A DNA stretch of 32,000 bases from Candidatus Pelagibacter sp. HTCC7211 (GCF_000155895.1 NZ_DS995298.1:1140001-1172000), one strand, 5' to 3'; counted from the first letter of the stretch, positions 1-32,000 are shown. Made by a program: numbers and translations. Notes: generated from the sequence alone by a model not told the origin.

Positions 1-10
1 ACTAACAATA

Positions 11-1285
11 ATGAGCGCAGAAAATATCTCATACGACTTAAAAAGATTTGCTGGAATTAAACGTGATTATACTGAAGAAGAAGTTGAAAGATTAAGAGGT
101 TCAATCAAAATTGAATATTCAATGTGTAAAATGCAATCACAAAAGCTTTGGAAATTATTAAATACAGAATCTTATATTAATACACTTGGATCTTTATCTG
201 GTAATCACGCTGTGCAACATGCTAAAGCTGGGTTAAAAGCAATTTATTTAAGTGGATGGCAAGTAGCAGCAGATGCAAATAGTGCTGGAGAAATGTATCC
301 TGATCAATCTTTGTATCCTTATGATAGTGCACCAAAATTAGTTGAATCCATGAATAATGCATTAGTTAGAGCAGATCAAATTCAACACATGGAACTTAAA
401 GATGGTGATATGAAAGAAGAAAATAAAGTTGATTACATGTTACCAATTATTGCTGACGGTGAAGCAGGTTTTGGTGGACCTTTAAATGTATTTGAACTTG
501 CAAAAAAATTCATCAAAGCAGGTGCTGCTGGTGTTCATTTTGAAGATCAACTAGCTAGTGAAAAAAAATGTGGTCATATGGGTGGTAAAGTTTTAGTTCC
601 AACTGGAACTATGATTAAAAATCTAAAGGCTGCAAGATTAGCTGCAGACATTGCTAATGTTCCACTTATTATTTTAGCTAGAACAGATGCAAATGCTGCA
701 AAACTAATTACTAATGATCATGATGAAAATGATAAACCATTTTTAACAGGTGAAAGATCACCAGAAGGTTTCTTTTATGTAAAACAAGGAATTGATCAAG
801 CAATATCTAGAGGCCTTGCTTATGCTCCATATTCAGATTTGATTTGGTGTGAAACGGCGACACCAAATTTAGAAGAAGCTAAAAAATTTGCTGATGCAGT
901 TCATGAAAAATTTCCTGGAAAGTTATTAGCATACAATTGTTCTCCATCATTTAATTGGAAAAAGCATTTAAATGATGATGAAATTGCTTCTTTCCAACAA
1001 GAGATTTCCAAAATGGGATATAAATTCCAATTTATAACTTTAGCTGGTTTTCATACACAAAATATTGCAATTTTTGAACTTGCAGAAAAATATAAAAAAG
1101 AAGGTATGACTGCTTACTCTAGAATTCAAGAACAGGAATTCTTAAGAGAAAAAGATGGCTATACTAGCGTTAAGCACCAAAGAGAGGTTGGAACTTCATA
1201 TTTTGACTCTGTATCAAATACTATTAGCAGTGGCACAAGTTCTACTACTGCAATGGAAGGTTCAACTGAATCTGAACAATTTTAA
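11..1285 (+). CDS. aceA: Isocitrate lyase
   Basis: 424 aa. The ICL signature KKCGHMGGK is present, and length and overall sequence are typical of bacterial AceA. ATG at 11. Confidence 0.95.
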   Translation: MSAENISYDLKRFAGIKRDYTEEEVERLRGSIKIEYSMCKMQSQKLWKLLNTESYINTLGSLSGNHAVQHAKAGLKAIYLSGWQVAADANSAGEMYPDQSLYPYDSAPKLVESMNNALVRADQIQHMELKDGDMKEENKVDYMLPIIADGEAGFGGPLNVFELAKKFIKAGAAGVHFEDQLASEKKCGHMGGKVLVPTGTMIKNLKAARLAADIANVPLIILARTDANAAKLITNDHDENDKPFLTGERSPEGFFYVKQGIDQAISRGLAYAPYSDLIWCETATPNLEEAKKFADAVHEKFPGKLLAYNCSPSFNWKKHLNDDEIASFQQEISKMGYKFQFITLAGFHTQNIAIFELAEKYKKEGMTAYSRIQEQEFLREKDGYTSVKHQREVGTSYFDSVSNTISSGTSSTTAMEGSTESEQF

Positions 1286-1313
1286 ATAAAAATAGTTTCC
1301 CTCAAATTATTTT

Positions 1314-1341
1314 AAATAGCCCTTAATTGGGCTATTTTTTT
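1314..1341 (+). terminator. Rho-independent terminator after aceA
   Basis: Stem aaatagccc (1314-1322) pairs with gggctattt (1329-1337), with loop ttaatt. The 3' arm runs into a 7-T tract (1335-1341), about 30 nt after the aceA stop. Confidence 0.75.
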
Positions 1342-1343
1342 GT

Positions 1344-1358
1344 TTGTAATGATTACAA
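1344..1358. promoter_or_regulatory. 15-bp palindrome TTGTAAT-G-ATTACAA upstream of the GcvT-like gene (candidate operator)
   Basis: Perfect 7-bp arms around one central base. It lies 22 nt upstream of the ATG at 1380, and an SD-like AAGGA follows. Confidence 0.3.
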
Positions 1359-1379
1359 GAGACTGTTAAGGAACAAAAA

Positions 1380-2522
1380 ATGAGTAATAAAAACTTTGGT
1401 TTTGGTACACAAATAAGAAAATCACCATATTTTGACTCTACTGTAAAATGGGGCGCGACAGGTTTTTCAGTTTATAACCACATGTATATCCCAAGAGATT
1501 TTGGAAATCCTGAACAGAATTTTTGGAACCTAATTCAAACAGCTATTCTTTGCGATGTTGCTGTTGAAAGACAAGTGGAAATAACAGGTCCTGATGCTTA
1601 TAAATTTATACAATTGCTTACACCCAGAGATTTATCAAAACTTGCAATTGGTCAATGTAAATACGTATTAATCACTAATAATGATGGTGGTATATTAAAT
1701 GATCCAGTTTTATTAAGACTAGCTGAAAATCATTTTTGGTTATCCCTTGCTGATAGTGATGTTTTGTTATGGGCACAAGGCGTTGCTGTTAACTCAGGTT
1801 TAAATGTTCAAATCAAAGAACCAGATGTCTCTCCCTTACAATTACAGGGTCCTAACTCAGGAGAAATCATGGTTAAATTATTTGGAGAAGGTATTAGGGA
1901 ATTAAAATATTATTGGTTAAGAGAATACGATCTAGATGGTATTCCATTAATAGTTTCAAGAACTGGTTGGTCAAGTGAACTGGGTTATGAAATATATCTA
2001 AGAGACGGATCAAAAGGTAATGAATTATATGAAAAAATTATGGAGGCTGGAAAAACACATGGTCTTCAGCCAGGTCATACATCATCAATAAGAAGAATTG
2101 AAGGTGGAATGTTATCTTACCATGCAGATGCTGACATAAATACCAACCCATTCGAACTGGGATTAGACCGACTTGTAAATTTAGATGCAGATATAAATTT
2201 TGTAGGTAAAGATGCATTAAAAAAAATTAAACAAGATGGCATTAAAAGAAAACAAATTGGTATTGAAATTGATTGTGAACCTTTAAAAGGACCTAACACT
2301 ACATTTTGGGAGTTACAAAAAGATAATAAAATAATTGGTAAAGTTACTTCAGCTGTTTACTCTCCAAGACTTAAAAAGAATATTGCTTTAGCAATGGTTG
2401 AAATTCAACAAACAGAAATAGGTAATAAATTTGAAGTAATTTCTAATGAAGGTAAATTTAATTGTACTGTTGTTGAAAAACCTTTTTACGATCCAAAAAA
2501 GAAAATTGCTAGTAGCAGTTAA
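1380..2522 (+). CDS. GcvT-family aminomethyltransferase, DmdA-like (possible DMSP or other methyl-donor demethylase)
   Basis: 380 aa. Architecture and conserved blocks (VYNHM, CDVAVERQVEITGPDA, GGILNDPV, HFWLSLADSD, EPDVSPLQLQGP, SRTGWSSELGYEIY) match the folate-dependent GcvT/DmdA family. The substrate cannot be assigned by eye. Confidence 0.8.
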   Translation: MSNKNFGFGTQIRKSPYFDSTVKWGATGFSVYNHMYIPRDFGNPEQNFWNLIQTAILCDVAVERQVEITGPDAYKFIQLLTPRDLSKLAIGQCKYVLITNNDGGILNDPVLLRLAENHFWLSLADSDVLLWAQGVAVNSGLNVQIKEPDVSPLQLQGPNSGEIMVKLFGEGIRELKYYWLREYDLDGIPLIVSRTGWSSELGYEIYLRDGSKGNELYEKIMEAGKTHGLQPGHTSSIRRIEGGMLSYHADADINTNPFELGLDRLVNLDADINFVGKDALKKIKQDGIKRKQIGIEIDCEPLKGPNTTFWELQKDNKIIGKVTSAVYSPRLKKNIALAMVEIQQTEIGNKFEVISNEGKFNCTVVEKPFYDPKKKIASSS

Positions 2523-3286
2523 GATTTAATATTATAACCTTTTTTAAGAAGGACTGAGACAACAGTTATACAAATAATTAAGAACAAAACCATAGAGCTA
2601 ATGCTGATCCATATATTAAAGTCAGATACGCCATAAAATGCAAATCTAAGCCCATTAATCAAATAAACTACTGGATTAAAGTATGTGATTGTTTGCCAAA
2701 ATGGTGGCAACATATCTAAAGAATAAAGGCTTCCACCTAAAAATACCATTGGGGTGATAACCAATGTTGGTATGATTGACATTTGTTCAAAGTTAGAACT
2801 CATCAAACCAATTAGAAAACCAAATAAAGCAAATGTAAAAGCAACTAATAATAATAGGAAAATCATTAATAATGGGTATTTAACTTCAACTTCAACAAAA
2901 AAGGTTGCTGTTATAAAAATTACAACTCCAACTATTAAAGTTTTAGTTGCACCAGCACCAACAAATGCAAGAACAATTTCAAGAGTAGAGATTGGTGCTG
3001 CCAATATTTCATAAATAGTTCCATTAAATTTTGGGAAGAAAATTCCAAATGAAGTATTACTAATTGATTGAGTTAATAGCGTTAACATCAATAATCCTGG
3101 AACAATATAAGATCCATAACTTATACCATCAATATTTTCAACATAACCACCAATCACAGAACCAAAGACTATAAAATATAAAGATGTAGATAAAACTGGT
3201 GACAACAAAGACTGTAATAAAGTTCTTCGAAATCTATCCATCTCATGAAAATAAATTGCTTTAAACGCAAGAATATTAAATTTCAT
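2519..3286 (-). CDS. ABC-2 type transporter permease
   Basis: Six predicted TM segments and typical ABC-2 length. I moved the start from the track's TTG (3310) to the ATG at 3286, which is preceded by a strong SD (AAGGAG, 5 nt upstream). It overlaps the ATPase stop by 11 nt. Confidence 0.85.
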
Positions 3287-4211
3287 TATTCTCCTTAACC
3301 AAACTAACAAATATTTTTTCTAATGAATTTTGCTCTGTTTTCAAATCTCTTAATTTTAAACCTTCATCTTTTAAATCTTGAAGTAAATTTGTAATTCCAG
3401 TTTGTTTTGCTTGAACATTGTAAGTATAATCCAGGGATATATTATCTTCTCTAATTTTAAGATTGTATTTTTTCAAGCTATTCGGAATTTCTAATACTTC
3501 CTCTTGAAGATATACAGTTAATTTTTTTTGACCCATTTTTTTTAATAATTCTTTTGTTTCTTCTACTACAATTATTTCTCCTTGGTTTATAACACCTACC
3601 CTATCAGCTATCGCTTCAGCTTCTTCAATATAGTGTGTGGTTAAGATAATAGTAACTCCTGATTTTCTTAACTCTTCTACGGCATTCCACATATCTTTTC
3701 TAAGCTCCACATCAACACCAGCTGTAGGTTCGTCTAAAAATAAAATTGATGGTTCGTGAGATAAAGCTTTGGCTATTAAAACTCGTCTCTTCATTCCACC
3801 TGATAATTGTCTTAATCTTTGATCTTTTTTATCCCAAAGACTCAAATCTTTAAGAATTTTTTCTATATGTTTTGGGTTAGGTTTCTTTCCGTATAAACCC
3901 CTTGAATAACTTATGTTGTTAAACACGGTTTCAAACTGTTCTAATGTTAATTCTTGAGGCACTAATCCAATTCTCGATCTGGTTTCTCTATAATCATCTA
4001 TAATATCATAACCATCAACTGTAACTTTACCTGATGATGGTTTAACTATTCCACAAATAATACTAATTAGAGTTGTTTTACCAGCACCATTGGGTCCTAA
4101 CATTGCAAAGATTTCCCCTTTTTTAATATTAAGATTTACTTTTTCTAAAGCTTTGAAGCCGTTATTATAAAATTTTGATAGATTGTTAATAATTATTTGA
4201 TTTTCAGACAT
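3276..4211 (-). CDS. ABC transporter ATP-binding protein (ABC-2 exporter partner)
   Basis: Walker [10 protein letters not shown], signature LSGGMKRR, Walker [15 protein letters not shown] lies upstream of the ATG. Confidence 0.9.
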
Positions 4212-4293
4212 TTTGGAGCTCCATATATAGAGTTTAATTTATATATTACAATAATCTAATTTTACTAAACTGCTCTTTACAACAAAAAAACAA

Positions 4294-4818
4294 CTAATTG
4301 ATAGATTTTAATATTTCCAAAGGTAGTGGTGCTTCTGGATATTTTTTTTGGCACAACTCTTCATAACTTTTACAATATCTTGTTATAATTTTAAAAACAT
4401 TATCCTTATTTTTAATAATATCTAATTCATTAATTAAATCATTTCGTTTATTTTCTAATTCTTGTATTTGTTCTGTTGAAAAAAACTCACCAGTTTCAAT
4501 TTCCCAATATGTATTGTCAAGTTCATCATCATTTAATTCATTTAATTTTTTTTGTAATTCTTGAATAATCTTGTCATTAGATTTTTTATTTCTCATAGGA
4601 GAATTTTTCAATTTTCCAAGACACTTATCTTTAAGTCCATCTATAAAATGATCATATGGTTTTCCTTCAGAAAGATCTTTAAAATGATTTGAATTAAAAT
4701 ATTTATCTATTGCAAATTTTGTAGAAACTTTTTCTTTGCCTTTAATTATTGCTACTTGCACATAAACTTCTTGATTAATATATTCTTCTAAATGTTCTTT
4801 AACTTTCTGAGGGATCAT
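4294..4818 (-). CDS. Hypothetical protein, charged and probably coiled-coil, no recognisable family
   Basis: 174-aa ORF with an ATG start, fitting tightly between neighbours. No signal peptide or TM segment. Repetitive E/K/N/L-rich central part. Confidence 0.5.
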   Translation of the reverse strand: MIPQKVKEHLEEYINQEVYVQVAIIKGKEKVSTKFAIDKYFNSNHFKDLSEGKPYDHFIDGLKDKCLGKLKNSPMRNKKSNDKIIQELQKKLNELNDDELDNTYWEIETGEFFSTEQIQELENKRNDLINELDIIKNKDNVFKIITRYCKSYEELCQKKYPEAPLPLEILKSIN

Positions 4819-4829
4819 TTTTTTAAAAA

Positions 4830-5297
4830 TTAATGTGGTGCTCGATACCTACTGTGGCAAGCTTTACAATTACTCCACATTAATTTTCCAATTGTGCCTC
4901 TAACATTATCTGTTTCTTCAATTGTCGAAGCAAGTTTTATCATATCATCAGATGCTTTTAGCATTAAAGCATCAAAAGCATCTTTTTCTTCCCAAATAAT
5001 TGGCAAAGAACCGGTCTTAAATCCCTCTTTAGAGTTATCTGGAAACATTTCTTTTAAATTTTTATAATTTTCACTCATCTCTAACATTAATATCTTTGCA
5101 TCATCAAAATCACCACTTGATGAGAGTGATTGAACTTTTTTAGCTGTATTATAATTTTTACTAAATAAAGCTTTTCTATTCTTAATTATTTCCTCAGAAC
5201 TTTGTTCAGAGTTACCCGCTGTAGTCACAAAAATACCACATAATGACAATAATAATATTTTAATAATTATTTTTATATGTTTAAATAAATCATGCAT
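4830..5297 (-). CDS. Class II c-type cytochrome (cytochrome c'/c556 family), periplasmic
   Basis: N-terminal signal-like hydrophobic segment. Single CxxCH (CKACH) a few residues from the C-terminus, which is the class II hallmark. Size 155 aa. Confidence 0.75.
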   Translation of the reverse strand: MHDLFKHIKIIIKILLLSLCGIFVTTAGNSEQSSEEIIKNRKALFSKNYNTAKKVQSLSSSGDFDDAKILMLEMSENYKNLKEMFPDNSKEGFKTGSLPIIWEEKDAFDALMLKASDDMIKLASTIEETDNVRGTIGKLMWSNCKACHSRYRAPH

Positions 5298-5819
5298 CTA
5301 AATAATACCCTAACAGAGTATGGTGTTTTTTCAAAGTTGCTACATTGGCTCAGCGCAATTTTACTTTTTATCCAAATTCCCTTAGGTTTTTATCTAGTGG
5401 ATTTAGATTTTGGTGAGGAGAGAATTACATTTGAAAATATACATATAATATTAGGTCTAACCATATTTTATTTAGTTATCATTAGACTAATTAAAAATAT
5501 TATTAACCCCACACCAAAAGTAGATGCAAGTATTTTTAAAGGACAAAAGTTTTTAGCAAAAATGAATCACGTATTATTATATGTGACTATTTTATCCATC
5601 TCAATTTCAGGAATTTTAAAAAAACTATTCAATGGAGAAACTTTAATAATATTTTTTAAAAAAATTAAATTAAATGATAATTTTGAATTAGCCGAAATAT
5701 TTTACGATGTACATGTCTTTTCAAATTATTTAATTATAACTTTAATAGCTTTACATGTATTAGCTGTTATTATTCATAAATTTTTTTTTAATGACAATTT
5801 ATTGAAAAAAATTACTTAG
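5292..5819 (+). CDS. Cytochrome b561 family membrane protein (CybB-like)
   Basis: 175 aa with 4 TM helices. Conserved His positions are LHW near the N-terminus, NIHII, MNHV, DVHV and ALHVLAVIIH. Confidence 0.75.
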   Translation: MHLNNTLTEYGVFSKLLHWLSAILLFIQIPLGFYLVDLDFGEERITFENIHIILGLTIFYLVIIRLIKNIINPTPKVDASIFKGQKFLAKMNHVLLYVTILSISISGILKKLFNGETLIIFFKKIKLNDNFELAEIFYDVHVFSNYLIITLIALHVLAVIIHKFFFNDNLLKKIT

Positions 5820-6530
5820 CTAGTTTCTTATTATCAAACAAATCAATCTATCTCTAAACTTTAGCTCTTTTTTATATTTATTCTTAATTTCGATTAAACC
5901 ATCTGCTATTTGTTTTTCATTAAAACTAAGTAAAGTAGAAATATATCTTTTTTTTATCATCTGAATATATTTTATTTTTGAAATTTTAACTTTAAATATA
6001 AATTGCTTAATAATTATTTTTGGATAATTTTTTTTAATTAAATCAAAATAACTTTTGTCTCTTTTTAATGATTTATGTAATTTTTTTTTCATTAAAAAAA
6101 AGGTTGGAATTTCATTTTTTTTTGGGTCTAAACTTAAAATTATAATTTTACCATTAACATTAAGTTTATTTTTACAAATATACAGAAGTTTTTTGATTTC
6201 TTTTTTTTTTAATAAATGAATTGTTTGTTTTATTAAGATTAAATCAAACTTTAATTTAGTTTTTGAAATGAAGGATAAAGCATCTGTAGTTTTAAAAATA
6301 ATCTTTTTACTTTTGTCTTTATGATTTTCAATATCTAGACCAATAGGTTTATAATGTAGATTAAGTTTACTCGATAAATTAGCTATAATTTTTCCTCTAC
6401 CACATCCAATATCTAAAACTCTAGAATATTTATTAAGTTTTATTTGTTTTAATATAAATTTATTGAAAGAGTGAATATATTTATTTGATGATAACCAAGT
6501 TTTATTATCCCAATTTTTAAGTGAAACCAT
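5820..6530 (-). CDS. Class I SAM-dependent methyltransferase
   Basis: Motif I VLDIGCGRGK. 236 aa, very Lys/Ile-rich. Confidence 0.7.
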   Translation of the reverse strand: MVSLKNWDNKTWLSSNKYIHSFNKFILKQIKLNKYSRVLDIGCGRGKIIANLSSKLNLHYKPIGLDIENHKDKSKKIIFKTTDALSFISKTKLKFDLILIKQTIHLLKKKEIKKLLYICKNKLNVNGKIIILSLDPKKNEIPTFFLMKKKLHKSLKRDKSYFDLIKKNYPKIIIKQFIFKVKISKIKYIQMIKKRYISTLLSFNEKQIADGLIEIKNKYKKELKFRDRLICLIIRN

Positions 6531-6535
6531 TTATA

Positions 6536-6568
6536 GTATTTAAATCATTACAAAAATTATTTAAATAC
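6536..6568. repeat. 10-bp perfect inverted repeat GTATTTAAAT-N13-ATTTAAATAC in a divergent promoter region
   Basis: Read directly. The arms are at 6536-6545 and 6559-6568, between the methyltransferase (-) and MATE (+) starts. Confidence 0.4.
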
Positions 6569-6585
6569 AGTTTTAAAGATAAAAA

Positions 6586-7893
6586 ATGCAAAAATCCTCA
6601 ATCCAATATATCTTAAAATTATCAATTCCTATATTTTTTGCCAACTTAGCAATTCCAATGGTTGGAATTATTGACACAACGTTAATGGGAAATCTAGGAA
6701 GTTTATCTTACCTTTCAGCAACATCTGTTGCAGCCAATTTATTTTCAATGATTTTTTGGAGTTTTGGTTTTTTAAGAATGGGCACAGTTGGAATGGTGTC
6801 TCAAGCTAATGGAAAAAATGACCATTCAGAAATCTTAAATATTATAATTCGAAATCTTTTATTTGTTTTAACTATATCAATAATATTAATTTTAATTCAA
6901 AATTTTATATTAAATTTAAGTCTAAAGATTTTTGATTTATCTGAAGCTACTAAAGATCTTTATAGTCAATATTTTAGAATTAGAGTTTATTCAGCTCCAG
7001 GGGAATTAACACTATACATTATAACTGGATTATTTGTTGGATTACAAAAAACTAAAACTTCTAGTTTTGCTGTTGGTTTTTTTTCTATTTTGAATATTTT
7101 AATAAGTGTAGTTCTTGTCACAAAATTTGATTTGAATATTAAGGGTGTTGCTTATGGAACCTTTTTCTCAGCATTGATTACATCAATAATTTTTTTAATT
7201 TATACATTTTGGTATTTATCAAAATATGCCAAAATTGAAATTAAATTTAATCAAATATTAAATATAAAAAAAATTAAAGATATATTTAATATTAATCTAA
7301 ATATTTTTATTAGAACAATCTTATTAACCTTTTCATTTTTATGGTTCACTTATCTTGGAACACAAATTGGTGAGGATTATGTTGCTGCAAATGCTATATT
7401 AATCAATCTTGTTTTTCTATCTGCTTTTATATTGGATGCTTATGCTTTTTCTACTGAAGGAATAGTTGGTTACTCATTAGGAAAAAAAGATTTAACTCTT
7501 TTTAAAAATATTGTTAAAAATTCATTTATACTAAGTTCGATATCAGGATTAATAATTTCTATAATCTTCTTTTTTACTAACAACTTTGTGATTAATTTTA
7601 TGTCAGATATAGATGAAATCAGAAAGTTAAGTTCATCTTATGTAATTTGGTTAATAATTTTACCTGTAATTTCATCTTTTTGTTATCAATTTGACGGTAT
7701 TTTTATAGGAGCCTCTCAAACAAAAGAATTAAGAAATGCAATGATCTTTTCAGTTTTAGTTTATTTGTTAATTTCAATATTATTAATTAAATTTCTATTA
7801 AATACTGGGATTTGGATTTCTCTTTGTATCTTTATGATTCTAAGAGCTATTTCTCTTTTTTGGTATTTAAATAGAATCTATTTAAGATTTTAA
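6586..7893 (+). CDS. MATE family efflux transporter
   Basis: 435 aa with about 12 TM segments. The N-terminal block PIFFANLAIPMVGIIDTTLMGNLG is typical of MATE (DinF/NorM-like) proteins. Confidence 0.85.
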   Translation: MQKSSIQYILKLSIPIFFANLAIPMVGIIDTTLMGNLGSLSYLSATSVAANLFSMIFWSFGFLRMGTVGMVSQANGKNDHSEILNIIIRNLLFVLTISIILILIQNFILNLSLKIFDLSEATKDLYSQYFRIRVYSAPGELTLYIITGLFVGLQKTKTSSFAVGFFSILNILISVVLVTKFDLNIKGVAYGTFFSALITSIIFLIYTFWYLSKYAKIEIKFNQILNIKKIKDIFNINLNIFIRTILLTFSFLWFTYLGTQIGEDYVAANAILINLVFLSAFILDAYAFSTEGIVGYSLGKKDLTLFKNIVKNSFILSSISGLIISIIFFFTNNFVINFMSDIDEIRKLSSSYVIWLIILPVISSFCYQFDGIFIGASQTKELRNAMIFSVLVYLLISILLIKFLLNTGIWISLCIFMILRAISLFWYLNRIYLRF

Positions 7894-7896
7894 AGT

Positions 7897-8334
7897 TCAA
7901 TGACACGCAATATTAAATTTTTTTAAACGCCAATAATTATATGGCCAAGGTGTTAGAAAGCCTACAATCAACATGATTGGCACAACCCACCAAGTTAATA
8001 TGGCTCCACCTGTCAATAGATAGTCTGTTAAATTCATTGCAACTTCCATACTTACCATTGAAATAAAACTCATTCCCAGAGCTGTTTTTAAAGCATTTTT
8101 AAAATCAAAGTTTTGTTTCATAAGTATAATGGTTTCTAGAATTATACTTGTAATTAATCCGTTTATAATTGCTAATGTCATAATCCCTATAACTGGAAAT
8201 GGAATTTTTGTTAATTGAAAAAATAATATTGTTCCAAAATCTCCAATAGCACAACCTAATAAACACCATGCTGTATTTTTTGCACTTCTTTTCCATGTAT
8301 CTGAACAAGACCAATTAAAAGTACTAGCTGTCAT
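7897..8334 (-). CDS. DUF4396-family small membrane protein
   Basis: 145 aa with 4 TM segments. Cys-containing N-terminal block WCLLGCAIGDFGT, as I recall it for DUF4396. Confidence 0.6.
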   Translation of the reverse strand: MTASTFNWSCSDTWKRSAKNTAWCLLGCAIGDFGTILFFQLTKIPFPVIGIMTLAIINGLITSIILETIILMKQNFDFKNALKTALGMSFISMVSMEVAMNLTDYLLTGGAILTWWVVPIMLIVGFLTPWPYNYWRLKKFNIACH

Positions 8335-8336
8335 AA

Positions 8337-8780
8337 TTATTTGCTTAAATTTATCTGATATTCATATTCTTCTTTAGGCCAAAAAGATTTGATATAAGCC
8401 AATACACTATCAATTTCTTTATCAGATAAATTGTCCTCAAAACCAATCATTTTACCTTGGTAATTTTTTACTAATTTTGCTAATCCATATTTAATTATTG
8501 CATGCAGTGTTTGATCATCATGATGCCACGTGTGTCCTGTTCCATTTAAAGGAGGAGCTTTTCTATGACCATCTTCATCCATTTCTTTCCAATTCTCTGC
8601 TCCAGCTAAATTAACCATATGACATGAAACACAATAATTTTGATATGCAATTTTACCTCTTTCAATCATAATTTTTGACTTAGTTGTAATTGGAAAATGA
8701 TTATGTGCTTTAGCAACAGTTAAAGTGCTAAAAAAAATTAAAATGATTGTTGGTAATAATTTAATAATGTGCTTTAACAT
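8337..8780 (-). CDS. Monohaem c-type cytochrome, periplasmic
   Basis: Signal peptide ending in AKA, and a single CVSCH haem-binding motif. 147 aa. It lies 2 nt upstream of the DUF4396 gene. Confidence 0.75.
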   Translation of the reverse strand: MLKHIIKLLPTIILIFFSTLTVAKAHNHFPITTKSKIMIERGKIAYQNYCVSCHMVNLAGAENWKEMDEDGHRKAPPLNGTGHTWHHDDQTLHAIIKYGLAKLVKNYQGKMIGFEDNLSDKEIDSVLAYIKSFWPKEEYEYQINLSK

Positions 8781-8834
8781 GATTTTAATATAAATATTTA
8801 AATTTTATAAACAAGTAAGTGAATTAACTCAAAA

Positions 8835-9518
8835 ATGATCTTTAAACAGCTTTTTGATACTAAATCATCGACTTATACTTATATTATTGCTTCGGCAAAA
8901 GGTCGCGAGGCTATAATAATTGATCCAGTTATCGAAAATGTTAACGAGTATATTGAGCTTTTAAAAAATCTTGATTTAAAACTTGTAAAAGTAATTGATA
9001 CTCATATTCATGCTGACCATGTAACTGGGGCTTCCAAATTACAAAAAGCAACTAATTGCACAACACTTATGGGTGAGCATACTCCAGCTGATATGGTTGA
9101 TATAAAAGTTAAAGATGGTGAGATAATTGATATTGATAATTTTAAAATAAAATCATTATATACACCAGGACATACCTCAGATAGTTATAGTTTTTTATTG
9201 GATAATTATCTTTTCACTGGAGATACTCTTTTAATTAATGGCACCGGTAGGACAGACTTTCAAAATGGAAGTTCTAAAGATGCTTATAACTCTTTATTTA
9301 ATAATCTTTTAAAATTACCTGAAGAAACATTGGTTTATCCAGGTCATGATTATAATGGTAAGTTTTCAAGTACAATTGGAAATGAAAAAAAATTTAATCC
9401 TAGATTGCAAGTGAAAAGTGTTGATGAATATATAGACATTATGTCTAAGCTAAACTTAGCTAAGCCTAAATTGATTGAAAGTAATGTTAGTAGAAATATT
9501 CAACTTGGTGCTAATTAA
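8835..9518 (+). CDS. Persulfide dioxygenase (ETHE1-type MBL-fold sulfur dioxygenase)
   Basis: Metallo-beta-lactamase motif HIHADH, TPGHTSDS, GDTLL, and the ETHE1-like block GTGRTDFQNGS...YPGHDY. Confidence 0.8.
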   Translation: MIFKQLFDTKSSTYTYIIASAKGREAIIIDPVIENVNEYIELLKNLDLKLVKVIDTHIHADHVTGASKLQKATNCTTLMGEHTPADMVDIKVKDGEIIDIDNFKIKSLYTPGHTSDSYSFLLDNYLFTGDTLLINGTGRTDFQNGSSKDAYNSLFNNLLKLPEETLVYPGHDYNGKFSSTIGNEKKFNPRLQVKSVDEYIDIMSKLNLAKPKLIESNVSRNIQLGAN

Positions 9519-9828
9519 AAATAAAAAAGATTAATAACCAATAAGAAAATAATCCAGATAGAATGGTTGAAATTATACTTTTTGAAAAATATCCAACGAT
9601 AATTGCAATTATAGCAGCAAAGATTTTTGGATCATGTATTTCTACAAATGTTCCATAATCATTTATAAAAATTGCAGGAAAAATTATTGCTGGAAACACT
9701 GCAGAAGGAACATATGCCAAAACTTCTTTCACTCTTTCACTTAACATTTCTCTTCCTACTAAAGCTATCATAGCCATTCTTGTAAAATAAGTTAATAAGC
9801 CTGCAATAATTATTGATAACCAAGTCAT
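9511..9828 (-). CDS. azlD: AzlD-like branched-chain amino acid transport protein
   Basis: 105-aa hydrophobic protein. ATGA overlap with the upstream AzlC-like gene gives the classic AzlC/AzlD pair arrangement. Confidence 0.65.
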   Translation of the reverse strand: MTWLSIIIAGLLTYFTRMAMIALVGREMLSERVKEVLAYVPSAVFPAIIFPAIFINDYGTFVEIHDPKIFAAIIAIIVGYFSKSIISTILSGLFSYWLLIFFIFN

Positions 9829-10511
9829 TTTTTTAACCTCAATATTAATGAAGCTACAAACAAAGCAATAATTGGTGAAATTATTATGTAGGATTTTAAT
9901 GGTGCATTAAAAAATAATAATGAGCTAATCCCACAAACTAACATAACAATAACATGATCTAATTTTTTTAAATCTTGAACAACGATTGCAATAAAAGTTA
10001 AAGGAATAGTAAATTTTAGTCCAAGTTCTTCTGGCACAAAGGAGCCCAATATAATCCCTGCCAATGTAGCAATTTGCCAACAAGTCCAAAGAGTGCAGCC
10101 AGCTCCAATTAAATGATAATGTAAATACTTCTCTGACTTGTTATTTTTGAAGAATTTAGCAGACTCTGCAAACGCTTGATCTACTACTATATAGGAAATA
10201 AATAATTTTTTAATAAAGGATAATTTATTTAAGTACTCTGATAAAACTGCTCCATAAAGTAAATGTCTAGAATTAATTATACCCACAGATGTAACTGCTA
10301 TCAATGAAGATGCTCCACCTGACAATAATTGAAGAAATACAATTTGAGATGCTCCACCAAAAATAATAATTGACATCCCATATACTAGGTATGGACTAAA
10401 TCCAAGTTCAACACCAATTGCTCCACAAATAATTCCAAATGGAATTACTGATAACATGTGAGGTGCAACATCAAGCATTCCTCTAGTAAATAATTGTTTT
10501 TTTGAGAGCAT
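9825..10511 (-). CDS. azlC: AzlC-family branched-chain amino acid permease component
   Basis: 228-aa polytopic membrane protein. Size and pairing with a 105-aa AzlD-like protein fit the family. Confidence 0.7.
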   Translation of the reverse strand: MLSKKQLFTRGMLDVAPHMLSVIPFGIICGAIGVELGFSPYLVYGMSIIIFGGASQIVFLQLLSGGASSLIAVTSVGIINSRHLLYGAVLSEYLNKLSFIKKLFISYIVVDQAFAESAKFFKNNKSEKYLHYHLIGAGCTLWTCWQIATLAGIILGSFVPEELGLKFTIPLTFIAIVVQDLKKLDHVIVMLVCGISSLLFFNAPLKSYIIISPIIALFVASLILRLKK

Positions 10512-10525
10512 TTAATTTTGTTTTA

Positions 10526-11584
10526 TTAAAAACAAACTATATGATCAATATTAATTGGTCTCTTAATACCAAATTTTTCATCAACCTCATGTTGATGGAT
10601 GTGATGCGAGTGAACAAAAACAGGTATTAGCAGTTCACTGCTAGTTTTTAATGTATAGATAAAATTAGTACCTCTAAATTTTCTATCAACGACTTCTAAT
10701 TTTAGATTACTTTTATCATCATGTTCAAGATCCTCTGGTTGAAGTAACAATTGGACGTCAGATCCTTTTGGATAATGTTTAATGAAATTTCCTTTAATTG
10801 TTCCTAAATCTTCACTCTCTAAACTATCTTCACCTGTAACTTTTGCTGGTATTAAAATCCCTCTATTTAAAAAATTTACAACCTCTATAGAATTTGGAAA
10901 ATGATAAACATTGTAAGGGTCATCATACTGTTTAAGTTGACTGTCTAAAATTATCCCACATTTGCTTCCAAGATAAAATGCTTCGTAAGAGTCGTGAGTT
11001 ACAATGATTGTTGTAATTTTTAAATCAGTTAAAATTTGTTTAAGTTTAACTTGTATTTCTTCTTTAAAACTTTGATCAACATTAGATAATGGTTCATCTA
11101 ACAATAATAAATCAGGTCTAGAAAGTAACGCTCTTGCTAAGGCAGCTCTTTGAGCTTCTCCAGAGCTTATTTGATGTGGGAATTTTTCTTTGATGTGATC
11201 TAAATGTAGAAATTCAATAACTTCATCAATTGTTAAACTTTTTTTCTTTTTTTTATTTCTATCTGCACCAAACTGTATATTTTGAATTACGTTATAATGT
11301 GGAAATAGAGAATTATCCTGAAAAGCTAAAGATATATTTCGATTCTCAGGTTCAATATGTACATTTTTAGATGAAATAATTTTATTTTTTAAAAAAATTT
11401 TACCAGATTTAATTTTTTCAAGTCCAGCTATAGTTCTTAAAATTGTGGTTTTGCCTATACCAGATGGTCCTAATAGACAAATAATGTCCCCTTCATTTTC
11501 AATTGTTAAAGAGACATTATTTACTTTATTTTTTTCACTTGCAGCAAAAGTAACATTTTCGATTTCTAAAAAGTTTTTTGGCAT
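10526..11584 (-). CDS. fbpC: Ferric-iron ABC transporter ATP-binding protein
   Basis: Walker A GPSGIGKTT, signature-like SSGEAQR, Walker B LLLLDEPLS. The C-terminal extension is typical of FbpC/PotA-type importer ATPases. Operon context with FbpA/B-like genes. Confidence 0.85.
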   Translation of the reverse strand: MPKNFLEIENVTFAASEKNKVNNVSLTIENEGDIICLLGPSGIGKTTILRTIAGLEKIKSGKIFLKNKIISSKNVHIEPENRNISLAFQDNSLFPHYNVIQNIQFGADRNKKKKKSLTIDEVIEFLHLDHIKEKFPHQISSGEAQRAALARALLSRPDLLLLDEPLSNVDQSFKEEIQVKLKQILTDLKITTIIVTHDSYEAFYLGSKCGIILDSQLKQYDDPYNVYHFPNSIEVVNFLNRGILIPAKVTGEDSLESEDLGTIKGNFIKHYPKGSDVQLLLQPEDLEHDDKSNLKLEVVDRKFRGTNFIYTLKTSSELLIPVFVHSHHIHQHEVDEKFGIKRPINIDHIVCF

Positions 11585-11591
11585 AAATTAA

Positions 11592-13211
11592 TTAATCCTT
11601 AAGAATGTATCTAGATGTAATTAAAATAAAGAAACTTGCAATAAGAATAAGGAATAATGAAGGTGCAGCTGCTGCTTCAAGTAAATCTTGAGAGGCATAA
11701 ATATAGGCTTGGGTTGCAAATGTTTCAAAATTAAAAGGTCTCATTATTAGTGTAATTGGTAACTCTTTTATAACTTCAATAGAAATCAAAATTCCAATCA
11801 ATAGAATAGAATTTTTTAAGTAAGGTATATGAATATTTTTAAAAGTTTTAAATTTTGAATATCCTAATAAGTATGCACTCTCATCAATTGAATAATTTAT
11901 CTTTAAATAGCCTGACTTAATTCCATTACTTGCCAACGAATAAAATCTTATAAAATAAACAATAACCAAACCTAAAATTGAACCTATAAAAATTGATTTA
12001 ACGTTTTTAATATCAAAAAAACTAATAATGTTATTATCAAACCAAGAAATAAAAGTAATAAATGCCACAGCCAAGATTATTCCTGGTACAGCATAACCAG
12101 AGATTGATAAAGTATTTAAAATTTCTAAAAACTTACTTCTAGATAATCTATTTCCATAATTTGAAATAAAAGCAAAACTAATCAAAACAAAGCTTGAAAA
12201 TAAAACTAAGATTATTGTGTTTGAAAATAAACTAATTAAATCTAAATCAATTAAATGTTTTGGAAAAATAATTGTCCAATAAAGCATTTGAATAACAGGA
12301 AATAAAAAGCTTATAAAAAAAATTAAAAAACAAAATGAAAAAGCAAAAATAGCTTTATAACCATGTAATGTTGTTAATGATTTTTTTTTAAATCCTCCTT
12401 TTGTAGGAGAGTGATATTGAGCTTTTTTTCTAGATATATTTTCTAATACAAATAATCCAAGTATAAAAATTAATAGATAAAAAGATAGTTGATTTGCTAA
12501 CGCTAGGTCATCAAATGAAATCCATGCATTATAAATTCCAGTTGTAAACGTAGATATTCCAAAAAATGATACTGATCCAAAATCAGATAAGGTTTCCATT
12601 GCAACAAGAGACAAACCGGCGACTATCGCAGGTCTTGCTGAAGGTAAAATTATTTTAAAAAAAGATTTTTTCTTACTAAAACCAAGATTTTTTCCGAGCT
12701 CTATTAAATTTTGTGACTGATAATGAAAAGAAGCTCTTGTTAATACATAAACATATCCAAATAAAGAAAATGAAATTGCAATTATTGCTCCTGCCATACC
12801 ATCGAACTTTGGTATATGTGAATTATAATTACCTTCTCCAAACAAACTTTTTAAAATTGTAAACGCTGTTCCATAATTTTCAAAGAAAGCTGTTAAAGAA
12901 TAAGCATAAATATAAGCTGGCACTGCAAAAGATAAAATTAATGCCCATTTAAAAAAATTTGATCCAGTAAACTTATAAAAAGAAACTAAGTAAGCACACG
13001 ATACACCAATTACAAAGGTTAAGAATAATACTCCTAATAAAAGAGATAAAGAATTAAATATATAATCATAAAGAAATGTATTCTTAATAATGTTTGAGTA
13101 ATTGCTTGTACTATCAAAAAAGCTAGAAAATACAGTAATAATTGGTATTGCTACAGCAATAGAAATAAAGAACGAAGTTAAATACCAAATATTTATTTTT
13201 CTTAAATACAT
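11592..13211 (-). CDS. fbpB: Ferric-iron ABC transporter permease (duplicated two-domain type)
   Basis: 539 aa with about 12 TM segments, the fused double permease typical of FbpB/AfuB/SfuB. Confidence 0.85.
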   Translation of the reverse strand: MYLRKINIWYLTSFFISIAVAIPIITVFSSFFDSTSNYSNIIKNTFLYDYIFNSLSLLLGVLFLTFVIGVSCAYLVSFYKFTGSNFFKWALILSFAVPAYIYAYSLTAFFENYGTAFTILKSLFGEGNYNSHIPKFDGMAGAIIAISFSLFGYVYVLTRASFHYQSQNLIELGKNLGFSKKKSFFKIILPSARPAIVAGLSLVAMETLSDFGSVSFFGISTFTTGIYNAWISFDDLALANQLSFYLLIFILGLFVLENISRKKAQYHSPTKGGFKKKSLTTLHGYKAIFAFSFCFLIFFISFLFPVIQMLYWTIIFPKHLIDLDLISLFSNTIILVLFSSFVLISFAFISNYGNRLSRSKFLEILNTLSISGYAVPGIILAVAFITFISWFDNNIISFFDIKNVKSIFIGSILGLVIVYFIRFYSLASNGIKSGYLKINYSIDESAYLLGYSKFKTFKNIHIPYLKNSILLIGILISIEVIKELPITLIMRPFNFETFATQAYIYASQDLLEAAAAPSLFLILIASFFILITSRYILKD

Positions 13212-13229
13212 GCTTACCCTTTTTTATTT

Positions 13230-13277
13230 AGTGAACATAATTAATAGAAGGGTAAAAACTATTAAATTATGTTCACT
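13230..13277 (-). promoter_or_regulatory. 18-bp bulged RNA hairpin in the fbpA-fbpB spacer, with a loop complementary to the fbpB SD region
   Basis: On the + strand, 13230-13247 (agtgaacataattaatag) pairs with 13259-13263 plus 13265-13277, with one bulged base at 13264. The 11-nt loop on the mRNA strand is UUUUUACCCUU. Its UUACCCUU is complementary to AAGGGUAA (13214-13221), 2 nt upstream of the fbpB ATG. Confidence 0.5.
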
Positions 13278-13321
13278 TTATTGAAAATTAATCTTCTTTG
13301 TTAAAAACGTTTATGAGATGA

Positions 13322-13483
13322 TCAATTTCTTCGCTTTTTTATATCAGATAATTTTCTATTATTTATTTTAATTTCAATTTTTTTACACTCATTTGCACAT
13401 GGTTCACATGTTATCTGACCCACTTGTGAACCACTTGCATTAGAAGAGTTATTTTTATTAAAATTAAATAAATTTTTTTCCAT
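13322..13483 (-). CDS. Unannotated small ORF (53 aa), MEKNLFNFNKNNSSNASGSQVGQITCEPCANECKKIEIKINNRKLSDIKKRRN
   Basis: Hand translation. The ATG at 13483 is 6 nt after the fbpA stop, and the TGA is at 13322-13324. It falls below the 60-aa cut-off of the ORF track. It carries a C-x2-C-x3-C motif and a basic tail. There is no obvious SD, so coding status is uncertain. Confidence 0.3.
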   Translation of the reverse strand: MEKNLFNFNKNNSSNASGSQVGQITCEPCANECKKIEIKINNRKLSDIKKRRN

Positions 13484-13489
13484 TATTAA

Positions 13490-14509
13490 TTACTTCCACT
13501 TAGCTGCTAACATGCATTCCAATGCTATTGCTTGATTTTTTCCATAATTAACAACTTTAGTATTTAAGTCTTGTTTAAAACCAAGACCCATTTGTTTTAC
13601 TAAATCATGTGGTTCAACATCATCAATCATTGGATATTCAAATGTATTATTAACAATGTGTTCTTGTGCTTCTTTAGTTAATAAAAACTCAAAAAGTTTT
13701 TTTGCATTTTTTGGATTTGGTGCATTTTTTAATACTCCACCACCACTAATATTCATGTGTGTTCCTCTATCACCTTGATTTGGAAAAAACGGTAATACTT
13801 TTTTAGCTGCTGCTTGTTGTTCAGCTCCTTTTTTTCCAGATAACATTAATGCTAAGTAATAAGTATTAGCTACAGCTAGGTCAGCTTCTCCAGCAGCAAC
13901 TGCTAATATTTGAGCCCTATCATTCCCTTTTGAGTCTCTTGCCATGTTAGCAACAACACCTTTTGACCATTCGCAAGTAGCCTTTTTCCCATTATTTTTT
14001 ACTAATGATGCAACAAGAGATTGATTGTAAATATTATTTGATTTTCTTATAACAACTCTACCTTTCCATTTAGGATCAGCAAGACCTTCGTAGGTCATTC
14101 CATTCAATTCATTAGCATTAACTCTTTCTGGAGAATAATACATAATTCTCGCTCTCTTCGCTATTCCAGTCCAGTTAGTAGATCTGAAGTTTTTTGGAAC
14201 AGCAGCTTTGATTTTGGAAGTCATTGAATTTTGAAACATTCCTTTAGCATCAAATGCACCTAATCTTCCTGCATCTGCTGTAATATAAATGTCTGCTTTA
14301 GAGTCAGCACCCTCTTCTGTTATCCTTTTTTGAAGAGCTTTATCTTTTCCTGATACCACATTTACCTTAATGCCAGTTTTTTCTGTAAATTTTTTATAAA
14401 GCTGAATGTCAGAATCGTAATGTCTTGCACTAAAAACATTTACTTCAGCTGCAAAACTTAAATTAGTAAAGAATGTTAAAATTATTCCTAATGTAGTTAT
14501 TTTTTTCAT
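13490..14509 (-). CDS. fbpA: Periplasmic ferric-iron binding protein of the ABC importer
   Basis: Signal peptide MKKITTLGIILTFFTNLSFA/AE. The block VNVFSARHYDSD...TGIKVNVVSGK...ADIYITADAGRL is typical of FbpA/AfuA/SfuA-type SBPs. I moved the start from the track's 14581 to the ATG at 14509 (Met25), where the signal peptide begins. Confidence 0.85.
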   Translation of the reverse strand: MKKITTLGIILTFFTNLSFAAEVNVFSARHYDSDIQLYKKFTEKTGIKVNVVSGKDKALQKRITEEGADSKADIYITADAGRLGAFDAKGMFQNSMTSKIKAAVPKNFRSTNWTGIAKRARIMYYSPERVNANELNGMTYEGLADPKWKGRVVIRKSNNIYNQSLVASLVKNNGKKATCEWSKGVVANMARDSKGNDRAQILAVAAGEADLAVANTYYLALMLSGKKGAEQQAAAKKVLPFFPNQGDRGTHMNISGGGVLKNAPNPKNAKKLFEFLLTKEAQEHIVNNTFEYPMIDDVEPHDLVKQMGLGFKQDLNTKVVNYGKNQAIALECMLAAKWK

Positions 14510-14538
14510 TGTATCTCTTTCTTTACCCTTATTGATTT

Positions 14539-14579
14539 GCGAATGAGAATTATTCGCACTGCGAATGATTATCAATCGC
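14539..14579 (-). promoter_or_regulatory. Two tandem 19-bp Fur-box-like palindromes upstream of fbpA
   Basis: GCGAATGAGAATTATTCGC (14539-14557) matches the Fur consensus GATAATGATAATCATTATC at 13/19 positions. GCGAATGATTATCAATCGC (14561-14579) matches at 14/19 read on the gene strand and is 16/19 self-complementary. They lie 30-70 nt upstream of the ATG at 14509. Confidence 0.5.
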
Positions 14580-14643
14580 ATATATTGTCGCAGTTGTAAA
14601 GCTATTTTTTCGATAAATTACAATTATTTAAAAATTGAAATAA

Positions 14644-15531
14644 TTATTTCCAATCACCTATTTTGCTGAATAGAAAGTTCCTAAAAGCTTGAACTCTTGC
14701 AGTATTTTTAAGCGATTGAGGATATACAAAGTGAGCCTCTGTAATTGGACCTTCTGATTTTGGTAAGACTTTAATTACATTGTTAGAATTTGAGACCAAG
14801 TATTCTGGTAAAGCAGCAAGGCCTACTCCAGACTCTACTGCCAAAAGTAATCCCATTACACTATTTACCTTCATAATTGATTTTCTTTTTTTTCCATCAT
14901 GCATACCAAGCTTCAAAGCCCAATCGGGATTATAAACTGGAGATGGTGCTCCTTTTCCAAAAGAAATAAACTTATGTTTATTTAAGTCACCAATAGTTTT
15001 TGGCATTCCAAATTTTTCTAAATATTTATTTGAACCATAAATAAAATATTTTATATCAACTAATTTCTTTTGAATATAATTGAGTTGTTTTGGTCGTCTC
15101 ATAAAAATACCAATATCAGCTTGTCGCGTACTTAAATCCAATTCTTTGTCATCAAAAACTAATTCAATTTCAATTTCAGGGTTAAGCCTCATAAATTCTT
15201 GAATTCTTGGAGTTAACCAGTGGGTTCCAAAACTTCTAACTGTTGTAATTGTTAATTTTCCAGTTGGTTTATTTTTTTGATCACCTAAAGATGTTTCAAC
15301 TTCTTTAAGTTTACTTATAACCTCATGTGCAGTTTTAAAAACATACTCGCCATTTTCTGTAAGAGTTAATCCTCTTGCATGTCTCTCAAATAATTGAACT
15401 TTTAAATCTTGCTCAAGCGATTGTATTTGTCGACTTATTGCTGATTGGCTAAGATTTAAATTAATCGTGGCATTTGTAAAACTGCCAGCTTCAGCAACTG
15501 CATGAAAAATTTTTAATTTGTCCCAATCCAT
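14644..15531 (-). CDS. LysR-family transcriptional regulator
   Basis: N-terminal wHTH FTNATINLNLSQSAISRQIQSLE and a LysR substrate-binding domain of typical length (295 aa). TAATG overlap with the upstream reductase. Confidence 0.9.
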   Translation of the reverse strand: MDWDKLKIFHAVAEAGSFTNATINLNLSQSAISRQIQSLEQDLKVQLFERHARGLTLTENGEYVFKTAHEVISKLKEVETSLGDQKNKPTGKLTITTVRSFGTHWLTPRIQEFMRLNPEIEIELVFDDKELDLSTRQADIGIFMRRPKQLNYIQKKLVDIKYFIYGSNKYLEKFGMPKTIGDLNKHKFISFGKGAPSPVYNPDWALKLGMHDGKKRKSIMKVNSVMGLLLAVESGVGLAALPEYLVSNSNNVIKVLPKSEGPITEAHFVYPQSLKNTARVQAFRNFLFSKIGDWK

Positions 15532-16532
15532 TATTTATTTAAATCTACTATTACTCTTCCAGAAATTTCTCCTTTTAAAATTTTAGGATAAGTATCTATT
15601 AATTCATCTAAACTAACTGTTAAAATTGATTTTTCTAGTAATTCAAAATCAATTAATTTTGAAGCTTCTGACCATATAAACTCTCTTCTTTTTATACCAC
15701 AATTTGCAGAGTCCATTCCCCAGAGTTTAATTCCTCTTAACATAAAAGGTATCACACTTGTATTTAGTTCGTTATTATTCGCATTACCACATACTGCAAT
15801 TATTCCATTTGGTTTTGTTTGAACAATTGTATTTGCTAAGATTTTTCCACCGACTGTATCAACTACGCCGTCCCATAAACCTTTGTCAATTAACCTTGGG
15901 TCTTTGTCAAATTCAGACCTATTTACAACGTTTTTTGCTCCTAATGATTTTAAGTAATCTGCTTTTGAGTCTTTACCGGTAACTGCAGTTACATTGTATC
16001 CTAATTTAGTCAAAGCCATTACAGCTACACTTCCAACTCCACCGGTTGCACCTGTTACCAAAACATCATTTACTTTTTCACCTAATAAAATGCTTTCTCT
16101 TGCTTGAATTGCGAAAGCACTCATTAAAGAAGTAAACCCAGCTGTTCCTAAGGTCATGGCTTGTCTACTCGTTAATTCTTTAGGTTTTTTAACTAAAAAA
16201 TCTGCGTTTACTTTTGCAATTTGTGAGTATCCTCCGTAAAATACTTCACCCACTCTAAATCCAGTTAAAATTACTTCATCACCCTCTTTAAATTTTGAGT
16301 TTTCACTCTCTATAACTGTACCTGCAAAATCAATACCTGGAATATGAGGAAATTCTTTAACTAATCTTCCACCATTTTTTAAAATCATTCCATCTTTAAA
16401 ATTAAGATCTGAATAATCTACTTTGATAGTTACATCACCATGTTTTAAAAAGCTTTTATCAATGGATTTTACTTCTCTTGTAAAATTTTCGCCTTCTTGA
16501 TTGATGATTAATGCTTTGAATTGATCTGACAC
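15531..16532 (-). CDS. acuI: YhdH/AcuI-family NADPH-dependent acrylyl-CoA reductase (MDR superfamily)
   Basis: Collinear with E. coli YhdH as I recall it: DYSDLNFKDG, FPHIPGIDFAGTV, GTAGFT, VTGATGGVGS, TVGG. It appears to use a GTG start, since there is no in-frame ATG nearby. Confidence 0.75.
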   Translation of the reverse strand: MSDQFKALIINQEGENFTREVKSIDKSFLKHGDVTIKVDYSDLNFKDGMILKNGGRLVKEFPHIPGIDFAGTVIESENSKFKEGDEVILTGFRVGEVFYGGYSQIAKVNADFLVKKPKELTSRQAMTLGTAGFTSLMSAFAIQARESILLGEKVNDVLVTGATGGVGSVAVMALTKLGYNVTAVTGKDSKADYLKSLGAKNVVNRSEFDKDPRLIDKGLWDGVVDTVGGKILANTIVQTKPNGIIAVCGNANNNELNTSVIPFMLRGIKLWGMDSANCGIKRREFIWSEASKLIDFELLEKSILTVSLDELIDTYPKILKGEISGRVIVDLNK

Positions 16533-16533
16533 T

Positions 16534-17151
16534 TTAATCTTTAGAAATACTTATGAATCTTAGATATCGATTTTGATAACTTAGATCTTCCTTAAATTGT
16601 CCTAAATAATAATTTGTAACTGTTGACGCTTGTTCTTTTTTAATTCCTCTCATGGTCATACATTGATGTGTTGAATCTATTGTCACAGCAACACCTTTAG
16701 CATCTAAAGATTCCATTAAAGTTTTAGCAACTTGCATTGTTAATCTTTCTTGAGTTTGTAATCTTTTTGAAAAAACTTCTACAACTCTCGCAAGTTTACT
16801 TAAACCTACAACTCTCTCTTTTGGGATATACGCCACATGAGCTTTACCAATAATTGGTGCCATATGATGTTCACAATGACTTTGAATAGAAATATTTTTT
16901 TGTATCACCATATCGTCGTATCCATCAACATCCCCAAATGTTTTATCTAAAATCTTATTCGGATCTACTTTATAACCTGCAAAATATTCTTTATACGCTT
17001 TCATTACCCTTTTAGGAGTTTCTAATAGACCCTCTCTTGTGGGATCTTCACCTAACCAAGATAATATAGTTCTGAAAGCATCTTCAGCTTCTTTATCTGA
17101 AACTTGGTTAGCATCTATAATTTTACCATCATTGTCTTTTACTAATTTCAT
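16534..17151 (-). CDS. folE: GTP cyclohydrolase I
   Basis: Signature SHCEHHMAPIIGKAHVAYIP. 205 aa. Confidence 0.95.
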   Translation of the reverse strand: MKLVKDNDGKIIDANQVSDKEAEDAFRTILSWLGEDPTREGLLETPKRVMKAYKEYFAGYKVDPNKILDKTFGDVDGYDDMVIQKNISIQSHCEHHMAPIIGKAHVAYIPKERVVGLSKLARVVEVFSKRLQTQERLTMQVAKTLMESLDAKGVAVTIDSTHQCMTMRGIKKEQASTVTNYYLGQFKEDLSYQNRYLRFISISKD

Positions 17152-17228
17152 AGCGCCTTTTTATACAGTAATTACTTAATTTTAAAAATATTTAATATAT
17201 TCATATATATGCTACATAATCACCCAAT

Positions 17229-17696
17229 ATGTTCAAAAAAAGAGAAAATGTCTTAGAAATAGAAGAGGGAAACCTTCTGTCACCTAAATTTGATAATGAT
17301 GGTCTTATACCGGTAATTACCATGTGTTCTAAAACAAAAGATATATTAATGCATGGATATATGAACGTTGAAGCTTTTAAAAAAACTATTGAAACTAAAG
17401 AAGCTCATTATTTCAGTCGATCTAGGAAAGCTATTTGGTACAAAGGTAAAACCAGCGGATTTACTCAAAAAGTAACTGAACTCAGAATTGATGATGATCA
17501 AGACTCAATATGGATGACTGTTGATATAGGTGATGGTGCAAGTTGTCATGTAGGATATAGATCTTGTTTTTATAGATCAATTCCAATGGGGCCAATTGAT
17601 AATGGTCGAAAAATTGAAATGGAATTTTTAGAAAAAGAAAAAAAATTTGATCCAGAAGAAGTATATAAAGGACAACCAAATCCTACAAAAATTTAA
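17229..17696 (+). CDS. hisI: Phosphoribosyl-AMP cyclohydrolase (stand-alone HisI)
   Basis: Blocks GLIPVI, YFSRSRKAIWYKGKTSG and DDDQDSIW...GASCHVGYRSCF. Confidence 0.9.
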   Translation: MFKKRENVLEIEEGNLLSPKFDNDGLIPVITMCSKTKDILMHGYMNVEAFKKTIETKEAHYFSRSRKAIWYKGKTSGFTQKVTELRIDDDQDSIWMTVDIGDGASCHVGYRSCFYRSIPMGPIDNGRKIEMEFLEKEKKFDPEEVYKGQPNPTKI

Positions 17697-18071
17697 ATGA
17701 GTGAAAAACAAAAAAATGTTCTAGGTGAAGATCTGGAAGAATGCTCCAATGATCCATTAACTGGATGGTATCGAGATGGATGTTGCAACACTGACGAAAA
17801 CGATCATGGTGTGCATACAGTTTGTGCAAAAGTAACAACTGAATTTTTAGAATGGTTAAAAGAAGCAGGTAATGATTTAATAACTCCTCATCCTGAATTT
17901 GGATTCCCAGGTTTAAAAGATGGAGATGGTTGGTGCGTATGTGCTATGTGGTATGCAAGAGCAGTTGAGGCTGGAAAAGGTTGTCCAATATTTTTAAAGA
18001 GAACTCACAAAAATACTCTTAAACATTTGCCAATTGAAAAATTAAAAAAGTTTGCAATAGATCTATCTTAA
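17697..18071 (+). CDS. DUF2237-family protein
   Basis: 124 aa. Blocks PLTGWYRDGCCNT...HTVCA...WCVCA, as I recall them for DUF2237. TAAATG junction with hisI. Confidence 0.65.
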   Translation: MSEKQKNVLGEDLEECSNDPLTGWYRDGCCNTDENDHGVHTVCAKVTTEFLEWLKEAGNDLITPHPEFGFPGLKDGDGWCVCAMWYARAVEAGKGCPIFLKRTHKNTLKHLPIEKLKKFAIDLS

Positions 18072-18072
18072 T

Positions 18073-19692
18073 CTACATATTACCGTATTTAGGACCGCCA
18101 CTTCCCTCTGGTGTTACCCAAGTAATATTTTGTGAAGGCTCTTTAATATCACAAGTTTTACAGTGAATACAATTTTGAGAATTAATTACAAATTTATTTA
18201 CATCATTTTCTTTTTGAACCTCATAAACACCTGCTGGACAATATCTTTGTGCAGGCTCATCAAATTTTTCTAATGTATAACTAATTGGTAAATTTGGATC
18301 CTTAAGTTTTAAATGAACCGGTTGATTATCTTCATGGTTAGTTCCAGTAAGATATACGGAACTGGTTTTATCAAATGTTATGACGTTATCATATTTTGGA
18401 TATTCTATTTTAGGCATTTCATTTGCTGGTTTTAAAGTTTCATGGTCTGCGTGTTTGTGTTTAAGGGTAAATGGTAACTTTCCTTTAAATAAAATTTGGT
18501 CAATACCTGTAAATATAATGCCAAGAATTAAACCCCAACTGAAACTAGGTTTGACATTTCTTGCAGCATGAAGCTCTTTATATACCCAGCTATTTTTAAA
18601 CTTTTCTTCATAATTAGATAAATCTTTATTTTCTTTAATATTTTCAATTATAGTTTCAGCTGCAATTATTCCACTTTTCATTGCAGTATGTGAACCTTTT
18701 ATCTTAGGCATATTTAAGGTTCCAGCATCACACCCTACCAACAATGCACCTGGCATATACATTTTAGGTAAACTTTGAAGCCCACCTTCAATTAATGCTC
18801 TGGCACCATATGAAATTCTTTTTCCTCCAGAAATTATCTTTCTAATGGCTGGATGAGTTTTAAATCTTTGAAATTCATCATATGGTGAAAGGTGAGGATT
18901 TTTATAATCTAATCCAATCACGTAACCTAAAAAAACTTGTTTATTTTCTGCATGATACATAAAACTACCACCATAGGTATTATTATCTAAAGGCCAACCT
19001 GCAGTATGCATTACCGTTCCCTCTTCATGGTTTTTTTCTTCCACTTCCCAAATTTCTTTAAAACCAATTCCGTATTGTTGTGGATCTTTCCCTTCTGAGA
19101 GATTAAATTTCTCAATTAATTGCTTTCCTAAATGACCCCTGCATCCTTCTGCAAACACTGTAACCTTGCCTAATAATTCTATCCCAGGTTCAAAACTATC
19201 TTTTTGATTCCCTTCTTTATCTATTCCCATATCTTGTGTTGCAACACCTTTAACTGAACCATCATCATTGTATAAAATTTCACTTGCTGGAAACCCTGGA
19301 AAAATTTCAACACCTAGTAATTCTGCTTGTTCTGCAAGCCATCTACATAAATTTGCTAAACTAATAATATAGTTATTATGGTTTTGCTGAACTGCAGGAA
19401 GTAACCACGTAGGCCAACTCAATGACTTGGTTTTTCCTAAAAATAAAAATTTTTCTTTTGAAACTTTTGTTTTAATCGGTGAGTTAAGTTCTTTCCAATT
19501 TGGCAATAGTTCATCTAATGCTTTTGTTTCAAAAACATTTCCACTGAGAATATGAGCTCCAATTTCAGAAGCTTTCTCAAGTAAGCAAACATTTAAATCT
19601 GAGTCTAGTTGTTTTAATTTAATTGCTGTAGCTAAACCTGAAGGACCACCTCCAATAATAACCACATCATACTCCATCGACTCTCTACCCAT
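18073..19692 (-). CDS. Electron-transfer flavoprotein:ubiquinone oxidoreductase (ETF-QO)
   Basis: N-terminal FAD fold DVVIIGGGPSGL. C-terminal 4Fe-4S block CPAGVYE...NCIHCKTCDIK. 539 aa. Confidence 0.95.
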   Translation of the reverse strand: MGRESMEYDVVIIGGGPSGLATAIKLKQLDSDLNVCLLEKASEIGAHILSGNVFETKALDELLPNWKELNSPIKTKVSKEKFLFLGKTKSLSWPTWLLPAVQQNHNNYIISLANLCRWLAEQAELLGVEIFPGFPASEILYNDDGSVKGVATQDMGIDKEGNQKDSFEPGIELLGKVTVFAEGCRGHLGKQLIEKFNLSEGKDPQQYGIGFKEIWEVEEKNHEEGTVMHTAGWPLDNNTYGGSFMYHAENKQVFLGYVIGLDYKNPHLSPYDEFQRFKTHPAIRKIISGGKRISYGARALIEGGLQSLPKMYMPGALLVGCDAGTLNMPKIKGSHTAMKSGIIAAETIIENIKENKDLSNYEEKFKNSWVYKELHAARNVKPSFSWGLILGIIFTGIDQILFKGKLPFTLKHKHADHETLKPANEMPKIEYPKYDNVITFDKTSSVYLTGTNHEDNQPVHLKLKDPNLPISYTLEKFDEPAQRYCPAGVYEVQKENDVNKFVINSQNCIHCKTCDIKEPSQNITWVTPEGSGGPKYGNM

Positions 19693-19714
19693 GTGATATT
19701 TTTATCTTTAAGAA

Positions 19715-20668
19715 TTATTTTTGTATAGTGTTTAATTTGTTCAGTTCTTCTAAAAACTGTGGAAGAGCCTCGAATAAATCTGCTTCTAAACCATAATCTG
19801 CGACACTAAAAATTGGTGCTTCACCATCTTTATTAATAGCAACAATCACTTTACTTTCTTTCATTCCAGCTAAATGCTGAATTGCCCCTGATATTCCAAC
19901 TGCAATGTAAAGATCTGGAACTACAACTTTTCCAGTTTGACCTACTTGATGATCATTGCTTATATATCCAGCATCTACAGCTGCCCTAGATGCACCAATT
20001 GCAGCATTTAATTTGTCTGCTATTGCTGTAATCAATTTAAAATTATCTCCATTTTGCATTCCCCGACCGCCAGAGACAACTATTCTAGCTGTACCAAGTT
20101 CTGGTCTATCTGATTTGATTTCTTCCCTATTTACAAATTTTGTTAAAGAAAACTCTGCATCTGCATCAATATTTTCTACTGGTGCAGAACCACCTGAACT
20201 TGCGCAAGCCTCAAAAGAAGTTGGTCTAATAGTTACACATTTCTTAGGATCTGTGCTTTTAACTGTTGCAAAAGCATTTCCAGCATAAATTGGTCTTACA
20301 AAAGTATCTGCCGACTCAACTTTGGTAATATCACTTATTTGTGAAGTATCTAATTTAGCAGCAACACGTGGCATTAAATTTTTTCCAAATGTATTGGCTG
20401 AACAAACAATGTGTGAGTAGCTTTCTGCAAGTTTTATTATTACAGGTGCAAAATTTTCAGCTATAAAATTTTCGTAATGGGGAGCATCAACTGTAATTAC
20501 TTTTTTTACAAGAGGTAATTCAGAAGCTGCTTTTGCAGCATCTCCACAACTATTACCAATAACTAAAGCGTGAACATCGCTATCAATCTGGGAAGCGGCA
20601 GTTACAGCATTTAAAGTAAAAGCTTTTAATTCTTTATTATTATGTTCTGCTATTAATAATACTGACAT
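19715..20668 (-). CDS. etfA: Electron transfer flavoprotein alpha subunit
   Basis: 317 aa. C-terminal FAD-binding block PDLYIAVGISGAIQHLAGM. TAATG overlap with etfB. Confidence 0.95.
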   Translation of the reverse strand: MSVLLIAEHNNKELKAFTLNAVTAASQIDSDVHALVIGNSCGDAAKAASELPLVKKVITVDAPHYENFIAENFAPVIIKLAESYSHIVCSANTFGKNLMPRVAAKLDTSQISDITKVESADTFVRPIYAGNAFATVKSTDPKKCVTIRPTSFEACASSGGSAPVENIDADAEFSLTKFVNREEIKSDRPELGTARIVVSGGRGMQNGDNFKLITAIADKLNAAIGASRAAVDAGYISNDHQVGQTGKVVVPDLYIAVGISGAIQHLAGMKESKVIVAINKDGEAPIFSVADYGLEADLFEALPQFLEELNKLNTIQK

Positions 20669-21417
20669 TATATTACTTTTGCCTCATTTTTTAATTTTTG
20701 AACTAATTCTGCAACACTTGCTACTTTAATACCTGCTTTACGTTGAGGAGGTTCTTCTACTTTTATTTGTTGAACTCTTGGATTAATATCTATACCTAAA
20801 TCAGAAGCAATTAATTGCTCTATAGGTTTTTTCTTTGCTTTCATAATATTGGGTAAAGAAGCATATCTAGGTTCATTTAATCTTAAATCGCAAGTTACTA
20901 TTGCAGGAGTATTTATTTCAATAGTTTCTAAACCTTCATCAATTTCTCTTGTAACTTTTAATTTTCCTTCTTCTACATTTATTTTTGATGCAAATGTAGC
21001 TTGTGGCCAATCTAATAAAGCACTTAACATTTGACCAGTTTGGTTACAATCATCATCTATTGCTTGTTTGCCCATAAATACTAAGTCAGGTTTTTCTTTT
21101 TCTACAATTTTTTGTAAAATTTTTGAAACTGCTAAAGGTTCTATGTTATTATCAGCTTTGATATGTATGCCTCTGTCTGCACCAACAGCTAAAGCTTTTC
21201 TGACAGTCTCTTGAGCTTTTTCTTCTCCGACTGTAACAGCTATTACCTCAGTAGCTTTACCAGACTCTTTAATTTTAACAGCCTCTTCAATTGCATTATC
21301 ATCTGGTGGATTAGTAGACATTTTAACATTTTCAGTGACGATACCACTACCATCTTCTTTCACTCTAATTTGAACGTTGTAATCAATTACTCTTTTAACA
21401 GCGACTAGTATTTTCAT
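20668..21417 (-). CDS. etfB: Electron transfer flavoprotein beta subunit
   Basis: 249 aa. N-terminal [13 protein letters not shown] is typical of EtfB. TAATG overlap with the upstream dehydrogenase. Confidence 0.95.
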
Positions 21418-23849
21418 TAAGCTCTCAATAATTTATTTTCAGAATCATAAGGACTCTCGTCTAATACTGTAGCGTCGTACATTTCACCTAAAATATCAAC
21501 TTGTAATTTGTCGCCCACATTAGAACAATCTGGCTTAACCATAGCTAAAGCTATTGACTTATCTAATCTAAAACCAAATTCTCCACCAGTTGCTCTTCCA
21601 ACTACTTTGTTGTCTTTATATATAGGGTTATTTCCTAAAACATCAGCGTCTTTTGTGTTATGGACCTCTAAAGTTACCAGTTTATTATCAAATCCTTTTT
21701 CTCTCCACTTGTTAAGAGCTTCTAAACCTATGAAATTTCCTTTATTAGGGTGAACAAACCTATCTAAACCGGACTCATAAGGTGAATACTCAATAGATAA
21801 TTCTGTACCAACTAGTTTGTATGATTTTTCTAATCTTAGACTATTCATTGCTCTTATGCCGAAAGGTTTAATACCTAAATCATTTCCTTCTGCCATTAGT
21901 TTATCAAATATATGATTTTGATATTCAATTGGATGATGCAACTCCCAGCCTAACTCTCCAACAAAATTTACTCTCATTGCATTTACTGGTGCATAGCCTA
22001 CATCAACTTTTTTTGCAGTTAACCATTTAAAATTTTCATTTGAAAAATCGTCTGTTGAAACTTTTTGCATCAATTCTCTTGCTTTTGGTCCAGCTACCAC
22101 TAGTACACCCGTACTGTTTGTTAAATCTTCAAATATAACTGATCCATCTGTTGGCATCCATTTTTGTATCCAATCATGATCTAGTCTTAAATTGGATCCT
22201 GCAGATACCAAGTAATAACTATTCTCTGCTTCCTTCATAATTGTGAATTCAGAGTGAACACCACCTTTTGTATTAAGAGCATGACATAAATTAATTCTAC
22301 CTATTTTTTTTGGCAGTTTATTTGCAACCAAATAATCTAAAAACTCTTCTGATTTAGGTCCTTTTATTCTACATTTTGCAAATGCGGTCATATCTAATAA
22401 CCCAACATTTTTCTTTACATTCTCACACTCTTTTTTAATTGCATCGAACCATTTAGATCGTCTAAAAGACCAATCATCTTTTTGTTCCATCCCATCAGTT
22501 GCAAAAAAATTGGGCCTCTCCCAACCAAATTTTTGTCCAAATACTGCTCCAAGATTTTTCATCCTCTCATAACATGGCGCTGTTCTCAATGGCCTTGCTG
22601 CTGGTCTCTCTTCGTCAGGATAGTGAGTAATAAATACATGGCTATAAGCCTCCTCATTTTTTGCTTTTAGATAAGATTTTGTAGCATAATTTCCGTAACG
22701 TCTTGGCTCAACTCCTAACATATCAATAGTTGGTTCACCATCTACAATCCACTCAGCTAATTGCCAACCAGCACCTCCTGCTGCTGTTATTCCAAAACTA
22801 TGACCCTCATTAATCCAAAAATTTTTTAATCCCCAAGCTGGTCCAACTATTGGGTTACCATCTGGTGTATAACAGATTGCACCGTTATAAACTTTTTTTA
22901 CTCCTACTTCACCAAATGCAGGAACTCGGTGAATTGCGCCTTCAATATGTGGGGCTAACCTATCTAAATCTTCTTGGAATAATTCGTATTCAGAATTTTT
23001 TGAAGGTCCTTCAACATAACATGCAGGTGCACCATCTTCATATGGACCTAAAATTAATCCACCTGCCTCTTCTCTCATATACCATCTGCTATCACTATCT
23101 CTCAAAACTCCCATCTCAGGTAAACCATCTTTTTTTCTTTTTTGAATTTCAGGATGTGGTTCTGTAACAATGTATTGATGTTCAACAGGTATTACCGGAA
23201 TATCTAAACCAACCATTTCACCAGTTTGTCTTGCAAAATTTCCTGAACAAGAAATAACATGTTCACACTCTATTGATCCTTTATCAGTTTCAACTACCCA
23301 ACCATCTTTAGTTTGTTTCATAGAAAGTACAGTTGTATTTCTATAAATCTCAGCACCCATGTTTCTTGCACCTGTAGCCATTGCTTGTGTTAAGTCAGCT
23401 GGTTGAATATATCCATCCTCTGGGTGTTGGATTGCACCAACTAAATCATCTGTATGACATAGAGGCCAAATTTCTTTAACTTGTTGAGGTGTTAAAAATT
23501 TTACATCAACGCCTATTGTTTGTGCAACACCAGCGTATTGATGGTATTCATCCATTCTATCTTTGGTACTTGCTAATCGAATATTAGATACAACGCTAAA
23601 GCCTACATTTTGACCCGTTTCCTCTTCTAATTTTTTATAAAGATCAACAGCGTATTTATGAAGTTGTCCAACAGAATAACTCATATTAAACAACGGTAGC
23701 AATCCTGCTGCGTGCCATGTCGAACCTGAAGTTAACTCTTTACGTTCTACAAGGACTACATCTGACCATCCTTTTTTTGCTAAATGGTAAAGCGCACTGA
23801 CACCTACTACTCCACCCCCGACTACTACAACTTTAGTTTTTGTCTTCAT
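21417..23849 (-). CDS. Dimethylglycine/sarcosine dehydrogenase family enzyme (FAD oxidoreductase fused to a GcvT-like folate-binding domain)
   Basis: 810 aa. N-terminal [12 protein letters not shown] dinucleotide fold of DAO type. The C-terminal half is aminomethyltransferase-like ([14 protein letters not shown]). I cannot separate DMGDH from SARDH by eye. Confidence 0.85.
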
Positions 23850-23905
23850 CAGCGATTACTACTAAATTTTTTGAAATAACGAAACAAAATTATATATGTG
23901 GATAA

Positions 23906-24382
23906 TTAAATTGAACTGCCAAGCGGGATAGGATTTGACACCATTGTAGTCAACCAACAGTTCATAAGCTCACCATCTTCTGTATATTTTTCTACTTGCC
24001 AATTAAACTTATGGTAAATCTTATTCTTATCTAAAATAATTACTTCAAATTGAGCCCAATTATCACTACTTCCAAGCTTAGTTATTGTGTGACTTAAATG
24101 ATCAATCATCATTTGGTAAGAGTCCCCCTTAAGCATTCTTTTAAAATTAGGTAAAGGTCCTGTCACTTTCTTATTATTTGGGTGAGCGAAATTCCAAGTT
24201 TGCTCAATACCACTATCCTTAAAATTTGAGTCATTTTTTTGAAGCCCTGACAATTGAATCTTAACAACTTCATCAGGTTTGATTTGATTGTTGGGCTTTA
24301 ATAGCTCTGCTTTAGAAATTGATATTGAGATTAATACTAATATTAAAACTTTAAATATTATTTGCAGTGTTTTTAACATCAT
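23906..24382 (-). CDS. Secreted DUF4864-like (NTF2-like) protein
   Basis: Signal peptide ending SISKA/E. The mature part loosely resembles DUF4864 as I recall it. It overlaps the upstream gene by 32 nt, and the true start may be Met2. Confidence 0.4.
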   Translation of the reverse strand: MMLKTLQIIFKVLILVLISISISKAELLKPNNQIKPDEVVKIQLSGLQKNDSNFKDSGIEQTWNFAHPNNKKVTGPLPNFKRMLKGDSYQMMIDHLSHTITKLGSSDNWAQFEVIILDKNKIYHKFNWQVEKYTEDGELMNCWLTTMVSNPIPLGSSI

Positions 24383-24920
24383 CTAGAAACTTTTGTCTTT
24401 TTGCATCACTTACAAATGGTACCGCAAAATATCTTCTATAGACAATGTTATATATGCCACACATATGAAATACTCCTCTTTTTAACCTTCTAATGGGTAG
24501 GTTTAAAAAAAAAGTTGTAATTGCTAAACGTGGAGATCCATAAGTACAAAAAATAATAGCTCTTTTTTTTCTTAAGTTTCCAATTGGGTATCCATAATTT
24601 CCCCATAACTGCTTGAATGTAAAAGCCCAAGGTGGGGCTAAGACTTTATCGATCCAACCTTCAACAATTGCTGGCATTCTAAAATTCCAAATTGGTGCTA
24701 TTAAAACAATCGTATCACATTCCTCAATTCTTTTGCGGTGATTTAAAACTTCTTCACCCGCTTCTTCGCCAGCGAATACAGGATCAAATTTTTCTTTATA
24801 CAAATCTACAGCATCAACTTTGTTGCCATTATTTTCAGCTGTTTTGATAAAAGTATCTCTTATTGCAGCATTAAAAGATTTGTCATTATAATGACCATAA
24901 ACTAAAAAAATCTTTTTCAT
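24351..24920 (-). CDS. Flavodoxin-like fold NAD(P)H dehydrogenase (quinone) family protein
   Basis: 189 aa. The N-terminal KIFLVYGHYNDKSFNAA and the IAPIWNF...P block are typical of Flavodoxin_2 / NQO-like reductases. Confidence 0.65.
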   Translation of the reverse strand: MKKIFLVYGHYNDKSFNAAIRDTFIKTAENNGNKVDAVDLYKEKFDPVFAGEEAGEEVLNHRKRIEECDTIVLIAPIWNFRMPAIVEGWIDKVLAPPWAFTFKQLWGNYGYPIGNLRKKRAIIFCTYGSPRLAITTFFLNLPIRRLKRGVFHMCGIYNIVYRRYFAVPFVSDAKRQKFLDDVKNTANNI

Positions 24921-24957
24921 ATATTTTCACCAACTTTTTAATTTTAAATTTTTTGAA

Positions 24958-26568
24958 TTATTCTGAGGTTTTGTACTTGCTATTATTAATTATAAATACA
25001 AATAAAATTGGTAAAATCAAAGTTAATACTGTCACAACAATTAACAAGATACCTAATTCAGAATAATCTGCTGTGGTTTGAATCTTTCCACTAAATTTGT
25101 CTTTAACTTCTCTTGTAACTACAAATATGTGATTTAAATATTTAGTTAACAAAGCGCTCGCAGAAAGTGCAAGATTTGTGAATGAAGCAAAAACTGCAAA
25201 AAAAGTTGCTTTAAGATGAGATGGAGCATTTTTTGCTATCCAAGCTAACAATGGTATCATGGATACCTGTCCTAAAGGCGACTCTAACGCGGTGTTTATG
25301 ATTGCAATAAATTTTGCATCTACAACACCATTCGTTAAAGATGATGTCCAATTATGAAAACCATAATACATTCCAATACTTGGTAAAAATAAAATAGATC
25401 CTGCAATACTTAAAATAACTATTATTTTAGCAATTGAATTGTTAGCCATAAATGGTCTAAGCAAAACAATACCAGCAAGAGTTAAGATGGATGCTAACAG
25501 AGATAAAACTGAAAAGAATTGTTCATTAAATTTAAGTACATCTATTTCAAACCAAGAAAGTCCTGGGCCAGGACCTGGCATCGCTCTAAATATAAATATA
25601 ATTACAGCAGTTCCAACAATTGTTAACCTCAAGTTTTCAGGTAATTCTTTAATAAGTTTGAACATTAAAAATAAGATTATTATTACAGAACCAATAAAAA
25701 CGATTTCTTGTGCAAATGGAACTTTGAAAGACCCAATTGATAATGTAAAAACAACAAATATTAAACTACCACCTAATATCCACCAATTTATTTTTGTTTT
25801 TTCTGAGCCTCTTTCATCTTTAAAATCTAAACCTTTTAATCTTAAAATTTTAATTTTTTTATTTTTTAAATATTTTGCTAATCCAACACCTAGAATAGAA
25901 ACAAGTGGAATAACTAAAGCATAAATATAAATAGAGCCATATAGTTGAATTTTATTCGCTTGATCTAAATTTTCTACATCTCTGAATAAAATTACATTCA
26001 CTAAAGCAACTAGAACTGTACCACCAATTATTGCAAAACGACCTAATGTCTGCATTGTTGTATGCATTGTTTTGATTTGATCTTTACTGTAGTCATTTCC
26101 TTGATCGTCATTCAAGGGAACTGCTTCAACTGTCATTGCATCAGCAACAACATCTTGAACTACATATCCAACTGGAGCTAAAAGCACACTAAGTACAAAC
26201 CAAGTCTCTACAGAAAATATTTGAACCATGTCTTCTGTATGTATGATTAGACCATACATAATTAATAAACTTATGGCTATTAAGGATGCACCCACATAAA
26301 CCATGTAATTTTTTCTGTCCCAGATAAGATCAACTAAATGACCTAAGGGCATTTTTAAAGCCCATGGAATTCCAGCCCAAAATCCTAAGCCTGCTAAAAA
26401 TGCAGCTGATAAATTTAAATAATCTTTAACAAAAAAAGTTCCTACAATACCGGTAAGTCCGGAAATTCCTGCTGCTAAATAAACCATTAATGGTGGAAGA
26501 TAAGTCCATTTAAACTGACGACCTAAATCTAAAAAAGTATCGTCTAAAAATTTAAATATTTTTTTCAT
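24958..26568 (-). CDS. Polytopic membrane transporter, MFS/BT1 (folate-biopterin transporter)-like
   Basis: 536 aa with 12 or more TM segments. The N-terminal block WALKMPLGHLVDLIWDRKNY resembles the BT1 loop motif. This is a family call from memory only. Confidence 0.45.
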   Translation of the reverse strand: MKKIFKFLDDTFLDLGRQFKWTYLPPLMVYLAAGISGLTGIVGTFFVKDYLNLSAAFLAGLGFWAGIPWALKMPLGHLVDLIWDRKNYMVYVGASLIAISLLIMYGLIIHTEDMVQIFSVETWFVLSVLLAPVGYVVQDVVADAMTVEAVPLNDDQGNDYSKDQIKTMHTTMQTLGRFAIIGGTVLVALVNVILFRDVENLDQANKIQLYGSIYIYALVIPLVSILGVGLAKYLKNKKIKILRLKGLDFKDERGSEKTKINWWILGGSLIFVVFTLSIGSFKVPFAQEIVFIGSVIIILFLMFKLIKELPENLRLTIVGTAVIIFIFRAMPGPGPGLSWFEIDVLKFNEQFFSVLSLLASILTLAGIVLLRPFMANNSIAKIIVILSIAGSILFLPSIGMYYGFHNWTSSLTNGVVDAKFIAIINTALESPLGQVSMIPLLAWIAKNAPSHLKATFFAVFASFTNLALSASALLTKYLNHIFVVTREVKDKFSGKIQTTADYSELGILLIVVTVLTLILPILFVFIINNSKYKTSE

Positions 26569-26596
26569 GATGTTATTGATCTTATTTTACAATAAC

Positions 26597-27046
26597 TTAA
26601 ATTTTAAGATCAAGTCTAGGTTTCCAGAATGGTCTAAATAGCTCAATTTTAGGACATCTGTTCATTACTACTTTAAGTCCAGCATCTTCTGCTAATTTTG
26701 CAGCATCATGATTAATAACACCAATTTGTCCCCATAAAACTTTAGCATTAATATTAATAGCTTCTTCTGCAATACCATAAAGATCTTCAGGTTTTCTAAA
26801 AACTTCTACCATATCTACAGGTCTATCGATTGCTTTTAAATCTGGGTAAACTTTTAAACCTCTTATCTCTGTTATACCAGGGCGCGGATTCACTGGAATC
26901 ATATCATAACCTGTTTCATGCAAAACTCTTAATACACCATAGCTAAATTTTGTTTTATCAGGGCTAGCTCCAACCATTGCAATTGTTTTTACTGAACTAA
27001 GTATATTTCTTAAGTATTCATCTGAGTAAGGCTCTTTATGATTCAT
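26597..27046 (-). CDS. CoA-binding domain protein (YccU-like)
   Basis: 149 aa. Blocks IAMVGASPDKTKFSYGV...GYDMIPVNP...VDMVEVFRKPE...WGQIGV match the CoA_binding_2 pattern. Confidence 0.8.
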   Translation of the reverse strand: MNHKEPYSDEYLRNILSSVKTIAMVGASPDKTKFSYGVLRVLHETGYDMIPVNPRPGITEIRGLKVYPDLKAIDRPVDMVEVFRKPEDLYGIAEEAININAKVLWGQIGVINHDAAKLAEDAGLKVVMNRCPKIELFRPFWKPRLDLKI

Positions 27047-27051
27047 AAGTG

Positions 27052-27414
27052 TTATTTTTTTTTATTTTTTTGAGTAGCAATATCAGCTTTTAGCTCATGC
27101 GGTGCAAGTGGGTCAAGAAAAGGATTTCTATAAAGTTTATCATGACTTTCAACTCCAATTTCAATAGTACAATCTGTTTTTGGTCTTGCAACACATAAGA
27201 TTATATATCCATTATTTATTTGACGATTATTAAGTGCCACTTGTGAACGCTGATCTATTTCACCTTCAATTAATTTAGCTGCGCAAGTAATACATCCTCC
27301 GTATTGACAACCGTAAGGTAAATCCACGCCTTGTTCTCTTAATTCTTGAAGTAAAGACATTCGTCCAGAAACTTTATAAACACTATTCCCTCGATTTGCG
27401 ATTGTGATCTGCAT
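27052..27414 (-). CDS. Plant-type [2Fe-2S] ferredoxin
   Basis: Exact C-x4-C-x2-C-x29-C motif (CQYGGCITC...LC). I moved the start from the track's TTG (27423) to the ATG at 27414, which overlaps the upstream TAA as TAATG. Confidence 0.85.
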   Translation of the reverse strand: MQITIANRGNSVYKVSGRMSLLQELREQGVDLPYGCQYGGCITCAAKLIEGEIDQRSQVALNNRQINNGYIILCVARPKTDCTIEIGVESHDKLYRNPFLDPLAPHELKADIATQKNKKK

Positions 27415-28787
27415 TAAAGCCAAATATCACTTGTACAATCTCCACCTGGGTACCTACTTTCGTGACACCTGCTTGGACCGTTTGGTTCTTTTCCAAAATC
27501 TACTATAAAATCTTTATTTATTTTCATACCACCATTTTCAACATCACAATCTATCATTATCATAGCTCCACCTTGTGTACGTATTTCAGGATAGAATTGA
27601 TTGTCCCAAGTAGAAAACAATGAAGTTGTGACATACATGCGTTTACCATCTAACGATAACTGATACATTTGTGGACCACCAGCAATCTTCACACCATTAA
27701 CAACGGGTGCTTTACCTAAAAGACCACCCATCCAAACTTGTCCTGTTAACTTTGGGTTATGAGGATCTGAAATATCATACTGTCTCATATCTCCATGTAA
27801 CCAATTGTTAAGATAAAGATATTTATCATCCATTGATACAAGGATGGCAGACATAACTCCAGGTACTGGAATTGGCCAATCCGGATGTGGTTCATTTTCT
27901 ACGTCTATGATTTTTTCCCATTCCCATTTTCCTTCTTTAGATTTCCAAAAATGAATTACATTTGCGCTTAGAGCTGCTCCACAAAAACCATGACTACTAT
28001 CAGGGTTGTGCATAAATTTAACTTCCAATGGTATTAAACCGTCTTCTCCTAGATACATTGTTTCAACTGGTTCTTTTTTTTTAAAATCCCAGATATGTAA
28101 TCTACGTCCATATTTTAAATGACCAACTTCTTCTAAATCAAAACCTGGCATAAATGTATTGGGTGCTGCCCACTCTGAACTTACCATGACGTTGTGTCGT
28201 GGCTGATACCAAAAATCATAACTAAATGGGATATCCCCCATAGAATTTTCCCATCTTCCTACAATTTCAAAATCTTTGTTTAAATGTAAATATCCACCTG
28301 GTGCTTCACCTCTTGCATTGCCTAAAAAAGAAATAATTATTTCAGAGCCTAAACAGTGGACTGTATGGGGGCCTGATAAATTAGTTTTAGATTTAATTTC
28401 TGAACCTTCAATAATTTTATGAATTCTAGGTGCAAATGGGTCTGTTGCAGTATCAATTACATGAATATTATTAGATCTTACACCTGGTACTAAAAGGTAT
28501 TTTCTACTCATACCTTCATCACCATGACATGAAGAACAAGCATTCCATCCCATATGATGCAATTCATCTCCTATACCTGGCATTTCAAGTCGGTGAATAA
28601 CTTTTGAATATGTGGGACTGTCTGGATCTACATCAATAGTTGCTAGATAATCTGGTTTCTGAATTCCAGTACCTGTGTAAATTGCTATTGTATATAAAAG
28701 TTTTTCACTTGGTGCTTTTATTGCATCTGCTGGACTAGCATATCCAGGACCACAACATGTTTTTTTTTCATTTATAATATTAGTCAT
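27414..28787 (-). CDS. mtoX: SBP56-family selenium-binding protein homologue / putative methanethiol oxidase, cytoplasmic
   Basis: 457 aa. N-terminal CCGPGYASPADAIK, GWNACSSCHGD and HNVMVSSEWAAPN closely parallel SELENBP1/MtoX blocks. No signal peptide is present. Confidence 0.9.
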   Translation of the reverse strand: MTNIINEKKTCCGPGYASPADAIKAPSEKLLYTIAIYTGTGIQKPDYLATIDVDPDSPTYSKVIHRLEMPGIGDELHHMGWNACSSCHGDEGMSRKYLLVPGVRSNNIHVIDTATDPFAPRIHKIIEGSEIKSKTNLSGPHTVHCLGSEIIISFLGNARGEAPGGYLHLNKDFEIVGRWENSMGDIPFSYDFWYQPRHNVMVSSEWAAPNTFMPGFDLEEVGHLKYGRRLHIWDFKKKEPVETMYLGEDGLIPLEVKFMHNPDSSHGFCGAALSANVIHFWKSKEGKWEWEKIIDVENEPHPDWPIPVPGVMSAILVSMDDKYLYLNNWLHGDMRQYDISDPHNPKLTGQVWMGGLLGKAPVVNGVKIAGGPQMYQLSLDGKRMYVTTSLFSTWDNQFYPEIRTQGGAMIMIDCDVENGGMKINKDFIVDFGKEPNGPSRCHESRYPGGDCTSDIWL

Positions 28788-28789
28788 AA

Positions 28790-28987
28790 TTATTTATTCT
28801 TTTTTATTTGTTCCTCACAAAACTTTTTTGCTTCTTTTAAATCTGTAATTTTTGATTCAGATAATTTTTGACTACCTGCAAGACATGCGTCTACAGCTCT
28901 TTTAAAATTATGATCATTAAAACTTAAAATAAAAAACATGCCTGCAATTATAAAAATTATAATAAAGAAATTTTTTTTATTTAACAC
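28790..28987 (-). CDS. Small single-pass membrane protein, unknown function
   Basis: 65 codons from a GTG that overlaps the upstream TAG. One TM segment (FFIIIFIIAGMFFILSF) and a charged C-terminal tail with 2 Cys. Its TAA stop is separated from the SBP56 ATG by 2 nt. The start codon is uncertain. Confidence 0.4.
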   Translation of the reverse strand: MLNKKNFFIIIFIIAGMFFILSFNDHNFKRAVDACLAGSQKLSESKITDLKEAKKFCEEQIKKNK

Positions 28988-29766
28988 TATTTATTTTTCC
29001 ACTTTGGTTTTCTTTTTTCCAAGAAAGCTGAAATTCCTTCTTTTGCATCCATTGCCATCATATTAATTGTCATCATTTTGCTTGTATATGCGTAAGCTTT
29101 TGCTAAAGGCATCTCTAATTGTTTATAAAAAGCTTGTTTTCCAATTTTAATCGTTAGATTTGATTTTGACGCAATAAGTTTTGCAACTTTTAAAACTTCA
29201 GAATTTAATTTTGATGCAGCAAAACAATCATTAATAAGACTTATTTCTTTTGCATAACTTGCTTTAATAGGCTCACCCGTTAGCAACATTTTCATCATAG
29301 GTTTTCTATTAATTTTTCTACTTACAGCAACCATAGGTGTGCTGCAAAATAAACCAATATTTACTCCAGGGGTAGCAAATAAAGCTTCTTTAGTACTATA
29401 AGCTAGATCGCAACTCGCAACTAACTGACATCCTGCAGCAAAAGCTGCTCCATGCACTTTAGCAATAACGGGTTTCCTTCCTTCAACAATTTGAAGCATT
29501 ACTTTTGAGCAAAGATTAAATAGTTTTTGATATTTTTCTTTTTTTTTTAATCCTCTTACTTCTTTTAAATTGTGACCTGCGCTAAAACCTTTGCCGGCAC
29601 CTTCTAAAATTATAACTTTAACATTTTTATCAGCATCTAATTTTTTTAAACTCTTTAATAAATCTGAAAGATTTTTAAATGATAATGAATTATAGGTTTG
29701 AGGCTCATCAATAATTATTGATGATATATCTTTGTCGATTTTTTTTATTTTAATATTGCTTGTCAT
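28987..29766 (-). CDS. Crotonase-superfamily protein, ECHDC3-like (both canonical hydratase glutamates absent)
   Basis: 259 aa. Oxyanion-hole block GAGKGFSAGHNLKE. Where canonical hydratases have GGGxEL and PE, this protein has AAGCQL and TPGVNIG. The pattern AAGCQLVASCD...ATPGVNIGLFCSTP...AFLEKRKPKW matches my recollection of ECHDC3. Confidence 0.85.
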   Translation of the reverse strand: MTSNIKIKKIDKDISSIIIDEPQTYNSLSFKNLSDLLKSLKKLDADKNVKVIILEGAGKGFSAGHNLKEVRGLKKKEKYQKLFNLCSKVMLQIVEGRKPVIAKVHGAAFAAGCQLVASCDLAYSTKEALFATPGVNIGLFCSTPMVAVSRKINRKPMMKMLLTGEPIKASYAKEISLINDCFAASKLNSEVLKVAKLIASKSNLTIKIGKQAFYKQLEMPLAKAYAYTSKMMTINMMAMDAKEGISAFLEKRKPKWKNK

Positions 29767-30618
29767 TTAATCAGTTAACCCATCGGATCTTGCTTGATTT
29801 CTTTCTATATGAATTGGTAAAACTTTGCCATATATTGCTTTAGAATGCTCAGGTGTATTAACTCTCCATGGATCCAATACATAAGCTGGTATACACATAT
29901 ATCTTGATTTTTTACCTTCAACTTTGGTTACTCTATGAAGTGTAAATCTTCCTTTAAATATTTGTAAATCACCAGGTTCTAACTTTAATTGTTTAACTTT
30001 CGTCCTATCTCCATTTAAAACTTTTTTAACCTCTTCAAAATTTTCATTCCCTGGTTCTCTTATGTTTGCACAATATTCAAAAATCCCACCATTTTCAGGT
30101 TTCTGGATCATTAAACTTAAAGTAAATTCGCAGCTATCAAAATGCCATGGAAGAATTCCTTCAGGTTTCATTACATTATATGCATGGCAAGCCAATGGGT
30201 CGGCCCATCTGTATATTGGAGAAACACCTAGGCAAGCAGAAACAAATTTCAAAAGCTCTTCAGTTTCATAAAGGTATTTCATTTCTGAATTTTTTTGAAA
30301 ACAGTCAGAATTTAGATATCCATTATATCTTTCCATAAAATTTCTCTTAGGATGTTCTTTAGGTAAAGATGGATCATCTTTAGCATATAAGTATGCATTG
30401 ATTTTTTCCTTAGACATATAAACTTCATCAAGCTGCTTTTCTAATTCTAAATTCATTGTCTCTAAAGATTTAGGTAAAATAAAATTTGGTATGGTAGAAC
30501 AGCTATCTTGGTCTAGTTCTTTTTTACACTTCTCAATTAATCTTTTAATAATTGGAGAATTTAAATCATGAATAGGATATTTTTCTAAATCAACAATAGT
30601 TTTAAGTCTATCGTTCAT
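29767..30618 (-). CDS. Fe(II)/2-oxoglutarate-dependent oxygenase, unknown substrate
   Basis: 283 aa. HxD (WHFD), distal His (TLHRV) and an Arg 11 residues later (SRY) fit the 2OG oxygenase facial triad and 2OG-binding Arg. The stop abuts the crotonase ATG with 0 nt between them. Confidence 0.6.
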   Translation of the reverse strand: MNDRLKTIVDLEKYPIHDLNSPIIKRLIEKCKKELDQDSCSTIPNFILPKSLETMNLELEKQLDEVYMSKEKINAYLYAKDDPSLPKEHPKRNFMERYNGYLNSDCFQKNSEMKYLYETEELLKFVSACLGVSPIYRWADPLACHAYNVMKPEGILPWHFDSCEFTLSLMIQKPENGGIFEYCANIREPGNENFEEVKKVLNGDRTKVKQLKLEPGDLQIFKGRFTLHRVTKVEGKKSRYMCIPAYVLDPWRVNTPEHSKAIYGKVLPIHIERNQARSDGLTD

Positions 30619-30622
30619 TGCT

Positions 30623-30997
30623 TTATTTTAGTTTGCCTTCTTCTCTCATTTTTGCTCTAATTTTTGTAGCTGAGATTTCTTGAATTTCTTTTGATAGTTC
30701 AATTTCTTCAATTTTATAACCAACTCCTCTACCGTAACAAATATTAGTAATATTCGGAACCATCATAATTTTAAATTGTCCTTCAAATTCTGGATTTAAC
30801 CTATCTTCAATATTTTTTTTTACAGTTTCAAAATCAAATGGATTATCATCCACTCCTTGAACGTCTCTAATTTGAATACACACTTGACCAGTTTTTTTTA
30901 TAATTTCTTTAAACAATGTGTAATGGCCATCATGAAATGGTTGCCACCTTCCTAACATTTGAGCTGTTGGTTTTTTATTATCCCATTGGTATGACAT
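30623..30997 (-). CDS. Minimal HxGH nucleotidyltransferase (NMNAT/cytidylyltransferase-like)
   Basis: 124 aa. GRWQPFHDGH compares with GRFQPFHxGH of archaeal/NadM NMN adenylyltransferases. C-terminal ISATKIR is the ISxTxxR motif. SD AAGGGG lies upstream. Confidence 0.65.
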   Translation of the reverse strand: MSYQWDNKKPTAQMLGRWQPFHDGHYTLFKEIIKKTGQVCIQIRDVQGVDDNPFDFETVKKNIEDRLNPEFEGQFKIMMVPNITNICYGRGVGYKIEEIELSKEIQEISATKIRAKMREEGKLK

Positions 30998-31008
30998 GAT
31001 TTTACCCC

Positions 31009-31422
31009 TTATTTTAAATTAATATCTTCAAATATTTTTGGTGCCCAATTTTTAGCATCTTGTGTAGTAACATGAAAGTCAAACTTATCTGGTTTGATAA
31101 ACATTTTGTTAGTATCATCAAATCTTCCTTCTTTAATAGTATCTACCCATATAACATAATCAGCAGGAAACAAACTTCTCGCTTCTGGTGTTGGACATAT
31201 AAAATCTGCTACAACATCAAATCCTTGTTCTTTTAATTTTAGAGCAAAATCTGACATTCTTTTAGCTTGCCGCTTTCTTCCTTCTTCAGAAAAATCCCAA
31301 TCATTTGCCTCTTTTCTAACTTCATCAGCATTCAATCTCTTAGCATTTAACATTGGTGCTAATTCTCCTGCCAAAGTTGTTTTTCCTGAACCAGGCAAAC
31401 CCATTATTAAAATTATTTTCAT
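31009..31422 (-). CDS. Short P-loop kinase, adenylylsulfate (APS) kinase-like
   Basis: 137 aa. Walker A GLPGSGKTT. The blocks LNADEVR, DFSEEGRKRQAKRM, DFICPTPEAR and VIWVDT parallel CysC blocks LDGDxxR, GFSxxDRxENIRR, FISPxxxxR and EVFVDT. Confidence 0.6.
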   Translation of the reverse strand: MKIILIMGLPGSGKTTLAGELAPMLNAKRLNADEVRKEANDWDFSEEGRKRQAKRMSDFALKLKEQGFDVVADFICPTPEARSLFPADYVIWVDTIKEGRFDDTNKMFIKPDKFDFHVTTQDAKNWAPKIFEDINLK

Positions 31423-32000
31423 TAAATATCTTCTAACGGATGATGGGACATTAGTTCAAGTCCATTTTGACCCACTAAATATTGTTGCTCAAGTTTTACG
31501 CCCTCTTTACCACCAACTTTTCCAATATAGCTTTCAACAGTAATAGTCATGTTTTTTTGAAATATACCGCCTTTGTCTCCACCATCTGTTGGATATCTTA
31601 TTGATGGCCACTCATCGCACAAACCTATTCCGTGAACCATCACAGAATATCTATTGCCATAATATTCTTTAGGAAGTTTCCAAGATTTTTCTATAAACTC
31701 TTTAAAAGTCGTACCATCTTTTATTAAACTTGAATTATGGTTAATTTGATTAACTGCCATTGAATAAAGATTTTTTTGATTATCATTAAAAATATTTCCG
31801 CATACAAATGTTCTCGATATATCAGCACAATATCCATAAGGTCCTACCATATCAGTATCAAATGAAACAATTTCTCCCTGTTGTATTATCTTATTACTAC
31901 TTTCTTGCATCCAAGGATTTGTTCTCTCCCCTGATGATAAAATTCTACACTCAATCCATTCACCGCCATTTTCTATATTTGTTTTGTGAAGTATCGACCA
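31422..32000 (-). CDS. M24-family metallohydrolase (creatinase/Xaa-Pro peptidase/DoeA/DddP-like), partial
   Basis: The frame stays open upstream of the track's Met to the window edge, so the N-terminus is missing. Pita-bread blocks FDTD, GYCADISRTF, HGIGL, VESY and LEQQ are present. The substrate is not assignable. Confidence 0.7.
   Translation of the reverse strand, partial: WSILHKTNIENGGEWIECRILSSGERTNPWMQESSNKIIQQGEIVSFDTDMVGPYGYCADISRTFVCGNIFNDNQKNLYSMAVNQINHNSSLIKDGTTFKEFIEKSWKLPKEYYGNRYSVMVHGIGLCDEWPSIRYPTDGGDKGGIFQKNMTITVESYIGKVGGKEGVKLEQQYLVGQNGLELMSHHPLEDI

What the first reader, a model, noticed from the sequence alone, without database searches (positions are those of the whole stretch)
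26597..28787. Signal-peptide-less SBP56 (methanethiol-oxidase family) gene translationally coupled to a plant-type [2Fe-2S] ferredoxin and a CoA-binding protein
ORF 27414-28787 carries the hallmark SBP56/SELENBP1 blocks (CCGPGYASP, GWNACSSCHGD, HNVMVSSEWAAPN). Characterised members of this family are methanethiol oxidases (MeSH + O2 + H2O -> formaldehyde + H2S + H2O2).

This locus differs from the bacterial MtoX as I recall it described. There is no N-terminal export signal, and no SCO1/SenC- or MauG-like neighbour. Instead, its TAA overlaps the ATG of a ferredoxin (TAATG at 27412-27416) that has a perfect C-x4-C-x2-C-x29-C motif. A YccU-type CoA-binding protein follows 5 nt later.

An O2-dependent oxidase has no obvious need for a ferredoxin. 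The pairing therefore suggests a different electron partner, a cofactor or maturation role, or chemistry other than the textbook MTO reaction. The window also encodes a DmdA-like demethylase, AcuI and a persulfide dioxygenase, so this is a plausible cytoplasmic sink for DMSP-derived methanethiol. I do not know of such a module being described.
Basis: partly seen in the sequence, partly recalled or inferred. Interest (0 to 1): 0.72.

Follow-up and report, generated by a model that had tools for sequence, protein, structure and literature searches.

The report
Cytoplasmic methanethiol oxidase with dedicated ferredoxin
A SAR11 ocean bacterium encodes a copper-type methanethiol oxidase locked to its own small ferredoxin and a CoA-binding protein; this trio recurs across marine and other bacteria and the oxidase-ferredoxin pair also in some archaea, and I found no paper describing it, so the enzyme has so far been assayed without its natural partners.

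Summary
On the minus strand lie an SBP56 gene (27414-28787), a plant-type [2Fe-2S] ferredoxin (27052-27414, TAATG overlap) and a CoA_binding_2 gene (26597-27046, 5-nt gap).

The SBP56 is not MtoX. It scores 158 bits against the NCBIfam MtoX cut-off of 650, and it has no signal peptide and no SCO1/MauG neighbour. It belongs to the cytoplasmic SELENBP1-like "cluster 1" methanethiol oxidases, which are already characterised (RdMTO).

What looks undescribed is the module:
- Starting from SBP56, 79 of 80 genome loci (SAR11, SAR116, Rhodobacteraceae, Hyphomicrobiales, Gammaproteobacteria, Acidimicrobiia) carry SBP56-Fdx-CoA-binding with unrelated flanks.
- Chloroflexota keep all three genes in swapped order.
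- More distant lineages, including two haloarchaea, keep SBP56-Fdx alone.
- Starting from the ferredoxin, SBP56 lies directly upstream in 63 of 63 testable metagenome loci.
- The ferredoxin subfamily carries its own C-terminal tail (GVESHDxLYxNPF).

Neighbours fit methanethiol oxidation: DmdA-like genes, enoyl-CoA hydratase, rhodanese, persulfide dioxygenase, FrmA/FghA and a copper chaperone.

My best reading is a dedicated electron-donating partner that keeps the enzyme's copper/cysteine site reduced. The mechanism is inferred, not shown. Verdict: new variant of a known kind; interest 0.66.

The parts
27414..28787 (-). SBP56 / SELENBP1-type ('cluster 1') methanethiol oxidase, 457 aa, cytoplasmic. 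The proposed Cu ligands H77/H78, H141/H144, D191, E255 and the C-terminal Cys451 (GGDCTS) are conserved.
   Evidence: Pfam PF05694 E 5.7e-204. PDB 2ECE E 1.7e-124. 52% identical to a vertebrate methanethiol oxidase. These residues are invariant in alignment A1 and correspond to the RdMTO/SELENBP1 residues listed in PMC13603461. Motifs GWNACS, HTVHC, GGDCT as in PMC10936201. No signal peptide.
27412..27416 (-). TAATG stop/start overlap between SBP56 and the ferredoxin (translational coupling).
   Evidence: Sequence. A 1-nt or 4-nt stop/start overlap at this junction recurs in most related loci.
27052..27414 (-). Dedicated plant-type [2Fe-2S] ferredoxin, 120 aa.
   Evidence: Pfam Fer2 E 8e-15. 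PDB plant and cyanobacterial ferredoxins E 1e-20. Downstream of SBP56 in 79/80 genome loci. SBP56 upstream in 63/63 testable metagenome loci found through the ferredoxin.
27193..27309 (-). Cluster-binding segment Cys36-x4-Cys41-x2-Cys44-x29-Cys74, with the subfamily motif YGCxYGGCITCAAKL...LCVA.
   Evidence: Sequence. Alignments: the four Cys are invariant.
27076..27156 (-). Subfamily-specific C-terminal tail GVESHDKLYRNPFLDPLAPHELKADIA (residues 87-113), lying after the part of the protein that aligns to solved plant-type ferredoxins. It is a candidate docking peptide.
   Evidence: Conserved across Alpha- and Gammaproteobacteria, Actinobacteria and Chloroflexota (LYxNPF), with a reduced form in haloarchaea. 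PDB ferredoxin matches end near residue 89.
26597..27046 (-). Single-domain CoA-binding protein (CoA_binding_2, YccU/PH1109 type), 149 aa.
   Evidence: Pfam PF13380 E 8e-37. PDB 2duw, PH1109, TT1466. Present in 80/80 close genome loci, in swapped order in Chloroflexota, and absent or replaced in other lineages.
28987..29766 (-). ECHDC3-like enoyl-CoA hydratase, a recurrent neighbour probably in the same transcription unit. Candidate CoA-thioester step linked to methanethiol release (inferred).
   Evidence: Pfam ECH_1 E 2e-51. NCBIfam PRK08139 347 bits against cut-off 313. PDB 3myb/2vx2. Adjacent in 23/24 SAR11 loci and in 36/98 CoA-binding-type loci overall.
28790..28987 (-). 65-aa ORF with an N-terminal hydrophobic helix, between the hydratase and SBP56. 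Function unknown.
   Evidence: ORF. No Pfam match. Conserved in SAR11 loci at 56-100% identity.

Best explanation
This is a cytoplasmic methanethiol-oxidation module of three co-inherited genes.

The SBP56 protein is the catalytic subunit. It is a copper-dependent, SELENBP1-type methanethiol oxidase that converts methanethiol from DMSP/MMPA-CoA breakdown or from methionine into formaldehyde plus reduced or sulfane sulfur.

The ferredoxin is a dedicated one-electron partner. It is made together with the enzyme through the overlapping stop and start codons, and it probably docks through its conserved C-terminal tail. I propose that it donates electrons to the enzyme. This would keep or return the copper/cysteine active site to the reduced, O2-reactive state, and may limit release of H2O2 inside a cell with little peroxide defence.

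The CoA-binding protein is a lineage-variable third component. It ties the module to CoA chemistry, most plausibly by handling CoA as the thiol that takes over the sulfane sulfur before rhodanese and persulfide dioxygenase act. An alternative is that it links the module to the CoA-thioester step that releases methanethiol.

Shown: gene identities, family membership, strict two-way linkage, co-divergence, and metabolic context. Inferred: physical interaction, direction of electron flow, and the role of CoA.
For: Identity:
- Searches place the enzyme in the SELENBP1/RdMTO class with all proposed Cu ligands and Cys residues.
- Orthologue RdMTO oxidises methanethiol in vitro (PMC10936201, PMC13603461).

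Linkage starting from SBP56:
- 79/80 genome loci at >=83% identity carry the trio.
- 8/10 lineages at 68-80% identity keep an adjacent ferredoxin.
- 2/5 lineages at 51-61% identity keep it, among them the haloarchaea Haloferax and Haladaptatus.
- Flanks are unrelated between lineages, and Chloroflexota have the order SBP56-CoA-Fdx.

Linkage starting from the ferredoxin:
- 63/63 testable metagenome loci have SBP56 directly upstream, and 13 more show its 3' end at the contig edge.

Other support:
- Stop/start overlaps are conserved.
- SBP56 and ferredoxin identities co-vary (Spearman 0.86, n=88).
- The ferredoxin has a subfamily-specific tail.
- The three genes are consecutive and shift expression together in NAC11-7 roseobacters in situ (PMC10203303).

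Context:
- Phaeobacter plasmid operon SBP56-Fdx-CoA-rhodanese-Blh-type dioxygenase-ECH-acyl-CoA synthetase-DmdA-like.
- FrmA, FghA and an SQR-like gene beside another variant.
- Copper chaperone PpoB2 as the third gene in 7 loci.

A hint of missing partners:
- Recombinant RdMTO held about 0.01 Cu per protein unless copper was added.
- It made roughly 7-18 turnovers in 30 min. This is my calculation from the assay conditions.

Donor rather than acceptor: from standard free energies recalled from memory, not computed by a tool, I estimate the (HCHO + H2S)/CH3SH couple at about 0 V at pH 7. That is far too positive to reduce a typical plant-type ferredoxin.
Against: - Copper-loaded RdMTO and human SELENBP1 work alone as oxidases giving H2S, H2O2 and HCHO, so the ferredoxin is not required for the basic chemistry.
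- Eukaryotic orthologues and several prokaryotic ones have no adjacent ferredoxin: L089, L091, L096, L099, L100, L107.
- No ferredoxin reductase recurs in the neighbourhood.
- No natural SBP56-ferredoxin fusion was seen among the best 150 ferredoxin relatives.
- Part of the >=83% identity set probably spread by horizontal transfer as a block; the trio also sits on a conjugative plasmid. Those loci are therefore not fully independent.
- No interaction, redox potential or activity was measured here.
- The role proposed for the CoA-binding protein has no direct support.
Confidence: 0.5

Rival explanations
1. The ferredoxin acts only in maturation. It would be needed once, for copper insertion or for forming a redox cofactor or cross-link in SBP56. 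That role would parallel SCO1/MauG for periplasmic MtoX, and it would play no part during or between turnovers.
For: - Every SBP56 clade has its own small accessory gene directly downstream. MtoX-like genes have an SCO family gene (PMC5739008). The ~40% identity clade has a His-rich 215-aa membrane protein. Haloarchaea have a membrane protein. A marine group has PpoB2, a copper chaperone.
- Recombinant RdMTO is almost copper-free when made in E. coli.
Against: - Where a copper chaperone (PpoB2) is present, the ferredoxin is kept as well, so it does not stand in for copper delivery.
- Tight translational coupling and a conserved docking-like tail suggest a standing partner.
- Cytoplasmic copper is generally already Cu(I) (general knowledge).
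Confidence: 0.22
2. The ferredoxin is the electron acceptor. In vivo the enzyme would be a methanethiol dehydrogenase that passes two electrons to the ferredoxin instead of to O2, conserving energy and avoiding H2O2.
For: - An oxidase has no formal need for a donor.
- The cluster loop YGCxYGGCITCAAK differs from the canonical CRAGSCSSCAGK loop and might shift the potential.
- The window is rich in electron-harvesting demethylation genes: DMGDH, ETF, ETF-QO.
Against: - My estimate of about 0 V for the substrate couple makes reduction of a ferredoxin at -0.25 to -0.43 V strongly uphill. This is an inference from tabulated free energies recalled from memory.
- No downstream acceptor or quinone-linked partner recurs nearby.
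- The characterised orthologues use O2.
Confidence: 0.07
3. The physiological substrate is not methanethiol. The module would act on another thiol, a selenium compound or a CoA-linked sulfur compound, and methanethiol oxidation would be a side activity of the family.
For: - RdMTO accepts other short alkyl thiols (PMC13603461 abstract).
- The trio is not confined to obvious DMSP settings: in some non-marine-looking lineages (Marmoricola; 4.9-7.8 Mb genomes) the neighbours show no DMSP genes.
- The CoA-binding protein, hydratase and acyl-CoA synthetase point to CoA thioesters.
Against: - Neighbours match the products of methanethiol oxidation: FrmA/FghA for formaldehyde; rhodanese, persulfide dioxygenase and SQR-like for sulfur.
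- Neighbours also match its source: DmdA-like genes in 17 loci.
- The active-site residues are those of proven methanethiol oxidases.
Confidence: 0.13
4. There is no functional coupling. The three genes would simply travel together as a compact, horizontally transferred block, or be packed together in streamlined genomes.
For: - SBP56 is 83-90% identical across different phyla and sits on a conjugative plasmid, so block transfer clearly occurs.
- SAR11 genomes are densely packed.
Against: - Linkage survives down to 51-53% SBP56 identity and 36-38% ferredoxin identity in Archaea.
- It survives a change of gene order and exchange of the third gene.
- In the 80 loci recovered through the ferredoxin subfamily, none with readable upstream sequence lacked SBP56.
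- It is also found in large, unstreamlined genomes.
Confidence: 0.03

Closest known systems
RdMTO / RlMTO, the 'cluster 1' Rhodobacteraceae methanethiol oxidases, and human SELENBP1
   Same: Same Pfam family, same motifs (GWNACS, HTVHC, GGDCT), same proposed Cu ligands and C-terminal Cys, no export signal, 52% identity to a vertebrate enzyme. Many Rhodobacteraceae loci with this type of protein carry the trio.
   Different: These enzymes have been studied as single proteins. Neither paper mentions a ferredoxin or a CoA-binding partner. I could not check whether RdMTO's own locus has them.
MtoX of Hyphomicrobium sp. VS with SCO1/SenC and MauG (PMC5739008)
   Same: Same superfamily (SBP56), a copper enzyme oxidising methanethiol, with a conserved accessory gene directly downstream.
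   Different: MtoX is periplasmic with a signal peptide and is about 26-27% identical. Its accessories are SCO1 and MauG. The window protein scores 158 bits against the 650-bit cut-off of the NCBIfam MtoX model.
YfaE, the [2Fe-2S] ferredoxin encoded with class Ia ribonucleotide reductase (cofactor maintenance; my knowledge of the system)
   Same: A small plant-type ferredoxin encoded next to an O2-using metalloenzyme that does not formally need external electrons for turnover. It is a useful functional analogy.
   Different: Not the same family: the YfaE model scores 36 bits against a cut-off of 75. The metal is different (Fe rather than Cu), and YfaE has no C-terminal tail.
Tyrosinase PpoB1 with copper chaperone PpoB2 (Pfam PF09948 'Copper chaperone')
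   Same: A copper oxidase co-encoded with a membrane copper-delivery protein. PpoB2 homologues follow SBP56-Fdx in 7 loci.
   Different: In the window the third gene is a CoA-binding protein, not PpoB2. The ferredoxin is present in both variants.
Multi-component oxygenases fed by plant-type ferredoxin domains (PaaE, MmoC, BenC and GbcB reductases)
   Same: The ferredoxin gives weak matches to the Fer2 domains of these electron-donor components. This is a conceptual parallel for a ferredoxin-fed, O2-dependent C-H oxidation.
   Different: No reductase domain or gene is attached or adjacent. The catalytic partner is a copper beta-propeller, not a di-iron or Rieske oxygenase.

Membership tests
SBP56 / selenium-binding protein family (Pfam PF05694) | Full-length match to the family profile above the gathering score | tested here: met
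   678.5 bits against cut-off 34, profile positions 2-453 of 453. PDB 2ECE E 1.7e-124.
SELENBP1-type / 'cluster 1' methanethiol oxidase (PMC10936201, PMC13603461) | [quoted passage not shown] | tested here: met
   GWNACSS (C84), PHTVHC (C145), GGDCTS (C451). H77/78, H141/144, D191 and E255 are invariant in A1.
SELENBP1-type / 'cluster 1' methanethiol oxidase | Copper-dependent conversion of methanethiol to formaldehyde plus a sulfur product | not testable with these tools
   Shown only for the orthologues RdMTO, RlMTO and SELENBP1.
MtoX (periplasmic bacterial methanethiol oxidase; NCBIfam NF052453, equivalog) | Score above the curated cut-off of the equivalog model | tested here: not met
   158.4 bits against cut-off 650.
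MtoX | N-terminal signal peptide (periplasmic enzyme) | tested here: not met
   No hydrophobic N-terminal stretch, and in-frame stop codons just upstream of the ATG (nearest three codons before it) rule out an extension. The Skermanella MtoX-like protein shows one (PMC5739008).
MtoX | Adjacent SCO1/SenC and/or MauG gene | tested here: not met
   Neither family appears among any window ORF. An SCO gene is present next to the 27%-identity clade.
Plant-type [2Fe-2S] ferredoxin (Pfam PF00111; TIGR02008 fdx_plant) | Fer2 domain with Cys-x4-Cys-x2-Cys-x29-Cys | tested here: met
   Pfam 55 bits against cut-off 21. Cys36/41/44/74. PDB plant and cyanobacterial ferredoxins E 1e-20.
Plant-type [2Fe-2S] ferredoxin (TIGR02008 subfamily model) | Score above the curated cut-off | tested here: not met
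   74.9 bits against cut-off 81.15. This is a close outlier with its own loop sequence and C-terminal tail.
YfaE (ribonucleotide reductase maintenance ferredoxin, NF007985) | Score above the curated cut-off | tested here: not met
   36.4 bits against cut-off 75. It is an analogy only.
CoA_binding_2 (Pfam PF13380; YccU/PH1109/TT1466 type) | Full-length domain match; single-domain protein of about 140-150 aa | tested here: met
   126.7 bits against cut-off 22.8, profile positions 1-114 of 116. PDB 2duw E 3e-32, PH1109 E 6e-24.
CoA_binding_2 | Binds coenzyme A | not testable with these tools
   Inferred from homology to structures whose depositors named them CoA-binding proteins.

The most novel reading that the evidence does not exclude
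In vivo the bacterial SELENBP1-type enzyme is not an oxidase. It would be a ferredoxin-dependent methanethiol monooxygenase: CH3SH + O2 + 2 reduced Fd + 2 H+ -> HCHO + H2S (or enzyme persulfide) + H2O. No H2O2 would be released. The CoA-binding protein would pass the sulfane sulfur on as CoA persulfide to rhodanese and persulfide dioxygenase. The conflicting in-vitro product reports (H2S + H2O2 against S0 + H2O) would then both be artefacts of assaying the catalytic subunit without its partners.
Probability: 0.2. Interest if true: 0.85.

Novelty: new variant of a known kind. Interest (0 to 1): 0.66.

Why it matters
Methanethiol is the main sulfur product of DMSP demethylation, and its oxidation decides how much marine sulfur is kept in the sea rather than lost as gas.

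The SBP56 genes of SAR11, SAR116 and roseobacters are routinely counted as "MtoX/methanethiol oxidase" in omics surveys. The two published biochemical studies of this cytoplasmic class disagree on the products.

Both studies used the catalytic protein alone. Here it turns out to be encoded with a dedicated ferredoxin in most bacterial lineages sampled (79/80 close relatives, 8/10 at 68-80% identity), and usually with a CoA-binding protein as well. That gives a concrete experiment: add the partners and re-measure rate, stoichiometry, H2O2 and the sulfur product.

The finding also separates two enzyme systems that surveys currently lump together, and it supplies a sharp marker, the tail-bearing ferredoxin, for the cytoplasmic one.

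Tried and rejected
1. RdMTO's own gene neighbourhood. I rebuilt 115 residues of RdMTO from the supplement of PMC10936201 and searched with them. Only short fragment proteins came back, none from Roseobacter denitrificans, so this remains unchecked.

2. A single-sequence AlphaFold2 model of the ferredoxin had mean pLDDT 36 and was unusable. I did not take it further.

3. The promoter and terminator scan of 23700-31100 found no more promoter-like sites than shuffled sequence, and the six terminator-like sites (expected 2.7 ± 1.8) do not fall in the short gaps between genes of the run. The operon structure is therefore inferred only from the tiny gaps and overlaps.

4. Natural SBP56-ferredoxin fusions: none appeared among the best 150 representatives of ferredoxin relatives, nor in the listed hits.

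5. The idea that the neighbouring hydratase is DmdD is not supported. It is ECHDC3/PRK08139-like, and DmdD did not appear among the best 60 PDB matches listed (of 124).

6. The acyl-CoA synthetase on the Phaeobacter plasmid is not a DmdB equivalog (288 bits against cut-off 822).

7. The DmdA-like neighbours score 373-390 bits, just under the 410 cut-off. I call them DmdA-like, not DmdA.

8. Genome packing as the explanation is rejected on the conservation data.

9. Ferredoxin as electron acceptor is judged unlikely on thermodynamic grounds. This rests on my own estimate, not a tool result.

10. Literature searches for SBP56 or selenium-binding protein together with ferredoxin or CoA-binding found no description of the module. 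The one relevant item is an expression table listing the three genes side by side.
Full report
**What is in the window**

Three genes lie head to tail on the minus strand. They are an SBP56 gene (27414-28787, 457 aa), a [2Fe-2S] ferredoxin (27052-27414, 120 aa) and a CoA_binding_2 gene (26597-27046, 149 aa).
- The SBP56 stop and the ferredoxin start share one base (TAATG, 27416-27412).
- The CoA-binding gene starts 5 nt after the ferredoxin stop.
- The ferredoxin has Cys36-x4-Cys41-x2-Cys44-x29-Cys74, and its best solved relatives are cyanobacterial and plant ferredoxins.
- The SBP56 N-terminus (MTNIINEKKTCCGPGY) has no hydrophobic signal and cannot be extended upstream.
- No SCO1/SenC or MauG gene occurs anywhere in the window.
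- The three genes sit in a same-strand run with minimal gaps: HalD-like oxygenase, enoyl-CoA hydratase, a 65-aa ORF, SBP56, ferredoxin, CoA-binding protein, BT1-family transporter, flavodoxin-fold NAD(P)H oxidoreductase.
- The closest genomes are Pelagibacteraceae single-cell assemblies, which are 94-100% identical across these genes.

**Which SBP56 this is**

It is not MtoX.
- It scores 158 bits against the 650-bit cut-off of the NCBIfam MtoX equivalog.
- An MtoX-like gene from Skermanella is only 27% identical, has a clear signal peptide and is followed by an SCO gene. That matches the description of MtoX (PMC5739008).

The window protein is instead 52% identical to a vertebrate methanethiol oxidase. 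It carries the three motifs that define the "cluster 1" Rhodobacteraceae methanethiol oxidases, together with the Cu ligands and C-terminal Cys listed for RdMTO and SELENBP1.

Cytoplasmic enzymes of this class are already known. RdMTO and RlMTO oxidise methanethiol in vitro, and a cytoplasmic enzyme is predicted in Methylacidiphilum. The lack of a signal peptide is therefore ordinary for this clade.

**Is the adjacency conserved? Starting from SBP56**

| SBP56 identity to window | Source | Result |
|---|---|---|
| >=83% | genome scan; at least 591 relatives, best 80 kept | 79/80 have SBP56 -> ferredoxin -> CoA-binding, same strand, immediately downstream; one Paracoccaceae locus has lost the ferredoxin cleanly |
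| 68-80% | ten lineages sampled | 8/10 have the ferredoxin adjacent, 4/10 also the CoA-binding gene |
| 51-61% | five lineages | 2/5 have the ferredoxin (Haloferax mediterranei, Haladaptatus); Natrinema, Natronorubrum and Rubrobacter lack it |
| <=41% | four loci | 0/4 |

The 80 close loci come from Pelagibacteraceae, SAR116, Rhodobacteraceae/Paracoccaceae, Hyphomicrobiales, Hellea, Geminicoccaceae, Spiribacter, Granulosicoccaceae and Acidimicrobiia. Their flanks differ.

Two Chloroflexota lineages have the order SBP56-CoA-binding-ferredoxin. Most loci show a 1- or 4-nt stop/start overlap at the SBP56-ferredoxin junction. SBP56 identity tracks ferredoxin identity (Spearman 0.86, n=88) and CoA-binding identity (0.83, n=84).

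**The reverse test, starting from the ferredoxin**

The ferredoxins next to SBP56 form a subfamily. They share their own cluster loop (YGCxYGGCITCAAKL) and a C-terminal tail (GVESHDxLYxNPF...) that lies after the part aligning to solved plant-type ferredoxins.

I seeded a metagenome scan with an alignment of these ferredoxins, taking a divergent one as the lead sequence. It returned 80 loci.
- SBP56 lies directly upstream on the same strand in 63 of the 63 loci that have at least 600 nt upstream.
- Thirteen further contigs begin with the 3' end of an SBP56 gene.
- Two loci have 0 nt upstream, and two have about 100 nt with no detectable match.

| Architecture among the 80 loci | Count |
|---|---|
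| SBP56-Fdx-CoA-binding | 33, plus 8 truncated upstream |
| SBP56-CoA-binding-Fdx | 3 |
| SBP56-Fdx-PpoB2 (Pfam "Copper chaperone") | 6, plus 1 |
| SBP56-Fdx with no recognised third gene | 19, plus 6 with under 600 nt downstream |

The ferredoxin is therefore a dedicated SBP56 partner, and the third gene is variable. An exhaustive search found only 22 clusters (at 50% identity) with E < 1e-30 and no fusion proteins.

**Metabolic context**

Counts below come from a cluster analysis of neighbours in 65 non-SAR11 loci.

| Recurrent neighbour | Loci |
|---|---|
| IclR regulator (19 of them upstream, divergent) | 26 |
| DmdA-like aminomethyltransferase (373-377 bits, cut-off 410) | 16 |
| Rhodanese (usually just after the CoA-binding gene) | 13 |
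| ECHDC3-like enoyl-CoA hydratase (plus 23 of 24 SAR11 loci) | 8 |
| Acyl-CoA synthetase | 7 |
| Blh-type persulfide dioxygenase | 5 |

- A conjugative Phaeobacter inhibens plasmid carries the whole set in one same-strand run: SBP56, ferredoxin, CoA-binding, rhodanese, dioxygenase, hydratase, acyl-CoA synthetase, DmdA-like. An IclR gene lies divergent upstream.
- A marine lineage with SBP56-ferredoxin-PpoB2 has, divergently, S-(hydroxymethyl)glutathione dehydrogenase and S-formylglutathione hydrolase. Both score above their equivalog cut-offs. An MBL-fold gene and an SQR-like gene lie with them.
- Hydratase, DmdA-like, rhodanese and acyl-CoA synthetase neighbours occur only with the CoA-binding variant, apart from one hydratase hit beside a PpoB2-type locus.
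- In NAC11-7 roseobacters the three genes have consecutive IMG identifiers and shift expression together between two species in situ (PMC10203303).

These neighbours match the expected source of methanethiol (DMSP/MMPA-CoA) and its products (formaldehyde, sulfide or sulfane sulfur).

**How it most likely works**

Shown:
- The catalytic protein is a SELENBP1-type copper methanethiol oxidase by sequence.
- The ferredoxin and, in this lineage, the CoA-binding protein are co-inherited and co-diverging with it.
- The ferredoxin was not found apart from SBP56 in any locus recovered.

Inferred:
- The ferredoxin docks on the enzyme, with the tail as the candidate docking element.
- It donates electrons.

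I favour donation for two reasons. First, from free energies of formation recalled from standard tables, not computed by a tool, I estimate the (HCHO + H2S)/CH3SH couple at about 0 V at pH 7. That is too positive to reduce a plant-type ferredoxin. Second, no acceptor chain recurs nearby.

Copper-loaded RdMTO alone gives H2S, H2O2 and HCHO, so the ferredoxin is not essential for the basic reaction. Its most likely job is to keep or restore the reduced, O2-reactive state of the copper/cysteine site, and perhaps to suppress H2O2 release.

Recombinant enzyme without partners performs poorly. It carried about 0.01 Cu per protein unless copper was supplied. It made about 7-18 turnovers in 30 min, by my arithmetic from 0.3 mg/ml enzyme and 44-111 µM methanethiol consumed.

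A bolder reading is that the ferredoxin is a stoichiometric co-substrate, giving a monooxygenase-type reaction with water instead of H2O2. The evidence does not exclude it, and I put it at about 0.2.

The CoA-binding protein's role is the weakest part of the account. Its exclusive company with CoA-thioester genes, rhodanese and persulfide dioxygenase suggests CoA as sulfane-sulfur acceptor, or a link to the methanethiol-releasing hydratase step. Nothing here tests either idea.

**Rivals**
- Maturation-only role (0.22). It is supported by the pattern that every SBP56 clade has its own accessory gene: SCO, a 215-aa His-rich membrane protein, a haloarchaeal membrane protein, or PpoB2. It is weakened because PpoB2 and the ferredoxin co-occur.
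- Electron acceptor (0.07).
- A substrate other than methanethiol (0.13).
- Hitch-hiking without function (0.03). This is contradicted by persistence through rearrangement, exchange of the third gene and deep divergence, and by the reverse test.

**Caveats**
- Many of the >=83% identity loci may share a recent horizontal origin, since the identity is implausibly high across phyla and one copy is on a conjugative plasmid. The strongest evidence is therefore the divergent lineages and the reverse test.
- Sampling of the 50-80% identity range is small, at 15 lineages.
- RdMTO's own locus could not be inspected.

**Novelty**

The gene alone is a new member of a known kind. The conserved SBP56-ferredoxin(-CoA-binding) module was not found described in the searchable literature. 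I class it as a new variant of a known kind, and the partner proteins make it directly testable.

Noticed in passing
window 29767-30618 (-); L009:3319-4185, L010:1172-2038: A HalD-like Fe/2-oxoglutarate oxygenase (PF23169, E 3.5e-11) lies two genes upstream of SBP56. It recurs near SBP56 in 7 SAR11 loci and, at 41% identity, in a gammaproteobacterial MAG. It has no NCBIfam match and its function is unknown.
   Followed up: partly
window 28790-28987 (-): A 65-aa ORF with a GTG start and an N-terminal hydrophobic helix sits between the hydratase and SBP56. It has no Pfam match but is conserved at 56-100% identity in SAR11 loci L011-L022, so it is probably a real small membrane protein.
   Followed up: partly
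window 31422-32000 (-), cut by the window end; full copy L011:1131-2366: The M24-family gene at the window edge is DddP-like. The NCBIfam DMSP lyase DddP model gives 340 bits (E 1.7e-101) over nearly the full profile, but this is below the 600-bit cut-off. A possible DMSP lyase relative therefore lies five genes upstream of the methanethiol oxidase.
   Followed up: partly
L021-L032 (SAR11 subclade), about 7185-7580 in locus coordinates: One SAR11 subclade carries a second, divergent CoA_binding_2 paralogue (42% identity) immediately after the first.
   Followed up: no
L103:5368-6036, L102:5372-6013, L098:6393-7037: The SBP56 clade about 40% identical to the window protein (Azospirillum, Deinococcus, Phaeobacter piscinae plasmids) is always followed by a ~215-aa His-rich integral membrane protein. 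It has no Pfam family, and the copies are 36-49% identical to each other. It is possibly a metal-delivery partner and seems uncharacterised.
   Followed up: partly
L099:5526-6254, L101:5795-6559; L097:4935-6332: Haloarchaeal SBP56 genes are followed by a homologous ~245-aa membrane protein (33% identity), either directly or after the ferredoxin. The Haloferax SBP56 replaces the N-terminal CC motif with a His-rich stretch (HHEHEHHEHHVH).
   Followed up: partly
L105:7030-9371; L107:706-3437: An FMN-dependent 2-hydroxyacid dehydrogenase (LldD-like) and a TPP enzyme lie next to SBP56 in an Anaerolineae MAG and in another genome. The TPP enzyme's best matches include 2-hydroxyacyl-CoA lyase and oxalyl-CoA decarboxylase, all below their cut-offs. 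This may hint at CoA-linked C1/C2 handling of the formaldehyde produced.
   Followed up: no
L089:6365-6406: This is the only close relative without the ferredoxin (a Paracoccaceae MAG). It has just 40 nt between SBP56 and the CoA-binding gene, which looks like a clean deletion and offers a natural knockout for comparison.
   Followed up: no
window 24351-24920 (-) and 24958-26568 (-): A flavodoxin-fold NAD(P)H oxidoreductase follows the trio in SAR11, directly after the CoA-binding gene in loci that lack the BT1-family transporter. It might be a local source of reducing power, but it occurs only in SAR11.
   Followed up: no
window 30623-30997 and 31009-31422 (-): Two small genes, one cytidylyltransferase-like (124 aa) and one APS-kinase/P-loop-like (137 aa), are conserved upstream in 21-23 SAR11 loci. 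Their family matches are weak and their role is unknown.
   Followed up: no
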